64,000 nucleotides of DNA. It comes from Candidatus Thorarchaeota archaeon. Lineage in GTDB: Archaea > Asgardarchaeota > Thorarchaeia > Thorarchaeales > Thorarchaeaceae. Positions within the stretch are counted from its first letter, which is position 1. The number at the start of each line of letters is the position of its first letter. The stretch is taken from positions 128,001-192,000 of the forward strand of contig RDOC01000004.1 in assembly GCA_011364985.1 (NCBI GenBank), written 5' to 3'. Below, one piece after another: positions 1 through 64,000 of the stretch. The notes under the pieces were generated by a model. The model saw nothing but the letters and a program-made list of their open reading frames with translations. It was not told where the DNA came from and searched no databases. Position numbers and translations under genes: made by a program.

Positions 1-360
1 CAAGAAGCCAATAGCCGTGGTTGTGCTGCTTTCTGTCATAAATCCGACATTTCCGCGATTAACACAGAACAAAGGCGTTTCACGGTCCGCAAGCTTTGAT
101 AGAGTATAGAGAATCGTTCCATCTCCCCCAATTGTAATGACAAAATCGACATCCATATCTTCAATCAGAGTGGGGGTGGTACGTGGATGAGCCGCGTGAC
201 ACGAACCTTTGTCAACCAGAACTTCCATCTTATTAGCAACGAGGAACTCCGCAATTCGGTCTGCATTGCGTTCAATTTCTGGTCGGCCCGGTTTGCAAAC
301 TAAGCCAACAGCTCTACGGTCTGATAGAATTTGCGGATTTGTTTCTATCAACGCTTGCAC
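1..360 (-). CDS. nadK: NAD(+) kinase, 5' part (runs off the window start)
   Basis: Manual translation from GTG at 360: VQALIETNPQ...DVDFVITIGGDGTILYTLSKLADRETPLFCVNRGNVGFMTE, with the GGDGT and NxGxxGF motifs; not in the ORF track. Confidence 0.9.
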   Translation of the reverse strand, partial: MQALIETNPQILSDRRAVGLVCKPGRPEIERNADRIAEFLVANKMEVLVDKGSCHAAHPRTTPTLIEDMDVDFVITIGGDGTILYTLSKLADRETPLFCVNRGNVGFMTESSTTTAIGFL

Positions 361-485
361 ATCCGCTCACGTTCTCGCCAAATCCCCCTTTTACTCTTGT
401 CATTCTGAGAATAGGGACTTCCCGTAAAGTATTTAGATAGAACAGAAGGTAACGGTGGATTGGCCTTTAATACGTGGTGATAGTC

Positions 486-884
486 GTGAGCATTCAAAGG
501 AAAGTTGTAAAGACCCTGAAACCTGGTAGCTACTTCATGATTGACGAGGAACCATGCCGAATCGTTTCCATCGAGAAGTCAAAGCCAGGAAAACACGGCG
601 CTGCTAAGGCCAACATTGTGGCAATTGGGCTTTTCGACGATAGAAAACGAAATGTGATCTACCCTGCTGACAGACAGGTTGATGTTCCAGTGATTGACAA
701 AAGGAGTGCAACCGTAATAGCTGATATGGGTGAATCCCTTAGCATGATGGATATCGAGTCCTATGAAACCTACGAAATCCCGCGTCCTACTGATGAAGAG
801 ATTGCCTCCAAGATTCAACTCAATGTGGAGGTTGAGATCTGGGAGGTTATGGGCATCAAGAAAATCATGCGTGTAAAATCCTAG
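486..884 (+). CDS. eif5a: translation factor aIF5A/eIF5A
   Basis: SKPGKHGAAKA hypusine motif; probable start is GTG 486 (ORF track starts at 474). Confidence 0.95.
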   Translation: MSIQRKVVKTLKPGSYFMIDEEPCRIVSIEKSKPGKHGAAKANIVAIGLFDDRKRNVIYPADRQVDVPVIDKRSATVIADMGESLSMMDIESYETYEIPRPTDEEIASKIQLNVEVEIWEVMGIKKIMRVKS

Positions 885-973
885 TGCTTCTGGCGCCTTT
901 ATGGTATGCTGCAAACAGGTATACCATCTATTTATCAACGGGATAGAAGATAAGTCCTCATGAGGCTGGCTTA

Positions 974-1414
974 ATGGCTCCTTCAGAGAAGATTGACAAG
1001 TATGACCGCAAAATCATCGAGCTTCTGTCGGAGGATGCACGCAGTTCGCTTAGAGACATAGGCAAGAAAGTGAAGCTGAGTGCGAGCTCCGTACGGAATC
1101 GAATGGCGCGCTTGGTGGAGATAGGTGTAATAAAATCATATACGCTCGATGTGGATTGGAGAAAAGTGGGGTATGACATACAGGTCTTGCTCTTAATCTC
1201 ATCATGGAGTAGCTCGGTAAAGGAGATTTACAATACGCTTATAGAACAGGATGAAATTCTGCAGGTATTCTGGACCTCAGGTCCTGCTAACCTTGTTTGC
1301 CTGCTTCGAGTGCGAGACATGAATGAGCTCTCACAATTCATCACCGAAAAGCTCGATCGGATTAGAGGTATACAAAAAGTGGAAACGATGTTCTTAATGC
1401 CAAGTCCACACTAG
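974..1414 (+). CDS. Lrp/AsnC family transcriptional regulator
   Basis: IDKYDRKIIELLSEDARSSLRDIGKKVKLS HTH followed by a RAM domain. Confidence 0.92.
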   Translation: MAPSEKIDKYDRKIIELLSEDARSSLRDIGKKVKLSASSVRNRMARLVEIGVIKSYTLDVDWRKVGYDIQVLLLISSWSSSVKEIYNTLIEQDEILQVFWTSGPANLVCLLRVRDMNELSQFITEKLDRIRGIQKVETMFLMPSPH

Positions 1415-1469
1415 ATTGTCCTCTAATTCTTGCAAAACGACTGCGATGTGAACTTGTCAAACCACACAC

Positions 1470-2489
1470 TCAACTCGTTCTCTTTCCCGTGTCCCGAGAC
1501 CAAACCATAAGAACTAACATTGACAAAAAGCCTCCAATCAAAGAACCGAGCAAGGCGAATCCCATAGCATTTTGGAGAAAGGATGGAGGGGCAGTGTTGT
1601 TTGTTAATGTAGACCCGTTATGCGTGGTGGTTGTAGAAGTTGTCTGGGTTGTAGTGGTTGTCCATGTGGATGGTCCAGGAGGATGATACTCATTCAATAC
1701 AATGACACAAAGAAACCCAGCAGTTATTGGATCGCAATAGAAATTGCTTAGAAAAGCAGAAGAATAGGGGGGAGCAATGCTCCACGCCGTCAAATATCCA
1801 GTATCGTCTTCAGTGATATTTCGTCCCTCATCTGGACCAAACCATATGCAGTAATACTCGACATTTCTGGCCTTTGGGACTGAAATTCGACAGTCCAGTC
1901 TTGTAGAGGCATTGATAATATTGTGTCGATTAAAACCGAATCCAATCTGGAATTGATCAGGATAGTCACAGGTAACTCGTATGTTGTCAACGAAGAATAC
2001 GTCTACGGCTGTTTCTCCCGGAAGCGTTAGGTTGATCAAAGCGTTGTGGTAGTCGGTACGATTACTTTCATAGGATGGAAAATTTGGCGGGAGATGGATG
2101 GGCTCTGTCAGATTGGTGAGATCAATCTGTTCAAAATGGACCATTTCCCCAACAATTCTGGATGAAAAATTGGATATCAATGAAGGCCAAAGCACTGAAT
2201 ACCAGTTTGGTGTGTAGAGTAATAATACATTCTGGCTATCGCCATCCATATTGGTTAGCTTCAAGGCGCCTTCCACTTCTACTGTAAGCAGAACGTTTCC
2301 TATCGTTTCAATGGTCATATTGATTTCAACATCGGTCATCTTAGCTCCGGAATTTAATGTGATTATGCTTGGATAGCACGGTATAAAGCTAGGCGGAGCC
2401 ACAACTTCAACGACCGGAGTATTGGCAAATATGAGAAAGACCAACAGAAGAATTCCTATCATCTTTTGTATTCTCATGATACTTGCCAA
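1470..2489 (-). CDS. membrane-anchored cell-surface protein
   Basis: N-terminal signal peptide, many NxS/T sequons, Thr-rich linker, C-terminal TM helix and basic tail. Confidence 0.75.
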   Translation of the reverse strand: MASIMRIQKMIGILLLVFLIFANTPVVEVVAPPSFIPCYPSIITLNSGAKMTDVEINMTIETIGNVLLTVEVEGALKLTNMDGDSQNVLLLYTPNWYSVLWPSLISNFSSRIVGEMVHFEQIDLTNLTEPIHLPPNFPSYESNRTDYHNALINLTLPGETAVDVFFVDNIRVTCDYPDQFQIGFGFNRHNIINASTRLDCRISVPKARNVEYYCIWFGPDEGRNITEDDTGYLTAWSIAPPYSSAFLSNFYCDPITAGFLCVIVLNEYHPPGPSTWTTTTTQTTSTTTTHNGSTLTNNTAPPSFLQNAMGFALLGSLIGGFLSMLVLMVWSRDTGKRTS

Positions 2490-2549
2490 GATACTCTATG
2501 CATCATTTTCGTAATATTCTAATTCTTGAACACAGGAAAAGTAGGGAAA

Positions 2550-2667
2550 TGGTGCGGAGGGCGAGATTTGAACTCGCGATTCGGACGCCGAGTGGCAATC
2601 GCTCAGCGAACTCCTACGAGATAGGGATCTGAACCCTACGCCTTTGACCAGGCTTGGCAACCTCCGC
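2550..2667 (-). tRNA. tRNA-Leu(CAG) with a 30-nt insertion (possible non-canonical intron) at the variable arm/T-stem junction; CCA encoded
   Basis: GCGGAGG-TT-GCCAAGCCTGGTCAAAGGC-G-TAGGG-TTCAGAT-CCCTA-TCTCGTAGGAGTTC-[30 nt]-GCGAG-TTCAAAT-CTCGC-CCTCCGC-ACCA. Confidence 0.9.
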
Positions 2668-2739
2668 TTTGCTAGAGCCCAGTGAGTCACAGTTGTGATA
2701 TAATGCTTTTCCTGCCGCCGGTGTGACTAATGTTATTAC

Positions 2740-3513
2740 CTATGTTGGATACCCTATATTACGCACCCTGTTTCGCGATTCGATCATATCCTGCTTGAGG
2801 TGTTCCCAATTGCCAATCTGGTTCAAGACATCTTCTCTAGCGAGAGCTTCATTCACAGAGCCATCGTAAAGAACACTGCCGTTTCTAAGGACGAGCACCG
2901 AATCTGCCCAGTTCTCTAGAAAGAATCTGTTGTGGGTGGTATACAATACACTCATGTCTTCATTTCGGGGATCTTCGATAATCTTAACCAGGCGGCGAAC
3001 CATTGGAAAATCAATACCAGTAAAGGGCTCATCGAGGAATAGAATCCGTGGCCGCATAGCAACAACTCCGGCAAGAGCTACACGCTTAGCCTGACCGTGA
3101 CTCATCTGATTGACTGGCCGGTCTCTAAAATCAGACATCTGGACAATTCCCAACTCCGTTCTGATCCTTTCCTCGACCTCGTCTTCTGAGAGGCCTTGGT
3201 TCCGTGGTCCAAAAGCAACGTCTTCCCATACAGTTAGAGCAAAGAGCTGGTCATCTAGATTCTGAAACAGGAATCCTATTTCCTGTCGGACCTGCCATAG
3301 ATTTTTACGGGTACGAGCTCTATCAAATACATATATCTCACCTGCCTCAGGTTCAAGCAAACCAAGAATCAGTTTGAAGAGCGTTGTCTTTCCAGAGCCA
3401 TTCAACCCGACCAAGGCTTTCTACTCGCCTTGATGTAGCTGGAAACTCACGTCCTCGATAGAGAAGTCATCATAACTGAAGTACAGTCTGGTAATATCAA
3501 GTGCGCACGTCAA
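2740..3513 (-). pseudogene. cbiO: ECF/CbiO-type ABC ATPase with an in-frame TAG before Walker A
   Basis: TTG 3513 MTCALDITRLYFSYDDFSIEDVSFQLHQGE*KALVGLNGSGKT; stop at 3421-3423; ECF motifs FQNxDDQLF and DVAFGPxN, signature MSHGQ, FLDEP. Confidence 0.8.
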
Positions 3514-3950
3514 GCAAATAGCACCTCCAATGAAAATGGGATGAGCACGAAGATGACCCACAATAGGCCAAGAAGCAACAAGACAAGAAGCGTGTCAGCT
3601 CGTCTAAAGCCTGAGTCAGGCAACACCATTTGTCCATCAAAACCACGAATCTTCATTGACTCGTAGATAGCAATGCTCTAATCAAATGCACGATCTATAT
3701 TGGAGCCTATAAGAAACCCCAGCGATTTAATATGCTCCGTTCTGGTACCCCTCTCAAATCCACGGAGGCTTTGTGCATCTTGCATTCGCTGTCGTTCCTC
3801 AATGAACAAGGGAATGTATCTGAGCATGATTAAGAGCGAGCCCAAGATGGATCATGGAATTCGAAGGGTTCTCAATGCTCCCATGAACCCAGACAGAGTC
3901 ATATGAGATAGGACACTAATGAAGAGAAGCGGTGACGATGCAAGAGTATT
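3510..3950 (-). pseudogene. cbiQ: ECF T component (CbiQ/NikQ) remnant, 5'-truncated, two in-frame stops
   Basis: ...GALRTLRIP*SILGSLLIMLRYIPLFIEERQRMQDAQSLRGF...DRAFD*SIAIYESMKIRGF...; stops at 3852-3854 and 3678-3680. Confidence 0.8.
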
Positions 3951-3990
3951 AATATGTGCCACTTCTTGCGAAATCGTGTTACTATAGGAT

Positions 3991-4431
3991 GTGATTCGTG
4001 TCATGGTTTTGAAGAGATTCGGTGTCTCAGTACCAGAAGATATATTGAAGCGCTTTGACGAGCTTGTTGCGAAGAAGGGGTACATGGGTAGGTCTGAGGC
4101 ACTTCGAGATGCCATGCGCCTATTCCTATCACAACATGAGCTTGAAGAAAGTGATGTGGGGAATGTCGCAAGTCTTAGCATTGTTTACAAACACAACCCG
4201 CGCATTATGGCGGGTCTCATCAAAATGCAACACGATTCTATTGCAGATGTCATTTCCACATTACACGTCCATCTAACACCGTCGTATTGTCTTGAAGTCA
4301 CAACGCTCAAAGGATCGCGCGAAAGCATTCAGAGAATGGCTGACCAGATTGAAGGGCTATCTGGTGTTGAATATACTCGCCTCTTCACCTTTCCCTTGCC
4401 TGACGAGTCTACCGATCCCCATGAACATTGA
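3991..4431 (+). CDS. nikR: nickel-responsive regulator NikR
   Basis: RFGVSV...GYMGRSEALRDA ribbon-helix-helix; HVHL-x4-CLEV nickel ligands. Confidence 0.92.
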   Translation: MIRVMVLKRFGVSVPEDILKRFDELVAKKGYMGRSEALRDAMRLFLSQHELEESDVGNVASLSIVYKHNPRIMAGLIKMQHDSIADVISTLHVHLTPSYCLEVTTLKGSRESIQRMADQIEGLSGVEYTRLFTFPLPDESTDPHEH

Positions 4432-4510
4432 TAAACAGCGGACTTCAAAAGGGTCTTGCGCTGAAAGTCCCGTTCTTATTGCTTCGGTGGGCTTCATGAA
4501 TTGAATTGCT

Positions 4511-4756
4511 ATGTCCATTGATGATGAAGGCATCGGTCCTCCAAGTCTCTATACAAAACGGACCATTCTTTGGATGCTGATGACCTTTGTCCTTACTCCT
4601 TTCACTGCAGGACTGCTTGCCCAAATGGAATATATTCCCTTCACAGTCGAGATGGCGATGCTGAATGGCCTTATTGTTGCCTTTGTCTACGTCGGATTCA
4701 GAGTATGGAAAGTTAAATCTGCTACTAATCAAATCAGAACAGCAACAAGTGTTTGA
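4511..4756 (+). CDS. small 2-TM membrane protein
   Basis: 81-aa ORF with two hydrophobic helices. Confidence 0.6.
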   Translation: MSIDDEGIGPPSLYTKRTILWMLMTFVLTPFTAGLLAQMEYIPFTVEMAMLNGLIVAFVYVGFRVWKVKSATNQIRTATSV

Positions 4757-4854
4757 ACACTTCACAGGAAAGGGGATTCTGGATGATGGAACAGAACTGG
4801 CTGTAAATCGGTTTCTTGGCTCTGCAGAGGATGTTTACAATAGGTGGTGAGAAA

Positions 4855-4876
4855 TGGGGCCCGAAGGGGGAATCGA
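4855..4876 (-). pseudogene. 3' fragment of the disrupted original tRNA-His (T-loop to CCA)
   Basis: minus strand TCGATT-CCCCC-TTCGGGC-C-CCA; His discriminator C; pairs with the GCCCGAG acceptor strand of the 5' fragment at 13538. Confidence 0.8.
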
Positions 4877-4960
4877 GAATCAGACTCCCATTAGCTTGAG
4901 TTAGATTCTCCTTGTAAACAAACTTATCATCATATTTACATGTACTAAAATGATGATAAG
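4875..4960. repeat. two adjacent inverted repeats/hairpins at the boundary of the secondary insert
   Basis: GAGAATC(4875-4881)/GATTCTC(4904-4910) and perfect 11-bp CTTATCATCAT(4923-4933)/ATGATGATAAG(4950-4960). Confidence 0.75.
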
Positions 4961-4963
4961 AAA

Positions 4964-5194
4964 ATGGAGGCGGAATTGAAGGACATCTTGGAAAACGGAA
5001 AGGATTGGGAAAAAGCAAAAACGACTACCCCAGGACTATGGATTTGCAAAATGCCCGGAAAAGGCGACAACCCTCCGAGCCTTGTCATCATCATTAATCC
5101 AATTGAGAATATTAACCCGCCTACATCAAAGAAATTAGATAGAAGTAGATTCTTTGAAGTAACAATGTCAGTATATCGTTTCAACGATTCTTAA
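4964..5194 (+). CDS. hypothetical protein, probably a truncated member of a small archaeal 'GKDWE' family
   Basis: LKDILENGKDWEKAKTTTPGLWICKMPG...PSLVIIINP resembles a conserved archaeal hypothetical family (from memory); the C-terminus looks degenerate. Confidence 0.5.
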   Translation: MEAELKDILENGKDWEKAKTTTPGLWICKMPGKGDNPPSLVIIINPIENINPPTSKKLDRSRFFEVTMSVYRFNDS

Positions 5195-5304
5195 TGAGTA
5201 GTTTCGGCAATTTCGATACCACAGAGAAAAGAACTGACAGGTGGATAAGATGGATAAGCTAATAAGCCGCTGGCGAAAATCAGCTTCTTCGTTTGAGAAG
5301 CAAT

Positions 5305-5379
5305 GGCCCGAGTGGTGTACTGGCAGCATAAGAGATTGTGGCTCTCTTGAAACGGGTTCGATTCCCGTCTCGGGCCCCA
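5305..5379 (+). tRNA. tRNA-His(GUG), intact, G-1 and CCA encoded (replacement copy)
   Basis: G-GCCCGAG-TG-GTGT-ACTGGCA-GCAT-A-AGAGA-TTGTGGC-TCTCT-TGAA-ACGGG-TTCGATT-CCCGT-CTCGGGC-C-CCA. Confidence 0.96.
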
Positions 5380-5449
5380 TATTCCATCTCATCACGAGGC
5401 GTAGCAGTTTTTTGAGATAATGTCTTTTGTTATCCAGATGACATTAATA

Positions 5450-5540
5450 ATCCAACGATAGCAAAGGAGCCACAGCCGTTCATTTTCAATTGGACCTGAT
5501 TTTGCATCAGGCTGTCCCTCCAGGAACGGCACTGGATACT
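5450..5540 (-). ncRNA. candidate TnpB omegaRNA (3' scaffold plus guide)
   Basis: Overlaps the tnpB 3' end; GCCGTTC(5530-5524) pairs with GAACGGC(5481-5475) around hairpin CCTGAT-GCAAA-ATCAGG; ends in TGTGG followed by flank-derived CTCCTTTG...; 5' boundary unknown. Confidence 0.6.
5462..5469 (-). pseudogene. middle fragment of the disrupted tRNA-His (3' side of the anticodon stem)
   Basis: CTCCTTTG directly follows the element's right-end TGTGG; TCCTT pairs perfectly with AAGGA of the 5' fragment. Confidence 0.7.
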
Positions 5541-7672
5541 CTGTCTTGAACATGAATGATGTTTCGGGCTGCATTCACATCAGCATGGAAATGTTCGTCA
5601 CACAATGAACAATAGAAGTATTCTCCACCCCTTCTCTCGACGGTGGACTGCTCATCTGCAACACGAACACCACGCTCACCACATACATGGCAGGTCTGAG
5701 AAGTGAACCTTGGGTTCACTGTCCACACACTGTATGGTGAGTGTCCAAGTGACACTCGCATATATCTCACTGTGTCTATAATCTTCCCCCATAGATTCGA
5801 ACTTAGGTTGTACGACAGGTCCTTTGACCCACCATGAGCCTGAAAGCTCCTGAGATCCTCGAAGAAAATCTTCTTGACTCGATGCTCCTCACAGAACCAG
5901 ACGGTCTTTGATGCAATGATTCGGGCGATCTCACGGTCAAGACGACGGATCTTTCTCCATAGGGCTTTGATATGCCTGTCCTTCTTGAGGATGTGTTTTG
6001 GATATGACAGTCCTGATCGTTTGCGTCCCCAATTGTTCCTCTTCCTGTCTGTAACTGATTGCAGATCATAGGCCTGCTTTCTCAAGAACTCTCTCTTCTT
6101 CACAAGCTGGTCCACTCTCAACAGGAGTTCCCTGTATTCCTTCCCCTTCATCACCGAGAGCACCACGGGAACTCTAATTCCTCTGTCAACACCAGCCCTT
6201 GCTTCATACTCTCTTTCTCCAAGAACCTGCTGTATCAAGAAATCATCAGGAGCCAAGAAAGGAATCTGCAATGAAATTCTATTCCCCCTCAGAAGAAGTC
6301 GGGGAGGAGCGCTCCTCCTTGAACTCCTGAGTTCTGTGATCTTACTCTGAAGTTTGGTAGTTTCTTCTCCATCCTTACCCTTCTTCTGTTTCACTTTGTA
6401 GAGTCTGTGTGTCAGATGCTGTATCTCAATGGTGTTCATGAGCTGTTGATGCATATCTTCGAACATCGCCGCTCGAAACCTCAACCGCTGGGCACGATGA
6501 CAATCTCCATTGTCCTCTGCGTTCTGAGCCTTGGCTCCGTCTTTGATCGTGGCACTGGACATCCAATCCAGAAATCGAAAAGCCAAGGTCTTTCCCTTGT
6601 ACGGAGAACTCTCATGATGAGTGCCATTAATTCCTGGAGGGAGCTTGATGTGAAAGAGAATCTCATTCTTTCTCTCTGGGTCGACACTAAACCAGTACCC
6701 CTGTCCAGGCGAGTTCTCTGTACTTGCACTGAAATCCAGACTATGACTCCGAAGGCATGGAACAGAGAATAGGTATCCATTCTCTTTCCAAACCTCAAGT
6801 TTCCTTGCAGTAAGAAAGAGGATGCGTTCTTTCTCAGAAACAGAATCCTGAAGCAAGGATGCTACATACTTGCGTTGTCTTCCCCTCCATTGTATCTTGA
6901 CTCCTTGTTCCTCAAGAATGTGGTCATCCAGAGCTAGCCTGAGCTGTCTTAGGACTCCAAGGGAGTGATGAAAACCAGCCCCATCGTTCTTTGCTGAATC
7001 GCATGCATCTCTCACTCTGCGGATAAGATTGGAGGGAATATGCTTTCTTCTCAGAAGTTGAAGTGCATCAGCAGCAGACTCGCTTAGCACCTTGATCGCT
7101 GCATTGAAGAGCTGCCTTCGTGTCCAGTCTGCCAGAAGTGTACGTCCAGCGTGCTCAAGGGCATTGCGATAGAGTCGCTCAAAGCATAATGCCTGAATTT
7201 CCTCGTTCTGCTGGTAATTCAAATCCCTCATCTTCCTGAGAAGGGTATAAGCTCGCCCCCTGTATTCGGATAGTTGCTGACCAAGTGACTGCACACGGTC
7301 ATTATCCTTGTATATTCTTGCAAGCATGAGATTCACTACTTGGACATAGTTGTCAAAGAGAGAACCAAGAAGCTGCAAGTCAACCTCGTCCGCTTTCTTC
7401 CCAGAGCGCTTGGGTATCAGCGTAAATATCTCTTGATTTGGTTTTCTTGATGAAGAAAAGAAGGGGTCAGGTCTTCGATTTCTCCTCCTCTTTGCAATAA
7501 CTCTGTCAACAGAGTTCAGAACAAACGACTCGACAAGATAGGATTTCGATGGGGGTATTATAAAGTTGCCATCAATTTTCTCTTGCTTCTTCTGAGTTTG
7601 AGTGACAGAACCAGATTTCTGCTTCCAGTGATGGCGCTGGATTTCTTGCTTCATCATATGTTCCTGAGTCAT
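5507..7672 (-). CDS. tnpB: large TnpB/Cas12f-like RNA-guided RuvC endonuclease (721 aa)
   Basis: RuvC-I AGVDRG, RuvC-II FFEDL, NPRFTSQTCHVC...CSLC zinc finger, RuvC-III HADVNAARNI. Confidence 0.9.
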   Translation of the reverse strand: MTQEHMMKQEIQRHHWKQKSGSVTQTQKKQEKIDGNFIIPPSKSYLVESFVLNSVDRVIAKRRRNRRPDPFFSSSRKPNQEIFTLIPKRSGKKADEVDLQLLGSLFDNYVQVVNLMLARIYKDNDRVQSLGQQLSEYRGRAYTLLRKMRDLNYQQNEEIQALCFERLYRNALEHAGRTLLADWTRRQLFNAAIKVLSESAADALQLLRRKHIPSNLIRRVRDACDSAKNDGAGFHHSLGVLRQLRLALDDHILEEQGVKIQWRGRQRKYVASLLQDSVSEKERILFLTARKLEVWKENGYLFSVPCLRSHSLDFSASTENSPGQGYWFSVDPERKNEILFHIKLPPGINGTHHESSPYKGKTLAFRFLDWMSSATIKDGAKAQNAEDNGDCHRAQRLRFRAAMFEDMHQQLMNTIEIQHLTHRLYKVKQKKGKDGEETTKLQSKITELRSSRRSAPPRLLLRGNRISLQIPFLAPDDFLIQQVLGEREYEARAGVDRGIRVPVVLSVMKGKEYRELLLRVDQLVKKREFLRKQAYDLQSVTDRKRNNWGRKRSGLSYPKHILKKDRHIKALWRKIRRLDREIARIIASKTVWFCEEHRVKKIFFEDLRSFQAHGGSKDLSYNLSSNLWGKIIDTVRYMRVSLGHSPYSVWTVNPRFTSQTCHVCGERGVRVADEQSTVERRGGEYFYCSLCDEHFHADVNAARNIIHVQDRVSSAVPGGTA

Positions 7673-7679
7673 TGTTCTT

Positions 7680-7845
7680 CATCAGCAATATTAACTCAGA
7701 GTATTATAAAGTTATCAAGATTACTAATTTATTGTCTCTTATTTTTTCTAAAAAAGGGATATAAAGGCTTATAATTGAATTATATGTTATTTTGTTTACT
7801 AACGAAATTTAATTACATGTATGTCGTAGTGTTTTCTAAGGTATC
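7680..7845. promoter_or_regulatory. very AT-rich divergent promoter region between tnpB and the giant nuclease gene
   Basis: AT-rich tract with several TATA-like boxes (TTATAAA, GATATAAA, TTTATAA, TTATAT). Confidence 0.55.
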
Positions 7846-7848
7846 CCC

Positions 7849-10800
7849 ATGAGAGGTAGAAAGGGAAGAATAAACAGCCCAAGTGGCATCCTGAGTACTG
7901 CAATCTACATGGGTCTGGTCGCCCTGTGTCGAATCTCTAGAAACAGAGCAAGTAAGAAGACTAGAAAGTTCCACCGAAGTATCGAGAAGATGTGGGCATC
8001 AGCCCGAGAAGACTACAAGGTCCAAAAGGGCCTAAGACAGAATGACTTCTCGCCTATCAAAAATGCGGAACCAAACATGCGAGGACAATTTCTAAAATTT
8101 GTCTGGACAAGCACAAAACGATATGGAAACAAGGAGTTCAAGCGCGTCTATAGCTGGTTGGAAGGAACGGTTGGACCTCTCAATGCACTTCTGAACTATG
8201 CTGGAGCTTGCCTTCGAGACCTTGCTATGGTTCTATATCCTTTTCCACAGCCTCAGAGGTTCCAAATTCGTGAATGGCCGAACGGGACTAGAAGGATTCT
8301 CACTGAATCAGAAGCTAGTGAGATTACAAAGGATGGTACAGTAAAAGTCCACTGGCGGAGTGGGTATGAGAGGAATGGCAAGAATCCTCGAGTGTTACTC
8401 TCGCATCCAACCTTGCCTAGTCTGGATTTTGTAGACATGATACGGACACATTGCGTCGAGCTCTGTCGACAATGTTTTATCTATCACGTCCCTAGGACTG
8501 AGGCACATCGATACATACGCCTCCTTATTCATCGACTCAAGCCCTTCCTTGACTGGATCTACACAAATGGACAAGAGGGCCGTTCTGGGTTCAATCCTCA
8601 TGCTGACCATGAACTTAGGAAGATGGTCCTTGAGATAAGGTCACTCTATAGAAAAAGTGCTAAGACTAGTAGACGTATCTCGGGGCAGCATAACGAGAAA
8701 CCCATTGACCTCTCTCTTGAGAAAATCCGCCAGAAGGGCATCAAACAATTGGAAGAATCCACTGATGCAAAGGAAAGAAAGCTGTTACAGAAATTCCTAA
8801 ACTATATCGATACTGCATCAGGAGTCGTAGCACGACGTGATATCGAGAAACTAATAGGTCAGATATTGGCTCTTAGTTCACGAGAGGGTACTACTTGGCA
8901 CAGGGTCCTGCTCTCAGACCTCCACCATCCGAAGTCCCTTCGTCAGGTCATTTTTTCTGGGGATCAGCTGCTTACTTCATTCTCATCAATCCTAATAGTT
9001 GCGGAACTCCCTGTTGCAGGACATTCCGGACGAGTGGACCTGACCATTTTCATCAGAAGAGAGATTGCAGGAGAGGTCTTGTGGACTCCGGTGATGATCC
9101 TTGAGATTAAGACAAAGGCAACCTTTGATTTCAACCTCTACGGATTTGAACTCAAGCGAAAAAGAAAGCATGCTGTCACCCCTGCTTTCTACGCATGGAA
9201 ACGCACTATGACTGGGAATGAGTGGCAGAGCATTGTCAATGCAAGTCCCGACCCAGATGCCCTTAATCAACTTCGAGCCTATGAACAGGAGCTTATTGCA
9301 GAGTATAGACAGTTAGCCGCTCATGACCCAGCTCCGCCCTCCTCGCTTTGGAAAGGAGTCATTGTCTTGGATGCTGAAGCGAGTCCGGAGGACATATTTC
9401 CAGCCGTCCAGTTTCTTCTTGAAGATCTGAAGACTGGGCTCCTACAGCAGCTGATTGATCGAGATTCCTTCATTGCTGTTACACCAAAATCCCTAGCTTT
9501 AGAAGGGGACGATCCCAGGGTTTCTCTACTAGTTTCTCCAGCCAGGGGACCTACTGGATTACTCGGCGAGATGGAGCCTCCCACAAGTCTACCCATTGAC
9601 GATCCCTTTGCTGACCGAGAGAGCGACGACCGACTTCTAACACTCTATGTTTCCATTCCTTCTCCAACCTCCTCGGGAGTGACTGCAGCAAGACTCTCTC
9701 GAAACTGGCATCTCCTTCATCATATTCAGGAGTGTATTGAAACAATCTCCTCCATAGAAGATGTGGTGTGGCTAGACCTTATGGGGGATTACAAGAGCGA
9801 TGAGCTTGTCAAGAAACGATTCGGCTTGCATTCCTTGAGACAGGAGAAGATGATATCCAAGAAGTCCTTTCGGGAACTCACCTCAATCCTTCAATCCATC
9901 AGGTTTCTCGACCTGAGTCCATTCATGAACGGGATTCTTACCGAAGGCGCACAGGCATTTAGCAGCCTACTAAACCATATTGCAGCTACAATCCCAGCTG
10001 AGAATGGAGAACAGATCATCATCCTTGATGGATGGACAGACCTGCAAGATATGATTCCAAGACATCAACAGCACCTACTTCGTATCCTTGAGCGAAAACT
10101 GCTTCATGCGCTCCCTCAATCAAATGTTAACATCATCTGGATTGATGACGGTGTGCCCCATACTAAGATGAACCCAGACTACCAGCGTCAGTGCATCAGT
10201 CCTCTTAGGTATGACTCCCTCCGCAAGACTCATGTTGATGAGTTCATCTACAATATGCCAATACCCTCTCCTAGGTTCTGGTGGACAAATCCACAACATG
10301 ATGATATTCGAATCATTGTGCAAGACACCCCGACCAGAGAAAACCCCTGGAAGACGGCAATCTACGTTCCACAACTTTCGGGACTTGCAGAGAAGTTTAG
10401 AGGTCTTGCCAAGCGGGACAGAGTCATTGCTCCTAAGGAAATAGCACAGGATTTGGAAGGGAAGAAACCTATGTATGGACGAGATGTGACCCTGTGTCGC
10501 ATTCATCCATCTTCAGGTATTCTCTCAGAGGATGAACTCTCTGACCTTCTAGAAGATGCGCTCACTCTTGTGCCCAGTACCCTGAGAGAGAGGATGCCCC
10601 GACTAGAAGAAGAGTGTGAAGAAATCCAGATTTCTGAAGATGCTATCTGGCAATCTGTTATCCAGACGACTAGCTCTGCAAGCGGTTCTACGATGGAAGA
10701 AAGGATGAGAATTGATGTAACAAGACCACCCCCACGACCAGGGGGAACTGACCGATACATCGATGTTCTCATCAATGCTAAAAGAGAGCGGATTACAAGA

Positions 10801-13173
10801 TCTTGGTCCTATGACCAGACCCCCAAGCAATTTCCTGATGATGCAGATGAGTCTTATCTGTGTACATTCCCTCCAGAGTTGACGATCTCTGATGCAGTAG
10901 AGATCGACTCCATTGAAACCCGTGAACGAGAGCTTGGACGGCTCAAATCAGCAACCAGATACCTGAAGCAACAGACCTTCCTCTCACAGAAACTAAGGAA
11001 AATGTGCAGGAGGATTGAGAGGCATTGCAATCAGCAATTTGCTCTCATTAAAGACAACCCCTCACTGAAGACCAGTAACTTCTTCTTTAAAGCACTCAAA
11101 CAGGTCGAAACAATTATCCTAGAGGACACGCTAGGAGCAACTATCTGGGAAACACTCCGTTCATCTCGACAAGAACTACTTGATGTTCTGAACTCAGACA
11201 ACAGACAATTCTTAGAGGAGGTCATGAAGGAAACACCTGATGCTCTCCTGCTCTATGGCAATAATCTTGTCCTAGCAATTGTTTCTGTTCTCAAGGACAG
11301 CAACTTGTCTTTAGCAAAGCCTCTCTGGGAGTCTGTTGCTAGGTGGACATTATATCAGATAGGAATGAACAGTGACAATGATATCACAAAGACAGTCTAT
11401 AGCTTTCGAGCAATTCTCTCCAACCTGAGAGCGCGCATCAATACTCTTTCGCATCTCAATCTCCCTGAGATGATTCTGGAACAAGAGCAGGTTGGTGCGA
11501 TCATTTGGATGGAGTCTGAGGCCAGGTATGATGCACTTCTTCTAATATCTCATGATAATACTGGCTTTCTAATTGGCATTATTGAGGGACTAAACAATAG
11601 ATGGATTCCAGCAAAATGGCACTCCTGTAAGACAACTCCCCAGCAGTTAAAACACCATGTGCAGAACGCTCTCACATCCACAGATAGGACACCTGTTATC
11701 ACGACCACGGTTAGAGATTTGAGTGTCCTCCTGATACCTGCGTTGACCGAGGATGATGAACTCGTCTGGAGCTGCTTCTCTCTGAAGCATGGTAGACCCA
11801 GCGGACGACGAAACAGTATTCCATGGATAAAGCTAGAACCTGCTGAATCTCTGGCAGCGCCCAGCCACGTACCTGAGATCCCAGACGAAATTGACGAAAC
11901 TCTCCGGAAGATAATTCGGGTCAAGCACAGCATCACTCCTGTAAAGCTCCTCGTTGGTATAGATGAGGAGCTTGAGGTCTACGAAGTTCAGTTAACGGGC
12001 GAAGGCATTGAAGAACGACGTAAGTTCAGACGAACCAGAGAAGCGGTTCGATTTCTCAGAACTCCAATCAGAGAGGGAGTGGGGTATCGGTGGCAGGGAC
12101 AGACTCTCACTTGGGACCATCGCAAAGATATCGATTATGGCGATTCACTCTCTTTTCTCAGACCTCTTATTCATCGGAGCAAGTTCTACCCCGATATCTA
12201 TCATTATCCAAAGACATGCAAGGACCTCCTTACCGCAAGCAAAGGACATGAGATAATCATGGTCATCAGTCAAGAGGGACCGACATACCGGGTCAAGTTT
12301 CAGGATCTCCCAGACCAATCTGCTCTGAGAGAACTGGAGATAGCGGAACTGGACATCCATGCACTGGGCCTACTTGCAGAGTGCAAGGAACTCTTTGACC
12401 TCGGAAGCAGGACTTGGCACCCATTAGTGCTAGATGTCAACGCTATCATGGACCTCTGGTTCCCCAAGCTTCATGAATACCCCCGGCTAATTGAGGCGAT
12501 TCAGGCCGCTGATGTTAACGAGTTCAACTGGTCAAGAGAAACATGGTTCATAGAGATTAGGCTTTGGAGAAATGAACTGAGATGGTGCATCATGTCGAAG
12601 ACAACAGGACTGCCTTGGATGAACAGGGAATTCACATATATCCTTACTCTTGGAAGAGAGCCTGATAAGGAGTTGGAGGCTTTCAAGGAGGTGGTCACGG
12701 CCATTGTTCAGCCAGAGCATCTCTGCAATCTGGATGACGAGCTTGAAACGTACAAGGTGACACTCAAGGAGAGGTATAGTGAATACCTTCGGACTGTCAG
12801 TGTGGAAGACGCGGATGAGAGAAAAGCTGAAGATGAGCTGGAGAAAGCTGCTGCTATAGGCGCTCCATGGGAGAGAATAGCGTTCAGGTATAGCGGAATG
12901 AAACTCAGGAGAATAAAAAGAAACACCGTGGTTGTTGTTTCCTTGGTGTCCGGCGAAGAAGAAGCAGAGGTGTACGTGGTGAGGGATGTCCAAAGGTATG
13001 TGAATGAATCTCGGTCAGCAGGTGCAATCCACTCAGAACCTGTTGATGATGAGGTGAAGGAGAGTCTTGCAGACTATGAGTTTGAGAAGGGCGAGCTTGA
13101 AAGAATCAAGGCGGCTGTCAGGAAAGTGTTGGAGGAGGAAGGAGTCAGGTTTTCTAATGAACAGGCCTTTTAG
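7849..13173 (+). CDS. giant (1774 aa) protein with a PD-(D/E)XK nuclease domain and a degenerate P-loop-like domain
   Basis: VAELPV...GRVDLTIF...ILEIKTK...NQLRAY...KGVIV nuclease motifs; SPTSSGVT, VVWLDL and IIILDGW resemble RecA-like Walker remnants. Confidence 0.75.
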   Translation: MRGRKGRINSPSGILSTAIYMGLVALCRISRNRASKKTRKFHRSIEKMWASAREDYKVQKGLRQNDFSPIKNAEPNMRGQFLKFVWTSTKRYGNKEFKRVYSWLEGTVGPLNALLNYAGACLRDLAMVLYPFPQPQRFQIREWPNGTRRILTESEASEITKDGTVKVHWRSGYERNGKNPRVLLSHPTLPSLDFVDMIRTHCVELCRQCFIYHVPRTEAHRYIRLLIHRLKPFLDWIYTNGQEGRSGFNPHADHELRKMVLEIRSLYRKSAKTSRRISGQHNEKPIDLSLEKIRQKGIKQLEESTDAKERKLLQKFLNYIDTASGVVARRDIEKLIGQILALSSREGTTWHRVLLSDLHHPKSLRQVIFSGDQLLTSFSSILIVAELPVAGHSGRVDLTIFIRREIAGEVLWTPVMILEIKTKATFDFNLYGFELKRKRKHAVTPAFYAWKRTMTGNEWQSIVNASPDPDALNQLRAYEQELIAEYRQLAAHDPAPPSSLWKGVIVLDAEASPEDIFPAVQFLLEDLKTGLLQQLIDRDSFIAVTPKSLALEGDDPRVSLLVSPARGPTGLLGEMEPPTSLPIDDPFADRESDDRLLTLYVSIPSPTSSGVTAARLSRNWHLLHHIQECIETISSIEDVVWLDLMGDYKSDELVKKRFGLHSLRQEKMISKKSFRELTSILQSIRFLDLSPFMNGILTEGAQAFSSLLNHIAATIPAENGEQIIILDGWTDLQDMIPRHQQHLLRILERKLLHALPQSNVNIIWIDDGVPHTKMNPDYQRQCISPLRYDSLRKTHVDEFIYNMPIPSPRFWWTNPQHDDIRIIVQDTPTRENPWKTAIYVPQLSGLAEKFRGLAKRDRVIAPKEIAQDLEGKKPMYGRDVTLCRIHPSSGILSEDELSDLLEDALTLVPSTLRERMPRLEEECEEIQISEDAIWQSVIQTTSSASGSTMEERMRIDVTRPPPRPGGTDRYIDVLINAKRERITRSWSYDQTPKQFPDDADESYLCTFPPELTISDAVEIDSIETRERELGRLKSATRYLKQQTFLSQKLRKMCRRIERHCNQQFALIKDNPSLKTSNFFFKALKQVETIILEDTLGATIWETLRSSRQELLDVLNSDNRQFLEEVMKETPDALLLYGNNLVLAIVSVLKDSNLSLAKPLWESVARWTLYQIGMNSDNDITKTVYSFRAILSNLRARINTLSHLNLPEMILEQEQVGAIIWMESEARYDALLLISHDNTGFLIGIIEGLNNRWIPAKWHSCKTTPQQLKHHVQNALTSTDRTPVITTTVRDLSVLLIPALTEDDELVWSCFSLKHGRPSGRRNSIPWIKLEPAESLAAPSHVPEIPDEIDETLRKIIRVKHSITPVKLLVGIDEELEVYEVQLTGEGIEERRKFRRTREAVRFLRTPIREGVGYRWQGQTLTWDHRKDIDYGDSLSFLRPLIHRSKFYPDIYHYPKTCKDLLTASKGHEIIMVISQEGPTYRVKFQDLPDQSALRELEIAELDIHALGLLAECKELFDLGSRTWHPLVLDVNAIMDLWFPKLHEYPRLIEAIQAADVNEFNWSRETWFIEIRLWRNELRWCIMSKTTGLPWMNREFTYILTLGREPDKELEAFKEVVTAIVQPEHLCNLDDELETYKVTLKERYSEYLRTVSVEDADERKAEDELEKAAAIGAPWERIAFRYSGMKLRRIKRNTVVVVSLVSGEEEAEVYVVRDVQRYVNESRSAGAIHSEPVDDEVKESLADYEFEKGELERIKAAVRKVLEEEGVRFSNEQAF

Positions 13174-13330
13174 ACTAATGAGCACACAACTCGTAGACCC
13201 TTCATGAGAAGAAGGCGATGAGAGATATCATGTCAGAAACCAGCTCCTTCTGTGGACTCTGCTGTTCTGGTATATAGAGAATCTCAACACCCACTCCATA
13301 GTCCTTGAGGATCCCTAGAAGAATGCTGGT
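13160..13330 (-). pseudogene. tnpA: IS607 TnpA serine recombinase C-terminal remnant
   Basis: Manual translation ILLGILKDYGVGVEILYIPEQQSPQKELVSDMISLIAFFS*RVYELCAH*SKR matches the IS607 pattern YGVEIEV...SPEEELVEDLISIITSFSARLYGxRSHK; stops at 13202-13204 and 13175-13177. Confidence 0.8.
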
Positions 13331-13502
13331 GACCTTGACATCCTACTCGGTGTTTAGGACTGACCTAGTCTTTAAAGCAGTCATCTTACCCTTTGTCAAG
13401 AAAAAAAGCAGTGTTTTTTTCTCAAGGATTTTCAGTGGGAAGCTAATATTGAACATACGGAAACACGAGCGAAGAACGAGGTGAGATACATGCAGAGATT
13501 AG

Positions 13503-13539
13503 CCACAATCCTTTATGTTACCATTACACCACTCGGGCC
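13503..13539 (-). pseudogene. 5' half of the disrupted original tRNA-His(GUG)
   Basis: G-GCCCGAG-TG-GTGT-AATGGTA-ACAT-A-AAGGA-TTGTGG; upstream context (CTAATAAG...GCTTCTT...CAATGGCCCGAG) is homologous to that of the intact copy. Confidence 0.88.
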
Positions 13540-13687
13540 ATTGTTTACTAAGAAGCCAGCGATGACCAGCTCGTTTGTTTTTTCTTATTAGGTTATCCGT
13601 TTAGCAACTCCACAAGCATCCCAAACAAAAGCATGGCATGATTCAAAAACATCTTCCATCAATCGGAAGCGAGGAGATTGTAATAGG

Positions 13688-14248
13688 GTGAGTGAAGTGG
13701 AGAAACTAACAAATGCATTGGATAAGCATGCAACATTACGGAATTTGGCACTAGCGATAGTTGTCTGCATTGTTGTTATTGCGATCATGGGTTATGCTAC
13801 CGAGACCCTCGTTTACACCGTCTTTGGCGACACGACAATGCCCGATACTAGGCTATGGTACAGCTATGGAGAGATACTCAGCGCTTTCATCATCTTGGGT
13901 CCAGAGGGACTCCAGATTTGGTCGCAAGTCCATCTGCTTGACCTACTACTTCCGCTAGCCTATTCCTTTTCATTGGTGTTTGGAATATTGATGGAACTCA
14001 GAGTTGTTCTTCCTGATAGACGAAATCTGCGGCAGCTTGGCCTTCTTCCGCTCTTGGCTGCAATTGCAGACTACCTTGAAAATACACTAATCGCATCTCA
14101 AATAGCAGCATATCCTAATCTCTCCGAGCCTGTCATCGAAGTGGCAAGCGTTGTGACCACCACAAAATGGGTTCTGTTAGGGACTTCCTTTGCCATTGTC
14201 TTCTTCCTTCTAATGCTTCTGATATACAACAGAGCGGCAAAGAAATAG
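13688..14248 (+). CDS. 4-TM membrane protein
   Basis: hydrophobic helices, DLLLPLAY and ADYLEN motifs. Confidence 0.8.
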   Translation: MSEVEKLTNALDKHATLRNLALAIVVCIVVIAIMGYATETLVYTVFGDTTMPDTRLWYSYGEILSAFIILGPEGLQIWSQVHLLDLLLPLAYSFSLVFGILMELRVVLPDRRNLRQLGLLPLLAAIADYLENTLIASQIAAYPNLSEPVIEVASVVTTTKWVLLGTSFAIVFFLLMLLIYNRAAKK

Positions 14249-14585
14249 AGTGTTAGGTGAAGATCCGCTCCTCCGCAGGTCTTCAAGATATGAGAGATCT
14301 ATCTGTCGAATCGGGTTAGAGGAGGAGCTCTTACATCCTCCCCAACTAGAGGATAATAAGAGGAGGAGGAGAGGCAAGCTACATGATCTGAGGAGGTCTT
14401 CCTATTGCGAATTATCTGAATCGTCATTTTTCTTCATCTGTAAACAATCGTACCTTGACCGAATATTACTTGCTGGCCAATTGCAGCTGAAGAAACAGGC
14501 ATATTTCGAGAGAATTTCTTTCAGGAATCGCAAGCAGGATTGCGGAGGCGATACGACCAGAAACTCAGAAGAATGATGCCATTTG

Positions 14586-15503
14586 CTATATCCCTGCCTT
14601 TTCCAACATCTGTCTGAGCTTAATCTCGCCCAGATACGGGTACTTCAAGCTTGAGTACGAAACCAAGGTTGCGGTTGACCGTACATGGTCCAGTCCTCTG
14701 ATTTTCTTTGCAATTGCCTCTGCCTCATACAAAGTATCAACCACAAACTCTGCAAACAGAATGGAATCTGTTGCCGATACCCAAGGACTCCAAAACTCAA
14801 CTGGATACTCATTATGAAGCCATTCGATCATATCATTCATGGAGACCTTCTTCTCGTCTAAGTCAATTCTGATATTGATGTTTACAAGACCGCCTGCCGC
14901 AAGATCAGGTCTAGCTGCAAACCAAGCGGCCTCCTCTTCAGCAATTTCATCAAGGGCACGGCGTACGGTTTTTGAGGACAACCCAGACTCCCTTGCAATA
15001 TCGGCAATGAGTCTTCGAGGGGCATCAATTAGAGCTTTGAGAACCTTGAGATGCACTTTCTTGAACCTAAACTTCAAGCCTCTGTCATTAGTCAAAAGTG
15101 GATGCATCTCAACCTTCAGCGTTTCATTCAAACCTCTTAGGAAGGCTCCAATCTCATGAAGCATCTCTGTACCAATGTATTGTCCCCAGACCAAGTAAGC
15201 ACCACCGCCCACAGTTGCAAGGAGACTGATATGACCAATCATCGAATTTCTACCCATGATATCAACAAACTCATCAATGTTCTCAGTACCATCGGTGACA
15301 ACAATTGCCTGAAAGTCGTTAGCTCCTATTACCTCCCTATCTAGAGCAACGAAGAATTTGGCCACAACACCTGTATCAATCAGACCTGCAACTCTATTCT
15401 TAACTGCATTTGGACTTAGACCTGTTTCTCTTGCAAGGCTTTCATAACTCACTCGGCAATTCGTGCAGAGATTGGAGAGGATCTTCTTGTCAATTCTGTC
15501 CAA
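14586..15503 (-). CDS. tandem double Lrp/AsnC-type regulator
   Basis: two HTH-RAM repeats (MDRIDKKILSNL..., HLKVLKALIDAPRRLIADIARESGLS). Confidence 0.85.
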   Translation of the reverse strand: MDRIDKKILSNLCTNCRVSYESLARETGLSPNAVKNRVAGLIDTGVVAKFFVALDREVIGANDFQAIVVTDGTENIDEFVDIMGRNSMIGHISLLATVGGGAYLVWGQYIGTEMLHEIGAFLRGLNETLKVEMHPLLTNDRGLKFRFKKVHLKVLKALIDAPRRLIADIARESGLSSKTVRRALDEIAEEEAAWFAARPDLAAGGLVNINIRIDLDEKKVSMNDMIEWLHNEYPVEFWSPWVSATDSILFAEFVVDTLYEAEAIAKKIRGLDHVRSTATLVSYSSLKYPYLGEIKLRQMLEKAGI

Positions 15504-15565
15504 TGGTAGACCTCCGTGGAAATATCCGACAAGGGAATCCTAATATTGCTAGATTGATATCTGCA

Positions 15566-15922
15566 TTACGAAGGGCCACTCAATACGCCCTTCAAGTTGT
15601 CTATTTCCTCTTCCAAATCATCAACCTTTTCAGAGAGTGCGATAACGGAATTTAGTAGCATGGAAATGATATAACCATGATTCACTGAGTATCCCTGTTC
15701 TCGCTCTATCAATTCAGCCTCTTCTAGCCTCCGAGCAGCATTAGTCACAGACTGCTTGGACAACTTCCTCTCCTTGATTGGTCGGTTTACCGTTTCTCGG
15801 ACTTTGGTGGGAGAAATCACCGGACCTTTCAAGGGAGCCAGCAGACTATGAAGCAGCAGCAGTCCTGCACTCATACGTGGATTCCTGATCTTCTCAAATG
15901 CCAATTCCAGTTGATCCTTCAA
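15566..15922 (-). CDS. winged-helix protein with a C-terminal coiled coil
   Basis: LSKQSVTNAARRLEEAELIER wHTH pattern. Confidence 0.7.
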   Translation of the reverse strand: MKDQLELAFEKIRNPRMSAGLLLLHSLLAPLKGPVISPTKVRETVNRPIKERKLSKQSVTNAARRLEEAELIEREQGYSVNHGYIISMLLNSVIALSEKVDDLEEEIDNLKGVLSGPS

Positions 15923-16155
15923 TGTTTTGCGCCCCCGATGATTTCATGATTACGTGGAGCAGTAAACGCATAGTCCATGAAAAAGCTTCTTGTTATTAGA
16001 AACCGACCAGAAATGATACACTGCGGAATTCTGAGTAGAGCAACGTTTACTGACTCAGAGGTAACCTCGAAAGATGAATTGCTATTTCAAATCGTATCTG
16101 ATAGGTCATGTCAAAACAATGAAAAGACAGTTACTCTGAAATGCTTTGACTTCAA

Positions 16156-16842
16156 TTGCAGACAGACATCAACCGAATAGTGTTCATCCCGGTAATCCAC
16201 ACGGACAAAGAGAGTGTGGATAGGGTGATTCAGACAGTGAATTCAGTGAAACCCGACGTGGTAGCCGTTGAACTAGATAGAGAACGGTACTATCAGTTGA
16301 CAGAGGCAAAAGCCGGCAAGAATGCGACACCGCAAAAAATGGCAGAAGACGCTGTACAAGGCCTTATGCAAAACCTAGCGATACTGGAACAAAGACTGGG
16401 GGAGACAACTGGGTCAAGTGTGGGAGAGGAAATGATCGCCGCGATTGAGGAAGGAAGAAGAATTGGGGCCAAGATCGCTCTTGTGGACAGACCACTTCAT
16501 CTCACAGTGCAGGCCCTGATGTCTGTGCCTTTAGATGAGATCTACAGGTTAACGGGTCTTGTCCCAGAAGCAAATGAAGAGATCGTTCAAGGGGATTCCA
16601 AGGACATTTTTGGGATATTAAAGGAAGAAGGAGCAATTGCAGACTTGATGAAGGACTTTGAAAACGAGTTTCCTTTGACCGCAGAAGCACTTATTCATCA
16701 GCGAGACCGCTATGTGGCAAATGCTCTTGTGACGATCTTAGATGACGTTGAGGGGAGAATTGTCGTCGTATTAGGAGCTGGGCATATCAACGGCGTTCAG
16801 AAAGTACTCAAGGAGCTTTTAGAAAAACAAAGCGCATCCTAG
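16156..16842 (+). CDS. TraB/GumN family protein
   Basis: H...PDVVAVELDRER, GEEM, LVDRP, RDRY, VLGAGH motifs. Confidence 0.88.
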   Translation: MQTDINRIVFIPVIHTDKESVDRVIQTVNSVKPDVVAVELDRERYYQLTEAKAGKNATPQKMAEDAVQGLMQNLAILEQRLGETTGSSVGEEMIAAIEEGRRIGAKIALVDRPLHLTVQALMSVPLDEIYRLTGLVPEANEEIVQGDSKDIFGILKEEGAIADLMKDFENEFPLTAEALIHQRDRYVANALVTILDDVEGRIVVVLGAGHINGVQKVLKELLEKQSAS

Positions 16843-17489
16843 AGTCCGAGTCCCTCGATCAGTCTGTCGATGCCAGTGTCACTCTTGGCGCTTACACTAT
16901 ACACGGGAATTCTTGCATCAACCTCTCGTACATCATTGACCAAGGAATCAACATCAACTCCGATTGCCTCTGCAAGATCTATTTTGTTTATGACAACCAT
17001 ATCCGACCTCTTTATTGTTAGAGGATGCTTTCTAACCATGTAAGGACCCTCTGTGACGCTTACTACGACAACTTTCTTGTCAACACCAAGAGAATAACCT
17101 GCAGGACAGATTAGATTGCCAACATTTTCAATAAATACGAGATCGTAGAGCGATAGGTCGACATCATTTAGTGCAACACGAACCATTCGGGCATCTAAAT
17201 GGCAGGCAGTTCGTGTATTAATCTGAACTGTATCCACTCCGTGAGATGATACACGGTCAGCATCAATAGTAGTAGCAAGGTCACCCGCAATCATAAGAAT
17301 TCGATACATGCCCTTAAGGCGGTCACAAAGAGCTTCGATGATTTGGGTCTTTCCTGTACCAACAGAGCCCATGATGTCGATTGCTGTGATTCCATGATCC
17401 TTGAATGTAGCTGCATTCATGGCTGCAGCTTCTTCATTCGCACCAAAGAGGTCCTTCCTAATATCGATTTCAACGGTTCGTTCTGGCAT
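16839..17489 (-). CDS. hypB: hydrogenase nickel incorporation GTPase HypB
   Basis: GSVGTGKT, CHLDA, ENVGNLICPA, SVTEG, NKID. Confidence 0.93.
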   Translation of the reverse strand: MPERTVEIDIRKDLFGANEEAAAMNAATFKDHGITAIDIMGSVGTGKTQIIEALCDRLKGMYRILMIAGDLATTIDADRVSSHGVDTVQINTRTACHLDARMVRVALNDVDLSLYDLVFIENVGNLICPAGYSLGVDKKVVVVSVTEGPYMVRKHPLTIKRSDMVVINKIDLAEAIGVDVDSLVNDVREVDARIPVYSVSAKSDTGIDRLIEGLGL

Positions 17490-17495
17490 TGTTAA

Positions 17496-18074
17496 TCAGC
17501 TCTCAAGTTCCTCAAGTTGAAGGGAAACCATTTCAGGATATAGGTAGTTGCCAAGGATTGGTCGGACGATGGTCCTTTCAATGGCTAGTGCGAGAGCTGC
17601 CCAACCGAATGCCTGTACCATATCCACAACTGCCCCTAGGAGAATCAGTTCCGTAGGCAAGAGGAATATCGACAGGATGACTAGGTCAGCCAAGAAACCG
17701 CCAATAATTCCACCACCAAGGATTGCCATTGCAGTGTATTTCATGCTATCACGCTCTCTGGTCATATGAACGGCATAGCCAGTCCCGACACCCAATGCCA
17801 TATTTCCGATGAAGGGCACAAGTGGATAGGTAGTTCCGGAAATGATACCACCAAGGCCTACAATAAACCCAACGAAAATCCCTCCGGGAACGCCACCCAC
17901 AACTCCACCCAAAAGGGAGAAAGTGAACGCAGGGGTCAGCTCAGCAACATCAGGAACAAGCATGAACCAAAGAGTGGACCTAACAACAATGCCTACTGCT
18001 GCAATCATAGCAAGAGTGGTTATTGTCACAGTATTCAATCGAATTGGCACCGCCACCATCGCAAAAGGCTCCAC
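17496..18074 (-). CDS. ECF transporter S component-like membrane protein
   Basis: about 6 TM helices, AMIAA in helix 1, GGxxGxxxG pattern. Confidence 0.7.
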   Translation of the reverse strand: MEPFAMVAVPIRLNTVTITTLAMIAAVGIVVRSTLWFMLVPDVAELTPAFTFSLLGGVVGGVPGGIFVGFIVGLGGIISGTTYPLVPFIGNMALGVGTGYAVHMTRERDSMKYTAMAILGGGIIGGFLADLVILSIFLLPTELILLGAVVDMVQAFGWAALALAIERTIVRPILGNYLYPEMVSLQLEELES

Positions 18075-18080
18075 TTGAGT

Positions 18081-18512
18081 TTACTCTGAGTTGTCCGGCC
18101 AGCTCTCCAACAAGAACTTTCTGGTTTGATTGTACCACTCCTCAAGCTGAGCGAGTACTTGATCTCTGACCTCTGTGGAAGACACAGCGCTATACACGTA
18201 GTAATAGCCGCCACGGTCGAATGTCCTTTCCTCCTGTTCGACAAGGCCTTTCTGGCACAGCTTTTTCAGCACACGTTGAACAGTACTTCTATCTCGGCCG
18301 ACCTTTGATGCAATCTCTTTCACCGTCAGCGGCCCAGACATAAGCGAAAAGAGAGCATCAATCTCAGTACTCCTAAGACCAAAAGCACAGCAAAGGAGAT
18401 CCGATGGTTTATCAAACCCTTTCTCAAACAAGCCCACCAAGGCACTTCTAGTTGTCATTCCAAATATAAAGCCAGAAGATTCGCCAGATAAGGGTTGTGC
18501 AATGGCTTGCAC
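18081..18512 (-). CDS. TrmB-like HTH transcriptional regulator
   Basis: CAFGL...TVKEIASKVGRDRSTVQRVL...GGYYYVY; true start may be ATG 18458. Confidence 0.85.
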   Translation of the reverse strand: MQAIAQPLSGESSGFIFGMTTRSALVGLFEKGFDKPSDLLCCAFGLRSTEIDALFSLMSGPLTVKEIASKVGRDRSTVQRVLKKLCQKGLVEQEERTFDRGGYYYVYSAVSSTEVRDQVLAQLEEWYNQTRKFLLESWPDNSE

Positions 18513-18579
18513 ACTCGAATGGGCATAATACTGGCCTTCAAAAGATATGAAGTCAATAGCTGGATGGGTGCAAATCTAA

Positions 18580-19029
18580 ATGGACTTCAGCGCTCTAAGA
18601 GACGAGATGACTAGAAATCCTTGGGAAAGAACAGAAAGCGAAGAAAGACCATTGCAACCGGTCAATCTGGCTCCATTGAAAGGGGTTATTGAGACTGACG
18701 CAGTCAGATCCAAGGTTCTCAGAGTCCTAATCGAAGATGGTACTTGGGTCACCACTGCGGATCTTCTAAAAGAGGCACGAAAGGAGAGACCAATTCTAGG
18801 TGCAGTTTCTATTGGGACGATTCTCAACGGTTTAAACAACTTGGTGGCCTCGCGACTGATTCTTAGCAGAACCTCTTCAGCCGCAGGTACAGACTGGGCA
18901 GAGTGGAGGATAAATCCAGATTTGCTTAAACCAACAAGGAAGCTGCTGCAAATGCTGACCAGACCTAAATTCGAAAAGATGCTCCTTAGCAAGAATCAAT
19001 CAGAGGAAATTGGTGAGGTCAGGGAATAA
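18580..19029 (+). CDS. hypothetical winged-helix-like protein
   Basis: 149-aa ORF with wHTH-like spacing ending EWRINP. Confidence 0.6.
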   Translation: MDFSALRDEMTRNPWERTESEERPLQPVNLAPLKGVIETDAVRSKVLRVLIEDGTWVTTADLLKEARKERPILGAVSIGTILNGLNNLVASRLILSRTSSAAGTDWAEWRINPDLLKPTRKLLQMLTRPKFEKMLLSKNQSEEIGEVRE

Positions 19030-19066
19030 TAACGATGTATACTCAATATTGAGTAGCTAGAATTAG

Positions 19067-19822
19067 ATGAGTAGACTTATTAGGATGTGTTTGGGCGGAA
19101 GACCCATGCAGCATCAGAATAAGAACGAGGTGTCCCCCTCTACGGTTCGTGAGGGGAATGATGAAAATGAAATGGAAATGGAGATGCTTGGCATATCCAA
19201 GAGCAGCGAGAAAGTGAAAAAGGTGGCTGTAGCAGCCATTATGGCATCTCTTTCTGTGGCGGTAACGCCAATCGCCGCAGGCATCCCCAGAATCCCAGGA
19301 TTTGGAATTGCTATATTCGACCCAATCTCGCTCTTCTGGATGATTGCCTTTCTGATTGGAGGATTTTGGGTGGGACTTGTCAGCATGATAACGGGAGCAA
19401 TTATGTTGAACTTCTTCGACCCAACGCCCATTTTTGGGCCACTTCTGAAGTTCCTTGCAACGTTTCCGATGGTAGTACTACCATGGCTTGCAGTTCGCAA
19501 GACTGGAGATAAAAGGCATAGTCGACTTCTATCCGTTGCTGCGAAGGTTGCTCAACGAAAGGAGCCCTCCCATCAAGGGGGAATCATTCTATCTGGGGAA
19601 CGTGTTTTTGGTGCTTTGATGATGGTCTCCTATTTGATCAGAATCTCAATGATGGTTCCAGTAAATCTTGTCGTTGTTCCCTTCATATGGGGTGTGACTG
19701 ATGCGGGTTTCATCATCACCTATACTCTCATTCTAAACACCCTTCAGAGCTTCTGGGATGCTTTGATTCCATTCATCGTGGTTCATCGAACCCCAGTATT
19801 CAGGAATTATGGTATGTGGTAG
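19067..19822 (+). CDS. ECF transporter S component
   Basis: VAVAAIMASLS, FDP, GGFWVG, multiple TM helices; real start is probably downstream. Confidence 0.75.
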   Translation: MSRLIRMCLGGRPMQHQNKNEVSPSTVREGNDENEMEMEMLGISKSSEKVKKVAVAAIMASLSVAVTPIAAGIPRIPGFGIAIFDPISLFWMIAFLIGGFWVGLVSMITGAIMLNFFDPTPIFGPLLKFLATFPMVVLPWLAVRKTGDKRHSRLLSVAAKVAQRKEPSHQGGIILSGERVFGALMMVSYLIRISMMVPVNLVVVPFIWGVTDAGFIITYTLILNTLQSFWDALIPFIVVHRTPVFRNYGMW

Positions 19823-19914
19823 ATCTCCAGCAGAAGTACTCGCGGAGAAGAGGGAATCCTAGAAACCGCTATATGCGTCACACCGTATGGTGACCCAATC
19901 TGGAATGAGAAACA

Positions 19915-20733
19915 ATGCGAAGATGCGAATATTGTGACAGTCCAGTTCCCGCAGATGCAACTGTCTGTCCAGTTTGCAAGGAGAAAATTGCTCAGGAGGC
20001 CCTAGAACGCATTCTTCCGCTCTTGAAAAGGCCTGATGCGCCAGATGTTCGAGAAATGGGTATCCTTGAACGTACATGGAATGTGATTAGAAGACCTGGG
20101 GCGGCCTTTCGTGACATCGGGCAGCGGCCAGATGCAGCAGGACCGCTTTTGGTAGTACTTGCTAATGCACTAATTGTTGCAGGGTTGTTTCTCGCGCTAT
20201 CATCGAAGTTTTACAGCCGGGTCCTTGTAAATGCTACCACAGGCACATATGCAGACATCAGCATCATCTTCCTTGACGGTGGCTCTTCGGTATTAATAGC
20301 AGCTCTCGTATCGATTCTTCCAAACATAATGCTAGGTATGCTCTATCTCTTTGTTGGCAGTGCTTTTGCTCATTTGGCCTTCAGAATAACAGGGGGAACA
20401 GGGAGCAAGATGAAAACGCTTTCTGTTGTTGGTTATAGCATGATTCCCGTGGTTCTATTTCGGCTTATTGCCTTGGCTCTTGTATTCGTTGCAACTCTAC
20501 CCATTCAGGTATCAGGTATTGGAGACCCTAACATCCCAGAAATCATCGCCTCATTGTATTCTTCTAGTACTTGGATGATGATTGATTACATAACGGTAGC
20601 GGCCTTCTTCTGGACAGGATTCCTTTTGATATTTGGAATCAGAGAAGCGCATGATACATCAACGTCCTGGGCGTTCTTGGTTGCACTAGGATGTATGATT
20701 GTCCTCATCTGGACCTTTTGGCAGGTTCATTAG
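19915..20733 (+). CDS. zinc-ribbon + YIP1 family membrane protein
   Basis: CEYC...CPVC ribbon; VIRRPGAAF..PDAAGPL, VGYSMIP, 5 TM helices. Confidence 0.8.
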   Translation: MRRCEYCDSPVPADATVCPVCKEKIAQEALERILPLLKRPDAPDVREMGILERTWNVIRRPGAAFRDIGQRPDAAGPLLVVLANALIVAGLFLALSSKFYSRVLVNATTGTYADISIIFLDGGSSVLIAALVSILPNIMLGMLYLFVGSAFAHLAFRITGGTGSKMKTLSVVGYSMIPVVLFRLIALALVFVATLPIQVSGIGDPNIPEIIASLYSSSTWMMIDYITVAAFFWTGFLLIFGIREAHDTSTSWAFLVALGCMIVLIWTFWQVH

Positions 20734-21719
20734 ATTGCGAGGATTATGTCAAACAAAGGAATCGCAACAAATGCAACTAGACCGATAAGAGCACCAATCT
20801 TGTCAAGTGTACTGCCGATGAGAAGTCGCTTTGCGTCTGTGGGTCCTGTCAAGGGGGCGATACCAGCCCCTGTGACAACGACACAACCTGATATTAGTAG
20901 GGGCCAAAGAACCCAGTTGGCAAATCCAAGCAACCACACAGAAGCAAAGCAAATCACGCCTACGGCATTTAGGAGAGCCGCAATAAAAGCAGCTGTTTCG
21001 TGACCATAAACCCGAGCGATTGTTCTCACATCACGAATAGCATCACCCTTCACATCCTCTGCACCCTTGATTGTCTCTCTGGCTTGAAGAATCATGAAAG
21101 CTGTCAGAAAGAACAGCCATACTGGCAAAGGAATTACAAATGCTCGGGTAATGCCTCCGGCAACTTCTCCATATACTACGGAGCCATAGACTATCCCGAA
21201 GGCAAAAGAAAAAGCAACCATGATATTGCCTGCAAGTCCAAGTGATTTTACTTTTGCAGCATAAGCGTAAGCAATAGCTACAAACACTATCACTACAAAC
21301 AGGCTAACATATCTTCCTTGCGTCAGATTGACTGCAATACCAAGCCACGAGAAGAATACACCAATAATGACCCAGAATGTAACATAATACCAAGCCTGCT
21401 TAATCGTCATTCTTCCGCTTGGTAAGGCACGATGGGGTCTGTTTATTCTGTCAATCTCTATGTCATAAATATCATTCACAATATTGCCGCCAGCAGCAAC
21501 TGCGAAATATGTGATATAGGAGTATATGAAGAGATCAAGAAAATCCCATAGGCTTGTGGTTAGAGGGAATAGCTTGAATCCCATCGCGATTCCAGCTATT
21601 ACTGTAAGACCACCGATGAAGCAGTTTTGCGGTCGGATAATTGTCAGGAACGCCTTTGCATCAAAACGGGGTTCCTCAGGCTGTATCCTTGGCTCAGTCA
21701 TCGCAGAACATTCCTCCAC
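20730..21719 (-). CDS. UbiA-family prenyltransferase (DGGGP synthase-like)
   Basis: RPQNC, NDIYDIEIDRINRPHRALPSG, RETIKGAEDVKGD. Confidence 0.88.
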   Translation of the reverse strand: MEECSAMTEPRIQPEEPRFDAKAFLTIIRPQNCFIGGLTVIAGIAMGFKLFPLTTSLWDFLDLFIYSYITYFAVAAGGNIVNDIYDIEIDRINRPHRALPSGRMTIKQAWYYVTFWVIIGVFFSWLGIAVNLTQGRYVSLFVVIVFVAIAYAYAAKVKSLGLAGNIMVAFSFAFGIVYGSVVYGEVAGGITRAFVIPLPVWLFFLTAFMILQARETIKGAEDVKGDAIRDVRTIARVYGHETAAFIAALLNAVGVICFASVWLLGFANWVLWPLLISGCVVVTGAGIAPLTGPTDAKRLLIGSTLDKIGALIGLVAFVAIPLFDIILAI

Positions 21720-21821
21720 TATGTTCCCACGCTCAGCTGCGATTAAAGACTTCCGTTAAACATTGGAATAACCCAATGACTCTTATCTCAGTCAATTCTC
21801 GACCATATCATGTGAGCTGCA

Positions 21822-22328
21822 ATGTTCGAAGACTTACCACGTGAAACTCTTTTGAAATTGATTGATGCCTACGCCAAGGCCTGGCAGGCAATGGATGGGG
21901 CATACTTCCTTGCCCTTGAGAAGAAGTATGGGATAAATGTAGCAATAGAGATGGATGAAGAAGCCTGGCGTATCTTCTCTCCTATTGAGGCAAAGAGAAT
22001 CATGAGAGAGTTCGGAATCCCGGAGAATGGAGGACTCGAGGCATTAGAGAAAGCATTGAACTTCAGAGTTTATGCTGCACTTAACACTCAGTCAGCAGAA
22101 TATGTAGATGAGAACAAGCTCATCTTCAAGATGCATGAGTGCAGAGTGCAGGTGGCGAGGAACAGGAAGGGTCTTCCCGATTTCCCATGCAAGTCAGTGG
22201 GCCTGATCGAATATGAGGAGTTTGCGAAGACCTTAGATCCCCGCATTAGGACACGATGCATTAGCTGCCCTCCAGATCCTCACCCCCCAGACTATTATTG
22301 TGCATGGGAGTTCACGTTGGAGAAGTGA
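21822..22328 (+). CDS. DUF6125/V4R-like small ligand-binding protein
   Basis: DGAYF, CRVQVARNRKGL..FPCK, CISCPPD...CAWEF. Confidence 0.75.
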   Translation: MFEDLPRETLLKLIDAYAKAWQAMDGAYFLALEKKYGINVAIEMDEEAWRIFSPIEAKRIMREFGIPENGGLEALEKALNFRVYAALNTQSAEYVDENKLIFKMHECRVQVARNRKGLPDFPCKSVGLIEYEEFAKTLDPRIRTRCISCPPDPHPPDYYCAWEFTLEK

Positions 22329-22333
22329 AATAA

Positions 22334-23176
22334 CTGGACTCTATTAGGTTTGGACCAGCTGGGTATCCGGAAGAAGCAAAAGGGAATGTAAAACGTGTAT
22401 TTGAAATTCTAAAAGAAGCCGAATTGAACGCCTTGGAATATGCTGCAGTGTATGGCCTCAGAGTGAGTGAAAAAAAAGCCCACGAGATTGGGAGACTTGC
22501 AAGAAAGTATGGGATTGCAATGAGTATGCATGCAGCATATTATATCAGTCTAGTTTCAAAAGACCTAGCTGTAAGGAAACGTTCAAGAGAGAGGCTTGTG
22601 AAGGCGCTCAGATTTGCTCCCTTAATGGAAGTCAAGAGAATTGTTTTCCATTCTGGAGGCTATAGCGGACATAGTCCGCAGGAAGCATATGCAGCTGTAA
22701 GAGATGCCTTAATCGATGTCTGGGAAACTGCCGGACGAGAATCAGGAGATGCAATCCTCATGCCAGAAATTGCTGGAAAAATCAGGGCCTTTGGGTCTGT
22801 GGAAGAACTGATCAGTCTGTCTCAAGAGGTAGACCACGTGCTCCCTACCATAGATTGGGCTCATCTCTATGCAAGATCCCAAGGTAAAATATGTGATAGA
22901 CCACAGTTCCTTCAAGTTCTGGAAGCCTTCGAGAAGGCTCTCGGAAAAGAGTTTACAGACAATATGCATTTCCATGTGAGTGGGATTACGTTCACAGAGA
23001 GAGGAGAGAAGGAACATAGACCATTAGGTGGAAGATGGGGACCCGATATCTTGCCACTAATGGACATCGTTAGAGAAATTGGCTACAAGCCCACGTTCAT
23101 ATCTGAAACACCACCTCCGCTAACCGGTGCTCTTTATGCCAAGTTCCTGCTTCACGAGCTGGAGAGAATCAAATGA
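22334..23176 (+). CDS. nfo: endonuclease IV-like TIM-barrel protein (probable CTG start)
   Basis: IRFGPAG N-terminal motif lies upstream of the track start; SMHAAYY, VFHSG, IDWAH, HFHVSG, EHRP, ISETP. Confidence 0.85.
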   Translation: MDSIRFGPAGYPEEAKGNVKRVFEILKEAELNALEYAAVYGLRVSEKKAHEIGRLARKYGIAMSMHAAYYISLVSKDLAVRKRSRERLVKALRFAPLMEVKRIVFHSGGYSGHSPQEAYAAVRDALIDVWETAGRESGDAILMPEIAGKIRAFGSVEELISLSQEVDHVLPTIDWAHLYARSQGKICDRPQFLQVLEAFEKALGKEFTDNMHFHVSGITFTERGEKEHRPLGGRWGPDILPLMDIVREIGYKPTFISETPPPLTGALYAKFLLHELERIK

Positions 23177-24516
23177 CGAGATACGTGTTTGTTCTGGGAA
23201 AGAATTGGATGCTTGGAATTGCAGAACTGATAGTCTACCTTCGAGATAGGAATCTTGCCAAGGAAGTCCTTGACTACACTAGAACCACGGCCATTGTTGA
23301 TATTCAAGAAGACCTGAAGGATGTGGAATTGATAGACGTCCTTGGTGCGTTGGGAGGATCATTCAAGATTGCCAGAGTTGTCTCTGTCTATGACAGAATA
23401 CTACTGGAGGAAGCATTTCCAGCGAAGGGCAAGGTTCAGAAGCAGGCACGGGCACTACTTCAGCAAGTTCCGTGGGCAAAGAAGACTTGGAAAAATGTAA
23501 AGAACAAGAAGGTCAAATTTGCAGTAAGTACATATTCAACATATGCCAAACAAACCACTATAGACCTTCGCAAACTCACGATGGGATTCAATGAGTGGAC
23601 AAAACAGCAGCTAATCAGAATGGGAGCAAGAAAGGTGATTTACTATGTTTATGAAGGTCCTGACAAGAGAGGAGCAAAGAGACCTAATGTAGCGCTATGG
23701 CCAAAATCTATTGCCAGACATGGCCTCCTAAGTCCTCCAAATGCTGAAATAATCATGGCTATTGCGGAGTCTTCCGTCTATGTGGCAAAAACGATTGGGG
23801 TTTATGATGCCCAGCTTCAGAGATACAGAGATGAATCACGACCGTATATTTCAGAAGAGGTTAGTACCAGTCCCAAACTCTGCAGAGCTCTGCTGAATTT
23901 CGCGGGAACACGAACGGGAGACACTATTCTTGACCCGTTCTGCGGTTCCGGAACGCTACTGATGGAAGCAGCACTCCTAGGAATGAAGTGCGTGGGCGTT
24001 GACATTGATGCCAATGCCGCCAATGGAGCCAAGCAGAATCTGAGATGGCTCAGTAGAGACCTAGGAGAAAGAATGAGCTTCAAGATCGTTAAGGGTGACT
24101 CTCAACAGATTGACGAACTCATCACCGAGAAGATCGATGCTGTTGCTTCTGAACCAGAATTAGGACCAGTGCATAAAGATAGACCGACGAAAGAAGAAGC
24201 AGTACGCCATATTTCGGAGCTGACTCAGCTCTACAGAACGGTTCTGTTGAAGATAGGTAAGATACTGCGATCTGAGGGCAGAATAGGAATGACTATTCCA
24301 GTTATTAATTCAAAAGACGGACAACTCTCCATAGACCTTGAAGAAATGACCGCCGGAACGGAGTTTCACGTTCTCATGATGCTTCCCAAGGAGGCATTTG
24401 AGTCATCCATACCCAAGAGCAAGCAACTGAAGATTACACCTGATAGGCCCGTACTTCCAGAGAGAAAGAGAGGGCAAGTAGTGGAGCGAGGGGTAGTGAT
24501 GCTTGGAAGATACTAG
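23173..24516 (+). CDS. Trm11/TrmG10-like SAM-dependent tRNA methyltransferase
   Basis: RP...SPKLCRALLN, LDPFCGSGT, ASEPELG. Confidence 0.8.
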   Translation: MTRYVFVLGKNWMLGIAELIVYLRDRNLAKEVLDYTRTTAIVDIQEDLKDVELIDVLGALGGSFKIARVVSVYDRILLEEAFPAKGKVQKQARALLQQVPWAKKTWKNVKNKKVKFAVSTYSTYAKQTTIDLRKLTMGFNEWTKQQLIRMGARKVIYYVYEGPDKRGAKRPNVALWPKSIARHGLLSPPNAEIIMAIAESSVYVAKTIGVYDAQLQRYRDESRPYISEEVSTSPKLCRALLNFAGTRTGDTILDPFCGSGTLLMEAALLGMKCVGVDIDANAANGAKQNLRWLSRDLGERMSFKIVKGDSQQIDELITEKIDAVASEPELGPVHKDRPTKEEAVRHISELTQLYRTVLLKIGKILRSEGRIGMTIPVINSKDGQLSIDLEEMTAGTEFHVLMMLPKEAFESSIPKSKQLKITPDRPVLPERKRGQVVERGVVMLGRY

Positions 24517-25346
24517 AACAGATGGCGTATCACATCATCAATGATTGCGTAAGTCTGAAGCCGCTGGAGGTCTGACTTGACATAAGGCATTGCTTCACCA
24601 AATATCATATCCTTGTATGCCTTCTCAGGCACGGTTTCTCGAGCAGCTTTTGTCAATACTTGCAGAATCTCTTCAAGACACACCTTCAAAGCTCTATACG
24701 GGACCGCATAGACATCAATCCCAAGTACTTCAATTCCAGCCTCATCCACAGGGACATCTACGAGGAATTCATATTCCTTTTTAAGAGGTTCCATGAGTTT
24801 CTTAACACGTCCAACCAGTGTTCGTCGAGTGGACTTGGGGACTTGCACCCGCATAATCGCTCTGTACAAATGACTGAAAACTGAGAGAGCATCCATTGAT
24901 TTTCCAGCCATTAGACTATCATCAGTTTCCTCATATTGGCTGACAATTTCATCCACAAATTCGCCGAAGTCCTTGAACGTATCTGGTTCTCCATTCCAGT
25001 GCTCAAGGACATTTGCTAGAAACTGACCCTCAGGAACCTTTTGTTTCGAGAACTCATTCAATGCGTATCGGAGAAGAAAACGCATGTGGCTTATTCTAGC
25101 ACCCTTTGAAACCACCATGACAAATAGAAGGTCGTCATTTGCTTCCCAAATGTAACGATTCGTTTCAGTGTCAACCGTTGTAAGATTCTCATTAGATGCC
25201 TTATCAATAAAGGTATGAGTTGCGCTCAGAAATGGTGCAATTAGATCCATGTCGATCTCGATGCCAGAGTAGGCACGAGCCACGAGATTCCTTCCGCTAC
25301 CTCGCTCAATAAGCCAGACTCCGTGAATACATCGTCGATCAGACAT
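24513..25346 (-). CDS. hypothetical protein with an N-terminal longin-like domain
   Basis: IHGVWLIERGSGRNLVAR...DMDLIAPFLSA...LLFVMVV fits a longin/roadblock-like pattern. Confidence 0.6.
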   Translation of the reverse strand: MSDRRCIHGVWLIERGSGRNLVARAYSGIEIDMDLIAPFLSATHTFIDKASNENLTTVDTETNRYIWEANDDLLFVMVVSKGARISHMRFLLRYALNEFSKQKVPEGQFLANVLEHWNGEPDTFKDFGEFVDEIVSQYEETDDSLMAGKSMDALSVFSHLYRAIMRVQVPKSTRRTLVGRVKKLMEPLKKEYEFLVDVPVDEAGIEVLGIDVYAVPYRALKVCLEEILQVLTKAARETVPEKAYKDMIFGEAMPYVKSDLQRLQTYAIIDDVIRHLF

Positions 25347-25488
25347 TGCAATACATTACTCCTAGACATGAATCTGATACTCTGAAAAATAAGCGTTTGT
25401 CGGATGTTAGAGGGATATATTCCAATATTACTCGGAGAGAGAAAGTGATGGAGCAAGAGGACTGGATTGCCCACTCCCCTTGCTCGGT

Positions 25489-26454
25489 CTATGTTGTTGT
25501 TATGCCAAGTCGTTCAACCATTTCCTTGTAGCGGTTCCTCACGGTCACTTCCGTCACTCGAGCAGTTCGGGCAATTTCTAGCTGAGTGCGTCGCTGACCG
25601 GTGAGAATACTCGCCACATAGATCGCAGCTGCTGCCATTCCTTTGGGGTCCTTGCCTATTGTTAGCCTCTCCTCCCTAGCTTTCTCCAAGATGTCAATCG
25701 CTGCCTTCTTAGCATCTCCTGGTAGTCCCAGTTCTGTGCCAAAGCGATGGACAAACTCGACCGGGTTGCTGTGGGGAATTTTGAGATTCAGATATCGAAG
25801 AATGAGTCTTACACATAGACTCAATTCCTTACGAGTGATGTGTATCTGATCGCACACTTCTTCCAACGGTCTCGGAACCTGATGGACTCTACAGGCGAGG
25901 TACAATGAGGCAGCAATCATCCCGAGAATTGTGCGTCCACGAGTAAGACGCTTTCGAAGAGCCTTACGATAGATCACCGCCGAGGTTTCTCGAATAGAGT
26001 ACGGAATACTCAATTGCGAACTGATTCGGTGGAGCTCTGTCATTGCAACTGCAAGATTACGCTTGTCAGAGGAATGAACCTTGGTACGTATTTGCCATTT
26101 ACGTAGTCGGTGTATCTGAGCTCGTCTAGTAGACGTAAGCTTTCGTCCTGAGGCATCAACATTCTGACGACCAATGATTGTTGTAAGGCCTTGATCGAAC
26201 TTACTCCAATCAGTGGGACCACCCACTCGTTGCCTTGCGTTCTGCTCATCTGCAGTGAAGGCACGCCACTCTGGGCCCATGTCGATGGAATGATCAGAAA
26301 GAACAAGTCCACAGTTGGAGCAGATCACCTCACCACGGGTCACATCGATATAGACTTCATCAGAACTACACGTAGAACAAACGTATCGAGCTGCACCAAG
26401 CTTTGCATCCCTGGTTTTTCTAGTCTGGGCATGTTTACTGACCAGTGCGATCAT
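25489..26454 (-). CDS. tfb: transcription initiation factor IIB
   Basis: CSTC...CSNCG ribbon, GPEWRAF, two cyclin repeats, GKDP, TEVTVRNRYKE; start ATG 26454 is likely. Confidence 0.95.
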   Translation of the reverse strand: MIALVSKHAQTRKTRDAKLGAARYVCSTCSSDEVYIDVTRGEVICSNCGLVLSDHSIDMGPEWRAFTADEQNARQRVGGPTDWSKFDQGLTTIIGRQNVDASGRKLTSTRRAQIHRLRKWQIRTKVHSSDKRNLAVAMTELHRISSQLSIPYSIRETSAVIYRKALRKRLTRGRTILGMIAASLYLACRVHQVPRPLEEVCDQIHITRKELSLCVRLILRYLNLKIPHSNPVEFVHRFGTELGLPGDAKKAAIDILEKAREERLTIGKDPKGMAAAAIYVASILTGQRRTQLEIARTARVTEVTVRNRYKEMVERLGITTT

Positions 26455-26849
26455 CTCCCTGCAAGCCCCATCCTTTAGGGGTTTTGCAAGAGTAGTTACG
26501 GAATTAGTGCAGTACGTCCCTCCATGGCGCATGAAGAGACAAGCTACTTTCGGCGGATGCTGAGGGCAGTTCTTCTGAAAGAAGAACACATCTGCGCACA
26601 AGGAAAAGCATTATAAACTCTTTGCAAATTCTTGCAATTTATTTGTGCAAATGGGCAATGAAAAGTAATTTCGGCTCGGAAGAACAACAGAAAACGACGT
26701 GGATACCAGGGAGCATAGAATATATGATTTGTCAAGCACCAAAGTGGCCGTAGCTCCGGATAGTATTATAACAGCACATGTAGACCTTCTTTGTACGTCA
26801 TTCAAGGGCTCATGTCAGAAGTCCGCAACATGATTCAAGGTGAATAACG

Positions 26850-28760
26850 ATGAGCAATGCAAAATCCAGAATCGACAATCCTTGGCAATTTGCAAGGAGC
26901 AAGGTTGTAGACATTTTGGAGAAGGTGACACAGCTTGATCGTGAAAGTATTGCAGACAATCTTGAAACTCCACCTGATTCGTCTCTTGGTGATTTTGCTA
27001 CGACTCTCGCCTTTGGACTTGCTAAGGAGAAGAAGAAGAACCCAGCAAAGATAGCGGAGGATATTGCAAAGGAGATTTCAGAGCTAAGCAAGACCGAAGC
27101 CTTACTGACTGCGGTGAAGCAGAAGGGGCCGTATATCAATTTCTATCTCTCACGCGGGGAGCTCGCAGATTTGACAGTGAAATCTGTACTGACCATGGAA
27201 ACAGCATACGGCAATTCGGATGAGTACAAGGGACTCCGGGCACTAATTGAATCACCTGCTGTGAATCCGTCAAAGCCTTGGCACATTGGTCATGCAAGGA
27301 ACGCAGTAATTGGAGATACATTGGCAAACATGTTGGAGGCAGTTGGATATGCTGTGCTACGAATGGATTACATCAATGACTTGGGCCTTCAGATTGCTCA
27401 GCTTGTATGGAAGTTGAAGGATGCGGAAGGACCAGAATCCAATGAGAAATATGACCATTACTTGGGTCGACTCTACGTGGGTGTCAATGAGACATTTGAG
27501 TCAAACGAACGAGTTGAGGAGCAAGTTAGAGAAGTCAGCCGCAGATTAGAGGATCTCAAGTCGAAAGAGGCCAAAAGAAGCGACAAGATGGTTTCAGATT
27601 GTGTGGAGGCACAAAGTCAAACAGCATACCGATTGAACATCTATCATGATTACCATATATGGGAGAGCATGATTGCTTACAGCGGACTGCTCGAACAGGC
27701 TAAAGAGATGATGCTCAAATGTGACAACATTTTCATTCCGGATGAAGGCGATAAGAAAGATTGTGTAATAGCAGACCTGACTGCTATTGACGAGTTTAAG
27801 GACATGAAAGAACCCAACAAGGTTCTATTTAGGTCGGACGGGACACGGACCTATACGGGAGCTGACGTTGCCTTCCAGATGTGGAAGTTCGGAATAATAG
27901 AGGATCCATTCACATACAGCCTTTTTGAAGAACAGCCGAATGACAAACCAGTTTATCGTACAAAGTTTGGGGGCAAGAAACACGACCTTGGAAAGGTCAA
28001 TCTTGTTTTCAACGTAATAGGGTCTGGCCAGGCACATCCTCAAAGACTGGTATATTCCATAATGGATCTGTTGGGATACCATGAACAAGCTAAGAATTCA
28101 CACCATGTTGCCTACGAGTTTGTTGGTCTTGAAGAGGCTGATTTCTCAGGGCGAAAGGGAACATGGAGAGGATATTCCTGTGACGATGTACTAGACAAGG
28201 CAAGAGAGCTTGCCAAGAAAGAAGTGAGCAAGAGGAATCCAGATGAGAGTGATGCCTTCAAGAACCATGTTGCAGAACAGATCGGCACGGGAGCAGTCAG
28301 ATATCGCCTTCTGAATGCTTCGCCTGACAGAAGAATAACATTCAGATGGGAGGATGCCCTTGATTTCAATGGAGATGCAGCCCCCTATTTGCAGTACTCC
28401 TGTGCGAGAGCCTCAAGAATACTCGAACGCGCTGTTGAGGATGAATCAGCTGACCTATCGCTCTTGAATACCAACGAGGAATTTGCTCTAGTCAAAGCCA
28501 TAGCACGATTTCCTGAAGAAGTCCTTGGTGTGATCCAGGGCATGACAAAGCAGGTTTGGGGAACAAGTTTCAGCACCAACAGAATGACAGCATATTGCTA
28601 TAATCTAGCAACTTTGTTCAGTCGATTCTATGATTCATGCCCCGTGTTAAAGTCCGAACCAGATTTCAGAGCCGCACGGCTTCAGCTTGTACAAGCTTTC
28701 AGAATAACCATGAGCAACTGCCTACGTCTTCTGGGAATTCCAGTGGTAGAAAGAATGTGA
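26850..28760 (+). CDS. argS: arginine--tRNA ligase
   Basis: NPSKPWHIGHARN, SGRKG, PYLQY, C-terminal ERM. Confidence 0.96.
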   Translation: MSNAKSRIDNPWQFARSKVVDILEKVTQLDRESIADNLETPPDSSLGDFATTLAFGLAKEKKKNPAKIAEDIAKEISELSKTEALLTAVKQKGPYINFYLSRGELADLTVKSVLTMETAYGNSDEYKGLRALIESPAVNPSKPWHIGHARNAVIGDTLANMLEAVGYAVLRMDYINDLGLQIAQLVWKLKDAEGPESNEKYDHYLGRLYVGVNETFESNERVEEQVREVSRRLEDLKSKEAKRSDKMVSDCVEAQSQTAYRLNIYHDYHIWESMIAYSGLLEQAKEMMLKCDNIFIPDEGDKKDCVIADLTAIDEFKDMKEPNKVLFRSDGTRTYTGADVAFQMWKFGIIEDPFTYSLFEEQPNDKPVYRTKFGGKKHDLGKVNLVFNVIGSGQAHPQRLVYSIMDLLGYHEQAKNSHHVAYEFVGLEEADFSGRKGTWRGYSCDDVLDKARELAKKEVSKRNPDESDAFKNHVAEQIGTGAVRYRLLNASPDRRITFRWEDALDFNGDAAPYLQYSCARASRILERAVEDESADLSLLNTNEEFALVKAIARFPEEVLGVIQGMTKQVWGTSFSTNRMTAYCYNLATLFSRFYDSCPVLKSEPDFRAARLQLVQAFRITMSNCLRLLGIPVVERM

Positions 28761-30110
28761 TTAACCAGACGTGATCTTGGCGCTCTCAATGACAATGGAC
28801 GGGGCAATCACACTGCCAATTGATCGTGTGTCCCCACCGATTCTTGTTGCACGCAAAAGGACGTCGCGCATGTTGATGCCAATTAGCGTGTTCTTCAGAG
28901 AATGCTGAATCTCGCCATTCTCAAAATAGAGCCCCTCCATCACCATAGCACTTAGGTCTCCAGTAGTCATATTCGGACGGTCACCTGTGTTTCGGCAGAT
29001 AATGCCCCTCTCTGTTTCTTCAACCAAATCGTCAAGGCTTCCTTTTCCTTCAGATATTACAAAGTTGGAGGAGGAGATTGAGGGTGTGCCTGCATATGAG
29101 GGTCTACTAGCATTGGCCGTATTTTCTACATGCTCTTTGTTTGCAGTATACGAGTTGTGAAGAAGTCCCTTTAGAACTCCTTCAACAAGAACTTCAGTTC
29201 TTTGTGATGACACACCCTCGCAGTCGAAGGCGCGTGTCCCTAGGCCACCGGGAAGGAGACCATCATCCACGATTTCCAACTTGTCCGATGCGATCTCTTC
29301 GCCAATTGCATCGGCGATATATGACCGGCCATATTGAACCTCTTCAGCATTCACTGCTCCGGCAAATCCCTGACCAATGATGGTGCCGACAGCAAGCGGA
29401 GCAAGAATCACAGGCAAGTCATCACTCTTGATGATTTTTCCGCCAAGATTTCCGATCGCGTTGTGTGCAGAAGTGTATCCTATCCATTCAGGATCGATTT
29501 CAGAAAGATTTCTGGTCAGCTGGAATTCGTAGCTCGAAGTCTGATCTGTGCCTTCCTTTACAGTCGGATAGGTGTAGAGCCAAAGGGTAGTACCTCTTGC
29601 AGATCCTGCTATCCCAAGTGAGTTTACAATTGCTCTAAAATCTGATGAGGCAATAAGACGTGCTTCAATCGCCATCTTCATTTCCGAAAGCTCATTCTTT
29701 GTAGCATCAACTGCACGAAGAATAAGGGATGCTGCTTCCTCAGAAGAGAGCTGGTTGATCTTTTCATCAAAGAGCCCAGACACAGTAGGGTATCTCCCTC
29801 CAGATCTTGGCAGGCTTTCAAAGTCAGGGTCCTCTATTGAGGAGCGAGCTAGACGGACTGACTTCTCTGCTGCTTCAGATATATCCTCATCTTGAAGTGT
29901 TGTGACGTAGGCAAATCCAATTCCTTTTCCGATTACAGAGCGGATTCCACAACCTGCATCCCTCTTGTTTCGTGCCGACTTAATTGCGTTGTTTTGGACA
30001 TCGATGGAGAATGACTTCGAAGAGCCAATATAGACCTCTGCTTGCTCAGCACCAAGAGCCTCTGCCTTCTTGATGGCACTTTCAGCCAAGTCAAGTAATT
30101 GGGATTCCAT
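28761..30110 (-). CDS. pmbA: PmbA/TldE family protein
   Basis: FDCEG, TANASR, no HExxxH; paired with tldD. Confidence 0.9.
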   Translation of the reverse strand: MESQLLDLAESAIKKAEALGAEQAEVYIGSSKSFSIDVQNNAIKSARNKRDAGCGIRSVIGKGIGFAYVTTLQDEDISEAAEKSVRLARSSIEDPDFESLPRSGGRYPTVSGLFDEKINQLSSEEAASLILRAVDATKNELSEMKMAIEARLIASSDFRAIVNSLGIAGSARGTTLWLYTYPTVKEGTDQTSSYEFQLTRNLSEIDPEWIGYTSAHNAIGNLGGKIIKSDDLPVILAPLAVGTIIGQGFAGAVNAEEVQYGRSYIADAIGEEIASDKLEIVDDGLLPGGLGTRAFDCEGVSSQRTEVLVEGVLKGLLHNSYTANKEHVENTANASRPSYAGTPSISSSNFVISEGKGSLDDLVEETERGIICRNTGDRPNMTTGDLSAMVMEGLYFENGEIQHSLKNTLIGINMRDVLLRATRIGGDTRSIGSVIAPSIVIESAKITSG

Positions 30111-31496
30111 TTACATACCCCCAACTGGTACTTGACGGATTCTTGCATGTGGACCACCACTATTGTCCGGTACCATCTGACCATCCTTTCTACATGTGCC
30201 GGCTTCCATTTCAAAATCCTTTGCTACTGCATCGATCTTCGGCAAAATGTCCAAAATCTGCCCAGCCAGAGAAACATCCCGAACCATTTGTCCAATCTCG
30301 CCGTTCTCAATTAGATAGCCATGACTCGCCTGAAACATAAACTGGCCCTTGGAAGGTTCTGTATAACCATAGTTGAAATTGCATAGCAACATACCAGTTC
30401 CCATGTCCTGCATAAGTTCATCAACATCCCAATCGCCTGGTTCCATCATCGTGTTTGACATCCTTGGGAGGGGCTCGAACATAAACGACTGGGCTCTTCC
30501 AGCACCATTGGGCTCCATGCCCAAGCGTGATGCGGTTTCAAGTGTATGTAGTAATTCTCTAAGAATTCCGCCCTTGACAAGTAAACGTTTCTTAGTCTTT
30601 GTTCCCTCCCAGTCGAACTCATAAGTGCCTCTCTGTCCCTCCATTGTGGGATCATCGCTGAGGTTCAGATGTCCGGGACCGACCATTTTCCCGAGTTTGT
30701 CTTCTAAAACAGTGGTGTGTGCAGGCCAATTATCGGCTTCACATGCATGCCCAAACGCTTCATGAACCATAACTCCATTGAGAACTGGGTCCACTATGAC
30801 ATCATATGTCCCACCTTTTGCGGCAACAGAAGAAAGTAGGTCAATGGCGTTCCTTGCTGATTCTTCCCCTAGATTCTGAGGCCGCTCAAGGCTGTAGACT
30901 TCAAAACCACCACGAATCCCGAAGGACTTGAATGATCTTTGACGACTGCTACCGTCCTTGGCAGTTGATACTGATATCACTCTTGGAAGTGAGTTCTCCA
31001 TCCAAACACTTGTCCCAAATGAGTTTGCTGTATATCTCTCAGTCCATAAGTCTCCATAGACTGTTCGCGTGTTCACAATCCTTTTGTCAAAGCTTCGTGC
31101 TTGGTCATTAATCATCTTAACATAAGCCATCTTCTCTTCAAATGTGACATCCGCAAAGGGCACCTTGACCTTGAATCGAACCCTGTCTTTGAAGACTGGA
31201 CCTTCCATCTCAAACTTCTCAGCAACCTTGGTCTTTGTTGCAAGGGCCAATTTGCCAACAGATTCTCCCGTTTCTCTCATACCACCAGTAGTTAGATCGG
31301 TGGTCTGTGCAAAAGCCCATGCGCCATCAATGAAAGCGCGGATTCCAGCTCCTTTCAGCCTTGACGCAAGAGAATCCTTCGAAACGCCATCAGTGATTTC
31401 GATGATTGTTGTCACTGTATTCTCGATTCGTACATCAGCGAAGGTTGCTCCAACATCAAGAGCAGCATCAATGGCAGCTTGAGCAAGGTCTTCCAT
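30111..31496 (-). CDS. tldD: TldD family metalloprotease
   Basis: HEAFGHACEAD, PRMSNT, C-terminal CRKDGQ. Confidence 0.92.
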   Translation of the reverse strand: MEDLAQAAIDAALDVGATFADVRIENTVTTIIEITDGVSKDSLASRLKGAGIRAFIDGAWAFAQTTDLTTGGMRETGESVGKLALATKTKVAEKFEMEGPVFKDRVRFKVKVPFADVTFEEKMAYVKMINDQARSFDKRIVNTRTVYGDLWTERYTANSFGTSVWMENSLPRVISVSTAKDGSSRQRSFKSFGIRGGFEVYSLERPQNLGEESARNAIDLLSSVAAKGGTYDVIVDPVLNGVMVHEAFGHACEADNWPAHTTVLEDKLGKMVGPGHLNLSDDPTMEGQRGTYEFDWEGTKTKKRLLVKGGILRELLHTLETASRLGMEPNGAGRAQSFMFEPLPRMSNTMMEPGDWDVDELMQDMGTGMLLCNFNYGYTEPSKGQFMFQASHGYLIENGEIGQMVRDVSLAGQILDILPKIDAVAKDFEMEAGTCRKDGQMVPDNSGGPHARIRQVPVGGM

Positions 31497-31677
31497 GGAA
31501 AAATCCCCTCTGAAGTTGAACAATGCGGCTTTCTATTCGATTATAACTTATGCGGACAGGGAAATTTTGCCAGCAGCATGTCTGAAAGAATTCTGAAAGG
31601 CATAAAGGTACTAATACCGAGGTTATACACACGTTATTCTGTGATATGTCAGTCATCATTACAATGGAGGAAGCTAC

Positions 31678-33234
31678 GTGAGCCTAGATTCTGCACATCT
31701 GTGTTGTCAAAAATGCAATCAGAACAGAGCCAGTCATCTCTGTGAAGATTGCGGGAGCATTTTTTGCAACACCTGCATAGAAAGCAGAAACAACGATTAC
31801 ATGATGTGCAAGGACTGTCACTACCCAATTGATAACTCTTCTCAAGGAGAAGAGATTCTAGAGTGCCCCGAGTGTGGTTCCAAAAATCTAACTAAAGCGC
31901 GAAGAACCGAGGATATCTGCCCTCAATGCCATTCTGGTAAAATCACATTAGTGGAGGAAAAGAGGCGTTCACTTGCACAAGAAATGCGCCATGCTGTGAT
32001 GACACTGCATTATGGTCCTACTAAACTAAAGGAATTCGGGAATAGACTTGATTCTGCAAAGAGAACTCTCGTATCATTGCGGATGGCAAATTTTCTGCAT
32101 TATCATTGGCTCGAAGATAAGCTCGAGGAGATTCAAGAAGAACTTCCAGCCATTAAGAATAGAATCACCAATCAAGGAGAGATAATCGCGAAACGAATGG
32201 CTGCAGAAACAAAGGGACTTATGGATTATAATCGATGGACGCCTGACCAGTTCCCTTTCATTGAAGGGGTTACAAATAGAATATCAGAGATCGGAAGGCA
32301 GTACAAGCAGAATACAGATGATGCATTTCAGGATTGTAAGGCGAAGCTGAAGGAACTTGTCGAACAGCTGGATGGCCTCAATTTCTATCGATCAGAATTC
32401 TCGGCCTTCTATGAACATGTAGACCTATCTGTGGGCGAGCTTCCTGTTTGCGCACTGCCCGAAGTCAAGGTTATCGGTAGTGACTTTTTGAAACACGACA
32501 AAGCATCTGGAACGCTCTATATGACAAATAAGCGGTTGATACTCATTGCAGAAAGAGGCCTTCTCTGGAAGAACACAGGACCAGTATTTGACTTCCCCTT
32601 AATTTACCTGAACAGTCTTGAAGAAGATGGGAGATTCAGAAAAAAGCTTGTCCTAAGAATGAAGCAGGGATATATCCGAATATCCTGCAGTGAGGAGACT
32701 ATGGAGGTCCTTCCGGATTATGTGTCAATTGCAAAAAGATTCGACAAGTACGTGCAAAAAGATATGCAGAGAGTCCGAAAGATTGAGCAAGCCAACGTCA
32801 ATATCAGCGATGTAAGAATGAAGATAGAGAGTCTGGTCTACTCCCTTTTGACAGGAGATTTGGATTCTGGATACTACGGAGGACGTATAGATTCATTTGA
32901 ATATCGTCCGGACATCAGGCATGGTGAACGTGGCCATTATGGAAGTGATTATGGCCGCCAAGATGTGCTGAAAGAAGAACTGAACAGAAGATTTGGCCTT
33001 GGAGGAAATGGCAGCGATGCATCTCAATATGAATATGCTAGTTCCATTGACTCTTTGAAGAGGAGTGCCATAGAAATCCAAGATGCAATCCACGACACCA
33101 TCCGTATGATGAGAAGCGGTCACCTTGTTGCGGAGGACTTCATTCGAAGATATCGTGGACTTGTTAGAGACTCATACGAAACCCAAAAGCAGATTGAACG
33201 AATTGATAGAACGAAACACGGATATGGTTGGTAG
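31678..33234 (+). CDS. ESCRT-locus protein: B-box/zinc ribbons + coiled coil + PH(GLUE/GRAM)-like domain + C-terminal steadiness-box-like helical hairpin
   Basis: multiple CxxC pairs; GTLYMTNKRLILI PH-like strand; IQDAIHDTIRMMRSGHLVAEDFIRRYRGLVRD resembles the Vps23/Vps37 steadiness box. Confidence 0.65.
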   Translation: MSLDSAHLCCQKCNQNRASHLCEDCGSIFCNTCIESRNNDYMMCKDCHYPIDNSSQGEEILECPECGSKNLTKARRTEDICPQCHSGKITLVEEKRRSLAQEMRHAVMTLHYGPTKLKEFGNRLDSAKRTLVSLRMANFLHYHWLEDKLEEIQEELPAIKNRITNQGEIIAKRMAAETKGLMDYNRWTPDQFPFIEGVTNRISEIGRQYKQNTDDAFQDCKAKLKELVEQLDGLNFYRSEFSAFYEHVDLSVGELPVCALPEVKVIGSDFLKHDKASGTLYMTNKRLILIAERGLLWKNTGPVFDFPLIYLNSLEEDGRFRKKLVLRMKQGYIRISCSEETMEVLPDYVSIAKRFDKYVQKDMQRVRKIEQANVNISDVRMKIESLVYSLLTGDLDSGYYGGRIDSFEYRPDIRHGERGHYGSDYGRQDVLKEELNRRFGLGGNGSDASQYEYASSIDSLKRSAIEIQDAIHDTIRMMRSGHLVAEDFIRRYRGLVRDSYETQKQIERIDRTKHGYGW

Positions 33235-33855
33235 TTATATACCTAGTTCTTTCTCTAGTTCCTTAATATCTTCCTCAAGCGTACCTATATCTGTGTCAGC
33301 TGTCATTTCGGCAGTTCTTTCTGCCAGCCCTGCCTCAACATCGAGCTCATGCATTGCCGTGGTGAGGTCCTCTGAGGAAACATCCATTGACGCATCAAGG
33401 GCATCTGATGATATGCTGCTTTCAATTTCAAGCTCCTCAAGACGCCGGGAAATCTCATCAGCATTCTCTACTAATCTTGTGGCTTCAGTTGCGTCACCGA
33501 GCATCCCAAGCAGCTTTGCCACTTCCTGAAGCGCAATATTCGTTTTGGCTGATGTTTGGGCACGGTTTAGATGTGCAAGAATCTTAAGAATCTGGAGCCT
33601 AGATTTGTCAAAGGACAAGGCAAGTCGTCGGAAGCGAATCATCTCTGTGGCATAGGTTTTGAACGCTTCACCTTGACCAGCCTTTCTGGCTCTTATGGCC
33701 CGAGCTCTTGTCTCGCCCTCCTCTTTCTCAAGCTTGTTTCGTTCACGTGCAAGCTGCTTTGCCAAGATTCGTAGTTGACTAGAGATTTCTCCAACGTCGG
33801 GTTTTTTACGCCCCCAGGAGAAGGCCTTTCTAAACGAACTCAAGAGTTTCACCAC
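33235..33855 (-). CDS. ESCRT-III subunit, Vps2/24/46 (CHMP1-3) class
   Basis: LARERNKLEKEE...KAGQGEAFKTYATEMIRFRR; acidic C-terminal half with a MIM1-like helix. Confidence 0.85.
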   Translation of the reverse strand: MVKLLSSFRKAFSWGRKKPDVGEISSQLRILAKQLARERNKLEKEEGETRARAIRARKAGQGEAFKTYATEMIRFRRLALSFDKSRLQILKILAHLNRAQTSAKTNIALQEVAKLLGMLGDATEATRLVENADEISRRLEELEIESSISSDALDASMDVSSEDLTTAMHELDVEAGLAERTAEMTADTDIGTLEEDIKELEKELGI

Positions 33856-34034
33856 ATACCGAACTGGACGAACAAGACTAGAAGTAATGCTTCTCGTTTA
33901 AACCTTCGTAGAGCTGCTTATCCTCCTTATACGAATCTGCACCTTGCATATTAAGATTAGCGCAGATTGTGGCGTCTAGGAACAGGTTTAGAAAGCTTTT
34001 CGAAGATATCACTGATAACAGAGTGTGATTAGTC

Positions 34035-34283
34035 ATGGCATATGGAGCAGAGAGTGCAGCTATTGCGGCACAACATACGAGTTCCTACCGAGTCAAGTTC
34101 GAGAGAAACGAATTCCTAGAGCTGGTGCAAATAGCACAGCCGCAAATCATCTATCATGTGCGAAGAATGCATTTCTTTGCATACGATGGCTTTGTCATGT
34201 ATACCTTCGAGTGCGAGTCTGAGGATTTCAGCCAGAAAGTGATGCATGCCATCGAATTCTCAAATATGGCGTGGAGGGAATAA
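34035..34283 (+). CDS. small hypothetical protein
   Basis: 82-aa ORF, preceded by an SD-like GTGA, between ESCRT-III and vps4. Confidence 0.55.
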   Translation: MAYGAESAAIAAQHTSSYRVKFERNEFLELVQIAQPQIIYHVRRMHFFAYDGFVMYTFECESEDFSQKVMHAIEFSNMAWRE

Positions 34284-34430
34284 CTAGCAGCCGATACGAT
34301 GGTCAGCGGAAGCAAGTACATCTTTGCGTTACTGTGTAATCATTGAACCATTACGCGCTCAGAATGAAATTGGGAAGAAAGTGGTAAGAGAAGTTATTAA
34401 CATGGATTTATCTCATTATTCTGAACAGGA

Positions 34431-35648
34431 ATGTCTGATAGACTAGACCAAGGACTCAGGAACCTCCTTAACAAAGCAATTGATCTTGATAGAAGAGGAA
34501 TGGCAAAGGAGGCTGCCCAATACTATCTAAAGGCTAGCAAGATCTTGATCAAGCTCTCAAACGCGGCTTCATTGCCGTCTATACAGAAGCACTATCTTGA
34601 TAGAGCGCAGGAGTGCGTTGATAGGGTCCGTTACATCTCAGGCATAAAGAAGAAGGCTAGAGGGCTAAGAAACGGGCTTACGACCCCAGTATCCCCAATG
34701 CCACATTCAGAATCCGAGGCAGTTGCTGAGCACGCTCCGCAGGCAGATGCGGAAGTTGATGAAGACACTCGTAGGCTTCAGGAGATGATATCTGATACCA
34801 TTATCTCGGAGAAGCCCAATATCAAGATGAGTGAAGTGGCTGGACTTGAGAAGGCGAAACAGGCAATTCATGACGCAATTATAGCACCTATGAAGCATCC
34901 TGAACTCTTCAAGGGCAAGGCAAGACAACCATGGAGAGGTATTTTATTTTACGGGCCAGCAGGTTGCGGAAAGACCCTGATAGCTAAAGCTGTTGCGTCT
35001 GAAATTGATGCGACTTTCTTCAATGTATCAGCGGGTAATATTGTTAGCAAGTGGTTGGGAGAATCAGAGAAATTGGTGATGAATCTCTTTGATTTGGCAA
35101 GAAGAAGCCAGCCGGCGATCATTTTCATGGATGAGCTCGATTCAGTTGGAGTATCAAGATCAGGAGATGATGTAGGAGGAGAAAGAAGGCTGAAGACTCA
35201 GCTGCTTACGGAACTCCAGGGTCTTGAAAGCGATCCAGAGGAGAGAATAACCGTCATAGGTGCTACAAATCTGCCATGGGAACTTGACTTTGCCTTACGG
35301 TCTCGATTTGAGAAGAAGATTCAAGTTCCACTTCCGGACAATGAGGCAAGGACACACATCTTTGAAATACATATGGAAGAGGTCAAAATTGCTCCAGAAG
35401 TCGATTATGAGGAATTGGCGGACCTAAGCGAGGGTTATAGCGGCCGCGAGATTAGCGTCGTCTGTAGAGAGGCGGCAATGGAGCCCATAAGAGATCTGCA
35501 GCGTACAGGCAGACTAGATGACGGAGAGGTAATACTAGAGGTGCGCCCTGTTTCAAGAGAAGATTTTCTTGAGGCCATTGAAGACATCCGTCCAGCAACC
35601 TCACCAGAAGACTTGAGAAGATACACCGATTGGGCGGAGGGGTCCTAG
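34431..35648 (+). CDS. vps4: Vps4 AAA ATPase with MIT domain
   Basis: MIT helices; VAGLEKAK, PWRGILFYGPAGCGKT, SKWLGESEK, DELD, ATNLPWELD. Confidence 0.93.
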   Translation: MSDRLDQGLRNLLNKAIDLDRRGMAKEAAQYYLKASKILIKLSNAASLPSIQKHYLDRAQECVDRVRYISGIKKKARGLRNGLTTPVSPMPHSESEAVAEHAPQADAEVDEDTRRLQEMISDTIISEKPNIKMSEVAGLEKAKQAIHDAIIAPMKHPELFKGKARQPWRGILFYGPAGCGKTLIAKAVASEIDATFFNVSAGNIVSKWLGESEKLVMNLFDLARRSQPAIIFMDELDSVGVSRSGDDVGGERRLKTQLLTELQGLESDPEERITVIGATNLPWELDFALRSRFEKKIQVPLPDNEARTHIFEIHMEEVKIAPEVDYEELADLSEGYSGREISVVCREAAMEPIRDLQRTGRLDDGEVILEVRPVSREDFLEAIEDIRPATSPEDLRRYTDWAEGS

Positions 35649-35651
35649 GCT

Positions 35652-36371
35652 GTGGACGTCAAGGAACGACGTAGAGAGCGAAAAAACACAAAGTCAGCAG
35701 AAGAAGAACGACCAAGAAAGACCGAAGGAGAGACCATAGAAAAGGAGGAGAAGACAGGAGATCAATCCAGTACGATCATGGCACTAACGGAAAGAACAAC
35801 CCAGGCCACTCAGCGCCAGCTTGAAATACTGCCCACCGAAACCGTTGTGGAGGAGATCGATGAAGAGATACTACTCCCAGACTGGGGAGACATCACTCAA
35901 AGCGAATGGATGTATAGTATTCCGGACAGAGAAAAAGACAAACCAATGTGGGCAGAGGAATGGAGCGACTTTCTCTTGGAGTGGACAAAGAAAAAACACA
36001 TTCACGTGATTTCTGTTTCCTTGTTCCTCAGCGAGCCACCTTTCAAAGACATTGCTGGGAAGGTAGATTCGTTTCGATGCATCGGTGAAGTTCTTGTAAA
36101 GAAGGAAATTGCCGAATGGCTGGATAAGAATCGACGACAGCTTCGAGTCTATTGGAGATTTCTAGAAGAGTGGGCAGATTCTGTTTATCGATGGGCACTG
36201 GAAAGCGGGACAGTTCGACTTGATGTGAAGTCAATAGTAATTCAAGAAGAGGCCCAAGCATTTTCGAATCTTCCAGAGAGAGACCTCCATATCATCATGA
36301 CACTCCTCGTAGAGAAACAACTGGCGGAATGGATTGACAAGAAGAAAGGTGCTATCAAAATCCTACTTTGA
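35652..36371 (+). CDS. vps25: ESCRT-II Vps25 (EAP20)-like protein
   Basis: WAEEWSDFLLEW...AEWLDK...VYWRFLEEWADSVYRWA tandem winged-helix pattern; charged N-terminal extension. Confidence 0.82.
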   Translation: MDVKERRRERKNTKSAEEERPRKTEGETIEKEEKTGDQSSTIMALTERTTQATQRQLEILPTETVVEEIDEEILLPDWGDITQSEWMYSIPDREKDKPMWAEEWSDFLLEWTKKKHIHVISVSLFLSEPPFKDIAGKVDSFRCIGEVLVKKEIAEWLDKNRRQLRVYWRFLEEWADSVYRWALESGTVRLDVKSIVIQEEAQAFSNLPERDLHIIMTLLVEKQLAEWIDKKKGAIKILL

Positions 36372-36411
36372 ACGGCAGTAGCCGAAGATTGCTGTGTGGC
36401 ATGCTGCTATG

Positions 36412-37224
36412 TCATTTGGCAATATGACCATCTTGGCTATCACGTGCCCTCAAGCCTGGGAAATAGTACCGCCCACCAGTGGAGAATTTGATATCTGCGA
36501 CAGCCATGCCTGCGTCAACAAGACTAGACAGGACCCTTCGAGCATGATCCTCAGACCATTTCAGTTTGATCATGACTTCTTCAACTGAAACATAGCCCTT
36601 GGAAGCCGCCAGATTAACCACATCGCTTTGATCTTCTCGTAACTCAAGAGGGCGTAATTCGACAACTTTCACGCCACCTTTTAGAACACGAATTCCAGGG
36701 ATTAGACCATGATCGGAAACCCGATTGACAGCCTCGATCACATCGCTGTAGCTCACACCCTTTATCTCCGGCAATCGTTTCACAACTTCCACGATTAAGT
36801 CAGCCAGCCCCATTAGCCCCTTTGAAGCATTTGCAGTGGCAACATCAAGTATTGCAAGTCCTATGAAATCATAATACTCGTCTTGCGTCAATCCATGATG
36901 AAAAAGGACTCCCTGCCTACGGTCCATATTTAGCATCCGAATAGCGTCAGGAAACCGCTCATACACGCGTTCTGTATCCAAGAACGCTGTAATGCTCATG
37001 CCAGTCCGTCGCAATTCAGCAATACTTGACTTGAGTTCCATAACAAGTGCTTCGGACTCTCGTTGAAAGGACCTAATGTCAACTACACCCATGTCGTACA
37101 TCTTCCTAAGCTGATCAAGAGTAGCAAGTGATGCGTAGAACTCGGTTTGTAGTCGGCTTTGCATGGGTTGGAATCCCTTCATTCCTATGGCTGACCCAGA
37201 CTGGGCATACCAAGGGATGAGCAA
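36412..37224 (-). CDS. Vps28 N-terminal-like domain fused to EAP30 (Vps22/Vps36) winged-helix domains
   Basis: TEFYASLATLDQLRKMYDMGVVD...FPDAIRML (Vps28-N-like); YYDFIG...DVIEAV...PLELREDQ..V...GYVS...LKW...YYFPGL (EAP30); start may be 37182 or 37164. Confidence 0.78.
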   Translation of the reverse strand: MLIPWYAQSGSAIGMKGFQPMQSRLQTEFYASLATLDQLRKMYDMGVVDIRSFQRESEALVMELKSSIAELRRTGMSITAFLDTERVYERFPDAIRMLNMDRRQGVLFHHGLTQDEYYDFIGLAILDVATANASKGLMGLADLIVEVVKRLPEIKGVSYSDVIEAVNRVSDHGLIPGIRVLKGGVKVVELRPLELREDQSDVVNLAASKGYVSVEEVMIKLKWSEDHARRVLSSLVDAGMAVADIKFSTGGRYYFPGLRARDSQDGHIAK

Positions 37225-37315
37225 GAATGTGCTTTAAGAGAGAGTATTATCCGATTATGGTTCAATAGGAAGTAGTCCCATCCAGCTGCAATGTATCTTT
37301 GGACGATGAAGAGTA

Positions 37316-38683
37316 CTAGGGGGTAATTCTGTCTCGGTCTCTTGGTAGAAGAATTGCTTCACGAATATTCTCAATGTCTAGCAGCTGCATGGTCAAACGC
37401 TCCACTCCCAAACCCAGACCACCGTGAGGTGGCGCACCGAATTTGAAAGGATCTAGGTAGAAACTGAAGTCGGCAGGATTGAATCCTTTGACTCGAAACC
37501 GTTCCACCAGCAGGTCATATAGATGAATTCGTTGGCTACCTGTTGTGATCTCCATGCCCTTGTAGGTCAGATCGAAGCTTTCTGTCATCCCTTCGTCTGT
37601 AAGACTTGGCATTGTATAGGCAGGTCTCAACTCCAGCGGATAATGAGTGATGAATACCATTTCTGTACCGAATTTCCTAGGAAATATTTCGCCAAGCAAG
37701 CGCTCACCTTCTGGGTCGACATCATCAGTAATCGACATCTCTTTCCCTTCTTGATTGAGCAAATCAATTACTTTTGCGTACTTAATTCGCTTGAAGGGTA
37801 GTTTCGGAATCTCAAGCTTGACTCCGAGTAGTTCAAGCTCTGCTGCTGCTGCTTGTGCGGTGTTCTTGAATGCGTGACGGAGCATCTTCTCCTCCATTTT
37901 CATGACATCGTCGACATCGCCAATCCATGCCATCTCAAAGTCAAAAGATGTGTACTCATTGATATGACGCCGCGTGTTATGCTTTTCTGCACGGAAGACC
38001 GGGGCAATCTCAAAGACTCGTCCGAACCCAGCCAATAACATGAGTTGCTTGTAGAATTGCGGGCTTTGAGCAAGGTAGGCTTTCTTCTCGAAGTACTTCA
38101 CCTCAAAAAGATTGGCTCCGCCTTCTGTGGCTTCTGCGACAATCTTTGGTGTGTGTATTTCGATAAATCCGTTCCTCTCTAGGAAATCCCTAGCAAACCG
38201 GACTAGTGAATGTTGAATACGGAATATTGCATTAACTGCGGGCTTACGGAGGTCGAGTATTCTATGATTCAAACGAGTGTCTAAATCGATATCGACTTTG
38301 CCTTCGACCACATCAATGGGAAGCCGTTCTGCTGTATTGATTACTTTGATCTTCTTGGGAATCACCTCAGCCCCAGTCGCGACCTGTTTCGCTTCAACAA
38401 CATCCCCACAAACAAGCACTACGTACTCTGGTTTCAGTTCGCCGGAAATTGCAAATACCTCACCAGTGACTTTCTTCTCAGGAATTGTCACCTGAACTAG
38501 TCCGTGTTCGTCTCTGAGGATGAGAAACTTGATTCTTCCCTTGTCCCGAAGGATATGAACCCAACCAAGAAGAGTGACTTCGATACCAGCAAGCGAAGGG
38601 CCAATCTCACTACTGAAATGAGTTCGTTTGTCTTTTCCAAGAGGCTCGACACCGGCTTTCGCATAGAAATCCATAGAATTCAT
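37316..38683 (-). CDS. aspS: aspartate--tRNA ligase (archaeal type)
   Basis: OB-fold [38 protein letters not shown]. Confidence 0.95.
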
Positions 38684-38829
38684 CTCTTATTCCTAATCAT
38701 CCTGACGAGTCTGCTAGCATTATGAGGCTTTTGGAGTTGGGATTCTTCCGTACATCGTTCTCAAGATCCAAAGAGGAGATGCCTCCGGAATGCTTCCGGA
38801 AACATCAAGATAATAGGATCACGATGTTT

Positions 38830-39063
38830 CTACATCGGCGCAGCGATGAGCTCGTAGACCATCCTTCGCTTATCCCTTCCATGCGTATGCTCTCGGATTA
38901 GACCGAGATCCTTAAGCCTACTGAGTCCGTAGTTCAGAGTCCGCGGAGGTAAGTAGGTTCGTTGAAGCAGGTCTTGCCGGGTCATCCGGTGCCTTGCTTT
39001 AAGAAGCACGTAGAGGAATTTCGCGGAAGGAGGTAAAGCTAAGAACGAGCGTCTGGCAAACAT
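38830..39063 (-). CDS. small winged-helix regulator
   Basis: LPPSAKFLY..L...LPPRTLNYGLSRLKDLGLI. Confidence 0.8.
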   Translation of the reverse strand: MFARRSFLALPPSAKFLYVLLKARHRMTRQDLLQRTYLPPRTLNYGLSRLKDLGLIREHTHGRDKRRMVYELIAAPM

Positions 39064-39201
39064 GATCCCACCGTGAAGTTGTTGCCATAATATCTATGAC
39101 CTCCTTTTTGCTTTCGTTTGATTGTACAGCTCGTCAAAATAAGCATTCCCATTTCATCATTGTGCATAGGCTTTTTCAGTTGAAAGCGCCGTATGTAAGT
39201 T

Positions 39202-39870
39202 ATGTATTCTCTTCAGAATCTCGATATCATTGGATATGATGGTGCGGCAATCCCAAATACATACTTCAAACTGGAAGAGACCGATGAAAAAGCCGCCATT
39301 GTGTTCCCGGGAAGGGGGTACACTTCACAGGGGCCACTCCTACACTATACCATCAGCCTCCTTCTTAAGAATCGCATCAATGTCCTTTCCGTTGATTATC
39401 AGTACTTCAACAATCAGGAATATGAAGCGTTGGACTGGGAAGAGAAACGAAAATGGCTCTTTTACGATGTTGGAGAAGCATTCAAAGCTCTAGTGGATTA
39501 TACGAACAGAGACATTGATATTATGGTGGGCAAATCCCTAGGTACTCTGGCCATGGGATACCTATTAGACAGGTTTACGGCTGCAAGAAGAGCCACCGCA
39601 ATTTGGCACACACCTCTCCTTAAGCAAGCGGAATTAACAAGACAAATCCACAAACATCACCCGAGGTCTCTATTTGTTATAGGTACACGAGATCCCCATT
39701 ACGATGATGAGATTCTTGAAACAGTCAAGAGAGTGACCAGAGGGAAGACACAGGTGATTGAGAATGCGAACCACAGCATGGAAGTGCCAGGGGATGTAGA
39801 GGATTCCATTAATATCATTCTCAGAGTAGTAGATGGTATTAGGAATTTCTTATGGCCGGTGGATAAGTGA
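39202..39870 (+). CDS. alpha/beta hydrolase
   Basis: FPGRGY, GKSLG nucleophile elbow, GTRD, ANH. Confidence 0.88.
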   Translation: MYSLQNLDIIGYDGAAIPNTYFKLEETDEKAAIVFPGRGYTSQGPLLHYTISLLLKNRINVLSVDYQYFNNQEYEALDWEEKRKWLFYDVGEAFKALVDYTNRDIDIMVGKSLGTLAMGYLLDRFTAARRATAIWHTPLLKQAELTRQIHKHHPRSLFVIGTRDPHYDDEILETVKRVTRGKTQVIENANHSMEVPGDVEDSINIILRVVDGIRNFLWPVDK

Positions 39871-39875
39871 GTATC

Positions 39876-41270
39876 TCACTGGGGCTTCCTTAGAATTAAA
39901 ACCCATTCGCCTCTCATTCTTTCTTTCCGAGGTATCTTGATAAAATGCCTAATCAACCCAGAGAAGAAGATCTTCTCCAGCTCGAACCCAACTTCATCTG
40001 ACGTAGCAAGCTCGCCAAGAACCTCCTGAGACGGAATTGGAACACCCCGAATGACGTTATTTCCAATCGCTAGGCAGTAACGAGCTCCTGGGCGAAGAAC
40101 GCGTATCATCTCTTGTAGCTGCATCTTCATGTCACAAAAGAACTTGAAGACAATGAATGATCGACGGGGGTCTTTATCGAATATGGCTTCTAGGAGGGGA
40201 TCAAGTGCTGAGAGACCTGAAACCCTGAGAGACCTGTACTCCTTCTTGTAGACAGTCTCAGTTCCAATGTATTCTCGTTTCATCTTTGACAGAGGCTCAT
40301 CGCCTGCCAGTCCTAACCAGTACATCTCAAGCTGATGCGTTCGAGGGTAATCAACGGCATTAATGTAGGGAGGTGATGTCACAGCCAGGGCGATAGAATC
40401 TGAATCAAGACCTGTGTCTTCTGCCCTTGATTGAGGAAGTCGTACTTCTTTGAATTGCAGTTGACTGCATACCTTGGCAAATTCAATCATCGAATCAATC
40501 TGTTTCTCCAAATTCTCCCTGAATCTACCAATTGTGTTTCCCGGAAGAATAGAACGCTGAAGATTCTGCCTAATCACGGTACGCGTGCAATGAGGATCTG
40601 CATTTGACACATCTCGGATGATAGACGAGAAAATGATCTTGAAAAAATTGGTTATATCAACTTGCTCTTCAGATGATATAGCATTCCCAAGAGGAGAATT
40701 CGGAAGGTCAGAAATGGTAGATCGGATAATGGCAAGCTCCTTGATGACAAAGCTGTGAAACCAATTGTCTTGGTAGTTGAATCTGGGTATATCAGGCTCG
40801 TACCCGGCTGTAAGGTACCTTTCTTGAATTGTCTCGATAAGCCAAGTACTAGCAAGCATCAGTATTTCCGGGTCAATGGGTGTTGTCTTCACCCGTGTGA
40901 TTAGCTGAGCTATGGGGTCAATATCGATGCCAACAGCAAGCCTCTCCATGAGCATGGCTTCAAGAGCAACAGTGCCACTACCACACATTGGGTCAAGTAC
41001 GACTTGCCTTGAATCCGAGTACTTCTCTATAAGATACCTTGGTAGCTCTGGAAAAAACTTGGCAGGAAATCTGTGAATTCCATGGGTTAGGTAGGACTGG
41101 TCCTTACTATAGATGAGGATCTCTGCCTCATTTGGGATATCCACAACAGGATCAATGGTTCCAGAGAACTCCAGTATGGGCATATCTTCTGATGATGCAT
41201 CCGCCTTGGTCGGTTCATCCGGAGCTTCCATCATCTCTGTTTGCATCCTGAATCGTTCAAGAAGCAACAC
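39876..41270 (-). CDS. N4-cytosine/N6-adenine DNA methyltransferase (orphan)
   Basis: THGIHRFPAKF, LDPMCGSGT, VTSPPY. Confidence 0.88.
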   Translation of the reverse strand: MLLLERFRMQTEMMEAPDEPTKADASSEDMPILEFSGTIDPVVDIPNEAEILIYSKDQSYLTHGIHRFPAKFFPELPRYLIEKYSDSRQVVLDPMCGSGTVALEAMLMERLAVGIDIDPIAQLITRVKTTPIDPEILMLASTWLIETIQERYLTAGYEPDIPRFNYQDNWFHSFVIKELAIIRSTISDLPNSPLGNAISSEEQVDITNFFKIIFSSIIRDVSNADPHCTRTVIRQNLQRSILPGNTIGRFRENLEKQIDSMIEFAKVCSQLQFKEVRLPQSRAEDTGLDSDSIALAVTSPPYINAVDYPRTHQLEMYWLGLAGDEPLSKMKREYIGTETVYKKEYRSLRVSGLSALDPLLEAIFDKDPRRSFIVFKFFCDMKMQLQEMIRVLRPGARYCLAIGNNVIRGVPIPSQEVLGELATSDEVGFELEKIFFSGLIRHFIKIPRKERMRGEWVLILRKPQ

Positions 41271-41408
41271 ATCCTCATGCCATTTAAGTGATTATTCAAC
41301 GGAATTCAGCTAATACGGCATTTGACGATTAAGAAACGCGGCTTGCCGGTTATGTTAAATAGGAGAAATGAATTCCTTAAACCTCAATCCCTTTCTTTGA
41401 GTTGAGAG

Positions 41409-41494
41409 TTTCGTGTTCATGATGGCCGGAAGAAAAGAGAAACGCGCCATACTGCTTTCAGATGGCGCACGCTCCAATTATCATGAATTCGAAA
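41409..41494 (+). promoter_or_regulatory. structured 5' leader or small ncRNA candidate
   Basis: nested stems TTTCG/CGAAA, TTCATGAT/ATCATGAA, GCGCCAT/ATGGCGC downstream of a TTAAA box (~41377). Confidence 0.5.
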
Positions 41495-41535
41495 TGACTT
41501 GAAGCTATGGGAGTTACGCAAAGGAGTTACATGCA

Positions 41536-41865
41536 ATGGCAGACCTAAAGAAGATTGGAGACCTACTGGTCCTCCTTGGTGCCCTGATTGGCCTTGTCCA
41601 AGGAATTCTGCTAATCTTTAATATGGCATTCAATTATGTGAACGTCCTTGGAGGATTCCTTGACCCATTGATATTGGGAATCCTTGCAATTCTATTCTCA
41701 CTGATCGCATTGGTGAATTGCGGATTCCTGAAGATCAGTGCCCTCGATTTTGGTAAGACGAACAAGTTCATCGTGATTCTTATAGTTGGCATCCTGATGA
41801 TACTGTTCGCCAGCGACATCGGTGGCATTCTGTGCATTGTGGGCGCAATACTATACCTTCTATAG
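41536..41865 (+). CDS. small 4-TM membrane protein
   Basis: hydrophobic, ends GGILCIVGAILYLL. Confidence 0.8.
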   Translation: MADLKKIGDLLVLLGALIGLVQGILLIFNMAFNYVNVLGGFLDPLILGILAILFSLIALVNCGFLKISALDFGKTNKFIVILIVGILMILFASDIGGILCIVGAILYLL

Positions 41866-41874
41866 ATAAGTAAT

Positions 41875-41920
41875 GCTCATCTCCTGCTTTTACAGGAGAT
41901 GAGTCATCTTTCTTTTTGTT
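41875..41920 (+). terminator. hairpin + T-rich terminator between convergent genes
   Basis: GCTCATCTCCTG-CTTTTA-CAGGAGATGAGT followed by CTTTCTTTTT. Confidence 0.65.
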
Positions 41921-41927
41921 GAAGTAC

Positions 41928-43286
41928 TCATATCGATTCCTTGATTGCACTATCAATACGGTTTACAGCTTCGTCTATGTTCTCCTTCGTAATAATGTAG
42001 CTTGGAGTTAATCTCATGACGTTTTGGCCGGCGCCAAGAACCCATAGCTTTTGTCTTTGCACTGCATTCTTGATGATAGTATCTCGAAGCTTGGGAGCTT
42101 TCTCCTTGGATTTCTTGTCTTTCACAAATTCAATACCAATCATCAAGCCCATCCCACGAACATCGCCAATAACTTCGTGTTTTTCCTTGAGTTCATCCAG
42201 CAGCTTCAGAAAGTATACTCCATTCTCAGCATTCTTTCTGAGATAATCACCATCTTCCATATGTTTGAGAATCCATAGCGAGAGAAGCCCCATCTTGGGC
42301 TCGGCAGAGAAAGTCTCCGAGTGACGTGATGGCCCAGTAAACATGGGCACAGGTCCGATTGACGCTCCCATTGGATATCCTCCACCTATTGCTTTGCCCA
42401 TAGAGATGTAATCGGGAGTAACATCATGATTCTCCATAGAAGTCCACTTCCCTGTGCGTCCCATGCCAGCCTGGACCTCATCGCCCATGAAATAAGCTCC
42501 AAATTCCTTGGCGAGTTTGTAGAAGCCCTGTACAGCCTTGCTCGGAGGCACAATCAGACCACCCTCACCAGCAAGTCCTTCCATTACAACGGCAGCAATA
42601 TCATCACCCTCCACTTGTAGTACATAGCGAAGATACTCCACACACTCAAGATTACAATCCTCAACATTCTGCCCGTAAGGACACCTGTAGCAGTAAGGAT
42701 AAGCAACTCGAATTACATCAACGCCTTGAGGAAATCCGTACTTGTGTCTTGAATTGGAAGCCGTCAAAGCCAAAGCATATCCTGTTCTGCCATGAAAAGC
42801 CGGACGGAAGGCAACAAACCGTTTCTTGCCGGACAAGTCAATTGCAGACTTCATACAACCTTCCACAGCCCTTCCTCCGGAGGTCGTGAAGACAACTCGT
42901 TTCTTGTGGGTACCAGGAGTTATTCGAGATATCTTCTCAGCCAATAGAGTCTGGGGAATCGCATCAAAATCCATGCCTGGCAATTCATGGACGATGTCAA
43001 CAATGCTCATCTCGAAATCCAGATAGGGCTTGTATCTCAGACCGAAAGCGCGGACTGCTACGCCACCAGTCACGTCAAGATATTCGGTTCCTTCGATATC
43101 AAAGATTCTTACGCCTTCGCCTTTGGTGTGGTCCAGACAGCCGTACACATCACGGTCCTGAGTTGTTATGGCAAGTGCATCAGCAGCTCTAGCCTTCCAA
43201 TACTCGTTTGTCATTTTCTTCTCATCTATATCATCAAAACCAAGTTCATGAAGAAGTCGAATGTGCTTGTCATCCATTGAGCTCAC
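41928..43286 (-). CDS. class III PLP aminotransferase (GABA/ornithine type)
   Basis: FHGRT, DEVQAGMGRTG, MGKAIGGG, RGMGLMIG. Confidence 0.92.
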   Translation of the reverse strand: MSSMDDKHIRLLHELGFDDIDEKKMTNEYWKARAADALAITTQDRDVYGCLDHTKGEGVRIFDIEGTEYLDVTGGVAVRAFGLRYKPYLDFEMSIVDIVHELPGMDFDAIPQTLLAEKISRITPGTHKKRVVFTTSGGRAVEGCMKSAIDLSGKKRFVAFRPAFHGRTGYALALTASNSRHKYGFPQGVDVIRVAYPYCYRCPYGQNVEDCNLECVEYLRYVLQVEGDDIAAVVMEGLAGEGGLIVPPSKAVQGFYKLAKEFGAYFMGDEVQAGMGRTGKWTSMENHDVTPDYISMGKAIGGGYPMGASIGPVPMFTGPSRHSETFSAEPKMGLLSLWILKHMEDGDYLRKNAENGVYFLKLLDELKEKHEVIGDVRGMGLMIGIEFVKDKKSKEKAPKLRDTIIKNAVQRQKLWVLGAGQNVMRLTPSYIITKENIDEAVNRIDSAIKESI

Positions 43287-43399
43287 ATCCTGTATGGACT
43301 ACAACCTTGATGCCCTTGCCATCTCATTATTTAATTTGTGATGTCGGCGGATGTGCTGAGAAAAAAGATGATGCAAGCTGAATGCGCTCGTATGATTAT

Positions 43400-43780
43400 C
43401 TAGGATCTGGCCACAAGTAAGATGCCAGCAATCAGAATCATGAAGCCAGCGAGAGTGCCTGCATTCAGCAGCCAACTTACTAGATCAAAACTCACGTTTC
43501 TCAGGACAATGAATATTGAAGAAAGCCCAAAGATTGCCAGAAGTCCACCGCTCTTACGTACTTTCCAGTTTATGAAACCGCATGCGTCGTACGACAAAGC
43601 AACCATTAGTAAGAGAGCAATAGCAATCAATACATCAATCAGGGCATTCACACTTCCACCTAGAAAAGTATTGATTCCGCCCACGAGCATCTGAAGCCCG
43701 ATCACGGTGAGAACTAATCCGCCTAACACTGTGAATCCCTGTGCAGCGCCTTCAGCCTTAAGACCCATTATGTTGACCAT
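43400..43780 (-). CDS. small 4-TM membrane protein (similar architecture to 41536-41865)
   Basis: four hydrophobic helices ending AGFMILIAGILL; start ATG 43780 is likely. Confidence 0.7.
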   Translation of the reverse strand: MVNIMGLKAEGAAQGFTVLGGLVLTVIGLQMLVGGINTFLGGSVNALIDVLIAIALLLMVALSYDACGFINWKVRKSGGLLAIFGLSSIFIVLRNVSFDLVSWLLNAGTLAGFMILIAGILLVARS

Positions 43781-43925
43781 CCATCGGGAGAACGTATTCT
43801 CTTTGCGAATAATCCTTATTGATGGTGATGAGAATAATATAGTTTTCCAAGAATTAGTTAAGTTACGCTCGTAATACACAGGTTCTATTCCAGATGCATA
43901 GGATATCAAATAGGGCTCCTATGAG

Positions 43926-44801
43926 GTGAATATTATTACATACCATAGCCAAGAAAGAGAAGATACAGCAGCCAGACCGGTTCGACTTGATAGAACTGAA
44001 GGGCATGTGATTATTGAGGGAAGGGCCTACCCCGCAAGAGAACTGGTTGAGGCTTTGGCTCAGAGTGGATATGCTGAGCTGAGATCCATGGGAGACTCTC
44101 TTGTTCTAGGAAGAAGAAAGATAACACCTATTTTCAAGTCGAGACAGGAACGAGCAATGGCGGCACTTTGTCATGGAAGTCTGGCCTTTTGCTGCCCTCT
44201 TTCGAAACGGTGCGCTGAGAGAAATAGGGCTCTTGAGATGCTGGGATTGACCCCAGCCGACTATGAACAGATGAAAGGTGAAGCGCATCTCAGGTTTATA
44301 GAATTGGCCAAAGGACATCCTCGCGAATCGCGTTCCTATGAGCCTCTCGGATACAGGACAGCGAATCGACCGGCAGACGATTACGGCTACGGACAGGATG
44401 AATACAGAAGAGACTTTGATTCCCTTGACAGAGCTCTTTCACGAGAAGAGCAAAAGCAAGATAGCCAACGCTCACCATGGTCTTCCGAGTCTGATACTCG
44501 TGGTTCTCAGACTCATTCTGAGTATAATAAACATGAAAGGAGTGATCTGTACTCTGACCTTGGATCGCTCTTCGGCGAACATGCTGGCTCAGGCATCGAA
44601 ATCCCATCTTCAGGAAGAGCATGCAAGACTTGTGGTGATGAGAATATCGAAGGCCTTGGCTCGCTATTCAGTCAGGGCGAACTAAGTCCATTCAGTAGTG
44701 ATCATCGGGACAATCGTGAGGAACGTGCTTTCTGTTTCTCGTGCGGAAGAACATTCAGAGAGGGCACTAAGGTCTGTCCATGGTGTGGAGTCACTCAGTA
44801 G
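43926..44801 (+). CDS. hypothetical protein with a methanogenesis-marker-9-like Cys module and a C-terminal zinc ribbon
   Basis: CHGSLAFCCPLSKRCAERNRALEMLGLTPADYEQMK; FCFSCG...CPWCG. Confidence 0.6.
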   Translation: MNIITYHSQEREDTAARPVRLDRTEGHVIIEGRAYPARELVEALAQSGYAELRSMGDSLVLGRRKITPIFKSRQERAMAALCHGSLAFCCPLSKRCAERNRALEMLGLTPADYEQMKGEAHLRFIELAKGHPRESRSYEPLGYRTANRPADDYGYGQDEYRRDFDSLDRALSREEQKQDSQRSPWSSESDTRGSQTHSEYNKHERSDLYSDLGSLFGEHAGSGIEIPSSGRACKTCGDENIEGLGSLFSQGELSPFSSDHRDNREERAFCFSCGRTFREGTKVCPWCGVTQ

Positions 44802-45826
44802 TTGCCAATAGCACTCTCACGTCTAGTTGAGTAGTCTGCGGGATAACTAAAGGTGGTCATGAACCGCTCAATGCTAGCATCCCTTCCCAATGCCTTCAAT
44901 TCTTGAAGTTGCTCCATGGACACTACTCCCCATCGAAATAGCGAAGCTGTACCACCACGCCGTGTGAACTCGTTAGTGAAATAAAGCGACTCTATTAGCT
45001 CATTATACTCTGCGGAACCGCTGGTCGGAAGAATCGGACTCCACGGATAGAGATTGATAATCACACTTCCTGTAATGTCAAGGATTCCATTGTAGTCATA
45101 ACCGTACTGACCCTTCCCTCCCTCTGAGAAGCCGGTTTCAGGGTCAAGCAATACTTCAACTGAAAGCTTCAGAGGCGTTTCTCTGCCGGTTTTCTCATCT
45201 GATGCTCTTGCTGCTGCTTGCAGGCGCCTAAGACCCTCATTGACCTTGCCAGCCCTCCACTCATGCCACTTGGCATGGTAGTCAGGATTCTCAGTAATAT
45301 ACTCGTATGTGAGCCGAGCTGGTTCCTGATCGACAGTTGGTGCGAACTCGTTTCTGCACCTGTCACAGAAACAGAAGTGGTCACGAATGAATCCAGCGCC
45401 AAAAAGAAGGATCTCATCTATGGGAAAAGCACCGAGCTCACTTACTATTTCTGCACCGTATGCCCAAAACTCCTCCCTGTTAGGACATATTTGGTGAGGC
45501 ATTGGTTCACCTCTGGGCGAAACAGTGTGGTACTTCGGGTCGCGTGCAAACCATCCATCAGTGTAGAAATCCATGCTGGCGACAGTATGAATGTCTAACG
45601 TGTGTGTTAAGTCGACCAGCTCCTGAAAAAGCTGAGTATTCTGCTCCTGCACTGGTGCAATCTTACTTGGAAAATTTACATATCCAGTGGGACCTTTCCC
45701 AACAATCCCTATCGATTCCATGTAAGATGCGTAGGTTGATACGAAATCCTTCGCGGACATGTCAATGTCCCCGGGCTTCAGAAGGATGAGAAGTTTTTGC
45801 ATGAAGAATTCCCTGAAGTTAGACAT
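44795..45826 (-). CDS. glycoside-hydrolase-like TIM-barrel protein with a Cys metal site
   Basis: ICPN, CFCDRCR, WHEWR pattern of GH42/GHL-like families. Confidence 0.6.
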   Translation of the reverse strand: MSNFREFFMQKLLILLKPGDIDMSAKDFVSTYASYMESIGIVGKGPTGYVNFPSKIAPVQEQNTQLFQELVDLTHTLDIHTVASMDFYTDGWFARDPKYHTVSPRGEPMPHQICPNREEFWAYGAEIVSELGAFPIDEILLFGAGFIRDHFCFCDRCRNEFAPTVDQEPARLTYEYITENPDYHAKWHEWRAGKVNEGLRRLQAAARASDEKTGRETPLKLSVEVLLDPETGFSEGGKGQYGYDYNGILDITGSVIINLYPWSPILPTSGSAEYNELIESLYFTNEFTRRGGTASLFRWGVVSMEQLQELKALGRDASIERFMTTFSYPADYSTRRESAIGNY

Positions 45827-45940
45827 TTTTCCGACTCCGGCAACGTCAATGGTCTTGTATCTGCCCTTTAGCGTTTTCCCATGTGTCCTCTATAAGAATT
45901 TCTTGGGGATACTCGCAGCATTTCCCGTTGCTACACCTTC

Positions 45941-48730
45941 TTAAAAGAACTGGTCCAATGTAGTGAATCCCAATAATTCTTCAAAATCGATGCCTACTGA
46001 ATCCAAGACTTGCTCAAAAACTGACCGCAATGTATCGATATACTTGTCTTTATCAAGCCAGTAGCTCGACCCTTCGGCAAGCTGCACTGGAAGCAAGTCC
46101 TCTGGTCCCTTTATCTTAATGTATTCAACAATAGTACCAGGCGGAACATCATATCCAGCATCCTTCAACATCAAGGCAGCACGGACATGCTGTGGTGTAG
46201 TCTTTCCATAGGCATCGAGGGGTTTGGTCATTTGAACACGAAAAGCAAGTTCCTCAGGCTCATAGGGATCTGCTTTTCCTTCAAGGCGGTCGATGACACA
46301 ATTGACTATTTCTCGCACCTCATCCTTTGCCGTCTCAAATCCTTCAGGGTTATCGACTTTGCTCAATGCATGTAGCATTTCACGGAAAGCATTTTGAACA
46401 AAGTCTGGCGTGTTTCGCTTCTTTCCGCTGAGCCCCTTAACCTCGACATAGCCTGATGGGTAGACTCCAATGTAGTTCTTCTTTCTCTCTGACAAGGCCA
46501 CATACTTGTAGGTTTTTTCAACCTCAAGGTCAATCCCCAGCTCCTCTCGGGACCACTTGATCAGATCATCTTGTTGTTCGGGAGAGGGATTGTCAAGGAA
46601 TACCGAGTCTGTATCACCATACAAGACTCGAACATCCATCGATTCCGCCTGTTCCTTGGTCTTCATGATTGCATTTCTTCCATAGGCAGTAACACTCTCT
46701 GCAGCCGGCATACAGAAGAGCTCAAAGTGCTGTGCTCCGGTTACGCCATAGGCCGCGTTGACAAAGACCTTGAGCGCCTTTTCCACCACACCGTACCAGT
46801 TACGCGCCTGATCGTCAAGGCTCCTGTCTTTGCTCCTCGACTTGAACCATTTTACTCTCGTGTCTCGAAAGAAACCAATAGTCTGGCTAATCATACCCTT
46901 TCGTTTCTTGCATATCCAGTGGTCTGTTTCAGGAACACGATTATCTGTCGCATTCTTGCATTCTTCGTGAGAACAATCAACAGTTTCATAGCTGATGTTA
47001 TGTTTCTTCATAATTGTGGGATATAGACTTGCAAAGTCTAGGACTGTTGTATTGAAGTGAACTCCAGCTTCAGGTTCAATTACGATAGCTCCTTTGAACC
47101 GCTTTTCTTTAATCATTGCTTCAGTGTGAGCCTCGGCTGACTTTAACGTGTCAATATCAATTCGCCTTGGAATAAGGAATCCTCGAGACCTATGTTCCTG
47201 TCTAAAGAGAGACTGAATCCATGAGGATATGCCAAGACGAGTAACGTCTTCCATTGAAAGGCGCGAGATACGCATCAATAGGACAATTAGGCGCAATAAG
47301 AGATTGTCATCATAAGAGGTAATTCTTTGAGTAATATTGGCATCAAGCCAACAATAGTGAGCTAGTTCGTTGTACGGCAAGGCAGAGATATCAGTACTAA
47401 GCTCCAGTTTCCCGATTCCTAGGAGTCCATGTGCAATGGAGTCTAAGTTTGATTGCTCATACGCACCGGAAAGAGCATAGAGTCGAATGGATGGGTTCTT
47501 GAGAAACCTATAGAGATCAACGTGAATTCCTTTGCGCAAAAGAGCCAGATCTCTTGCCAGATAGATTGGGCAATCAGTATCCATGTCGACATTAAGCTTC
47601 TTCGCTCTATTGTACAAGTATTGAAGATCAAAAGCATCGCCAACAAAAGTCAGAACAATGGGATAGTCATCCATGAGTTGGAAGGCATCAAGGAGCATTT
47701 TCCGCTCATCCTCGTAATAGACAATGTCAAGCTCCTTCGGGAAGTTTGGTTGCTTTGGACCTTCAACTATACCTTTTCTCTTTAGAACAAAACACTTCTG
47801 GAAGGTTTCGTTATCAGAGAAACCAATAGCCGTTACCTCATTGGGTGCCGTCGCAGCATCAGGAACCCTATTCCTAACGGGAGTGTACACCTCTATGTCA
47901 ACAGCGATTCTTCTAATGTCAGGAACCTCTGTGAAAAACATTGGAGAATATGATGAGATTATGTCATCCAGACCTTTCTCATCACCAATCACTTGTTTGA
48001 ACTCATTAAGTAAGGATTCATCCAATTGTGGAGGACACGGTACCAAGTTACCCTTCTCAATCTTGTAGAGCAGTCCACTCACAATGTTCTGATCATAGGT
48101 GTAACAATTCCGGTATCGGATGTTTGCCTCCCAAGCGTGACTAATAGGCTCAGGGCCACTTCTGTCCACAAGACGGTCTCTAATGGCACCCGCAGAACCG
48201 CCAATTGCAAGAGGATCAGTTCCAATGACCTTTGTCATTTTCACCGTTGTATCACGCAAGAGATCAGTCAATGGCACCTCCTCAACCCGAACAAAGCCTC
48301 TATGAGAGCCAGTCTTTTCTTCCACAACTTGCACTGGATAGTCGGTGTAGCAATACGGTTTGTGACCACGATTATCAAACCAGAAATGGATTCTCTTTGA
48401 TTTGGGTTCATAGAGTCTCGCAAATGCACAATTTTCGGAGCCGGAATAGTCAACAGAAAGAAGATATGATGGTGGAAGATCCGTTGGCCTATCTTGTTCC
48501 TGTGCTTTCAGTGGAGCTACAATTTCTTCCTCTTCTTCCTCCTCCACCTCATTTTCATCCGTGGAATTGTCGTTTAATTCGGTGTTCTTGCTAGATGTGT
48601 GTGCTTTGGCGTCAGGTGATAGCGGTTTTCTTGGAGGCACTTTTGGCTGTTTGTCGTCGGTTTGACCAAAGAAGTCCTCTAAGTTGGATTGTGTGTCTTC
48701 GTCATCTTGCCTGTCATTGGACAATTCCAT
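45941..48730 (-). CDS. polB: family B DNA polymerase (PolB1-like)
   Basis: Exo I DIEV, Exo II FDLQY, DFASLYP, KVFVNAAYG, YGDTDS, KKNY; C-terminal TLDQFF PIP box. Confidence 0.96.
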   Translation of the reverse strand: MELSNDRQDDEDTQSNLEDFFGQTDDKQPKVPPRKPLSPDAKAHTSSKNTELNDNSTDENEVEEEEEEEIVAPLKAQEQDRPTDLPPSYLLSVDYSGSENCAFARLYEPKSKRIHFWFDNRGHKPYCYTDYPVQVVEEKTGSHRGFVRVEEVPLTDLLRDTTVKMTKVIGTDPLAIGGSAGAIRDRLVDRSGPEPISHAWEANIRYRNCYTYDQNIVSGLLYKIEKGNLVPCPPQLDESLLNEFKQVIGDEKGLDDIISSYSPMFFTEVPDIRRIAVDIEVYTPVRNRVPDAATAPNEVTAIGFSDNETFQKCFVLKRKGIVEGPKQPNFPKELDIVYYEDERKMLLDAFQLMDDYPIVLTFVGDAFDLQYLYNRAKKLNVDMDTDCPIYLARDLALLRKGIHVDLYRFLKNPSIRLYALSGAYEQSNLDSIAHGLLGIGKLELSTDISALPYNELAHYCWLDANITQRITSYDDNLLLRLIVLLMRISRLSMEDVTRLGISSWIQSLFRQEHRSRGFLIPRRIDIDTLKSAEAHTEAMIKEKRFKGAIVIEPEAGVHFNTTVLDFASLYPTIMKKHNISYETVDCSHEECKNATDNRVPETDHWICKKRKGMISQTIGFFRDTRVKWFKSRSKDRSLDDQARNWYGVVEKALKVFVNAAYGVTGAQHFELFCMPAAESVTAYGRNAIMKTKEQAESMDVRVLYGDTDSVFLDNPSPEQQDDLIKWSREELGIDLEVEKTYKYVALSERKKNYIGVYPSGYVEVKGLSGKKRNTPDFVQNAFREMLHALSKVDNPEGFETAKDEVREIVNCVIDRLEGKADPYEPEELAFRVQMTKPLDAYGKTTPQHVRAALMLKDAGYDVPPGTIVEYIKIKGPEDLLPVQLAEGSSYWLDKDKYIDTLRSVFEQVLDSVGIDFEELLGFTTLDQFF

Positions 48731-48809
48731 TCACACTTTCTGTCAATTTATTTGACCTGATAAGCACTTCCCATGATAAACAGAGTTCTTAAGAACAACA
48801 GTACTTTAG

Positions 48810-49250
48810 ATGGACATGGTTCGTTCGATTGAAACAAGACCGATGCGTGTGATCGTTGCCCGTATGGAACCTGGAGAGGATATTCTTGACACAATCGAAA
48901 AAGTTGTGGAAACAAAAGGTATTCGCTCAGGAACCATCAACCTGATTGGTGCAACATCGAGGGTGCAACTTGGATATTTCGATAGAAGAGCAAATGAATA
49001 CAAGAGCTTCCTCCTCAATGAAGACTTGGAAGTCGTTTCCTGCATGGGGAATATCTCAAGACTGGAGGATGGAAGTCCTGTCATTCATGCACACATGATA
49101 GTATCAAGTGAAACTGGGAATTGCTACGGGGGACACTTGATGAAGGGATGTGAGGTATCAGTCACAATCGAGATGATTATCCAAGAAATGGATATTGACA
49201 TGACTAGGGCAACAGACTCGCACACAGGTTTGAATCTGTTAGACCTTTGA
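48810..49250 (+). CDS. PPC/DUF296 domain protein
   Basis: EVVSCMGNIS, HAH, GGHL. Confidence 0.9.
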   Translation: MDMVRSIETRPMRVIVARMEPGEDILDTIEKVVETKGIRSGTINLIGATSRVQLGYFDRRANEYKSFLLNEDLEVVSCMGNISRLEDGSPVIHAHMIVSSETGNCYGGHLMKGCEVSVTIEMIIQEMDIDMTRATDSHTGLNLLDL

Positions 49251-49270
49251 AATACTCAGGAACTTCCAAA

Positions 49271-49705
49271 CTAGATATCAACTGATGCAATTAGTCTTGC
49301 AGTGAACTCTAGTTCCTTCTTATCTGCCATCTTCTCTCTATAATCATCGGGAAATCGGAACCCAAACGCATCCCCCTTATTGCGGGGTATCACATGGAAA
49401 TGAAGGTGTGGGACTTCCTGTCCCGCACCAGCACCATTGGCTGCGGCTGTGAGTACTCCATCAGGGTTTAGAGCACTTTTGACCCTTCGGACAAGTTCTG
49501 CAAGTCGCTTGCTCATATGTGCTAAGACACTCAGATCGACATCAAAGAGATTCTCATAATGCATCTTTGGAATTAGCAGACAGTGTCCGTTCCGCACTGG
49601 GAATATATCCATGAAGGCGATGCAAATGTCATCTTCAAAGACTCTTGTTGATGGAATTTCGCCTCGTATTATCTTGCAGAATGTACAATCACTTTGGCCA
49701 GACAT
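49271..49705 (-). CDS. HIT family hydrolase
   Basis: CTFCKII, HLHFHVIPR. Confidence 0.93.
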   Translation of the reverse strand: MSGQSDCTFCKIIRGEIPSTRVFEDDICIAFMDIFPVRNGHCLLIPKMHYENLFDVDLSVLAHMSKRLAELVRRVKSALNPDGVLTAAANGAGAGQEVPHLHFHVIPRNKGDAFGFRFPDDYREKMADKKELEFTARLIASVDI

Positions 49706-49814
49706 GGAGAAGAAACGGTAATACTACGAGATAAAGTGTTGCATAGATAAATAGGAGAGCTGCACAAGTCTCATTAGTTAGTCTCTCCGGTGAAGGAATT
49801 AGACTCTTCAGACG

Positions 49815-51005
49815 GTGGTGGCATTGAGCGGTAGAAGAAAGCTTGTCCTCTTTGACCAAACGCAGAACGAACGTGGAAGGTTAGATACGACCTATTCCGA
49901 CTTGGGAGAACTTCTCAGAGATAATGATTTCGATGTAGAGCCTTATACTGAGTTCATGCTTCTAGCAAAGAATTTGAGTAACGCAGATGTGCTGGTCTTC
50001 GGATGCCCAAATAGCTCGAAGCTAAGACCAGCAGAAATTGATGTGCTGAAGAGATTCGTTCAAAAGGGAGGGGGCTTGATGCTGCTTTCGCTCTCGGGAG
50101 GAGACCGAGGCCTAATGAACAACATGAGCCAAATCTCAAAAGGCTTTGGCATTAGCTTTGAGAATACCGCGGTAAAGGATGAAAGAAGTAACGCAGGCTT
50201 ACCTACAATGCCCCTGATTTCAAACATAGCCCCACACCCAACAACGGTTGATGTAAACGACATTTTGGTGCCATCGGCTTGCACACTCTCGGTGAGCGAA
50301 AATGCAAAGGCTATTGCAACGACTTCGGAAACGGCGGAACCATCCAATAAGCCAGTAATAGCCATCGCAGAAAGTGGAAAAGGCAGAGTGCTTTGCTCAG
50401 GAAGCTATGAGATCTTCAGAAGAGGTGGAGGTCTAAAGCACCAAGGCAACAAGGTTCTTGCTGTAAATGCCTTCAAGTGGCTAAGCGGAGAAGTCACGGT
50501 CGCCAAACCAAGCAAGGTTGCTGAATCCCAGAGAAAAGATTCGGACAAGGAATCCAAGACTCCTAAAGGTACAAAGATGGAAACTTCCCCGGAGATTGAA
50601 GCAACACTTCGTAGGCTTGTTAATGCAGTATTCGACCTTCAGAAGGATATATCAAAGGTTACAAAAGAAACAGAGAAGATTGAAAAGAATATTGAAAAGC
50701 TCAGGAACCAGTTTCAGGATTTTGCAGAAAAGACACAATCGCAACTTGGAGTAATGATTCCTGCAAAACAATTCAAGACGGAAGAAGAAAACCGCATGGC
50801 GGAGCTTGAAGGAGATATCAAGGCGCTGAGGAAGGAAATTGACTCGGTTCAACAGCTTCGAAACCATATTGAGGAACGCCACTCTGCTGCAGCAATGCCC
50901 AAAGAAACCTATGAGGAGCAGGCAAAGAAACTTGATACACGAATGAAAAGTCTTGAGGAGAAACTGGCAAAGAGAGAGATGGAACTCGCCGACTTGGTCT
51001 CTTGA
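49815..51005 (+). CDS. GIFT/IFT52-like (DUF4350) domain + coiled-coil protein
   Basis: VLFDQTQNE, EIDVLKRFVQKGGGLM, GKGRV, WLSG; long heptad-rich C-terminus; no signal peptide. Confidence 0.7.
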   Translation: MVALSGRRKLVLFDQTQNERGRLDTTYSDLGELLRDNDFDVEPYTEFMLLAKNLSNADVLVFGCPNSSKLRPAEIDVLKRFVQKGGGLMLLSLSGGDRGLMNNMSQISKGFGISFENTAVKDERSNAGLPTMPLISNIAPHPTTVDVNDILVPSACTLSVSENAKAIATTSETAEPSNKPVIAIAESGKGRVLCSGSYEIFRRGGGLKHQGNKVLAVNAFKWLSGEVTVAKPSKVAESQRKDSDKESKTPKGTKMETSPEIEATLRRLVNAVFDLQKDISKVTKETEKIEKNIEKLRNQFQDFAEKTQSQLGVMIPAKQFKTEEENRMAELEGDIKALRKEIDSVQQLRNHIEERHSAAAMPKETYEEQAKKLDTRMKSLEEKLAKREMELADLVS

Positions 51006-51010
51006 ATATC

Positions 51011-52555
51011 CTAATAGCCATCTGCTCTGCTCGTATTCTCTGTCTGGTCATAAACGTGATACTTTGCCTTTGAAAGAATCAGTCGTAGTCCTGCTCTAGC
51101 GGGTCTTGTTAGGAGGTTGTATATATCAGAGAAAGCACTTTTGAGAATGTAGGCAAGGAATATCAGAATTAGATAGAGAAGGTATAGGTTCCTGTCAGGA
51201 ATCATAATGGCAATAGCAAGAATGAACGGGTTAACAAGCATGGGCAAAGAGACCTGCAACTTATCCAAATCCCTGTTGCATATTGCAGATACTGAGAGAA
51301 TTGAGAAGAAAGGAGCAAATACCACTGTATAGTACTTGTAGATGCCGCGGGGAGAGAAGAGGTGTACACTTAACATCAAGAGAAAGGTCAGATAGAATAT
51401 TCTCCGCCAGTACCCACGAAGGTTGCGATCATCCTTGACTTCGATAAGTAGAAGCAGAAAGACTGGAATGACACCAATCAGTAGCAAAATGGAGTATAAG
51501 TTCAGAAGGTCAAGGATTTCGGCTAGCCATTGTAGCATCGGCACAAGGGCTTCGAGCTGAGTGGTCTCAGCTTGTATACCCGCAACAACGAATAAAACAG
51601 CAATTGTGATAGGGGAATTAGAAGGAGGGAGCTTTGTGAAGCTTGCTAGATGTGTAGCTCCTGCTCTTTGCAGAATGTTATACAAGTAATTGGCAGGATC
51701 TAGAATGTATGGCATCGATGCAATGCCTGCATAGATAATCACGATAATCGCAATCTTTGCAAATTCTACGAGATCCAGATTATCATCAGCCTTGTGGTTT
51801 TCTTCTTCAGATACTTCATTGCTTTGCTCGATCATCCTAGGAGGCCGTCGAAACAAATACGCGAAGAGGGGAAGTGCGAAGAAGAATGCCGTCTGTTTGA
51901 AAAGAGCGGACATTGTCATGGAGATTGCCCCTGCAATCCTATAATCCTTCATCAGCAGATAGAAGGAGAGCATAGCGAAAAAGACGAAAGGCGCAGGATT
52001 TAACCATTCAAAGACTGTATAATAGAGAACAATCGGACTGAAGAGATAGGTAGCGGCGGCGGCCTCGCCAACTCTGCGGTTCTCAGAGAGGTACTCCGCT
52101 ATCCCGTATATCGGGAAGACCGTCAGGAATCCGAAGAGCGTGATGATGAATCCAATGCCAAAATCAGGGTGGAGAAGCTTGCCGATTACGCATATGTAAA
52201 GGTATAATGGAGGAAAGAAATAGGGGACATTGAACGAGTCTGAATTAACGATGATGGTATCAAATTCGGGGGTATACGGAAGCTCGCCACCGAGGAACTG
52301 TTCAGCCCAGTTATGATAGAAGTAGTCATGATCAGCCCAACCTTCCAAGTTCAGATGAATTGTATAGCCGAAGATATCAAACTCGCCATATCCGTTCCAC
52401 ACCGCTCTGAAAGGACGAGCTCCACCAGAGACAAAGTCAATAGCAGCTTCATTGAACACCCAAGCCCAGACAGCTGCTGCAGCTAGTAGAACTACGATGA
52501 ACAGACCATTTCCTTTGATTGTATTCTTAACGCTATTCAAAGGATAACGTTTCAT
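51011..52555 (-). CDS. GT-C fold (GT87-like) membrane glycosyltransferase
   Basis: E..DH..FY, FFPPL, NPAP, FKQ; multiple TM helices. Confidence 0.75.
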   Translation of the reverse strand: MKRYPLNSVKNTIKGNGLFIVVLLAAAAVWAWVFNEAAIDFVSGGARPFRAVWNGYGEFDIFGYTIHLNLEGWADHDYFYHNWAEQFLGGELPYTPEFDTIIVNSDSFNVPYFFPPLYLYICVIGKLLHPDFGIGFIITLFGFLTVFPIYGIAEYLSENRRVGEAAAATYLFSPIVLYYTVFEWLNPAPFVFFAMLSFYLLMKDYRIAGAISMTMSALFKQTAFFFALPLFAYLFRRPPRMIEQSNEVSEEENHKADDNLDLVEFAKIAIIVIIYAGIASMPYILDPANYLYNILQRAGATHLASFTKLPPSNSPITIAVLFVVAGIQAETTQLEALVPMLQWLAEILDLLNLYSILLLIGVIPVFLLLLIEVKDDRNLRGYWRRIFYLTFLLMLSVHLFSPRGIYKYYTVVFAPFFSILSVSAICNRDLDKLQVSLPMLVNPFILAIAIMIPDRNLYLLYLILIFLAYILKSAFSDIYNLLTRPARAGLRLILSKAKYHVYDQTENTSRADGY

Positions 52556-52566
52556 CTGGTCACCTC

Positions 52567-54180
52567 TTATGATTCCGTTTCTCGATGTTCATCAACAATC
52601 GTCATTTCCTGTGAGAACTCCTCAGGATAGATGAATGCAGTAAGTCGTTCATGTAAACTCAAGAACCTCGAAGTGAGAGGCGCAAACATAGAAGTACGTT
52701 TCCTGATCCATCGTCCCGGAGCGGTCAAGTAATACCAGAAGTCACCTACTTGATTGACAAAGACATAGATAAGAAAGATCAGAAGCACATAGGCTAGATA
52801 TACATTCCTAACGGGTATCAGAATCATCAGACTAAACAGAATAGGGGCCCATATCATTGATACTGAGAAGCCAATATCACTTTCCATACTAGAAGCCATG
52901 CTTGCAGATGAGAAAATTGAGAAGAAGGGCGCCATCAGTGTGAAATAATACTTGTATACGCCTCGCGGGCCCATCAGATTCACCCAGAGCATCATCAGCA
53001 TTGTCAGAAAGAGAAGTCGACGAAGATAGACTTTGGTTTCACCCTCGCGCTTCGGTTCCAAGAACATTAAGCCAGCAAGCACAATGACGCCAAGAACGAG
53101 TAGAAATCCAGAGAAGATGAGACTGTCAATAAGCTCTGCAAGAGTGGGCAGACTAGCCATCACTAGAAGAACCTGAAAGCGCATGGGACTTGAGTAAGGA
53201 GGTGGATTAGTAAATGACTCAAGAGGAAATCCTCCCATCGCTAGCCGCAGATTTATCCATATTTCAACGGGTTGGGCAATGATGAAAGGAAACATGATCA
53301 CACCGGCGAATATTATCACAATAATGACACTAATGATAAATTGCCACAGATCAAGATATCTTCCTACTGCCTTTCGAAGCGCTTGAAGTCTTGGCATATC
53401 TTTGGACTGGGCGGAACCTTCTTCGCTATCCCTTGACCTCATAAGCAGGAAGACCACGAGTGGTATGCCCAAGAACCATGCAGTCTGTTTGAATAGCGCT
53501 GCGGTAACAATAAGCAATGTGCCTGTATGTCTTTTCCCCTTTGTGAGCATATAGAAGCCTGAGAAAAAGAAGAAGATGAACGGAGCAGGATTGGTCCAAA
53601 GGAACGTGGTGTGATATAACACGTTTGGTGCAAGAAGATAGGTCAAGGCAGCAGCCTCACCAACGTGACGATTGCTAGATAGCTCATGCCCGATGCCGTA
53701 GACTGGAAGAGCAGTGAAATAACCGAATGAAGCAATTAGAAGCCCAATGCCCCAGTTATCCACAGGAATGAGGATACCAATTGCATAGAATATCGCCGTC
53801 AGAGGTGGAAAGATGTAGAGCCCATTATTGTTGGTAATGCCATCCATCTCGAGGTGACCAAACTCTGTGCTATATGGCAACACTCCATTCAGTATGTTGT
53901 GTCCCCAATGAACGTAGAAGAAGCTGTAATCGCTATAGCCTTCAAACTGATACTGAATCGTGAATCCGAAGATTTCAAAGGTGGCCGGGCTTAGTCCTCC
54001 AGTCCCAGCGCCCCCAAGCCAAACAGCCCTACTATTCCACCGATCCGTCGCAAGGTAGTCAACAAGAGCAGACTGAAATACATTCGCCCACACTATGGCG
54101 CCGATTATTAGCACTATGATTAGGATGATGTACTCGTACAGAAATCTAACAACGCGCCGTTTCAGCTCTGCTTGGTCCAT
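52567..54180 (-). CDS. GT-C fold (GT87-like) membrane glycosyltransferase, tandem paralog
   Basis: EGYSDY, IFPPL, NPAP, FKQ, PRGVYKYY shared with the neighbouring gene. Confidence 0.75.
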   Translation of the reverse strand: MDQAELKRRVVRFLYEYIILIIVLIIGAIVWANVFQSALVDYLATDRWNSRAVWLGGAGTGGLSPATFEIFGFTIQYQFEGYSDYSFFYVHWGHNILNGVLPYSTEFGHLEMDGITNNNGLYIFPPLTAIFYAIGILIPVDNWGIGLLIASFGYFTALPVYGIGHELSSNRHVGEAAALTYLLAPNVLYHTTFLWTNPAPFIFFFFSGFYMLTKGKRHTGTLLIVTAALFKQTAWFLGIPLVVFLLMRSRDSEEGSAQSKDMPRLQALRKAVGRYLDLWQFIISVIIVIIFAGVIMFPFIIAQPVEIWINLRLAMGGFPLESFTNPPPYSSPMRFQVLLVMASLPTLAELIDSLIFSGFLLVLGVIVLAGLMFLEPKREGETKVYLRRLLFLTMLMMLWVNLMGPRGVYKYYFTLMAPFFSIFSSASMASSMESDIGFSVSMIWAPILFSLMILIPVRNVYLAYVLLIFLIYVFVNQVGDFWYYLTAPGRWIRKRTSMFAPLTSRFLSLHERLTAFIYPEEFSQEMTIVDEHRETES

Positions 54181-54246
54181 GCTGTGCGAATTCTTGACAT
54201 ACCCCTTAATATGTGTCCTCATGAGTGTTATCAGCAATCAGAGCTT

Positions 54247-56316
54247 CTAGCCATTTCCAGAAATTGCTGCATTACTTGTTGAACCTGCTTTTGTGACTTC
54301 TATAACTGGTACTCCTTCCCAGCCCTGTACATCAGTATGCGTGATTAGGAAGATTTGTTCGAAGCTCTGATCATCAACCAAATTCTGAACCACAGCCGTC
54401 CTTCTATTCTTGTCGAGCCCACCCAATGGTTCGTCAAGAAGAACACAACGTACGCGTGGAGAAATAGCAGGGCTGTCCTTTAGTGGGCGTATACTGCTCA
54501 TCGTGCGGCTTATACCTAAACGAAGACCAAGACTAATAGCTGTTCTGTCACCGAAGCTTAACTGGTTGGTTTTCTTGTTTGCCTTGTCGCGATCGTCCCA
54601 AATCTTTAGAACAAGTCCAGGCCCCGCCCGGCCTCTTGCCGGGGTCGGTTCAAGATCTATGGCTGTGTACTGGTTATTGGTGAAGGAGCGGACATACTTG
54701 TTCGAAGCAGTCCGAATGATGCCAATGAGGCGCTTCTGGAATACATAATCAGCGATGAAACCGCTGACAATCTTTCGACGCACGTATTTCGTATGTTCAT
54801 CTATGGCCTTCAGAGAGGAAATTTCGGCCTCCATCCTTTTCATCTGCGTTTCCTTGCCTTCGTTCTTGACAATCTGCTCATTGGCATCATCAATTTCCTG
54901 ACGCAGACGGTCACATTCGCTCTTAGAGGACTTGAGATTATTCTGCTGAACCAGTATTGAGTTTCGCAGCTCATTCAAATCATCAGCCTTGTGTTTCTTG
55001 AGCAGCTTTTCAATATCCGCGACCTCCATCTTGGCTAACACATCTGATAGGCGGCTTGCAGCCTCCTCAAGCCGCTTCTTTGCCTGGCTAACTTCCTTTT
55101 GGTGCTCTGCCACCCGTCCAATGGCATCAATGGTTCTTGCAATAAGTCGCTGTCGTTCTTCTATCGCCTTGATTTGTGCAGGAATGTTATTACGTCCTTT
55201 TCTGAGTTCTTCTAGTTCTGTGCTCTTTTCCTGGATTACTGCATCATATTCAGTAAGCATTTTTTGCATGTCCTCAGGATTCAACTCCCTGAAGCAAACA
55301 GGGCAAATGCTTTCATCCTGCACAGAGGCTCGGTTTGCCTCTGCTTCTTCAATCTGGCTCAAAAGCTGGCCTGCTGCTCTGTCTATTTTCGAGGCACTGC
55401 TCCTTGCCACCTCACGCTCGCTTTCGAGTTTCTTATCCTCTTTCTGCAGCGACTGCAGTTTTGCCCTTATTATTCGCTCATCAGCATCTACCAGACCGGC
55501 ATCATGGATTTCTTTGTCGCGTCGTTCGACACTAAGAGTATGATCCCTTTCGAAAGATGTGATTTTTTGAAGAAGGTCGTAAGCGGCCTTTAGATCATCA
55601 GGGTTGGGCAGTGAAACCAAAAGGCCTTCTGCTTTGGAAATCTCCTTCTCTTTCTCTTCCAATTCTGCTTCCAACTCTGCCACTCGAGCTTTCCCCGCGG
55701 CCACAAGTTCGCTTAGGACATAAGGTTTAATGAATTCCTGATCAAGACTGGAAATCTTGGCAGAGAGCTCAGATTCAAGAGCCTGAAGATGGCCACCCAT
55801 TTTATCAAGTAGGTCAATATTGTAGACTGTCACCAACTGATTTCTCAAATCAGATGGCGATGCATGCGCGATTCTTGCCACTTCACCCTGTCTAACTAGG
55901 AGTGTGTTCAATGCTTGTCCTAATTCTAAATTCAATATCCCTTCAAGTGCGGTATCAACCGTCTTACTCTTGTCAGCCATTCTCTTCCAAGTATTGCCCT
56001 TTTCCACATACAGGATAACTGCCATCTTGTTTGCAGGGTCATATGACCGGTCAATCTTGTACCTTGTTCCAGCCACCTCAAATTCCAAAACAACCCTACA
56101 AAATGATGAGGCAAAGCTAATCAGTTCATCATTTGTCAGTCCTACGGCGTTTGCACCCCATAATGCCCAAAGAATGGCCTCGAACAATGAAGACTTCCCT
56201 GTCGAATTCGGACCGCGGATAAGGATTAACCCATTGGGCAAGTCCTCATCATTGCTGGGAAGATTTAGGTCTCGAAACGGCTTGAAGTTCTTGAGTTCTA
56301 TGCGCAAGAGCTTCAT
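54247..56316 (-). CDS. rad50: Rad50 ATPase
   Basis: GPNSTGKSS, RQGE, CPVC zinc hook, LSFGD signature, LLDEP, ITH. Confidence 0.92.
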   Translation of the reverse strand: MKLLRIELKNFKPFRDLNLPSNDEDLPNGLILIRGPNSTGKSSLFEAILWALWGANAVGLTNDELISFASSFCRVVLEFEVAGTRYKIDRSYDPANKMAVILYVEKGNTWKRMADKSKTVDTALEGILNLELGQALNTLLVRQGEVARIAHASPSDLRNQLVTVYNIDLLDKMGGHLQALESELSAKISSLDQEFIKPYVLSELVAAGKARVAELEAELEEKEKEISKAEGLLVSLPNPDDLKAAYDLLQKITSFERDHTLSVERRDKEIHDAGLVDADERIIRAKLQSLQKEDKKLESEREVARSSASKIDRAAGQLLSQIEEAEANRASVQDESICPVCFRELNPEDMQKMLTEYDAVIQEKSTELEELRKGRNNIPAQIKAIEERQRLIARTIDAIGRVAEHQKEVSQAKKRLEEAASRLSDVLAKMEVADIEKLLKKHKADDLNELRNSILVQQNNLKSSKSECDRLRQEIDDANEQIVKNEGKETQMKRMEAEISSLKAIDEHTKYVRRKIVSGFIADYVFQKRLIGIIRTASNKYVRSFTNNQYTAIDLEPTPARGRAGPGLVLKIWDDRDKANKKTNQLSFGDRTAISLGLRLGISRTMSSIRPLKDSPAISPRVRCVLLDEPLGGLDKNRRTAVVQNLVDDQSFEQIFLITHTDVQGWEGVPVIEVTKAGSTSNAAISGNG

Positions 56317-57620
56317 GAATCGCCCTCCAAAAAGCTGTCTATGGTGAGCTTCTCATCAGGCCCACCAACTGCAAGCTTCAATGCCCTCACTGCAACTTTG
56401 GTAAGCAGCTCAGTGTCAAATTTCTCATCTATTGCAACAGAGTCCAAGTATTCTCTAAAGTCATTTTCAGGATCTTCAATTAGATATTCTGACTCAATCT
56501 CAGGATAGGCAGCCGCGTCGAGATCCACCTCCTTTTGATGCATTGCCCAAACAAACTGGGAAATGTTATAGTCTGAGTCACGACCGAGCAGGCTAATTCT
56601 CAATCCTTCCAATGCAACAGCCAACTCAATTCCTCCGATTCGCGAAGACTGTCCTTGAAAAGTCAGACGGATTCTGGCCGCCGTTGACGGATTCCAGGGA
56701 ATCTTCAACGACTTATCACCGATATACTTCTCAACCTTTCCGATGAGTGATTCTACGGTGTCATCTTGGACAACCTCAATCTTATCACTGTAAACCGGCC
56801 TTGAGAATTCCAAGTGGAATGGTTGTATCTTAGGTTTTTTTCCGACTTCTACTTCCACCAAGAGGAAGCCCTTCTTGTGCTTCTGTTCATCAAATCGCCA
56901 TCTCTCAGGAGACCCGGCATACCACGCATGGTCACTCAGTTTGTGCTGATGGTGGTCGTGTCCTAAGGCAATGTAGTCGTACCCCATGCTAAAGATAGGA
57001 GTGGGAAGAGACCTATCTAGGTCCATGCCATGGGCTACAGCAATCGAGGTCCTCTTTGGTGTGGGATTTTGTGCTGTGGAGATCCAGTCATTGAAATCAG
57101 TAACAAGATCGGATGATTCTAACACATGATAGTCCATGAAGGGAAAGCAGAAGACATCGAAATCATCAAACTCAAAAATGAGGGGCTCCTTGTTGGCAAA
57201 CGACCGTTTCAGGTCAACTTGCGTTGCCACGCGAAGTTCGGGTATCGTCATTCTCAGATAATCAAGCAGTGACACGTCTCTATTCCGATAGAGTCCATGA
57301 TTTCCCTCAATAATGAGAACAGGAATTCCAGTGTGCTTGATGAAGTCATGGATGACTCTCCAGGCAGTTTCCTGAGCCACCACGGGAGGCTGCTGAGGGT
57401 TGTTCTCCCAAGGAGAATCATAAAGGTCTCCTGAGTGAACTACCAAGTCAACCGCCGGTTCAAGCTCTGCAATTGTGGCAAAGATCTCCTCAAATCGCTC
57501 ATAGAAATCATGCTCAAGAAGATGGCTCCGCATCTCCTCGCCCCAGACGTTCTGTTTTACACCACGTCTAGGTCTTGCACCCAAGTGCGTATCGGAAATG
57601 TGAGCAATTCTTGTTGGCAT
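56313..57620 (-). CDS. mre11: Mre11 nuclease
   Basis: SDTHLG, SGDLYD, GNHG, AHG, ALGHDH, YAGSPE. Confidence 0.92.
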   Translation of the reverse strand: MPTRIAHISDTHLGARPRRGVKQNVWGEEMRSHLLEHDFYERFEEIFATIAELEPAVDLVVHSGDLYDSPWENNPQQPPVVAQETAWRVIHDFIKHTGIPVLIIEGNHGLYRNRDVSLLDYLRMTIPELRVATQVDLKRSFANKEPLIFEFDDFDVFCFPFMDYHVLESSDLVTDFNDWISTAQNPTPKRTSIAVAHGMDLDRSLPTPIFSMGYDYIALGHDHHQHKLSDHAWYAGSPERWRFDEQKHKKGFLLVEVEVGKKPKIQPFHLEFSRPVYSDKIEVVQDDTVESLIGKVEKYIGDKSLKIPWNPSTAARIRLTFQGQSSRIGGIELAVALEGLRISLLGRDSDYNISQFVWAMHQKEVDLDAAAYPEIESEYLIEDPENDFREYLDSVAIDEKFDTELLTKVAVRALKLAVGGPDEKLTIDSFLEGDS

Positions 57621-57630
57621 TACTAATTCC

Positions 57631-59400
57631 TCATAGCTCGTGCTTTTTGGTACTTCCAGTCTTTTTACCCTTGTAGTCGTTCATGTCCTTTTCAAAGACG
57701 CTGTCAAAGAGAGGAATTCTGACCGAGAGAGGGAGCTCTCGGTAGGATGCTGTGACAATACATTCGCCTCTTGACATGACTCGGAATTCATTCTCAAATC
57801 CCGAGATGTTCACACTTGCGTTTTCTATGCAAGCTCTAATCTCTCGCTCATTACCAAGGCGAAGATTGATTTCGGTGTTCATCTGACTAAGAATCACATT
57901 ATCTAGGACACTAACCTGCTGGCTTACTACTAGCAAGCCAATATTGAACTTTCGACCTTGCCTAGAGATGTCTTTGAAGACCGACTGGCCTCTCATTAAT
58001 TCGGGATTGAGGATTGATGGAGCCTCCTCTACAGTGACGAGGATCACTGGTAGATTTCGGGGGTCACGAACAGGCAGGTCGTCTGTAATGCCGCCAATGC
58101 CATAGAAGGACTTGGCCTGTGTCTTGACTCGGCTAAAGAATTGACTTGGGAGTCGCATATACCCCTGTCTCTCAAAATCGCCCAGAGTTCCGCTGCTCTT
58201 CAACGCGCGCCTCATATCTGACAGGGTTCGGGTGACGATGGTTGTCAGTAGGAATTGCTCCATGTCACTCATGAGACTGGTATTGACTACAAGAATTCGT
58301 CCTGATTCCATGGCGTGAAAGATGTCATCCAAGATAGAGCTGCACCTCTTCTCGAAGATGGGTGATCGCTCTAGCAAGCCGAGTCTCCGCTTGACTGCAT
58401 TTAGAGTGCCGCTAGGTGTTCCTGCTGGGTCATCTGTCATATCCAGTATATTCTCAATCCAGTCCTCTCGATGCTGACTATACTGAGTATCGATGAAGGA
58501 CGACATCTGTGGTGTAAATTCCATAATCGAATACAAATCACGTGGTTGGATTTCATTCCATTGAACACGAATCTCCCTAGCATATCTTTTAACTTCGCGT
58601 GGAGTGGCCTTCTTATGAGTTGTCAAATAGTAGAAATCACCCACGACCTCTTTACGTGTTTTATCGTCCATGGTTTCTACTATTGATTGGATTCCATACT
58701 TGTCCACGCCTTTCGCAAACTCATCATGTGGGTCAATACAAAAGGCAGACAAAGTAAGACGCTTGTCATCGGATACGCCTGTGAGGCCCATGTTTGAGTC
58801 GATAATTGATTTTATCAGGACCATCATCAGATTGCTCTTTCCCGATCCAGTGGACCCGAATATGCCTACGTGCATGGGTAGAAATTCTGAAGGTATCAAT
58901 ACAGGTACATCCAAGGTATCTTCACCGACTTGGAGGTCTCCAATGTAGATGTGACCATCAGTCTGGGTGGCAAGCATGGTCCTGATCTGTTCATCAGAGA
59001 TGCCAGGCATGGGACGATAAACAGACGCAAGATGGTCAGGAAGACGTCTAGGAGACATGAACGTCCATTTCCCATTCGTTTGCTGGGCGTACCCCAACAT
59101 CTTGCCATTCACGGAGAGGAGCATGTTTCGCTCAATACCTGAAAGGTAGGCATCACCTTCAACCATGAGAGTTCCAGCTACTCCCCCGATGTCGTCGACA
59201 TGGCGGAGGTAATTCTCTAGGCCAAGGACACGGAAGAAGAACACTCGTTCCGTTCCGTCCCGCTGGGAGTAAATCACAAAGATTTCACCAACGCTGATGT
59301 CACGGTTGCGGCCCATGATACCAAGCATTGTCTGATTTCCCATGCCAACCTTTCCGTAAAGCTCACCTAATTTATCACGGTCAAGTACCATCGTTTCCAT
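57631..59400 (-). CDS. herA: HerA helicase/translocase
   Basis: HAS barrel, GSTGSGKSN, DPHDE, EEAP, RQGRKF, SQQ. Confidence 0.92.
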   Translation of the reverse strand: METMVLDRDKLGELYGKVGMGNQTMLGIMGRNRDISVGEIFVIYSQRDGTERVFFFRVLGLENYLRHVDDIGGVAGTLMVEGDAYLSGIERNMLLSVNGKMLGYAQQTNGKWTFMSPRRLPDHLASVYRPMPGISDEQIRTMLATQTDGHIYIGDLQVGEDTLDVPVLIPSEFLPMHVGIFGSTGSGKSNLMMVLIKSIIDSNMGLTGVSDDKRLTLSAFCIDPHDEFAKGVDKYGIQSIVETMDDKTRKEVVGDFYYLTTHKKATPREVKRYAREIRVQWNEIQPRDLYSIMEFTPQMSSFIDTQYSQHREDWIENILDMTDDPAGTPSGTLNAVKRRLGLLERSPIFEKRCSSILDDIFHAMESGRILVVNTSLMSDMEQFLLTTIVTRTLSDMRRALKSSGTLGDFERQGYMRLPSQFFSRVKTQAKSFYGIGGITDDLPVRDPRNLPVILVTVEEAPSILNPELMRGQSVFKDISRQGRKFNIGLLVVSQQVSVLDNVILSQMNTEINLRLGNEREIRACIENASVNISGFENEFRVMSRGECIVTASYRELPLSVRIPLFDSVFEKDMNDYKGKKTGSTKKHEL

Positions 59401-59407
59401 CTCCGGA

Positions 59408-60700
59408 CTATAGATTATAATCGACTCTCATTGGTTCTATCTTTCTGTCAACCAGCCCCAATTCTCTTCGGACATCTTTGCTGATATCTCGGGCAAGTCG
59501 AAGGTCTTCATAACTTAGCTTACAAGACTCATGTGCAAGTGCGAGAGCCACCGGGTAGCCATACCATCTTGCATCTCTTGACATGAATTCGAGGTCCCTG
59601 AAAAGAGCTTTCTCATTCTGTCGTGTTGCTATTGGATCATTTGGGACAAAGACGTTCTCTAGCCACCAGATTCGATCAAAGTCAATTCGTGATGGTCTAT
59701 TCTCTTGGGAGAAGCTGAAAAGGTAGGGAACAGCCAATTCGGGAGGAATATAGGTGCGGTCCTCGATAATGTGCAGTCCGCCGCCAGGATCATCCTCGCA
59801 GGGAAGATGGCAGAACCACTTCGCATCTTCTCCAAAGAGGTCTTGTGCCGTCTTTGCAATGCGATGTGCAAAAGGAATTGTGTGGTTCTTGCTCACTGCA
59901 CACAGTATCACACCCTCTCTTCTGGCCAGTTCCGCCAAGTCACGAAGCATGAATCCACTTGGCATAGAAGGGTATTTTCTGGCAAAGTGCATGAAGACCG
60001 ACAATGCTCCATCAAGGAGAAGATACTTGGGTCTCAAATCGCTGGTCAGGACGTTGCGTGCAGCTGCATATTCGGACACTTTTCGTAGCTCATCATGAAC
60101 GACAGGGTTTGTCAGCATCTGAGCCCTGGTGATTAGGGTTTCCATATCAGTGAGTTCCGGAACGTACTCCTCATATATAGTCCCTGTGAAATCTGACTTC
60201 GAAGAGACGATACCGTCTGTATGATCTCTGAAAAAGGGCATGACTATATCCACAACATCTTTCAAAGGATAGATGTTCTCCAGGGTTTCCGCCAGTTTAT
60301 TCCGGGCATCATTACGCACTCCAGAATGCCAGTGAGCGTCAAGATGTGGTTGAGAACCTAGCTGTTGCATTATAGTTATTGTAGAGAGGGGTTCAAAGAA
60401 GCAACCATCGCGTGACTTAGAATCAAGTACTACCGTCGCAGTACTCAGCAGATGAACGCGAATATCGTCTAACATCATGAAATTGTCAGTGCCAGAACCA
60501 TCAATAGCAGCAACTAGGAAGTCATCATCAAGTAAGACGTCAGGAGGATAGAGATCAATTGTGTCAAGCAGTCGCTCCTTTATTCTTACTTCATCCTCTG
60601 AGAACTTCTCCTCGTCCATACGATCCTGCTGATTGGTTATATCAGCAAAGAGCAGCTTGAGAGTATCTCGGAACTTTGTCGTAAGGATTCTTTCTAACAT
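59408..60700 (-). CDS. nurA: NurA nuclease
   Basis: AAIDGSG, LLDGAL, AVSK, YGYPVALALAH; start ATG 60700 is likely. Confidence 0.9.
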   Translation of the reverse strand: MLERILTTKFRDTLKLLFADITNQQDRMDEEKFSEDEVRIKERLLDTIDLYPPDVLLDDDFLVAAIDGSGTDNFMMLDDIRVHLLSTATVVLDSKSRDGCFFEPLSTITIMQQLGSQPHLDAHWHSGVRNDARNKLAETLENIYPLKDVVDIVMPFFRDHTDGIVSSKSDFTGTIYEEYVPELTDMETLITRAQMLTNPVVHDELRKVSEYAAARNVLTSDLRPKYLLLDGALSVFMHFARKYPSMPSGFMLRDLAELARREGVILCAVSKNHTIPFAHRIAKTAQDLFGEDAKWFCHLPCEDDPGGGLHIIEDRTYIPPELAVPYLFSFSQENRPSRIDFDRIWWLENVFVPNDPIATRQNEKALFRDLEFMSRDARWYGYPVALALAHESCKLSYEDLRLARDISKDVRRELGLVDRKIEPMRVDYNL

Positions 60701-60944
60701 ATGACCCCTCTCGTCAAGACAGATGGTATACAGAATGTATCCTCTTCGAAAGTCGTTGTTGCTGAAATCATAAAAAGGTAACACTCGATATTCGGGAGAG
60801 ATCACTGTTCTAGACAGAAGATGTTTCCCTTTGACGGGTTTTCGTCGTCCCGCGCAAATTTCCTTTTAAGGAACCACATTAACGATTCTTTGCCGCAAGT
60901 ATCCTGACCTAGCGACGACCAGCGGAAAATAGGGAAGTGATTCA

Positions 60945-61640
60945 TTGCTCACAATCACATACTTTGGTAAGACATCGTTTATGCTTGAATCAAAAGAGGC
61001 TTCTGTGCTAATCAACCCGGGTATTTGGGAAGGAACTCCAATCGTCTCTGATGACCAAGCTTGCCAAATGATTATCGCAACCAATCATGACGATGATGCA
61101 ATGGGCAACTCAGTTGAAATTGCAGCCAACTCAAAGGCATGGATTCTGGGCAATGAGCCAACCATCGAGAAAGCTCGTGAACAAGGAGGTAAACCATGGC
61201 TCTTACATGTGCTACAGCCCGAGATTCCATACGAGATTCCTGGGATGAAGGTTACACCCTTTCCCTTGAAGAAAGGAAGACCTGAGTCTAGCGAAGTGAT
61301 CGAGAATCTTGGCATCTATGTAGAAATGGGCTCAATGAAAGCTACCTACCTTGGAGACGCCTCAATTCGAGGACCCTTCGGCCAAATGGAATCCAATATC
61401 CTAATAGTGCCTATTGGCGGAGATGGGGTCTTCGACATTAAGGATGCGGTATCGTTGACTCTGGATGTCAAGCCTCAAATTGCTGTCCCAATGAGATGGA
61501 GTTCCGATGAGCAGACCAAGAAATACTCGAAGTATATCGATCAGTTTGGTCATGGTATAGCACCAGTCACTATGGAAATAGGGCAAAGAATGGAGGTCCA
61601 ATGGGCTGCAGGTAATGAATTCCGTTTCGAGCTCTCTTGA
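60945..61640 (+). CDS. metallo-beta-lactamase fold protein (UPF0173-like) with a degenerate metal site
   Basis: ITYFG, INP, ATNHDDDA, YLGD, VPIGG, PMRW. Confidence 0.75.
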   Translation: MLTITYFGKTSFMLESKEASVLINPGIWEGTPIVSDDQACQMIIATNHDDDAMGNSVEIAANSKAWILGNEPTIEKAREQGGKPWLLHVLQPEIPYEIPGMKVTPFPLKKGRPESSEVIENLGIYVEMGSMKATYLGDASIRGPFGQMESNILIVPIGGDGVFDIKDAVSLTLDVKPQIAVPMRWSSDEQTKKYSKYIDQFGHGIAPVTMEIGQRMEVQWAAGNEFRFELS

Positions 61641-61697
61641 ATTGCGCCATGTCACCGTCAGGAAAATCACCCGGGAGGGTGAATACTTAGCAAATGG

Positions 61698-63497
61698 GTG
61701 AGTATATTGAGTGAGCACAAGACTGTCACAATCGACCTTGAGGAAACCGAGAAGGTTACTCTAGGTGAACATAGCGAACTAGAAAGTGCCAGTGCTTCAG
61801 GTGTTTTGAGCGTCAACAATGTTTCAGAGCGTTCAAGGATTTGGAACGTCCGTGTTCTCCTCAAAGAGGGGAGAATAGGAACAACAATATCAGAGAACGA
61901 TCTCTCGGCAGGCGAAGTTGACGCAGGCTCGAAGTGGGAGAGCAACTATGGTATCGATATATCCGAACCGATTCTAACTCTCACTGAAACCTTTGACACT
62001 TGTAGCACTGAAGAAAGCGAGGAATCACATTGGGCTTATGTCCACGGAAAAGAGAATCCAGTGAGGATTACAATTGTGCTGAAGAATGAAACGGATGGTC
62101 AATTGGACAATATGGTCCTCAATAAGACCATTCCACTTGAGTTTTCGGGCGTCAACGTAGAAAGCCTGAGCTCAGGCACAGCGGAATTTGACGAGGGAAC
62201 TCGAACAGTGATCTGGAAGGATTTCCTAGTCTACCCGAAGGAGTCAGCAACTATTATCATCTCTGCAACTGGGAATGTCGAGGATGTGGAAACAAAGAGT
62301 GCTGGAGAAATCATTGTCACGTATCGAGGCGAGAGCCAACAAAGGTCGAATCTAAATCCAGATTTATCCGCCCTGACCGAATTCCTGACTGGGATAGAAA
62401 CTGCTGAAACAGAACCGAACCAATGGCAATGCACTTTGGAGTGTTCCAATGAAAGCGATCTCATGGTCCGTCTTGACAAGGCAGAAGTCTACTATACGCC
62501 TGAGGGAGGTGGCGATTCACAGAAGATGATTGACGAAGCCCCGGCCTTTGAGATGGCTCCTAACGATGAATGGACAGCCAAGTTTGAGGTGTCAAGTAAG
62601 ACTCCGCCGAAATGCACGCAAGAAGTGGTTTACACACCAATCAGAGTCATCTCAAAGCGTGTGCTAGGAACAATCGAGAAGAAATCCCAGATAATTCCTG
62701 TCAGCCATATCGATTATGTAAAGAAGTTTGATCCTCCTGATGTGCATAGTTTCGATAAGACACCTGTCGAAGTGACAATTGAAGTGAGAAACATAGGAAC
62801 TGCCAAGCTAAACAAAGTGATCGTGCAGGACTCTATACCTGATGATATAATGCCACCTAAGCCTGAGCATGTTACGATGTGGATACGTGGTGTGGAATAT
62901 TCCGGACCGTCACAGGTAACGATCGAACCAGACGATCAGAATCCTGAGGCCCCACATAGAATCATTTTCATGGTTGACGACCTTAAGGAATCAGTTGGTG
63001 AGCTAGAACCAGGCGAGTCATTCAAGATTAACTACGCCATTATGGCTTGGAGGAACAGACCAGAAAAGGAGTACCCCTCACCAATTCACTGCAAGGCTTA
63101 TGCATATCCCAAGGGTCTTCCGGCTGAGGCCTTTAGCGCAGATGACGGTCACAAGCTTGGAGTCATTTACAAGAAACGAAGCATTTCAGTGAAGAAGGGC
63201 ATCAACAAGGGTTCCAACTCTGGTGAGTACATAGTTGTGCTTGTCATTGAGAATAAAGGTGAAGTGACCGCAGAGAATGTCGAAGTCACTGATTGGATAC
63301 CAACTGGATTCAACTATGTACGAACAGAGCCTGAAGAGGAGTCTCCATCCGAACAACCAACAAGTGAGGGAACCAATCTCGTCTGGAAGTACACCCGAAT
63401 GAATCCGGGCGATAAGAGGAAGATCAGTGTCACTGTGCAAGCTGGTGAAGGTGCCGGGGAATACGAGCGCCGAGAGCCACAGGTAACCTCTGACTAG
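61698..63497 (+). CDS. cytoplasmic multi beta-sandwich protein (DUF11-like/mu-homology-like)
   Basis: repeated V.I.L.N...D.IP...W strand patterns; no signal peptide or TM helix. Confidence 0.6.
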   Translation: MSILSEHKTVTIDLEETEKVTLGEHSELESASASGVLSVNNVSERSRIWNVRVLLKEGRIGTTISENDLSAGEVDAGSKWESNYGIDISEPILTLTETFDTCSTEESEESHWAYVHGKENPVRITIVLKNETDGQLDNMVLNKTIPLEFSGVNVESLSSGTAEFDEGTRTVIWKDFLVYPKESATIIISATGNVEDVETKSAGEIIVTYRGESQQRSNLNPDLSALTEFLTGIETAETEPNQWQCTLECSNESDLMVRLDKAEVYYTPEGGGDSQKMIDEAPAFEMAPNDEWTAKFEVSSKTPPKCTQEVVYTPIRVISKRVLGTIEKKSQIIPVSHIDYVKKFDPPDVHSFDKTPVEVTIEVRNIGTAKLNKVIVQDSIPDDIMPPKPEHVTMWIRGVEYSGPSQVTIEPDDQNPEAPHRIIFMVDDLKESVGELEPGESFKINYAIMAWRNRPEKEYPSPIHCKAYAYPKGLPAEAFSADDGHKLGVIYKKRSISVKKGINKGSNSGEYIVVLVIENKGEVTAENVEVTDWIPTGFNYVRTEPEEESPSEQPTSEGTNLVWKYTRMNPGDKRKISVTVQAGEGAGEYERREPQVTSD

Positions 63498-63548
63498 GAA
63501 CTCACCCAAACCCTCCCCACGGGTATAGGCGAAGGATATTTCCCTTGC

Positions 63549-63893
63549 CTATTCCTTTTCTTCTTTTTCTAATTCATCTAATTCTTTCTGAAGAGACTCA
63601 AGCTCTTCATCAATATCCTTCAAATGTGATAGGTCCACATCATCCTGTTCCCGTGTGTCAAGAGTATACATTACATTGAATCCTGCAAGAGTCTTGTGCA
63701 GAGCATCAGAGATTTCAATTATGGCGCTCATGAGATCTGCATTACTCATGTCTTCTTGCTCATGTTCATATGCGAAATCGTAAGCCCCCCTTACGGGCAT
63801 AAATCCTAGCTCAAGTAGCTTCTTGATTACCATAGAGGGAGAAGCCCCTTCACTGTTGAATAGAATGGATACTCTGGTCACATAGCTTGGCAC
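63549..63893 (-). CDS. conserved hypothetical protein
   Basis: FNSEGASPS...GF.PVRGAYDF motif; acidic coiled-coil tail. Confidence 0.7.
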   Translation of the reverse strand: MPSYVTRVSILFNSEGASPSMVIKKLLELGFMPVRGAYDFAYEHEQEDMSNADLMSAIIEISDALHKTLAGFNVMYTLDTREQDDVDLSHLKDIDEELESLQKELDELEKEEKE

Positions 63894-64000
63894 TCAGTTG
63901 CACCTCGTTCATTCCAACTGGACGGACCGCCGCCCGGTAGGTCTTAAGCCTTTTCCAATGATAGCTATGCTTCACTCGAGTGAACAAGGAGGGAGACGTC

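Follow-up and report, generated by a model that had tools for sequence, protein, structure and literature searches.

How a genome can carry a broken tRNA-His gene and remain viable, and what broke the gene, are the questions raised by one locus in the window analyzed here, that is, the whole stretch of 64,000 nucleotides from contig RDOC01000004.1 of a Candidatus Thorarchaeota archaeon (GCA_011364985.1). The following features are discernible at this locus:

4855-4876, minus strand: 3′ piece of the ancestral tRNA-His, positions 54-75, which the empty-site contig shows directly attached to the 5′ part
4877-13500, minus strand: the insertion in its entirety, 8,624 bp in place of 14 bp (tRNA positions 40-53), as delimited by the empty-site contig and the termini
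4877-5460, unstranded: replacement cassette, 584 bp, occupying protospacer +15 to +21
4964-5194: 76-aa ORF in the replacement cassette, without Pfam or Atlas assignment
5252-5266, plus strand: upstream motif of the replacement tRNA, a conserved His upstream motif
5305-5379, plus strand: replacement tRNA-His(GTG), intact and inverted (ARAGORN; Rfam, 55.7 bits)
5461-5474, minus strand: putative guide, 13-14 nt identical to positions 33-46 of the old tRNA-His
5475-5545, minus strand: putative 3′ scaffold of the omegaRNA, with the right end of the element (AATGAACGGC at 5484-5475)
5507-7672, minus strand: IS607-type TnpB, 721 aa, PF07282, with intact RuvC motifs (GVDRG, FFEDL, HADVNAA)
7849-13173, plus strand: aCas1-type protein, 1,774 aa (AF2 model, pLDDT 84.7)
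13166-13324, minus strand: TnpA remnant, the C-terminal part of a serine recombinase of the IS607 type (identified by tblastn, the query being the intact TnpA from contig C21)
13501-13539, minus strand: 5′ piece of the ancestral host tRNA-His, positions 1-39, with the TAM side (AAGGAT) and protospacer +1 to +7
13584-13598, minus strand: upstream motif of the ancestral tRNA-His (BRE/TATA-like, putative promoter), conserved 5′ of most His loci in relatives

The ancestral tRNA-His gene indeed lies in three pieces on the minus strand, as the preliminary description had it, except that the 5′ piece is 2 nt longer, extending to 13501 (its last letters are ...TTGTGGCT), and the middle piece runs from 5474 to 5461 (TGTGGCTCCTTTGC, minus strand), so that tRNA positions 33-39 are present in two copies, a 7-nt duplication. 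The gap in the tRNA is equally real and amounts to 7 nt (positions 47-53, with the empty-site allele as the reference) rather than the about 8 nt originally estimated. Chance resemblance of the pieces to a tRNA-His can be dismissed because the 5′ piece and the intact inverted tRNA-His form a 46-nt inverted repeat (87%), and a 13-nt exact match lies directly beyond the element end (P about 1.5e-8).

An intact tRNA-His of the ancestral type is syntenic in two relatives (G013 and G004), and the broken 5′ piece groups with the native His loci of the same genus in a tree that is based on a short alignment and has modest support. The empty site, which had been predicted to exist, is found in an 86-nt contig (depth 13) from source-like sequencing runs, where 13501 is joined to 4876 with 14 letters between them. 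The synteny and this contig identify the minus-strand allele as the ancestral one, in agreement with the initial reading. Occupied and empty alleles are found together, two strains co-occurring in one sample, and given that the co-occurring strain retains an intact empty site, the segment 4877-13500 is a single insertion, which broke the ancestral tRNA-His gene. The same contig rules out, at this locus, that the 3′ piece is an older att remnant. No terminal inverted repeats were found at the ends of 4877-13500.

The insert is a catalogued aCas1-TnpB element, in which an IS607-type TnpB is accompanied by a TnpA remnant and by a divergent protein of the Cas1-fold/PD-(D/E)xK/RecA-like type; no ORF for a family B polymerase is present in 4877-13500. 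Sequence searches with aCas1 yielded no match in Pfam or PDB. In the AF2 model, residues about 5-250 are predicted to adopt the Cas1 catalytic fold (Z 13.2, rmsd 3.5 over 173 aligned residues against Cas1 8flj_A, the match covering residues 6-240; Z 11.0 against the casposase 6opm_A), and the conserved residues of the protein are E74/H186/D193/D196/R199. The protein further contains a PD-(D/E)xK-like motif (E386, D397, K421), a RecA-like fold (592-890, with RecA/RAD51 matches) and, possibly, a second Cas1-like helical domain at residues about 1010-1190 (weak Z of 6.5). In over 60 loci, aCas1 and tnpB face each other head-to-head, and the named matches belong to Thorarchaeota/Promethearchaeota, in agreement with a restriction of such loci to Asgard archaea. 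This Cas1-fold partner protein did not figure in the preliminary description. The canonical left end of the element is gone; in the C21 paralogue, TnpA is intact.

The putative omegaRNA 3′ scaffold is conserved in about 80 members of the family, the sequence that follows it being variable, and matches no model in Rfam. The putative guide includes T42, the partner of A28 in the 5′ piece, and, judged by its sequence, is a copy of the broken allele. The right end of the 721-aa TnpB family is AAT[GC]AACGG(Y) and the left flanks of the TnpA-bearing copies end in RGGGT; together, these consensus sequences place TGTGG at guide positions 1-5 and rule it out as the TAM, the role originally assigned to it. 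The mismatches of the replacement, previously placed at seed positions 4-5, thereby shift to the TAM side, where AAGGAT has become AGAGAT, and to positions 9-10 of the guide, and the underlying observation, that the guide matches the old allele over 13-14 nt and the replacement mismatches the guide, stands. In this register, the TAM at the old His site is imperfect (GGAT versus GGGT in the family), and the bases missing from the tRNA-His are protospacer +15 to +21. The ISDra2 TnpB makes a staggered cut at 15/21 bp (PMC8612924), which matches the interval filled by the cassette, and uses only 12 guide nt (PMC10278001).

The intact tRNA-His of another sequence that had been noticed, inverted, within the break is borne out by the ARAGORN and Rfam calls and by its conserved upstream motif, and it is the sole intact tRNA-His found in this genome, which is 74% complete. 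There are 12 differences between this gene and the sister-strain allele, which itself departs from the guide at a single position, +10. Among upstream regions, the one nearest to that of the replacement belongs to the G014 replacement tRNA-His (87.5% over 40 nt; support of 0.96 in the tree), and the replacement cassettes of the two loci are mutual closest relatives. Local duplication was considered as the source of the replacement and rejected because the broken piece clusters with natives of its own genus, whereas the replacement groups with that of G014, in a tree from a short alignment with modest support. By sequence comparison, the replacement cassette is of foreign origin and mismatches the guide. 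Such mismatches are expected of any foreign allele, given that the native His alleles of relatives, too, mostly match the window guide at 10-11 of 12 positions, that is, are 1-2 nt off. The mismatches may thus reflect foreign origin plus survival only; deliberate recoding is not supported, and the immunity of the spare would probably have come about because foreign alleles were filtered by survival, not recoded step by step.

As anticipated, the arrangement is found repeatedly in other Asgard genomes, recurring in Thorarchaeota at His, Lys, Ser, Gly, Thr, Arg and other tRNAs, with two TnpB families. A tRNA lies no more than 600 nt from the end of TnpB in 22 of 66 aCas1-TnpB loci (20 of 64, or about 30%, once two loci picked through the tRNA are removed) against a background of about 2-3%, and in none of the five loci with an intact TnpA, the compared loci being related rather than independent. 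Guides matching a tRNA gene at 13 or more of 14 positions occur in 13 of 115 elements, compared with 0.35% in shuffled and 1.2% in genomic controls; about 70% of the elements lie away from tRNAs. On the TnpB tree, a quick version, the tRNA-linked copies arise in at least eight places, and the elements with the two His guides do not form a sister pair. A mismatch or intron within the first 12 guide nt characterizes 20 of the 22 resident replacements, and in several of these genes introns lie inside the guide target. The guides of the Asp elements C15 and L164 match their own tRNA at 12/12 positions, and G015 shows the same break with a complete copy that is identical over the shared part. The guide and the 5′ fragment also overlap by 7-10 nt in L010, L097, L103, L183, L195 and L025; the general duplication test was weakly positive (at least 8 nt in 12/54 versus 16/215 controls). 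No account of tRNA-targeting guides with replacement tRNAs was found in the literature covered, which included few subscription papers.

The explanation that we consider probable is that an aCas1-TnpB element resides in the single tRNA-His gene of its host, which is viable by means of a foreign tRNA-His cassette that the element's own nuclease recognizes poorly. The element would have joined at the TAM/protospacer boundary with the 7-nt duplication, most likely through the Cas1-fold integrase, not TnpA, and the replacement cassette would have been taken in at the TnpB cut at +15/+21. The finished composite would then cut intact old-type alleles, whether restored, on a sister chromosome or incoming, and leave its own spare uncut, so that it would be retained and could spread by homing as a cut-and-rescue unit. 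The empty-site allele in the same sample, the recurring 7-10-nt overlaps, the +15 to +21 gap with its ISDra2 parallel, the tRNA-matching guides, the excess of tRNAs near TnpB, the repeated emergence of tRNA-linked copies on the tree, the mismatched or intron-bearing replacements, the antisense His guides of G014 and G017 and the kinship of the window and G014 cassettes count in favor of this explanation; the imperfect TAM, the mismatches that any foreign His allele would show, the Asp matches, the identical copy in G015, the majority of non-tRNA elements, the weak duplication test, the relatedness of the loci and the inner junctions count against it. A bolder formulation, which is at best tentative, is that essential tRNA genes are sites to which TnpB-omegaRNA guides the Cas1-family integrase, that insertion destroys the host allele while the element supplies an immune whole-gene replacement, and that elements also target each other's replacement alleles, which would make them a natural RNA-guided homing-and-rescue drive with a non-Tn7 RNA-guided integrase.

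Under a passive scenario, an IS607-like element transposed into the tRNA, the guide is simply flank, unrelated island DNA brought in the foreign tRNA, and the arrangement persists without any contribution from TnpB activity. TnpB guides normally are flank, the guide of L152 continues into the old promoter, tRNA 3′ ends in this element family gather island remnants, and the imperfect TAM and the mismatches shared by foreign alleles fit as well. Nevertheless, such an accident appears improbable: IS607 inserts without duplication (PMC6188088) and needs a GG core, whereas the target at this register is GAT; only a remnant of TnpA persists; the cassette sits at +15 to +21; and the layout is repeated with two TnpB families and many tRNAs. 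Furthermore, G014 and G017, with a different TnpB family, carry an antisense His guide, inverted relative to the host gene, which ends 17-20 nt from its start, and this guide cannot be local flank. Non-adjacent guides were dropped as proof of a carried guide for L152, L164, L166 and C15, where flank is possible, and kept only for G014 and G017.

These carried antisense guides are also compatible with one-step integration, in which TnpB-omegaRNA selects the target for the aCas1 integrase and the whole composite, including the guide and the spare tRNA, enters conserved tRNA genes across species. The head-to-head pairing, which is obligate and involves two unrelated TnpB families, the Cas1/casposase fold, the same register in separate clades and the single 8.6-kb unit relative to the empty site point in this direction. 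Against it, the element has no terminal inverted repeats, its outer ends show target deletion instead of a clean duplication, the left junctions vary between elements, most copies carry non-tRNA guides, and the RuvC domain is intact, so that cutting, not binding alone, is expected; this route is also quite improbable. That the assembly joined the tRNA-His loci of two strains is highly improbable because, although two strains co-occur and the inner junctions (4877-7655) are supported by the assembly and the like layout in L107 but not by independent contigs, one contig (7687-13542) covers aCas1 and continues into the 5′ piece, 4876 is exactly where the graph branches, and a like layout is seen in the independent assemblies L107, L065 and L160.

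The cut-and-rescue explanation would give a concrete, testable function and a natural target to the aCas1-TnpB pair, which may connect TnpB and Cas1 integrases with the origins of CRISPR; if true, it would provide a natural RNA-guided nuclease that enforces dependence via an essential gene. The introns inside the guide targets of several replacements suggest a route by which archaea could turn over their tRNA genes and acquire introns in them. The locus is unusually testable, with occupied and empty alleles in one sample and junctions readable to the base.

Among known systems, the closest are the Cas1H-Asgard-1/-2 aCas1-TnpB loci of Asgard archaea (Altae-Tran et al., 2023, PMC10691335, citing Makarova et al., 2020), in which TnpB, of two groups, is likewise paired with a divergent Asgard Cas1, and for which aCas1 as a transposase is only a proposal. 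The GTTCACTCA motif described downstream of tnpB in those loci is present here in the second, 556-aa TnpB family and absent downstream of tnpB in the 721-aa family of the window. The guide position proposed there differs from that inferred here (after GGTCA, or after AACGGY), and the main text of that paper does not mention tRNAs; it describes neither elements lodged in tRNA genes nor tRNA-matching guides nor a replacement tRNA. IS607 TnpB elements such as CboIStron (bioRxiv 10.1101/2023.11.20.567912) share the GG-ending right end, the G-rich TAM-like left flank, the serine TnpA (here in some family members) and TnpB-driven retention. The window element displays the GG core at the right end and a TnpB with the RuvC D-E-D; in place of an intact serine TnpA it has the C-terminal remnant, and in place of GG-core insertion without duplication it shows GAT at the junction register, 7 duplicated nt and a target deletion. 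In CboIStron, harm to the host is offset by a self-splicing intron, in the window by a second gene copy. Casposons (A. boonei, PMC5137440) have in common with the window element a Cas1-family integrase, a tRNA-associated target and target duplication, but they possess PolB and terminal inverted repeats and insert beside the tRNA 3′ end without an RNA-guided nuclease, whereas the window element lies inside the tRNA gene. The disrupted tRNA-Thr of Caldiarchaeum (PMC3293823) and the attP-restoring tRNA elements similarly combine a tRNA fragment, a second, often intron-bearing copy and a mobile-element link. Caldiarchaeum involves no RNA-guided nuclease, and the spare in the window is a complete gene of foreign origin that lies inverted and brings an upstream motif along.

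The window element shares a short guide at a conserved tRNA site with the CRISPR-associated transposons (CASTs) that home to tRNA genes, and the cut-and-replace logic with cleave-and-rescue drives. CASTs employ Tn7 machinery and insert downstream, leaving the gene intact; cleave-and-rescue drives are synthetic. The observations that bear on a putative drive of this kind are the guide match, the geometry of the predicted cut position and a linked spare that is intact, mismatched and the sole copy found in the 74% complete genome, and the element looks like a natural selfish element of the "cut essential gene, supply resistant spare" kind.

The tRNA-His gene at this locus is broken into three pieces around an inverted, intact tRNA-His, all of which lie where the preliminary description had placed them:

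13539-13501, minus strand: 5' piece of the broken tRNA-His
7849-13173, plus strand: gene for aCas1, a divergent protein of 1,774 aa
5507-7672, minus strand: gene for TnpB (721 aa)
5474-5461, minus strand: middle piece of the broken tRNA-His
5305-5379, plus strand: intact replacement tRNA-His, within the cassette 4877-5460
4876-4855, minus strand: third piece of the broken tRNA-His
2549-2667, minus strand: three tRNA-Leu-like segments in order, without an ARAGORN call; probably an intron-bearing tRNA-Leu

The segment 4877-13500 is a single 8,624-bp insertion in place of tRNA positions 40-53, with the junctions within 4877-7655 taken from the assembly. The 5' piece runs through position 39 (13501) and the middle piece starts at position 33 (5474), so that seven bases are duplicated. 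The replacement is the only complete tRNA-His in its own, 74%-complete genome. The broken allele is the ancestral one: in two genomes of the same genus (G013 and G004), an intact tRNA-His oriented like the broken gene lies beside the same flanking genes. The predicted empty site was found in a co-occurring strain, given that in source-like runs an 86-nt contig (depth 13) links 13501 to 4876 through 14 letters and the flanking contigs reach a depth of up to 28-30 versus 21. A C/T variant bubble is also seen in these runs at 7686, where a spacer separates tnpB from the aCas1 gene.

Homologues of this TnpB come from Thorarchaeota, and the protein keeps all three RuvC motifs. The right end of the family is AAT[GC]AACGG, with T or C as the usual next base, and the left flanks of copies with an intact IS607 TnpA end in RGGGT; the putative guide thus begins at TGTGG, which had previously been taken for the TAM. 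The guide equals the old allele over 13 nt, or 14 counting the next base of the sister (empty-site) allele, and the TAM side of the old site, GGAT, is one base away from the consensus. In the sister allele G28 pairs with C42, but the broken piece carries A28, which T42 of the guide complements; the guide is thus specific for the broken allele. The replacement does carry two differences, located at guide positions 9-10 rather than at seed positions 4-5, in addition to the TAM side. Only a remnant of TnpA persists in this element. A complete IS607-like copy (TnpA, aCas1, TnpB) occupies a GGGT site within an ORF elsewhere in the genome (C21, 46806-54870), and its excision in silico apparently restores the reading frame. 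Short, MITE-like copies of the omegaRNA and right end without TnpB are scattered (L080, L084 and C16 133700 of the same genome).

With guide position 1 numbered +1, the bases +1..+7 survive in the host to the left of the insertion, the guide spans +1..+14, and the gene restarts at +22; +15..+21 of the old gene are absent everywhere, and the replacement cassette occupies that gap. The same interval, +15..+21, separates the staggered cuts of ISDra2 TnpB (PMC8612924), for which 12 guide bases suffice (PMC10278001). By analogy, we infer that these figures carry over to the window's TnpB, in which case its guide match would be long enough. IS607 transposition depends on a GG core and leaves the target unduplicated. 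Neither property fits the window's element, which points to aCas1, rather than IS607 transposition, behind the insertion. Although the 1,774-aa protein matched no known family in sequence searches, its predicted structure contains, at residues 5-250, a Cas1 catalytic fold (Z 13.2, with 11.0 for casposase), followed by a PD-(D/E)xK-like motif and then, at residues 592-890, a RecA-like fold. Residues about 1010-1190 (Z 6.5, several Cas1 matches in the model) are possibly a second Cas1-like helical domain, suggesting an intramolecular pseudo-dimer.

The same layout recurs in His, Lys, Ser, Gly, Thr, Arg, Tyr, Ile and Asp loci, the His cases being L107, with the window's TnpB family, and two that have a 556-aa family, G014 and G017. 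Of 115 elements, 13 have a guide that agrees with a tRNA gene at 13/14 or more (controls: 0.35% and 1.2%), and a tRNA lies at the TnpB end in 22/66 loci, which are related to one another, against a 2-3% background, and in none of five loci with intact TnpA. About 70% of the elements lie away from tRNAs; those linked to tRNAs occupy at least eight positions in a TnpB tree built by a quick method. Overlaps of 7-10 nt between 5' fragment and guide are seen repeatedly. The guides of G014 and G017 run antisense to the broken gene and so are not local flank; in both, the gene stops 17-20 nt away from where the guide begins. The replacement cassettes of the window and G014 are related, though the TnpB families differ. 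The window's genome also holds three further tRNA-linked copies: one with a guide antisense to tRNA-Asp 1-14 (C15, 184400-189300), one flanked by tRNA-Gly(TCC) (C16, 48800-55600) and one whose guide fits a different tRNA-Ser(CGA) allele, alongside an inverted intact gene (C22, 17100-17400). At L142 (2050-2330), three right-end-plus-guide units form a ladder behind TnpB like a mini-array, with GGTCA/GGTTA and then tRNA-Leu-like sequence; omegaRNA ends are also repeated in L166, L182 and L193.

The tRNA-splitting, replacement-carrying arrangement is real and recurrent, and its best reading, a reasonably probable one judging from sequence comparison, is retention by cut and rescue. Within the first 12 guide positions, 20 of 22 replacements have a mismatch or an intron, as in L107, where an intron splits the guide target. 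Most foreign His alleles likewise differ from the window's guide, and replacement immunity may therefore reflect filtering by survival and not design. In the Asp elements the guide matches their own tRNA perfectly. In G015, a tRNA-His is broken at the same position 39 (L067 and L068, the DNA between being unassembled), and a complete one on another contig end is identical to it over the shared part. Many replacement tRNAs (L065, L107, L160, L195, L152) have introns at non-canonical positions or within the guide target. The guide of L158 matches at 14/16 the tRNA-Lys replacement carried by another element (L010), which hints at competition between elements. Integration directed fully by the guide and performed by aCas1 would be the more novel reading, and is less likely.

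A literature search found no published description of aCas1-TnpB in this tRNA-splitting, replacement-carrying form, to which the window locus contributes an empty site and the +15..+21 geometry. The aCas1-TnpB element itself is already known: the same pairing as in the window is catalogued in PMC10691335, the main text of which nowhere mentions tRNA.

Follow-up and report, generated by a model that had tools for sequence, protein, structure and literature searches.

This locus raises the question of whether the sequence across the 3' end of a tnpB-like gene in a Thorarchaeota genome is a TnpB guide RNA (omegaRNA) and, if so, where the scaffold of that RNA stops and where its guide begins. Cas12 guides descend from TnpB guide RNAs, which are sought after as compact tools for genome editing. 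A first-pass annotation of the window, by which we mean the whole 64,000-nt stretch of DNA that was analysed, had proposed such an RNA from two nested stems, an outer GCCGTTC/GAACGGC and an inner CCTGAT/ATCAGG, with a scaffold ending at a TGTGG motif. The features considered here are collected in Table 1.

Table 1. Features of the element and its insertion site, in window coordinates.
Feature	Position	Strand	Details and basis
TnpB/Cas12f-like RuvC nuclease gene (tnpB)	5507..7672	-	721 aa; Pfam, NCBIfam, Foldseek
Conserved pseudoknotted scaffold, candidate omegaRNA handle	5475..5536	-	62 nt; alignments A1 and A5, covariance model, synonymous-site identity
H1 (scaffold)	5536-5532 with 5523-5519	-	UCCAG with CUGGA
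H2, pseudoknot stem (scaffold)	5530-5524 with 5481-5475	-	GCCGUUC with GAACGGC
H3 (scaffold)	5517-5515 with 5494-5492	-	GGA with UCC; family form GGAC/GUCC
H4 (scaffold)	5511-5506 with 5500-5495	-	CCUGAU with AUCAGG; spans the TGA stop 5509-5507
Candidate guide, flank directly after the scaffold	5455..5474	-	
Second, homologous pseudoknot	7568..7641	-	codons 11-35 of tnpB; UCCAG C GCCAUCA CUGGA ... AAAAU UGAUGGC
Giant ORF, divergent from tnpB	7849..13173	+	1774 aa; aCas1-like N-terminus by fold search
IS607-type serine-recombinase tnpA relic	13166..13324	-	C-terminal ~53 codons, in-frame stop
Old tRNA-His, 5' half	13501..13539	-	G-1 to U39, ending ...AAGGAUUGUGGCU
Old tRNA-His, 3' end	4855..4876	-	...UCGAUUCCCCCUUCGGGCCCCA
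Intact tRNA-His(GUG)	5306..5379	+	convergent with tnpB

The tnpB product carries an N-terminal extension of ~480 aa, and TnpB/Cas12f models match its residues ~490-706 only. Pfam PF07282 scored 48.9 bits and NCBIfam guided_TnpB 69 bits, the latter under its cut-off of 100; the curated IS607_TnpB model NF038280 gave 16.1 bits against a cut-off of 350, which leaves the protein outside that curated class. PADLOC matches were to Cas12f/Cas12u models. The RuvC residues D496, E605 and D698 and the zinc finger cysteines C661/C664/C688/C691 were invariant in 35 homologues. With an AlphaFold model of the product (mean pLDDT 68.6), Foldseek retrieved Cas12k (8bd6_A, E 4.8e-6), several Cas12f and TnpB (8h1j, E 0.015) at low TM-scores (0.2-0.4), and the predicted fold is bilobed and Cas12k/Cas12f/TnpB-like. 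No CRISPR array was found in the window.

More than 200 relatives of 700-725 aa were found, nearly all of them in Thorarchaeota MAGs, the three closest being 78-69% identical. Within the same family tnpB was present in 33 of 61 genomes, with 0-14 matches each, many truncated or at contig ends, and the 1.7-Mb genome to which the window belongs holds nine scaffold copies, two with full genes and seven as remnants. This patchy, multi-copy spread is the distribution of a mobile element; for the same reason, the alternative of a conserved non-mobile housekeeping gene was rejected.

Both stems of the first-pass annotation were recovered from the letters of the minus strand and by RNAfold, and the overlap that it had reported with the tnpB stop was likewise correct, the TGA lying inside the inner hairpin. 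It had missed H1 and H3, as well as the Cas1-like gene inside the element. Because the loop of H1 is the 5' arm of H2, the scaffold is an H-type pseudoknot, in which a bulged hairpin formed by H3 and H4 sits between H1 and the closing GAACGGC; in the family alignment H4 is a variable hairpin across the stop codon. The scaffold covers the final nine tnpB codons plus the stop, in the tnpB sense, and this overlap with the tnpB 3' end on the sense strand was seen in all aligned loci, not in the window alone. The minimum free energy fold of 5536-5475 came to -19.2 kcal/mol (z = -2.25), and 3 of 200 shuffles folded as well, which is mildly unusual for a single sequence. Since the single-sequence fold is only modest, the significance of the scaffold comes from its relatives.

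The set of relatives comprised the 3' ends of 35 loci at first and then 106 distinct Thorarchaeota copies, aligned over 62 positions (alignment A5). The conserved block is 46-68 nt long and runs from YCCAGUGCCGUUCCUGG through ACAAUGAACGGY. Paired cells made up 91.0% in A5, compared with 84.0 +/- 0.3% in shuffles and 30-45% with slid partners. Both sides had changed in 17 of the 22 pairs, compared with 10.0 +/- 1.6 in shuffles, and 0 of 500 shuffles were as high, with the caveat that shuffle statistics overstate independence because related scaffold sequences share ancestry. Compensatory examples include GCCAUUU/AAAUGGC, GUCGUUC/GAGCGAC and CCCAC/GUGGG. G.U cells exceeded A.C cells both overall (220 to 64) and within H2 (109 to 22), an excess which indicates that the pairing is specific to the tnpB-sense strand and which fits RNA rather than duplex DNA. 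The first-pass annotation had suggested a covariance model from the 3' regions of homologous tnpB genes as a check; besides the covariation just described, a model built from the 106 copies scored the window site at 60.4 bits (E = 7.7e-12).

Synonymous-site identity was 0.3-0.55 over the last 250 tnpB codons and reached 0.7-0.99 only in the final ~12. This confinement of the constraint to the last ~12 codons indicates that the conserved RNA is compact, and a longer scaffold, sought by synonymous-site constraint over 750 nt upstream, yielded no further conserved RNA. A search of the region against Rfam 15 (gathering and E-value) returned only tRNAs and one chance snoRNA row; Rfam holds a family only once it has been described. 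Judged by the alignments, 5536-5475 is well supported as a conserved structured RNA of the sense strand, at the place expected of an omegaRNA.

Where does this scaffold end? Family conservation stops after AACGG[U/C], and the last paired base in the window is 5475. Of 95 matches, 69 have T as the final scaffold base and 26 have C. Among 94 different flanks, positions +1 to +60 past the scaffold each carried at most 0.22 bit, and positions +1 to +5 were random, G being present at +4 in 10/94 and at +5 in 24/94, with no enrichment. The boundary at 5475 together with the variable flanks places TGTGG (5474-5470) in the flank, outside the scaffold. Thus the first-pass annotation was right that TGTGG directly follows the outer stem, but conservation and pairing end before it, at 5475. 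Its guide start at 5469 conflicts with the same end of family conservation and of the last pseudoknot pair; a start at 5474 is more likely, and the earlier placement was probably off by five bases. Nor did a target-adjacent motif (TAM) of about TGTGG hold up, given the randomness of +1 to +5 over the 94 flanks and the junction repeats, which differ between sites.

The flank leads to the insertion site. An insert of ~8.0 kb splits an old tRNA-His within its anticodon loop. The minus strand at 13539-13501 reads G-1 followed by GCCCGAGUGGUGUAAUGGUAACAUAAAGGAUUGUGGCU, with unrelated sequence thereafter. The heptamer TGTGGCT, U33 to U39 of tRNA-His, has a single copy in the intact tRNA but two copies here (13507-13501 and 5474-5468), and so the TGTGG that the first-pass annotation had noticed at the left flank is indeed present, as TGTGG(CT) of the left junction. 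We read the two copies, from their position at both junctions, as a 7-nt target duplication. The first 13 nt of the candidate guide, TGTGGCUCCUUUG (5474-5462), are positions 33-45 of the old tRNA-His, and its first 7 nt repeat the left junction. Past the scaffold, the flank has the sequence UGUGGCUCCUUUG, in which UCCUU complements AAGGA of the old tRNA-His. Guide positions 9 and 10 are mismatched in the intact tRNA-His of the window, and two more differences lie immediately 5' of the match; the anticodon stem of this tRNA is AGAGA/UCUCU instead of AAGGA/UCCUU, that is, with swapped stem pairs. As side observations, this intact gene lies in the stretch 4877-5461, between the 13-nt tRNA-derived flank and the old tRNA 3' end, and the old tRNA-His is without ~8 nt between those two pieces.

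For a guide that starts at 5474, the target would be TGTGGCTCCTTTGCTATCG. Analogy, together with the ~15-16 nt retained in a group of loci at tRNA-Lys genes (see below), leads us to assume a guide length of ~16 nt. In an intact tRNA the TAM would lie 5' of the match (...AGGAT). At five sites the duplicated segment is immediately preceded, on its 5' side, by AGGAT, TGGGC, AGGTC, AGGGT and GAGGT, with a GG 2-4 nt upstream of the duplicated bases; no TAM consensus was obtained from them, and we suggest only tentatively a GG-containing TAM resembling the ...CGGY end of the scaffold itself. In its own genome the window guide had no second match closer than 3 mismatches in 16, and against all tRNAs of that genome it scored 9, within the range of shuffles (95th percentile 10). 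Inverted matches of each guide to its downstream 400 nt were at background level for most loci. The link to tRNA therefore rests on the anatomy of the junctions and on the orthologous locus L074, not on these generic similarity tests, which were not significant.

L074 (SDBU01000345.1, 2585-2810) is a syntenic orthologue with 66% identity. The 15 nt past its scaffold, UGUGGCUCCCCUGAC, equal the spliced form of the adjacent tRNA-His at 15/15 positions, and that tRNA-His gene has an intron at 37/38, after UGUGG and 5 nt into the guide match. This intron may be a shield against the guide. A second intron is present in the T-arm of the same tRNA. Archaeal tRNA introns normally stand at 37/38, and tRNA introns are common in the genome of the window, some at non-canonical positions; a 115-nt Rfam tRNA match at 2553-2667 (minus strand) was missed by ARAGORN and presumably bears an intron.

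Similar junctions were seen at other genes. Eleven loci lie beside a convergent tRNA-Lys(CUU), of which ~15-16 nt are kept from position 5 before the sequences diverge, and their left junctions consist of GGGC plus the duplicated bases. In the window's own genome, two remnants on one contig (C22:17241-17303 and C22:21249-21312, minus strand), each consisting of a C-terminal tnpB fragment and its scaffold, share almost the same flank (CUCCAAGCGGCUACG and CUCCUAGUGGCCACG); the first sits beside a convergent tRNA-Ser(CGA), and its flank resembles tRNA-Ser positions 9-24. At L135 (G040:C49), the flank to the right of 11638 (in tnpB orientation) used to be the C-terminal coding end of a host gene, and on the left, at ~3330-3450, a second copy with mostly synonymous differences completes that gene. 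This second copy looks like the protein-coding counterpart of the spare tRNA.

The junction repeats elsewhere were (C/T)AGTGGCT and TGGTGG after tRNA-Lys GGGC, CGACTAAGGT and GTATGAGC, and in the longer loci that were fetched they lay 7.7-8.3 kb upstream of the scaffold. They are 6-10 nt long, their sequences and their distance to any GG vary, and some are without GG. Left junctions were sought and not fixed at L137, L144, L145, L147, L140 and L142, and 7-mer left-junction matches at L146 and perhaps L148 may be due to chance. At L151 (G040:C211), a remnant scaffold (...ACAAUGAACGAC) precedes the left junction of the full element by 26 nt, ~8.15 kb upstream of that element's own scaffold, so that the newer copy has inserted just past the guide of the older one.

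The remainder of the insert is occupied mainly by the giant ORF, which is the divergent upstream neighbour of tnpB in 33 of 49 full-length loci. Its N-terminal ~250 aa have a Cas1-like catalytic fold, followed by a PD-(D/E)xK-like motif. When the model of its first 340 residues (pLDDT 81.6) was compared by VIA-align, the top 12 matches were all Cas1/casposase catalytic domains (Z 12.3-8.6), and the next, unrelated one scored 6.5. The likeness to Cas1 was found by fold search only: the giant ORF had no match in Pfam, PADLOC or a PDB sequence profile and no usable match in Atlas, and the Pfam Cas1 model matched nothing in the genome of the window. The tnpA relic is 70% identical to residues 147-199 of the TnpA of a paralogous element on contig 21 (tblastn, E 2e-17), and the Pfam Resolvase model found no match in it. 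Intact tnpA genes (MerR-HTH plus resolvase) are present in that contig-21 element (75 bits) and at L144 and L147; at L134 and L143, tnpA lies directly upstream of tnpB, without the giant gene. This distribution of intact and relic tnpA and of the giant gene suggests that the lineage is IS607-derived and that most copies gained the Cas1-like gene. The IS607 link made by the first-pass annotation is thus partly right: it is borne out by the tnpA genes, and at the junctions, where no GG stands at a fixed offset, the window repeat contains a GG and is 7 nt long. In these loci, one element joins three recombination systems: a serine recombinase, a Cas1-like integrase and an RNA-guided nuclease.

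A second pseudoknot, homologous to the scaffold, lies near the start of tnpB. The covariance model scored 7641-7568 at 25.5 bits (E 7e-4) and found the same structure at the same place of tnpB in 10 of 11 other loci (for example L007:4014-4081, L010:4008-4075 and L074:446-501). Its H1/H2 topology is that of the 3' scaffold, with the same ACAAU ahead of the 3' arm. In an alignment of 39 loci (A6), H1 and H2 were 97.9% paired, a value somewhat inflated since 35 of the 39 rows had been chosen with a pairing filter; the compensatory changes, which the filter leaves unaffected, included 9 of 12 pairs with both-side changes. The covariation score was 0.623, compared with 0.277 in shuffles. One idea is that the nuclease binds its own mRNA through this 5' copy.

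As far as sequence can tell, these results support the omegaRNA reading of the first-pass annotation: a conserved structured RNA over the tnpB 3' end, with a hypervariable flank next to it. We think it likely that 5536-5475 is the omegaRNA scaffold of a TnpB-like nuclease, with a guide that starts at 5474 and targets tRNA-His, in an IS607-derived element with a Cas1-like gene. Conservation, covariation, strand asymmetry, a sharp boundary, intact catalytic residues and the junction anatomy were observed; RNA production, protein binding and guided cleavage are what we infer. The scaffold RNA would be transcribed in the tnpB sense, fold into a compact H-type pseudoknot and end at the right end of the element, and the transcript would continue into the flank, supplying the guide from 5474 on. 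Such a guide (UGUGGCUCCUUUG...) would have the sense of tRNA-His 33-45. Since the broken tRNA is carried on by the flank in the same sense as tnpB, the guide would base-pair to the template strand in an intact tRNA-His gene. The nuclease would then be directed to the uninterrupted tRNA-His gene, which is the empty site, with the TAM 5' of the match (...AGGAU).

Several points bear on whether the pseudoknot is a guide handle at all. The 62-nt scaffold is much shorter than characterised TnpB omegaRNAs. The 5' copy, near the start of the ORF, shows that the fold need not adjoin a guide and may therefore serve regulation or protein binding instead, and since the end of the element overlaps the RNA, part of the conservation could reflect DNA-level recognition by the recombinase. 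One alternative is accordingly that the pseudoknot serves tnpB autoregulation, mRNA stability or termination, or is a recombinase site, the tRNA-like flank being simply the broken target. The covarying copy at codons 11-35, where no free guide can follow, the unusual shortness of the scaffold and the coincidence of the 3' copy with the element end all fit this alternative. However, the layout, in which a conserved fold gives way sharply to a fully variable flank in the sense orientation of an intact gene for an RNA-guided nuclease, is that of an omegaRNA, the G.U asymmetry speaks against a site in duplex DNA, and ~15-16 nt of flank are kept across the diverged tRNA-Lys loci whereas the sequence beyond is not. 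We regard a pseudoknot with no guide role as unlikely; a guide role and a non-guide role are also compatible with each other.

That the structure is a chance hairpin in a 3' untranslated region has next to no probability: the single sequence folds modestly better than shuffles, but 106 copies with compensatory changes and the E value of the covariance model refute it. The arrangement of the first-pass annotation keeps the guide RNA and shifts its parts: TGTGG would belong to the scaffold as the transposon-encoded motif, the TAM would be about TGTGG, recombination would take place at a GG, and the guide would run from 5469 (CUCCUUUGC...) with a target beginning at CTCCTTTG. TGTGG(CT) does stand at both junctions, the lineage does carry an IS607-type serine recombinase, and GG occurs within the other repeats AGTGGCT, TGGTGG and CGACTAAGGT. 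Moreover, the intron of the L074 tRNA-His, right after TGTGG, would part such a TAM from its target, although archaeal tRNA introns stand at 37/38 anyway. Against this arrangement, the 94 flanks are random after AACGGY with no GG at a fixed offset; 5474-5470 is in no stem, the last covarying pair closing at 5475; the first GG lies at varying distances from the scaffold end, and the flanks of C21 and L135 have none; and a 2-bp crossover leaves the 7-nt tRNA duplication unexplained. We consider it quite improbable, and retain the omegaRNA scaffold that ends at 5475 with a guide from 5474.

A further step would be a natural 'cut and rescue' drive, in which an essential gene is disrupted by the element, the element retains a guide that targets the intact allele, and a replacement copy that this guide cannot match lies alongside. 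The broken gene would be tRNA-His here, and tRNA-Lys, tRNA-Ser or the end of a protein-coding gene elsewhere; the replacement would evade the guide by swapped stem pairs in the window and, at L074, by an intron lying 5 nt into the match. This reading of the junction sequences is plausible but unproven, and on balance we hold it with more doubt than confidence. If it is true, archaeal tRNA introns and stem recoding can shield against RNA-guided nucleases, and the nuclease could use the pseudoknot in the tnpB mRNA to sense, or to limit, its own production.

How does this element compare with known systems? Altae-Tran et al. 2023 (PNAS, PMC10691335) described aCas1-associated TnpBs of Asgard archaea (groups Cas1H-Asgard-1 and -2), with a hypervariable stretch after a conserved T downstream of the aCas1-linked tnpB, proposed as guide, and a conserved GTTCACTCA motif downstream of the hypervariable region; the guide RNA was left unresolved there. 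The window element matches these loci. Like them, it has a Thorarchaeota host, a tnpB adjoining a Cas1 homologue (the presumed transposase), flanking repeats and a hypervariable flank after the scaffold-final base, which is T in 69/95. Beyond that description go the 62-nt pseudoknotted scaffold, its exact 3' end and the second copy near the start of tnpB; the family itself is already catalogued, and the scaffold, its boundary and the 5' copy are what is new. Unlike in that description, an IS607-type tnpA, intact or relic, is present in part of the loci here. The GTTCACTCA motif, at <=2 mismatches, occurred in 10/94 flanks at scattered positions, compared with 15/94 reversed controls, and so is not enriched; it may belong to the other Asgard group. 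For the Cas1-linked Asgard TnpBs, our results offer a concrete, covariation-backed 62-nt scaffold, a guide junction and natural tRNA targets for a cleavage assay. Natural tRNA targets also make testable the old idea that split or intron-bearing archaeal tRNA genes are protected from mobile elements.

Compared with the TnpB omegaRNAs of IS200/IS605 elements such as ISDra2, as outlined in PMC8730458 (which cites Karvelis 2021 and Altae-Tran 2021), the candidate RNA shares the sense-strand overlap with the tnpB 3' end, a pseudoknotted scaffold ending at the right end of the transposon, and a guide that is the flank and matches the empty donor or target site. It differs from that outline in that the conserved part is just 62 nt and shows no sequence or Rfam similarity to those omegaRNAs, the protein has 721 aa with a long N-terminal lobe, and a serine recombinase and/or a Cas1-like protein takes the place of the Y1 transposase as partner.

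IS607 elements share the MerR-HTH plus resolvase TnpA and the orientation of tnpB, with tnpA directly upstream of tnpB at L134 and L143. In contrast to IS607, tnpA in the window is a 53-codon relic, a 5.3-kb Cas1-like gene separates it from tnpB, and the junctions carry direct repeats of 6-10 nt rather than a bare GG core; the window repeat TGTGGCT contains a GG, yet is 7 nt long. The Cas1-fold integrase on a mobile element, the direct repeats at its junctions and the insertion in or near tRNA genes recall casposons. Unlike in casposons, a polymerase gene was not observed, the Cas1 domain makes up the N-terminal part of a 1774-aa protein that has an RNA-guided nuclease as its partner, and the junction repeats are shorter, about 7-8 nt; those of casposons are ~14-15 nt. 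Type V CRISPR-Cas differs in that the window contains no array and one scaffold copy stands 3' of the gene.

Finally, single in-frame TAGs were noted in a few homologous tnpB matches in related genomes. In the window, the frame of an ABC-type ATPase gene (2740-3414) runs upstream of its listed start through a TAG at ~3421-3423 (minus strand), just before the Walker A motif (...QGE*KALVGLNGSGKTTLF). This TAG marks either a pseudogene or a read-through/recoded codon.

Follow-up and report, generated by a model that had tools for sequence, protein, structure and literature searches.

The closest described relatives of the locus examined here are the Asgard aCas1-TnpB loci, groups Cas1H-Asgard-1 and -2, of Altae-Tran et al. 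2023 (PMC10691335), the accessible part of which proposes, from computational prediction, that aCas1 acts as a transposase. The literature yielded no experimental test of this computer-predicted family. We analysed a window of 64,000 nucleotides (contig RDOC01000004.1, Candidatus Thorarchaeota archaeon; coordinates are those of the window) in which a TnpB gene lies beside a gene for a 1774-aa protein. This pair belongs to the published loci: as in the accessible part of PMC10691335, the host is an Asgard archaeon, a diverged Cas1 adjoins TnpB, and there are two TnpB groups. The architecture, which the initial annotation of this DNA had taken to be undescribed, had already appeared in print as aCas1-TnpB.

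Results

An island of 8,624 bp splits the native tRNA-His gene of the window, with 14 bp of that gene replaced. The island and its flanks comprise:

4855-4876, minus strand: 3' remainder of the native tRNA-His (T-loop and acceptor stem), identical in sequence to the corresponding end of intact alleles in the genus, directly outside the left island border
4877-13500: the island, delimited by a metagenome contig joining 4876 to 13501 and by the rebuilt empty site
4964-5194, plus strand: 76-aa ORF, without a match in a Pfam search
5252-5379, plus strand: promoter-like motif, leader and intact tRNA-His(GTG) at 5306-5379, from sequence and from leader likeness to genome G056
5455-5474, minus strand: predicted omegaRNA guide, its first 14 nt matched to the empty allele and to the resident copy
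5475-5540, minus strand: 3' part of the predicted omegaRNA scaffold and IS607-type right end (GG 5477-5476), from compensatory changes across ~50 loci
5507-7672, minus strand: 721-aa TnpB of the T720 clade (PF07282, Foldseek to Cas12f, RuvC triad, four-Cys zinc finger intact)
7673-7848: AT-rich divergent spacer, from sequence
7849-13173, plus strand: 1774-aa aCas1 fusion, from structure search, motif conservation and alignment
13166-13324, minus strand: C-terminal relic of IS607 tnpA (serine recombinase), aligned to an intact paralogue
13377-13391, minus strand: degenerate IS607-type left-end motif (conserved motif GGG-T-N5/6-ACAGCT-like; GGG at 13391-13389)
13392-13500: ~110 bp from the IS607 left end to the island border, from sequence search
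13501-13598, minus strand: native tRNA-His promoter-like motif (13584-13598), leader and 5' half (13539-13501), by synteny with intact loci in G059, G063, G065 and G067

The empty-allele contig, from the same metagenome, carries 14 other letters between 4876 and 13501, and the site rebuilt from it is a 74-nt tRNA-His. This contig is 86 nt long, was found at 90% likeness and probably represents one data set; the empty allele may come from a close relative instead of the same strain. Among the contigs listed none covers 4907-7655; the evidence for the left junction is therefore the assembly itself together with G056. Comparison of the island ends at 4877 and 13500 revealed no evident terminal or inverted repeat, and a search with 13392-13500 matched nothing in the rest of the genome or in the fetched loci. 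The 76-aa ORF is possible cargo and may not be a gene; apart from the TnpB and aCas1 genes, the ORF list showed nothing large within the island, and thus no PolB gene.

The island core descends from an IS607-type unit of three genes (tnpA, aCas1, tnpB); in this copy both tnpA and the end repeats are decayed. The tnpA fragment, initially described as stop-riddled, does contain two stops in its aligned part; its 53 codons are 70% identical to codons 146-198 of an intact paralogue in the same genome, and the damage is chiefly the loss of the first 145 codons by deletion. Both IS607 ends, with their subterminal repeats, are recognisable in decayed form: the left-end motif lies ~110 bp inward of the tRNA 5'-half border, the GG of the conserved right end, AAT(C/G)AACGG, lies at 5477-5476, and the TnpA-binding-like repeat at the right end keeps 10 of 17 positions, against 16-17 of 17 in most mobile-looking copies. 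The junctions had previously been placed at TGTGG. This motif is indeed present on both sides, at 13502 and 5470, and the tRNA-His 5' half breaks off after its anticodon loop at 13501, but these are not IS607 ends, the conserved end motifs lying at 13377-13391 and 5477-5476; given the position of the right-end GG, TGTGG at 5474-5470 starts the guide. Set against IS607 elements as a class, the island yielded no intact HTH-serine recombinase TnpA, and its borders at 4877 and 13500, with 14 bp replaced, differ from a GG crossover without loss. Full-length tnpA is present in ten relatives, one of them in the same genome (L159), which rejects a family-wide transposase decay: the decay is specific to this copy. 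Three tested tnpA-intact copies (L015, L143 and L159, ~8-kb units) sit IS607-style in protein genes, inserted at GG without duplication, and their removal restores open host ORFs.

As first reported, the two long ORFs, of 721 and 1774 aa, are intact and divergent; the spacer between them measures 176 bp and has 25% GC. The smaller product is confirmed as a TnpB by PF07282, by Foldseek matches to Cas12f and by RuvC residues D496/E605/D698, which are invariant in 57 homologues; the RuvC D-E-D triad, zinc finger and Cas12f-like fold expected of TnpB/OMEGA proteins were all found. At the 3' end of its gene, the loop of a scaffold hairpin (5520-5535) is predicted to pair with 5475-5480 as a pseudoknot, and loop and 3' end covary across ~50 loci (GCCGTT/AACGGY, GTCGTT/AACGAY, GCCATT/AATGGC). 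The predicted RNA thus has the omegaRNA layout, in which a variable guide comes after a pseudoknotted scaffold.

The larger protein had been annotated as a giant PD-(D/E)XK nuclease. Judged from predicted structure, it is more than just a nuclease and would primarily be a Cas1-family integrase fusion, with these parts:

aa 4-254: Cas1 catalytic fold, with E74/E96, H186, D193 and D196 conserved
E386/D397/E419/K421: PD-(D/E)XK-like motif, from motif and secondary structure
aa 593-900: RecA-like fold with degenerate Walker A, from predicted structure
C-terminal part after the RecA-like fold: no domain assigned

A wide structure search (VIA) with the predicted model recovered the Cas1 fold over 177 aa at an rmsd of 4.0 and Z 13.2, with matches to 8flj_A (Z 13.2), 4n06_B (Z 12.9) and the casposase 6opm_A (Z 10.8). 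Across 118 sequences H186, D193 and D196 are invariant and E74 or E96 is conserved, the equivalence of these catalytic positions being inferred from the motif. The name aCas1 reportedly comes from Makarova et al. 2020. The nuclease-like part of the earlier description holds to the extent that the motif is conserved (E386 in 117/118 sequences; D397, E/D419 and K421 in 118/118) and that the topology fits an alpha-beta-beta-beta core; profile searches of this region (Pfam with the 360-520 alignment, PDB by sequence) gave no match, and the N-terminus has the Cas1 fold. Nothing significant was found in Pfam for the full protein, in PDB by sequence, or in Pfam and Atlas for residues 1200-1774. Foldseek searches of a 1190-aa model against PDB, BFVD and Atlas listed RecA-type folds alone; the model was searched whole, and the missing nuclease fold in those lists is uninformative. 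The Cas1 fold surfaced only in the wide structure search, not in Foldseek. The Walker A lysine of the RecA-like fold is missing in most members. A complex prediction for TnpB 44-711 with aCas1 8-335 scored 0.00 and carries no weight either way. Scanning metagenomes for loci of the large protein gave no usable result.

The Cas1 domain, the native tRNA 3' end (4855-4876, minus) and a second intact tRNA-His (5306-5379, plus) are additions to the initial annotation. This second tRNA-His is inverted with respect to the native gene, has an altered anticodon stem and is the sole intact tRNA-His of the 74%-complete assembly; its leader is 87.5% identical over 40 nt to that of an inverted copy in G056. 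We regard it as a putative rescue copy. The guide agrees with the unoccupied tRNA-His allele, in its anticodon arm, at 13 of 14 positions and with the resident inverted copy at 11 of 14, and the 14 bp replaced by the island correspond to guide positions +8 to +21. The 4-mer upstream of the target is GGAT in the empty allele, as inferred from the empty contig and the allele of G059, and AGAT in the resident copy, where family sites have GGG(T/C). The resident gene fits both the guide and the likely TAM worse and is predicted to be more resistant, with 11 of 14 positions still matching.

Similar arrangements recur elsewhere. In G056 and G062 the tRNA-His break lies at nearly the same base; G056 combines a related inverted tRNA-His copy with a different aCas1/TnpB core. 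At the tRNA-Lys loci, which share ancestry, a guide is accompanied by an intact tRNA copy in inverted orientation; the 3' ends are displaced, and the break in the 5' part lies 5 nt into the target. Guides at these loci deviate from the broken allele beside them; the alleles they match are those of other genomes. In four genomes the left break falls 5-7 nt inside the target, nearer the TAM (+5 to +7) than known TnpB cuts, and right breaks vary. Among T720 ends with decayed repeats, 8 of 12 match a tRNA at 12 or more of 14 positions, compared with 0/35 for intact repeats and 8/282 for shuffles; for three of these eight the best library match is tRNA-Thr, not the neighbouring tRNA. The guide is antisense to the tRNA in G056 and G073, and two sense spacers span the anticodon in G021. 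The other clade of TnpB partners, of 570 aa (T570), has ends with several spacers, in both orientations, to neighbouring 16S rRNA or tRNA. The motif GTTCACTCA is the conserved end of that clade and is absent from this T720 locus.

Co-occurrence and divergent orientation, proposed initially as checks, were borne out: a divergent TnpB stands beside the large gene in 87 of 94 informative loci, and a chance passenger is rejected. Tree congruence, a further proposed check, failed. On a FastTree tree aCas1 swaps TnpB clade at least ten times, which rejects co-divergence with one clade, and 63 of the 87 divergent partners belong to T570. It had been held that the large gene would be a chance passenger if its homologues mostly occurred without this TnpB clade; literally they do, but the swaps and the other-clade partners argue against a dedicated two-protein effector rather than for a chance passenger. 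Both genes are under purifying selection, including in TnpA-less pairs (dN/dS 0.10-0.33 in ten close pairs, other than this copy, for which dS exceeds 2). The earlier proposal of a decayed transposase beside a selected gene pair therefore stands for the pair, the decay being copy-specific. The TnpB and aCas1 genes are a selected, linked pair and no simple IS. aCas1 would work with either TnpB clade, and the link probably runs via DNA ends or the break, not via a dedicated protein partner. Homologues of aCas1-TnpB occur in 29 of 43 genomes in the family and 1 of 157 outside, the named homologues being Thorarchaeota.

Discussion

We lean towards reading the island as a selfish, tRNA-homing, home-and-rescue member of the Thorarchaeota aCas1-TnpB family. 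TnpB and its omegaRNA would cut unoccupied tRNA-His alleles. Repair would then copy the island into the break, or else the island would be joined into it with the aid of the aCas1 fusion, which is the likely mobility enzyme of copies without TnpA. The less cleavable tRNA-His supplied by the island would keep the cell alive, and loss of the island would thereby become costly, a natural home-and-rescue cycle. The far edge of the replaced bases (+8 to +21) agrees with the staggered cut of ISDra2 TnpB at 15-21 bp (PMC8612924). The initial annotation had suggested an effector, defence or homing module rather than a simple IS; homing comes close, and the match of the assignable guides to host tRNA and rRNA speaks against defence.

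Since the guide continues the local 5' half exactly and 7 nt are repeated at the break, it could also be passive flank. An inverted tRNA-His cassette would then have entered the native gene first and taken over its function, the aCas1-TnpB core later entering the dead anticodon loop with a 7-bp duplication, and the tRNA match of the guide would have no current function. The exact extension for 14 nt, which restores a perfect anticodon stem, fits this history, as do the flank-derived guides of IS607-type copies and, for casposases, the preference for tRNA genes and the making of duplications (PMC9939771). We nevertheless think it unlikely: no intermediate allele was found in the metagenome contigs, the tRNA-Lys guides match the alleles of other genomes rather than the broken local one, and the antisense guides (G056, G073) and anticodon-spanning sense spacers (G021) cannot be flanks. 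A more active role for the guide is conceivable, in which it marks the target and the aCas1 fusion is recruited and integrates, with the RecA-like part as adaptor and PD-(D/E)XK trimming the ends, as in CRISPR-associated transposons (CASTs). Although most copies are without a further recombinase, they are found at many tRNA and rRNA sites, with up to ~13 matches per genome; the left breaks 5-7 nt into the target and the multi-spacer T570 ends point the same way. Such transposition seems quite improbable, however, given the swaps of aCas1 between two very different TnpB clades, a site with a deletion, no clean duplication and variable right breaks, and an intact RuvC triad in TnpB. In CASTs, Cas12k is an inactive nuclease. 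A bolder proposal, which we hold to be rather unlikely, is that the TnpB guide sets the integration site of a single-chain aCas1 fusion with 8-kb cargo; this would be a programmable RNA-guided integrase that takes single-copy tRNA and rRNA genes and supplies a guide-resistant replacement, Cas1 perhaps capturing new guides at the multi-spacer T570 ends.

That aCas1 is mere cargo of IS607, all movement being the work of TnpA in trans, would suit the ~8-kb tnpA-intact units at GG and the T720 genes without aCas1 (L001, L002, L004, L008). It is very improbable, with no tnpA match in any of the 63 T570 loci, island borders beyond the IS607 ends, and an invariant Cas1 active site under purifying selection. 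A defence system, in which TnpB triggers a nuclease/NTPase effector against foreign DNA, is scarcely credible. The nuclease-like motif does adjoin an NTPase-like fold, and weak Atlas feature matches to Mrr/STAND proteins (0.81) offer a lead only; against it stand the RecA-like fold with its mostly missing Walker A lysine, the N-terminal Cas1, assignable guides that match host tRNA and rRNA, and a patchy, multi-copy, insertional distribution. On the fold, the Cas1 N-terminus and the host guides, STAND/Avs-type defence was rejected.

The home-and-rescue reading makes the island a new, directly testable variant of a computer-predicted element family. For experiments the locus provides the site in both its occupied and its empty form, with exact borders, as well as a guide, a candidate TAM and a tRNA predicted to be resistant. 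Two states coexist in one family: IS607-mobile copies in protein genes at GG, and TnpA-less copies with a guide to a host tRNA and a spare. Should the cut-and-rescue cycle prove true, archaea would possess a natural home-and-rescue element that is RNA-guided. Integration by aCas1, if controlled by the guide, would represent a new RNA-guided insertion route and bear on the first union of Cas1 with a Cas12 ancestor.

Comparison with known systems

The GTTCACTCA motif reported downstream of tnpB in the accessible part of PMC10691335 is the end of the T570 clade here. There, aCas1 is described as a replacement for the serine recombinase, whereas the T720 clade has both, with IS607 ends; the accessible text reports no tRNA targets, recoded spare tRNA, empty allele or partner swapping. 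IS607 elements with TnpB (CboIStron, bioRxiv 10.1101/2023.11.20.567912) share a serine recombinase that has an N-terminal HTH, crossover at GG with no duplication, a G-rich TAM, a pseudoknotted right-end omegaRNA and the homing logic. Unlike them, the present family has ~8-kb units, a 5-kb antisense aCas1 gene and a 721-aa TnpB, and this copy a tnpA relic, an island reaching past both IS ends and a loss of 14 bp of target.

Casposons (PMC9939771) likewise carry a Cas1-family integrase on a mobile element and target tRNA genes. Membership was rejected on the missing PolB, the lack of an evident inverted repeat and the target deletion; neither terminal inverted repeats nor the 14-15-bp duplication of casposons was seen here, and the Cas1 match covers the catalytic helical domain only, fused to ~1500 further residues and partnered by TnpB. 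CASTs with tRNA-homing spacers also guide to a conserved host gene, and so do synthetic home-and-rescue drives, in which an altered copy rescues the gene that is cut (accessible part of PMC7968924); the likeness is one of logic only. The island differs from them in having neither Tn7 genes nor a CRISPR array, and in being natural and archaeal, with a TnpB predicted to be active.

Borders of the island

One contig from the probable source metagenome joins position 4876 to 13501 via 14 other bases, and the joined sequence rebuilds a 74-nt tRNA-His, placing the island at 4877-13500. Contig depth is 13 for this empty allele, 21 for the occupied allele and 28-30 for the flanks. The empty contig is short and a close relative may be its source; the pair of sequencing runs is probably one data set. 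None of the listed metagenome contigs bridged the left junction.

Features of the island and the interrupted gene
4855-4876, same strand as the half at 13501-13539: surviving 3' end of the native tRNA-His
5306-5379, inverted, inside the island: intact spare tRNA-His
5507-7672, minus strand: intact TnpB-like ORF, 721 aa
7849-13173, plus strand: intact aCas1-fusion ORF, 1774 aa
13501-13539: native tRNA-His half, identified by synteny with intact relatives

The leader of the spare tRNA-His is slightly closer to that of an inverted copy in another genome (G056) than to any native leader. Beside the island, 4704-4847 holds the C-terminal piece of a gene found downstream of tRNA-His in relatives, apparently truncated or rearranged next to a NikR-like gene (3991-4431). 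A candidate intron-containing tRNA-Leu(CAG) at 2550-2667, minus strand, was returned by ARAGORN only with introns allowed and a lowered threshold.

Genes of the island

Homologue names place the host among the Thorarchaeota (Asgard archaea). As the initial annotation described, both long ORFs are present and divergent, separated by a 176-bp spacer of 25% GC. Pfam and fold comparison both identify the 721-aa protein as TnpB-like, and its RuvC triad and zinc finger are invariant across 57 homologues. The large protein, judged from a confident predicted model of residues 1-1190 (pLDDT 86), is an aCas1 fusion: structure searches match residues 4-254 to Cas1 (Z 13.2, 12.9 and 12.3; casposase 10.8) and residues 593-900 to RecA-type ATPases. 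In a 118-sequence alignment H186, D193, D196 and R199 are invariant, and the Walker A-like loop lacks its lysine in most members. The PD-(D/E)XK motif noted initially is conserved as strongly as the Cas1 residues, but profile and fold searches did not confirm a domain of that type. The reported tnpA fragment is real and carries 2 stops, but is only 53 codons long; it shares 70% identity with the C-terminal end of an intact paralogue that this genome also carries. Four short remnants elsewhere in this genome (C15, C22, C2), matching the TnpB C-terminus only, are probably deletion derivatives.

IS607 ancestry

Decay of the transposase is not a general trait, since ten loci of the window's 720-aa TnpB clade (T720) keep a full-length tnpA with Resolvase and MerR domains. 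From these loci the left end can be read as GGG-T-N5/6-ACAGCT with repeats after it, and the right end as repeats that lead into AAT(C/G)AACGG. In the window the corresponding motifs lie at 13377-13391 and 5476-5477, so the ends previously placed at 13502 and 5470 must be moved. Excising the 8-kb tnpA-intact units in silico at GG leaves the host reading frame open at L015, L143 and L159, and two of the three joints align across the joint to homologues. These units are IS607 chemistry with aCas1 as passenger of the move. L159, in the window's own genome (C21, ~46.7-54.9 kb), is a complete 8,121-bp unit with intact tnpA, a 1700-aa aCas1 and T720, sits at GG of a protein gene without duplication, and is the best candidate for testing IS607-type mobility. 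At eight T720 left ends (L015, L020, L067, L088, L102, L139, L143, L159) the 5-6 bases past the terminal GGT are hypervariable; compared with the right flank, they showed no match.

Covariation between the scaffold hairpin loop and the right-end hexamer supports a pseudoknot and puts the start of the guide at 5474. IS607 TnpBs are known to have pseudoknots of this kind, as well as G-rich TAMs (e.g. CboIStron, bioRxiv 10.1101/2023.11.20.567912).

Linkage of aCas1 to TnpB

Within the class, 51 of 87 genomes have a match to the large gene, and often more than one copy; outside the family only one sampled genome does. We surveyed 100 of its best matches plus the window. A divergent TnpB occurs at 87 of the 94 informative loci (24 T720; 63 of a second, 570-aa clade, T570, in which the RuvC-II glutamate seems to have moved); six others have a tandem layout and one has no TnpB seen upstream. 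A FastTree phylogeny of 91 aCas1 sequences requires at least 10 switches of partner type across well-supported branches; of the three relatives nearest to the window protein, two pair with T570. aCas1 is therefore nearly always linked to a TnpB, though not exclusively to the window's type. Both genes are under selection in relatives: in ten close pairs, including pairs without tnpA, dN/dS ranges from 0.14 to 0.33 for aCas1 and from 0.10 to 0.23 for TnpB. The proposed selected pair thus holds for co-occurrence and constraint, but the partner swaps do not fit one dedicated TnpB or congruent trees.

A third, single-strand layout (L119, L120, L125, L127, L128, L130) comprises aCas1, a Rad51/RadA-like gene of 330 aa and, in the loci where it was seen, T720; its aCas1 proteins form one clade, and L130 has tnpA upstream in a 9.4-kb unit.

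The guide and its targets

The first 14 nt of the guide, the predicted omegaRNA 3' segment, match the empty allele at 13/14 positions, the single mismatch being a would-be U-G wobble, versus 11/14 for the resident copy. By this predicted pairing, the guide points at the unoccupied tRNA-His gene. The bases replaced by the island are target positions +8 to +21; the cuts reported for ISDra2 TnpB lie 15-21 bp from the TAM (PMC8612924). Among T720 ends with decayed repeats, 8/12 match a tRNA at 12/14 or better, compared with 0/35 ends with intact repeats and 8/282 shuffles, the decayed set being non-independent loci at about three target sites, with tRNA-Thr the best library hit in 3/8. Several guides match other genomes' alleles better than the resident one.

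The layout recurs. In G056 and G062 the break in tRNA-His lies close to the very base at which it lies in the window. G056 shares the inverted spare tRNA as well, but its core is of the T570 type and its aCas1 shows only 26% identity. Eight tRNA-Lys loci have a tRNA-like guide with an inverted, intact tRNA copy after it; displaced 3' ends are present at several of them, and in one the native 5' part is cut 5 nt into the target.

Other arrangements were also seen. T570 elements at tRNA-Gly (L093, L096, L141, L152, and L161 on C16 of the own genome) have the intact gene on the TnpB side and a diverged tRNA 3' half that begins no more than ~20 bp from where aCas1 stops. The right flank of T570 element L082 (G053, C17) is a displaced 137-nt 23S rRNA 3'-end piece, with the 23S gene on the opposite side. 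L160 (own genome, C15, ~184.5-189.3 kb), a T570 with truncated aCas1 (~590 aa) between tRNA-Lys and tRNA-Asp, has a guide antisense to the tRNA-Asp 5' end. The T570 end L207 (G021, ~755-1076) carries two spacers that match the anticodon arms of other tRNA-His alleles; the tRNA-His next to it has an anticodon-loop intron that would break the spacer target. Downstream of T570 at L126, L129, L133, L134, L135 and L156 lie short arrays whose repeat is AGGTCGG-like and whose spacers, 12-27 nt long and of both orientations, match the 16S rRNA 3' part. At least three of the six elements adjoin a 16S gene, and the arrays look like spacer capture or piled junctions.

Proposed mechanism and comparison with known systems

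The IS607 ancestry, the island borders, the loss of target bases, the guide match, the spare tRNA and the selection on both genes in relatives are observed; the mechanism built on them is inferred. We lean towards a model in which TnpB would cleave empty tRNA-His alleles, the break would receive the island by copying or joining, the spare tRNA would keep the cell alive, and aCas1 would take over mobility where TnpA has been lost. The main rival, rated well below this model, is a passive two-step history in which the guide is nothing but flank. It suits the window well, since the guide runs on from the window's own tRNA 5' half, but suits the antisense and multi-spacer guides at other loci poorly. 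That TnpB and aCas1 together integrate DNA directly under RNA guidance has a low but real probability. aCas1 as pure cargo is unlikely, as is the defence function raised in the initial annotation.

That annotation knew of no described system of this kind; the gene pair is a known family with predicted function. Where Altae-Tran et al. 2023 (PMC10691335) treat aCas1-associated TnpBs, two Asgard groups are distinguished and aCas1 is proposed as a transposase. The literature searched yielded no experimental study of aCas1-TnpB, nor a description of aCas1 within a complete-looking IS607 unit, a switch to tRNA-aimed guides that goes with decay of the IS607 ends, an inverted spare tRNA, an empty allele with 14-bp loss, or frequent aCas1 partner swaps, though some of these features may be described in Makarova 2020 or in the PNAS supplements. 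Within this known family, the window locus makes the aCas1-TnpB question testable.

Follow-up and report, generated by a model that had tools for sequence, protein, structure and literature searches.

The question raised by this locus is what kind of RNA-guided nuclease is encoded by a 721-aa open reading frame in the window (the whole 64-kb stretch of Thorarchaeota DNA that was analysed), and to what kind of element its gene belongs. A sequence-only reading had described an enlarged TnpB-like protein with an expanded N-terminal REC lobe and no CRISPR array, and had taken it to mark a transition from TnpB to Cas12 or from IS607 TnpB to Fanzor. The transposon ends, the aCas1 gene beside it, the two guides and the surrounding tRNA pieces were not part of that reading.

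The enlarged TnpB protein and its family

The gene was placed by the open reading frame list, a structure model and an alignment of homologues:

5507..7672, minus strand: tnpB, encoding 721 aa

In the translation, the motifs VDRG, FEDL and ADVN start at residues 495, 604 and 697, giving a RuvC acidic triad of D496, E605 and D698, and CxxC pairs at residues 661 and 688 form a complete Cys4 zinc finger. The triad residues are conserved in 101, 100 and 99, respectively, of 102 aligned homologues. A homologue search returned 341 proteins, the named hosts of which are Thorarchaeota, and the majority of the best 120 span 690-725 aa; with hundreds of homologues of equal length, a frameshift or fusion artefact was ruled out as the source of the length. 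At a threshold of E 1e-20, this family of ~710 aa (the 720-aa family) was present in 39 of the 85 genomes of the host's Thorarchaeota family and in 0 of the 314 other genomes of the phylum. Profile searches, as the sequence-only reading had proposed, gave weak matches confined to the last 230 residues, the RuvC-zinc finger part, with only the Pfam TNB domain above its curated cut-off. The score against NF049972 was 65 bits (cut-off 450), and that against the NCBIfam model IS607_TnpB (NF038280) was 16 bits (cut-off 350); because the latter model covers a narrower clade, the low score lowers membership of that clade only.

The structure model of the protein (pLDDT 80) has a TnpB/Cas12f fold, and its best structural match is AsCas12f (Z 18.4, rmsd 4.0, 379 residues aligned), followed by Cas12f1, Cas12p, Fanzor2 and ISDra2 TnpB at Z 14.4-15.4. 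The model begins with a disordered tail (residues 1-43), a WED strand (45-54) and a low-confidence stretch (62-92), continues with REC helices (96-298), WED strands (326-368), a helical insert (370-451) and further WED sequence (458-473), and ends with RuvC from residue 491 and the zinc finger at 661-691. The insert forms a helical bundle of ~85 aa between WED strands, and invariant residues are present both in it and in the REC helices. In compact TnpB proteins, the REC helical region is about half the size of residues 96-298. Since a WED insert and an RNA-coding tail are also present, REC expansion accounts for part of the extra length. Thus, the intact triad, the complete finger and a RuvC-I that begins only near residue 490 were all read correctly from the sequence, and structure prediction located the insertions; the claim of an expanded REC lobe stands for the enlarged helices, but the ~300 extra residues include the WED insert and the RNA-coding tail as well.

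In a RuvC tree, the 720-aa proteins formed a distinct, well-supported clade that has a long branch and lacks a supported sister. The tree was built without reference Cas12 or Fanzor sequences and its deep support is weak, so that it establishes no more than the distinctness of the clade and its separation from a 560-aa TnpB family described below. Taken together with the homologues and the genome survey, the proposal of a distinct Asgard clade of enlarged TnpB-fold proteins is upheld.

No CRISPR array was found in the window or in any fetched TnpB locus, in agreement with the earlier claim. The sole array in the genome (G000:C17:5-640) lies at the start of the same contig, ~133 kb from tnpB, and consists of nine 37-nt repeats of unrelated sequence; no cas genes were recognised beside it, and a Pfam Cas1 search of the genome found none. 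The distance, the unrelated repeat and the absence of a spacer match ruled out a link between TnpB and this array. The protein resembles Cas12f (AsCas12f1, Un1Cas12f1, Cas12f2) in its best structural match and in its weak RuvC-zinc finger profile matches; however, it has neither array nor tracrRNA and does have mobile ends, and a Cas12f or other type V CRISPR effector was ruled out.

The protein is almost certainly not an intermediate on the way from IS607 TnpB to either Fanzor or one of the described Cas12 subtypes. The Asgard host, the IS607 context and the REC and WED insertions would suit such an intermediate, as would the structural match to Fanzor2 (Z 14.8, level with others); however, the pro-Fanzor signature consists of DPG at RuvC-I and a glutamate six residues before the zinc finger (PMC10711439), whereas RuvC-I here is DRG and the canonical RuvC-II glutamate lies 56 residues before the finger, which ruled out a pro-Fanzor or Fanzor. 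The long branch without a supported sister and the occurrence in only one Asgard family also argue against an intermediate. The transition suggested earlier was therefore not borne out, and the protein is instead a transposon-borne, omegaRNA-associated TnpB.

The IS607 element and its two omegaRNAs

The 721-aa TnpB belongs to an IS607-type transposon, for which the following parts were located:

5475..5535, minus strand: transposon right end and 3' omegaRNA scaffold core, overlapping the final tnpB codons
13166..13324, minus strand: IS607 tnpA remnant that carries an in-frame stop and is 70% identical to residues 147-199 of an intact paralogue (contig C21)
13378..13391, minus strand: IS607 left end, after a GGG flank, assigned because it resembles the left ends at nine loci with an intact or partial tnpA

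In many related loci, a tnpA gene encoding a MerR-HTH serine recombinase lies upstream of tnpB (intact in L036 and others), and this TnpA scored 182 bits against the IS607 transposase profile NF033518 (cut-off 110). At the right boundary, conservation drops sharply past the end motif in 69 loci, with unrelated DNA beyond, and the left flanks of the IS607 units terminate in GGG. A GG core was found at both junctions, with no inverted repeats and no target duplication; at one locus (L004), the two junctions rejoin as an in-frame tldD-like gene with one shared GG and no duplication. A GG core and a TGGG TAM are features of IS607 (10.1101/2023.11.20.567912). The host genome also holds a second full element with an intact tnpA, on contig C21, plus several end remnants.

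The 3' end of tnpB is a conserved structured RNA with a sharp boundary between scaffold and guide and a scaffold core of only ~60 nt. A hairpin at 5520-5535 (minus strand) presents a loop that pairs with the terminal motif at 5475-5480 to form a pseudoknot, an element that is required in the reRNA of IS607 (PMC10711439). Across loci, 97.6% of the cells of hairpin and pseudoknot were paired, and 35 compensatory cells were counted compared to 11.6 in shuffles, a value above all 500 shuffles. An Rfam scan of the window gave tRNAs as its only matches. The element thus resembles those of the IS607 TnpBs CboTnpB and ISXfa1 in the MerR-HTH serine TnpA, the GG core without target duplication, the G-rich TAM-like flank, the pseudoknotted omegaRNA overlapping the 3' end and the fixed base after the end that is built into the scaffold (10.1101/2023.11.20.567912, PMC10711439); it differs in a protein ~300 residues longer, in the shortness of the scaffold core, and in the addition of a large antisense passenger gene and a second omegaRNA.

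The second omegaRNA lies within the first codons of tnpB, and its guide matches DNA just upstream of the gene:

7555..7640, minus strand: second omegaRNA copy in codons ~11-39 of tnpB, with hairpin 7625-7640, end motif 7568-7579 and guide 7555-7567
7701..7716, minus strand: target of the 5' guide, with a 13/13 match at 7701-7713 over a TATA-like box and a TAM-like GAT at 7714-7716; putative promoter

By its position and sequence, 7701-7713 is assigned as the probable tnpB promoter site. In 37 of 46 distinct loci, the 5' guide matches the locus's own upstream DNA at a minimum of 10 of 11 nt, 116-154 nt upstream, compared to 30 of 2300 shuffles (1.3%), and the guide and its target covary between loci. 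The triplet before the target is GAT, GGT or GTT in 35 of the 37 loci, from which the TAM of the 720-aa TnpB is predicted to be 5'-GDT, i.e., 5'-G(A/G/T)T, in agreement with GGT at the left ends. Folding of the 5' scaffold by itself was not better than that of shuffles (z +0.9). The disordered tail of the protein (residues 1-43) is accounted for by codons that encode this second omegaRNA. The 560-aa family has a 5' guide of its own with a different scaffold, and all 24 detected copies match at 11-12 of 12 nt, 92-99 nt upstream, in a count where 16 further loci showed no scaffold by the pattern used.

A 5' omegaRNA guide lying on its own TATA box implies self-repression of tnpB. In S. pyogenes, tracr-L represses Cas9 through a guide duplex of 11 bp formed at the Cas9 promoter (10.1101/2023.03.03.530964), and the present arrangement shares with tracr-L and with cr-like regulatory mini-arrays the short duplex and the choice of promoter (10.1101/2023.03.03.530964); in contrast to tracr-L, the 5' omegaRNA sits inside the coding sequence of the effector, the effector is a transposon TnpB, and repression is suggested by the layout.

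The aCas1 partner and the 560-aa TnpB family

Between tnpA and tnpB lies a very large gene:

7849..13173, plus strand: aCas1 gene, encoding 1774 aa, divergent from tnpB

Searches of the 1774-aa protein against Pfam, NCBIfam, PADLOC, PDB sequences and the Atlas gave no usable match, and only a fold search with a model of residues 1-884 (pLDDT 88) revealed Cas1. Residues 4-254 form a Cas1 helical catalytic fold and align to at least nine Cas1 or casposase chains (best Z 12.8, rmsd 4.5, 180 residues aligned). For a helical domain this Z is modest, but every row for the range is a Cas1 chain, and the motifs agree. The candidate catalytic residues E74, H186 and D196 are conserved. Residues 592-843, whose fold matches are RecA-like ATPases, form a RecA-like domain that lacks the Walker A lysine and is dead. 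A PD-(D/E)xK region at ~380-510 is absent from the best 50 rows of the fold search, so that its assignment rests on motifs.

The aCas1 family was found in 50 of the 85 genomes of the host's family and in 3 of 12 of one other family. At each of the 47 loci whose flanks were long enough, a TnpB lies head to head with aCas1, and it belongs to the 560-aa family in 37 and to the 720-aa family in 10. The two TnpB families are ~23% identical, and the 560-aa proteins lack the canonical RuvC-II glutamate. The tree of aCas1 shows ~7 changes of partner between them, the closest relatives of the window's aCas1 pairing with the 560-aa TnpB; such repeated changes suggest a link at the level of DNA rather than a fixed protein interface. 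The 720-aa TnpB also occurs without aCas1. The motif GTTCACTCA is present after 560-aa tnpB genes and absent after 720-aa tnpB genes, and some 560-aa loci carry two scaffold-guide units in tandem. In one locus (L206), the only such case seen, aCas1 is co-oriented with tnpA and tnpB and lies 2 kb upstream of tnpB, and in another (L020:7051-8013) a different 320-aa antisense ORF occupies the usual aCas1 position between tnpA and tnpB. The 3' guide of one 560-aa TnpB (L111) matches a site inside its own aCas1 gene (13/13). In L128 and L130, a second scaffold-guide unit lies ~60-110 nt past the stop of the 560-aa tnpB and carries the guide CCTTGTTACGACT, presumably the antisense of a conserved region near the 3' end of 16S rRNA (the 1492R primer site).

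The Cas1 fold, the PD-(D/E)xK motif and the dead RecA-like domain of the partner indicate that the pair is very probably one of the published Asgard aCas1-TnpB groups, already catalogued by computer. The description of aCas1 is credited to Makarova et al. 2020. Later, Cas1H-Asgard-1 and -2 were reported as two groups of Asgard TnpB next to aCas1, together with the GTTCACTCA motif (Altae-Tran et al. 2023, PMC10691335), and the main text of that paper describes, as found here, an Asgard host, a TnpB beside a diverged Cas1 and exactly two TnpB groups. The reported motif is found here in the 560-aa family, and the main text does not say that both groups have it; it is also silent on the ~710-aa size, on IS607 ends of the serine-TnpA type flanking the pair, on recurrent exchange of partners, on a second omegaRNA aimed at the promoter and on guides that match tRNAs. 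The TnpB-aCas1 locus is a variant of a kind that is very probably catalogued already, and it is richer than first described. In a literature search that covered Asgard or Thorarchaeota TnpB, autorepression by TnpB and RNA-guided integration based on Cas1, no experimental study turned up.

The element resembles casposons (PMC9939771) in its Cas1-fold enzyme, its Cas4-like nuclease and a preference for tRNA genes; however, no PolB and no terminal inverted repeats were seen, Cas1 is fused into a protein of 1500-1950 aa, and the partner is a TnpB. A casposon was ruled out by the lack of a PolB-size ORF in the element and of terminal repeats at its ends.

The tRNA-His locus and explanations of the element

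The element of the window lies within a broken tRNA-His gene, around which the following features were identified:

5462..5474, minus strand: 13-nt 3' guide, which matches the native tRNA-His allele in its anticodon arm
13501..13538, minus strand: native tRNA-His 5' half (nt 1-38), with a promoter region to ~13600 conserved in relatives
4855..4876, minus strand: native tRNA-His 3' piece (nt 53-74), identical to the allele of same-genus genomes
5306..5379, plus strand: spare tRNA-His(GTG), complete and inverted, with a recoded anticodon stem
4964..5194, plus strand: 76-aa ORF between the spare tRNA-His and the native 3' piece; no family matched

The 3' guide corresponds to nt 32-44 of the native tRNA-His allele, after a GAT triplet, with 7 nt seen in the surviving 5' half and 6 nt deduced from stem pairing. 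Nucleotides 39-52 of the native gene are missing, and its two pieces lie 8.6 kb apart on the same strand; genomes of the same genus have a complete tRNA-His downstream of the promoter that corresponds to ~13540-13600. The spare lies 80 bp past the right end of the element, and mismatches the guide at two positions (guide positions 9-10); no other tRNA-His was found in the genome, which is 74% complete. Joining 13389-13397 to 5462-5475, as if the IS607 unit were removed, restores a perfect His anticodon stem-loop, which lies 110 bp from the real tRNA-His 5' half, with seven loop bases present twice. In another genome (G366), which has a 560-aa TnpB, tRNA-His is split alike (1-36 and 49-74) and an inverted spare is present, and related layouts occur at tRNA-Gly, tRNA-Asp and tRNA-Lys loci. 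Guide-matched tRNAs adjoin a minority of loci, on varying sides and at varying distances.

Among the 3' guides of the 720-aa family, 7 of 67 match a tRNA at a minimum of 12 of 13 nt (0 of 201 shuffles), these seven coming from related loci and thus few independent events; the tRNA species matched is that adjoining the element, except for one best match in an intron. As ~58 of the 67 guides consist of ordinary flanking sequence and match no tRNA, the targeting of tRNAs was rejected as a rule for the whole family, and these matches point to a recurring state.

Altogether, the locus probably represents an IS607-type transposon that has an enlarged TnpB, itself probably active, and that took up an aCas1 gene between tnpA and tnpB; the fold, the intact triad, the IS607 ends, the two omegaRNA scaffolds and the identity of the partner are computed. 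TnpB would bind an omegaRNA released from the 3' end of the tnpB mRNA, with right-end flank DNA as guide, and would cut element-free alleles by way of its predicted TAM, so that the element is kept or spread, as shown for IS607 TnpB. The second guide, at 11-13 nt, would be too short for cutting and would leave TnpB parked on its own TATA box as a feedback brake, like tracr-L of Cas9. The flank guide of this copy matches the now-broken native tRNA-His, and the mismatched spare would travel beside the element, which would behave as a selfish unit that cuts the original and brings a resistant spare. The local TnpA is dead, and the intact C21 paralogue or aCas1 could act in trans. Counting against this explanation are the distance of 110 bp between the IS607 left flank and the tRNA-His 5' half, which fits more than one order of events, the ~58 guides that match no tRNA, the six guide bases matched to a deduced allele, the lack of independence among related loci and the folding of the 5' scaffold at no better than shuffle level.

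It is possible, though doubtful, that the tRNA match is only a scar, i.e., that an IS607 element landed at GG in tRNA-like DNA of an older tRNA-His island and that the spare is unrelated to TnpB. IS607 guides are flank by rule, most 3' guides are non-tRNA, tRNA ends are GGG-rich and tRNA genes are common integration sites, and the 22-nt 3' piece resembles an ordinary att duplicate. However, only a guide-length stretch of tRNA (13-19 nt) is kept after the right end, with the remainder gone; adjacent full tRNAs mismatch the guide or carry insertions in the target, and other alleles match better; and the layout recurs with both TnpB families. Unlikely, in turn, is an RNA-guided transposon that homes to tRNA genes, with TnpB-omegaRNA as the targeting module and aCas1 as the integrase, an analogue of the Cas12k CAST: TnpB-omegaRNA would mark the tRNA gene, aCas1 would insert the element with its recoded spare, and the second omegaRNA would set the dose of the complex. 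Consistent with this are the head-to-head TnpB at each of the 47 loci, the missing glutamate of the 560-aa partner, the conserved candidate Cas1 residues, tRNA matches at a minimum of 12 of 13 nt for 5 of 26 560-aa guides (1 of 130 shuffles), the position of ~20 of 55 modules within ~600 bp of a tRNA gene and the integration of casposases at tRNA genes (PMC9939771). The ~7 swaps between such dissimilar TnpB families are hard to square with a specific protein interface, however; the 720-aa protein has its full triad, occurs without aCas1 and is bounded by IS607 ends that are the work of TnpA. The ends of the aCas1 gene showed neither terminal inverted repeats nor target duplications of casposon size, and the aligned range of aCas1 lacks the N-terminal beta domain.

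A nascent, array-less type V CRISPR-like defence, in which aCas1 and the Cas4-like nuclease would write guides into the omegaRNA, is very unlikely. Cas1 with PD-(D/E)xK does resemble Cas4-Cas1 adaptation modules, and the tandem scaffold-guide units at some 560-aa loci would fit, but the guides of the 720-aa family are plain genomic flank, no array is present at any locus, and genomes carry multiple mobile copies and end remnants. Even on the cautious view of an IS607 TnpB with an aCas1 passenger, the locus offers a ready test case: the TAM of its TnpB is predicted to be 5'-GDT, the scaffold is very short, and a putative feedback guide is built in. Cas9 and class 1 CRISPR systems are known to repress themselves through guide RNAs, and no report of this was found in the literature for a transposon TnpB; the putative promoter-guide design would be common to two unrelated TnpB families beside aCas1, and the copies that split a tRNA gene resemble "cleave and rescue" elements, occurring naturally in archaea. 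Should aCas1 turn out to be steered by TnpB, it would found a new class of programmable integrases and provide a living model for the first meeting of Cas1 and type V effectors.

Further observations were made at other tRNA genes. An intron-containing tRNA-Leu in the window (2550-2667, minus strand), missed by ARAGORN defaults, was found by Rfam and BLAST. In nine loci (L005, L007, L008, L010, L031, L033, L109, L200 and L203), the guides copy the 5' end of tRNA-Lys(CTT), and the adjacent convergent tRNA-Lys mismatches the locus's own guide, with better matches in the alleles of other genomes, a pattern that resembles an arms race. The host genome itself has a locus (L037, G000:C15:184471-188700) with a split aCas1 gene, where the 560-aa guide equals the 5' end of the adjacent tRNA-Asp (13/13); the guides of L115 and L116 match the adjacent tRNA-Asp in the same manner, and L116 has three extra tRNA-Asp 3' pieces. 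Finally, a further module in this genome (L038, G000:C16:48800-58700) has at its flanks a tRNA-Gly and two degenerate 3' halves of tRNA-Gly, directly oriented, and a 981-aa Schlafen/AlbA_2 protein encoded between them is a possible defence cargo.

Follow-up and report, generated by a model that had tools for sequence, protein, structure and literature searches.

A diverged Cas1-type protein as the likely transposase of a TnpB-linked element in a Thorarchaeota tRNA-His gene

Loci combining a diverged Cas1 (aCas1) with TnpB are listed by Altae-Tran et al. 2023 (PMC10691335, citing Makarova et al. 2020 CRISPR J 3:156) for two Asgard groups, Cas1H-Asgard-1 and Cas1H-Asgard-2, with aCas1 proposed as transposase. 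The family is thus known by computation, and a literature search retrieved no experimental study of aCas1-TnpB elements. The element described here shares with these loci the Asgard host, a diverged Cas1 beside TnpB, two TnpB groups (clades T1 and T2 below) and flanking repeats (here a 7-nt direct repeat plus inverted tRNA pieces). The GTTCACTCA motif behind tnpB of the published loci occurs in the T2 relatives and is absent from the T1 element studied here; PMC10691335 is silent on which groups carry it. However, the putative guide was placed upstream of the motif in the published loci, whereas the matching guides reported here lie downstream of the scaffold end. The 7-nt duplication, the tRNA and 16S targets, the recoded copies and the self-promoter guide go beyond the main text of PMC10691335, in which the term tRNA has 0 occurrences.

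Casposons (PMC9939771) likewise use a Cas1-fold integrase as transposase, duplicate their target and frequently insert at tRNA genes, but they carry PolB and terminal inverted repeats and generate a 15-nt duplication, whereas our element has neither PolB nor such repeats and duplicates 7 nt. Moreover, unlike casposase, aCas1 is matched in the helical catalytic domain only, is fused to nuclease and RecA-fold domains and has TnpB as partner. IS607 elements (10.1101/2023.11.20.567912) resemble the T1 elements in a scaffold and right end finishing in GG, in G-rich left flanks, in a guide derived from the right flank and in a serine-recombinase gene, tnpA, which six relatives possess and of which a remnant persists here; yet this tnpA is dead, the gene is absent from 46 of 53 loci, and a 7-nt duplication as well as a 5.3-kb antisense aCas1 gene are present. 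Targeting of the empty allele by an RNA-guided nuclease is also a feature of IS200/IS605 TnpB homing (PMC10055086), and synthetic Cleave-and-Rescue drives, according to the accessible part of PMC10592828, similarly target an essential gene and provide a recoded copy in cis. Compared with homing and with the drives as presented there, we deal with a natural archaeal element that has tRNA and rRNA targets, introns as a form of recoding, and a function that we infer. Finally, type V-K Tn7-like CAST, as far as covered by the accessible part of 10.1101/2021.02.06.429022, also combine a TnpB-related effector with short guides matching the tRNA at the insertion site; in contrast to these, TnsB, TnsC and TniQ are missing here, RuvC is not dead but either intact or rearranged, and the tRNA gene is disrupted and replaced instead of being spared.

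The window, i.e. the whole stretch of DNA analysed, comprises 64,000 nucleotides of a Candidatus Thorarchaeota archaeon (GenBank assembly GCA_011364985.1, contig RDOC01000004.1, positions 128,001 to 192,000 of the forward strand). An earlier note, made from the letters alone, had singled out an open reading frame with nuclease and Walker-like motifs, which were indeed found at the codons claimed. The protein is organized as follows (window coordinates).

7849..13173, plus strand: aCas1 multidomain protein, 1774 aa; reading frame confirmed at these coordinates
7870..8616, plus strand: Cas1-like helical catalytic domain, aa 8-256; fold match and invariant residues
8887..9444, plus strand: PD-(D/E)XK nuclease of the RecB/Cas4-like motif type, aa about 347-532; conserved motifs and Atlas leads
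9622..10404, plus strand: RecA/KaiC-fold domain, aa 592-852; degenerate Walker A and B
10876..11418, plus strand: candidate second Cas1-like helical domain, catalytically dead, aa about 1010-1190
11419..13170, plus strand: several well-modelled alpha/beta domains with no clear match; length varies among homologues

This protein is likely, albeit far from certainly, a very diverged Cas1-type integrase and the transposase of a TnpB-linked mobile element in Thorarchaeota. Residues E74, N112, H186, D196 and R199 are invariant within the Cas1-like domain in the homologue alignment, and these catalytic-type residues rank among the best-conserved positions of aCas1. The Cas1 relationship of aa 8-256 was detected by fold only and comprises the helical catalytic domain, no match to the N-terminal beta-sandwich of Cas1 being found in aCas1. 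Pfam, NCBIfam, PADLOC and PDB sequence searches returned no name for the 1774-aa protein, and an ESM Atlas search with aa 8-345 gave no usable match. In the nuclease domain, the motif residues E386, D397, E/D419, K421, Q474 and Y478 are conserved among homologues and the motifs are intact, as the earlier note had proposed; its call of an inactive RecA-like ATPase agrees with the RecA/KaiC fold, which probably lacks ATPase activity as judged from the degenerate Walker motifs. Assignment of aa about 1010-1190 as a second, dead Cas1-like domain is tentative, and hhalign gave a probability of <3% for its relationship to the first.

The protein had also been taken for an orphan, which it is not: four copies of the aCas1 gene are present in the source genome, and matches were obtained in 20 of 36 same-family genomes of a first sample; one genome has 16. 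In a sample of the phylum, aCas1 was detected in 17/26 genomes of its own family and in 1/124 outside it, the latter from one other family. Among named relatives, Candidatus Thorarchaeota MAGs are the closest. A profile of the N-terminal domain, searched against 1.84 billion proteins, retrieved 140 clusters, of which the long ones are mostly 1400-2350 aa in size.

Genomic context was evaluated for 53 aCas1 loci cut from relatives, 52 of which include upstream sequence. A divergently transcribed TnpB lies beside aCas1 in 52/52 of these and in three of the most distant homologues checked; accordingly, no locus with upstream sequence contained aCas1 without TnpB, and none of the loci was seen to place aCas1 inside a cluster of defence genes. 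The sole other recurrent protein gene is the IS607-type tnpA (6/53 loci); in these six IS607-like elements, which have conserved left ends, the aCas1 gene is located antisense between tnpA and tnpB. Neither Cas2 nor regular repeats recurred in the aCas1 loci, no TnsB, TnsC or TniQ gene is present within the mapped element (4877-13500), and this interval leaves no space for a family B DNA polymerase, which is not a recurrent cargo of the relatives either. The TnpBs beside aCas1 fall into two clades with about 18% identity to each other: T1 (about 720 aa, canonical RuvC), to which the TnpB of the window belongs, and T2 (about 560-620 aa, RuvC-II E to G). On the aCas1 tree, a quick IQ-TREE run with aa 1-920 of 49 near-full-length copies, T1 and T2 TnpBs switch at least six times. 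A reading of the T2 TnpBs as dead was dropped, because Altae-Tran et al. (2023, PMC10691335) interpret the E-to-G change as a rearrangement of the site, which is probably active, and because T2 retains a conserved Glu before the Zn finger.

Comparison with same-genus genomes and with a contig of the source sample placed the ends of the element within a tRNA-His gene.

4877..13500, no strand: whole insertion, 8624 bp, replacing 14 nt (nt 40-53) of the host tRNA-His gene
13501..13539, minus strand: host tRNA-His nt 1-39 in native promoter context; 13501-13507 is one copy of the 7-nt duplication
4855..4876, minus strand: host tRNA-His nt 54-75, the 3' remainder; identical to native alleles of the genus
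5305..5379, plus strand: complete inverted tRNA-His(GTG) with a recoded anticodon stem; guide positions 9 and 10 are mismatched
4964..5194, plus strand: 76-aa open reading frame in the putative rescue cassette; no Pfam match
13166..13324, minus strand: IS607-type serine-recombinase tnpA remnant, truncated, 53 codons, with stops

Genomes of the same genus possess an intact tRNA-His gene with the same flanks, promoter context and neighbours, and a contig from the source sample (depth 13; element about 21) joins position 4876 to 13501 via 14 other letters that complete tRNA-His. This empty allele may stem from a related strain (one base differs in the 5' half, and there is one guide mismatch). 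The internal recoded copy is the only intact tRNA-His in the assembly, which is 74% complete, and the region upstream of it resembles that of the element-linked tRNA-His in loci L071 and L113. The same layout of a broken plus an inverted tRNA-His recurs in the elements L071 and L047, which have a T2 TnpB and a distant aCas1. The 76-aa reading frame is perhaps a gene fragment. A 46-nt inverted repeat (5298/13546), considered as transposon ends, proved to consist of two tRNA-His 5' halves, and no circle junction of the element was found in the source contigs, a data type that drops rare forms. As a side observation, the window also harbours an intron-containing tRNA-Leu-like gene at 2550-2670 on the minus strand (L087:1551-1668), which ARAGORN missed at defaults.

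The remainder of the element is occupied by TnpB and its putative RNAs.

5507..7672, minus strand: TnpB, 721 aa, clade T1; RuvC D-E-D motifs and Zn finger intact
5475..5560, minus strand: 3' part of the omegaRNA scaffold, which is the inner right end, IS607-like and ending in a GG core
5462..5474, minus strand: 13-nt guide equal to host-type tRNA-His nt 33-45; positions 5468-5474, the first 7 nt of the guide, make up one of the two duplication copies
7555..7567, minus strand: second, self-directed 13-nt guide, located at the end of an omegaRNA-like paralogue overlapping the 5' region of tnpB
7701..7718, minus strand: target of the self guide, a TATA-like box upstream of tnpB, with TTGAT as candidate TAM

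TnpB matches Pfam PF07282 (E 7e-13) and NCBIfam guided_TnpB (E 4e-19, below the cut-off of that model). The scaffold end is conserved behind all 15 T1 TnpBs shown; the extent of the omegaRNA was delineated by conservation only, and the fold of this region is no more stable than that of shuffles (z 0.01). The guide matches the tRNA-His allele of another genome at 13/13 positions and restores pairing of the broken 5' half. From the outer junction (nt 53/54) to the TAM, i.e. the guide start, the distance is exactly 21 nt; ISDra2 TnpB is known to cut the target strand 21 nt from the TAM and to lose cutting upon double mismatches at positions 1-12 (PMC10097598). The upstream omegaRNA paralogue resembles the downstream RNA with a score of 89 as compared to a shuffle maximum of 78. 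Self guides were detected in 34/35 T2 loci and in at least seven T1 loci; in T2, the RNA upstream of tnpB carries a 10-15-nt guide identical to the element's own TATA box behind a TT(A/C)AT motif (34/35 loci), and self guide and promoter covary across elements.

The element core (5475-13500) is flanked by a 7-nt target duplication (5468-5474 and 13501-13507). When the 7-mer behind the right end was searched for within 700 nt beyond the large gene, it was found repeated in 6 of 12 testable T1 elements as compared to a cross-locus rate of 0.068 (binomial P about 6e-5, with related elements not being independent), and for L070 the duplication was confirmed against an empty site from L075. Elements without intact tnpA exhibit it in 5/7 cases as compared to 1/5 with intact tnpA; IS607 TnpA makes no target duplication (10.1101/2023.11.20.567912). 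In 9/29 cases, a guide defined by motif alone matched an element-free tRNA or 16S reference over 14 nt with no more than one mismatch, versus 0/116 for shuffles, and each of the matching guides sits beside that same gene type. About 22 of the 53 loci are located at a tRNA or 16S gene, and in about half of all loci no RNA gene is recognisable as the target. Of 18 guide/target cases picked by hand, 13 have a linked copy that fits the guide worse than element-free alleles do, owing to recoding or to an intron inside the target, while five show no escape (L047, L048, L046, L086 and L056 g2); as related elements are not independent, these counts, like those for duplication and guide matches, overstate significance. 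The Lys elements carry recoded tRNAs and have guides resembling the common native allele, and the 16S genes adjoining L056, L058 and L060 contain short introns inside the targeted stretches. One L066 guide matches an intron-bearing 16S allele of another genome, which suggests an arms race between elements. Terminal inverted repeats were absent from the inner ends of six mapped elements, no conserved left end was found, and near-identical copies at different sites were not found (best pairs 87-88%), so that these comparisons lend no support to recent aCas1 transposition.

Short hairpin-type introns were noted within guide-matched stretches of Thorarchaeota 16S (L056, L058, L060, L066; L092-L094). 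In addition, mini-arrays were noted behind T2 tnpB, in which hairpin-plus-guide units occur two to four times and each holds 12-17 nt derived from 16S or tRNA-Asp, both orientations being represented.

L058:1460-1600: mini-array (oriented locus)
L060:4828-4946: mini-array (oriented locus)
L056:3960-4030: mini-array (oriented locus)
L088:4730-4810: mini-array (oriented locus)

Guides of L062, L073, L078, L081 and L057 resemble the start of a neighbouring mvhD-like gene, and protein-coding genes may thus be targets, too.

Taken together, our data tend to favour a joint model in which aCas1 integration of the element proceeds with a stagger of 7 nt, the element ends are readied by the nuclease, and the right flank guides TnpB to cut empty alleles. 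Cas4 makes or trims donor ends for Cas1, and the PD-(D/E)XK domain may act in an analogous manner, while the Cas1 domain would join the element ends to target DNA with the 7-nt stagger and the dead RecA fold along with the C-terminal domains may bind DNA or scaffold the complex. Since whatever lies behind the right end is taken up as the omegaRNA guide, TnpB would cut empty alleles and thereby drive retention or homing, an activity shown for IS605 (PMC10055086) and IS607 (10.1101/2023.11.20.567912). Selection would retain about 13-16 nt of the guide and couple a resistant tRNA to it. With an essential RNA gene as target, the element may acquire a guide-resistant copy and become a cleave-and-rescue unit: at the locus studied here, TnpB would cut empty alleles and the recoded tRNA-His copy would rescue the cell. 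The second guide would bind the element's own promoter. Besides the Cas1 fold with its conserved residues, the constant pairing with TnpB, the rarity of serine tnpA, the 7-nt duplication and the empty allele, it speaks in favour of this model that the guide matches the host-type allele and that the rescue copy deviates at guide positions 9-10, within the range in which ISDra2 is sensitive to double mismatches. Against it stand the negative results on inverted repeats, left ends and near-identical copies, the five cases lacking escape, the loci at which an RNA-gene target is not recognisable, the possible origin of the empty allele from a related strain, the IS607-like right end of T1, the six elements with an intact serine recombinase and the TAMs, which agree only in part (AGGAT at the tRNA-His target has just three bases in common with TTGAT at the self target). 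Moreover, the self guide also has 13 nt and should not cut, implying that guides of this length may only bind.

The steps of this model may be tied together differently. A bolder version, which we regard as doubtful, envisions a programmable gene drive: a single-chain Cas1/Cas4-like/pseudo-RecA integrase, positioned by TnpB-omegaRNA or using its break, would insert kilobases into essential tRNA and rRNA loci and supply or select guide-resistant copies. In a CAST-like scenario, target-bound TnpB-omegaRNA would recruit aCas1 for insertion at a fixed position of the protospacer. The invariant pairing of aCas1 with TnpB would fit, as would left junctions 7-9 nt into the guide match (window, L063, L067, L068, L070, L080), guide matches that end after 13-17 nt and the several guide units per gene in some elements (16S: L056/L058/L060/L066; tRNA-Asp: L088). 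However, duplication plus flank yields the same geometry in an unguided manner, the at least six swaps between TnpB clades of about 18% identity argue against a co-evolved interface, and at many unrelated sites the guide is simply the flank, making such guided integration unlikely.

Cas1 and Cas4 form the spacer-acquisition pair of CRISPR, and aCas1 with its Cas4-like nuclease might correspondingly be an adaptation module that writes short guides behind the scaffold, the element itself moving by TnpA-S in trans or by TnpB-driven homing. This agrees with the non-conserved left end and with multi-guide arrays holding 12-17-nt 16S pieces in both orientations, one of which (L066) fits an intron-bearing escape allele. 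We nonetheless judge it quite improbable: Cas2 or regular repeats are not recurrent in the loci, most elements have one host guide running on into the flank, and a 7-nt host duplication at both ends is the expected trace of whole-element integration. The idea that the protein is a defence or toxin cargo of IS607-like elements, with a nuclease and a dead NTPase sensor, is compatible with the intact nuclease, the variable C-terminus, the antisense position between tnpA and tnpB in six elements and the Schlafen or helicase/PLD cargo of some, but appears highly unlikely given the conserved Cas1 catalytic-type residues, the constant association with TnpB where upstream sequence is present and the absence of the gene from defence clusters. 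A defence effector or nucleic-acid sensor had been the earlier note's first suggestion, which these data do not support: PADLOC yielded 0 matches for the query and isolated ones with E about 0.01 in single homologues, and the gene is multi-copy, patchy and found at insertion junctions. Its domain calls held, and the integration or processing role it had offered as an alternative is supported, with the N-terminus now read, from its fold match and conserved catalytic-type residues, as a putative Cas1-type integrase domain.

Returning to the joint model of aCas1 insertion and TnpB cutting, this locus contributes mapped ends together with an empty allele, a 7-nt duplication, the geometry of the cut site and the pattern of 16S introns. 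Mapped ends, empty allele, a candidate TAM from the self target, a guide and a pair of sensitive and resistant targets render the mechanism directly testable. How CRISPR adaptation (Cas1-Cas4) and type V effectors (TnpB) were first combined is a question to which a Cas1-fold transposase lacking both PolB and inverted repeats is relevant. If the rescue logic holds true, the element would be nature's equivalent of the synthetic cleave-and-rescue drives, and some tRNA and 16S introns of Thorarchaeota may be explained in this way; if the gene-drive reading did, it would represent RNA-guided integration by Cas1 independent of Tn7 and a driver of tRNA and rRNA intron gain in Asgard archaea.

Several related loci deserve mention in their own right. 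Three further elements are present in the source genome (C21:47404-54828, C16:48803-58695 and C15:184471-189284, the last with about 176000-177100): one has an intact IS607 tnpA, one is located at tRNA-Gly and carries a 981-aa Schlafen AlbA_2 cargo, and one, at tRNA-Asp, is broken and lies close to a second, decayed copy. Genes for a PLD nuclease and an SF1 helicase, a possible defence cargo, follow a distant aCas1-TnpB locus (L091:12923-17669), and a 2353-aa distant homologue with C-terminal TPR repeats (L089:2464-9525, GCA_001940725.1) adjoins a TnpB split into two reading frames. tRNA-His is a hotspot in the family, as seen in several genomes from 5' halves that break off at nt 33-39 or from 3' ends present in duplicate (L109/L187 in G015:C11; L190 in G081:C162; L104, L191, L193). 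Genome G081, in which aCas1 was not found, contains two broken tRNA-His halves and an intron-bearing copy much like the replacement in the window.
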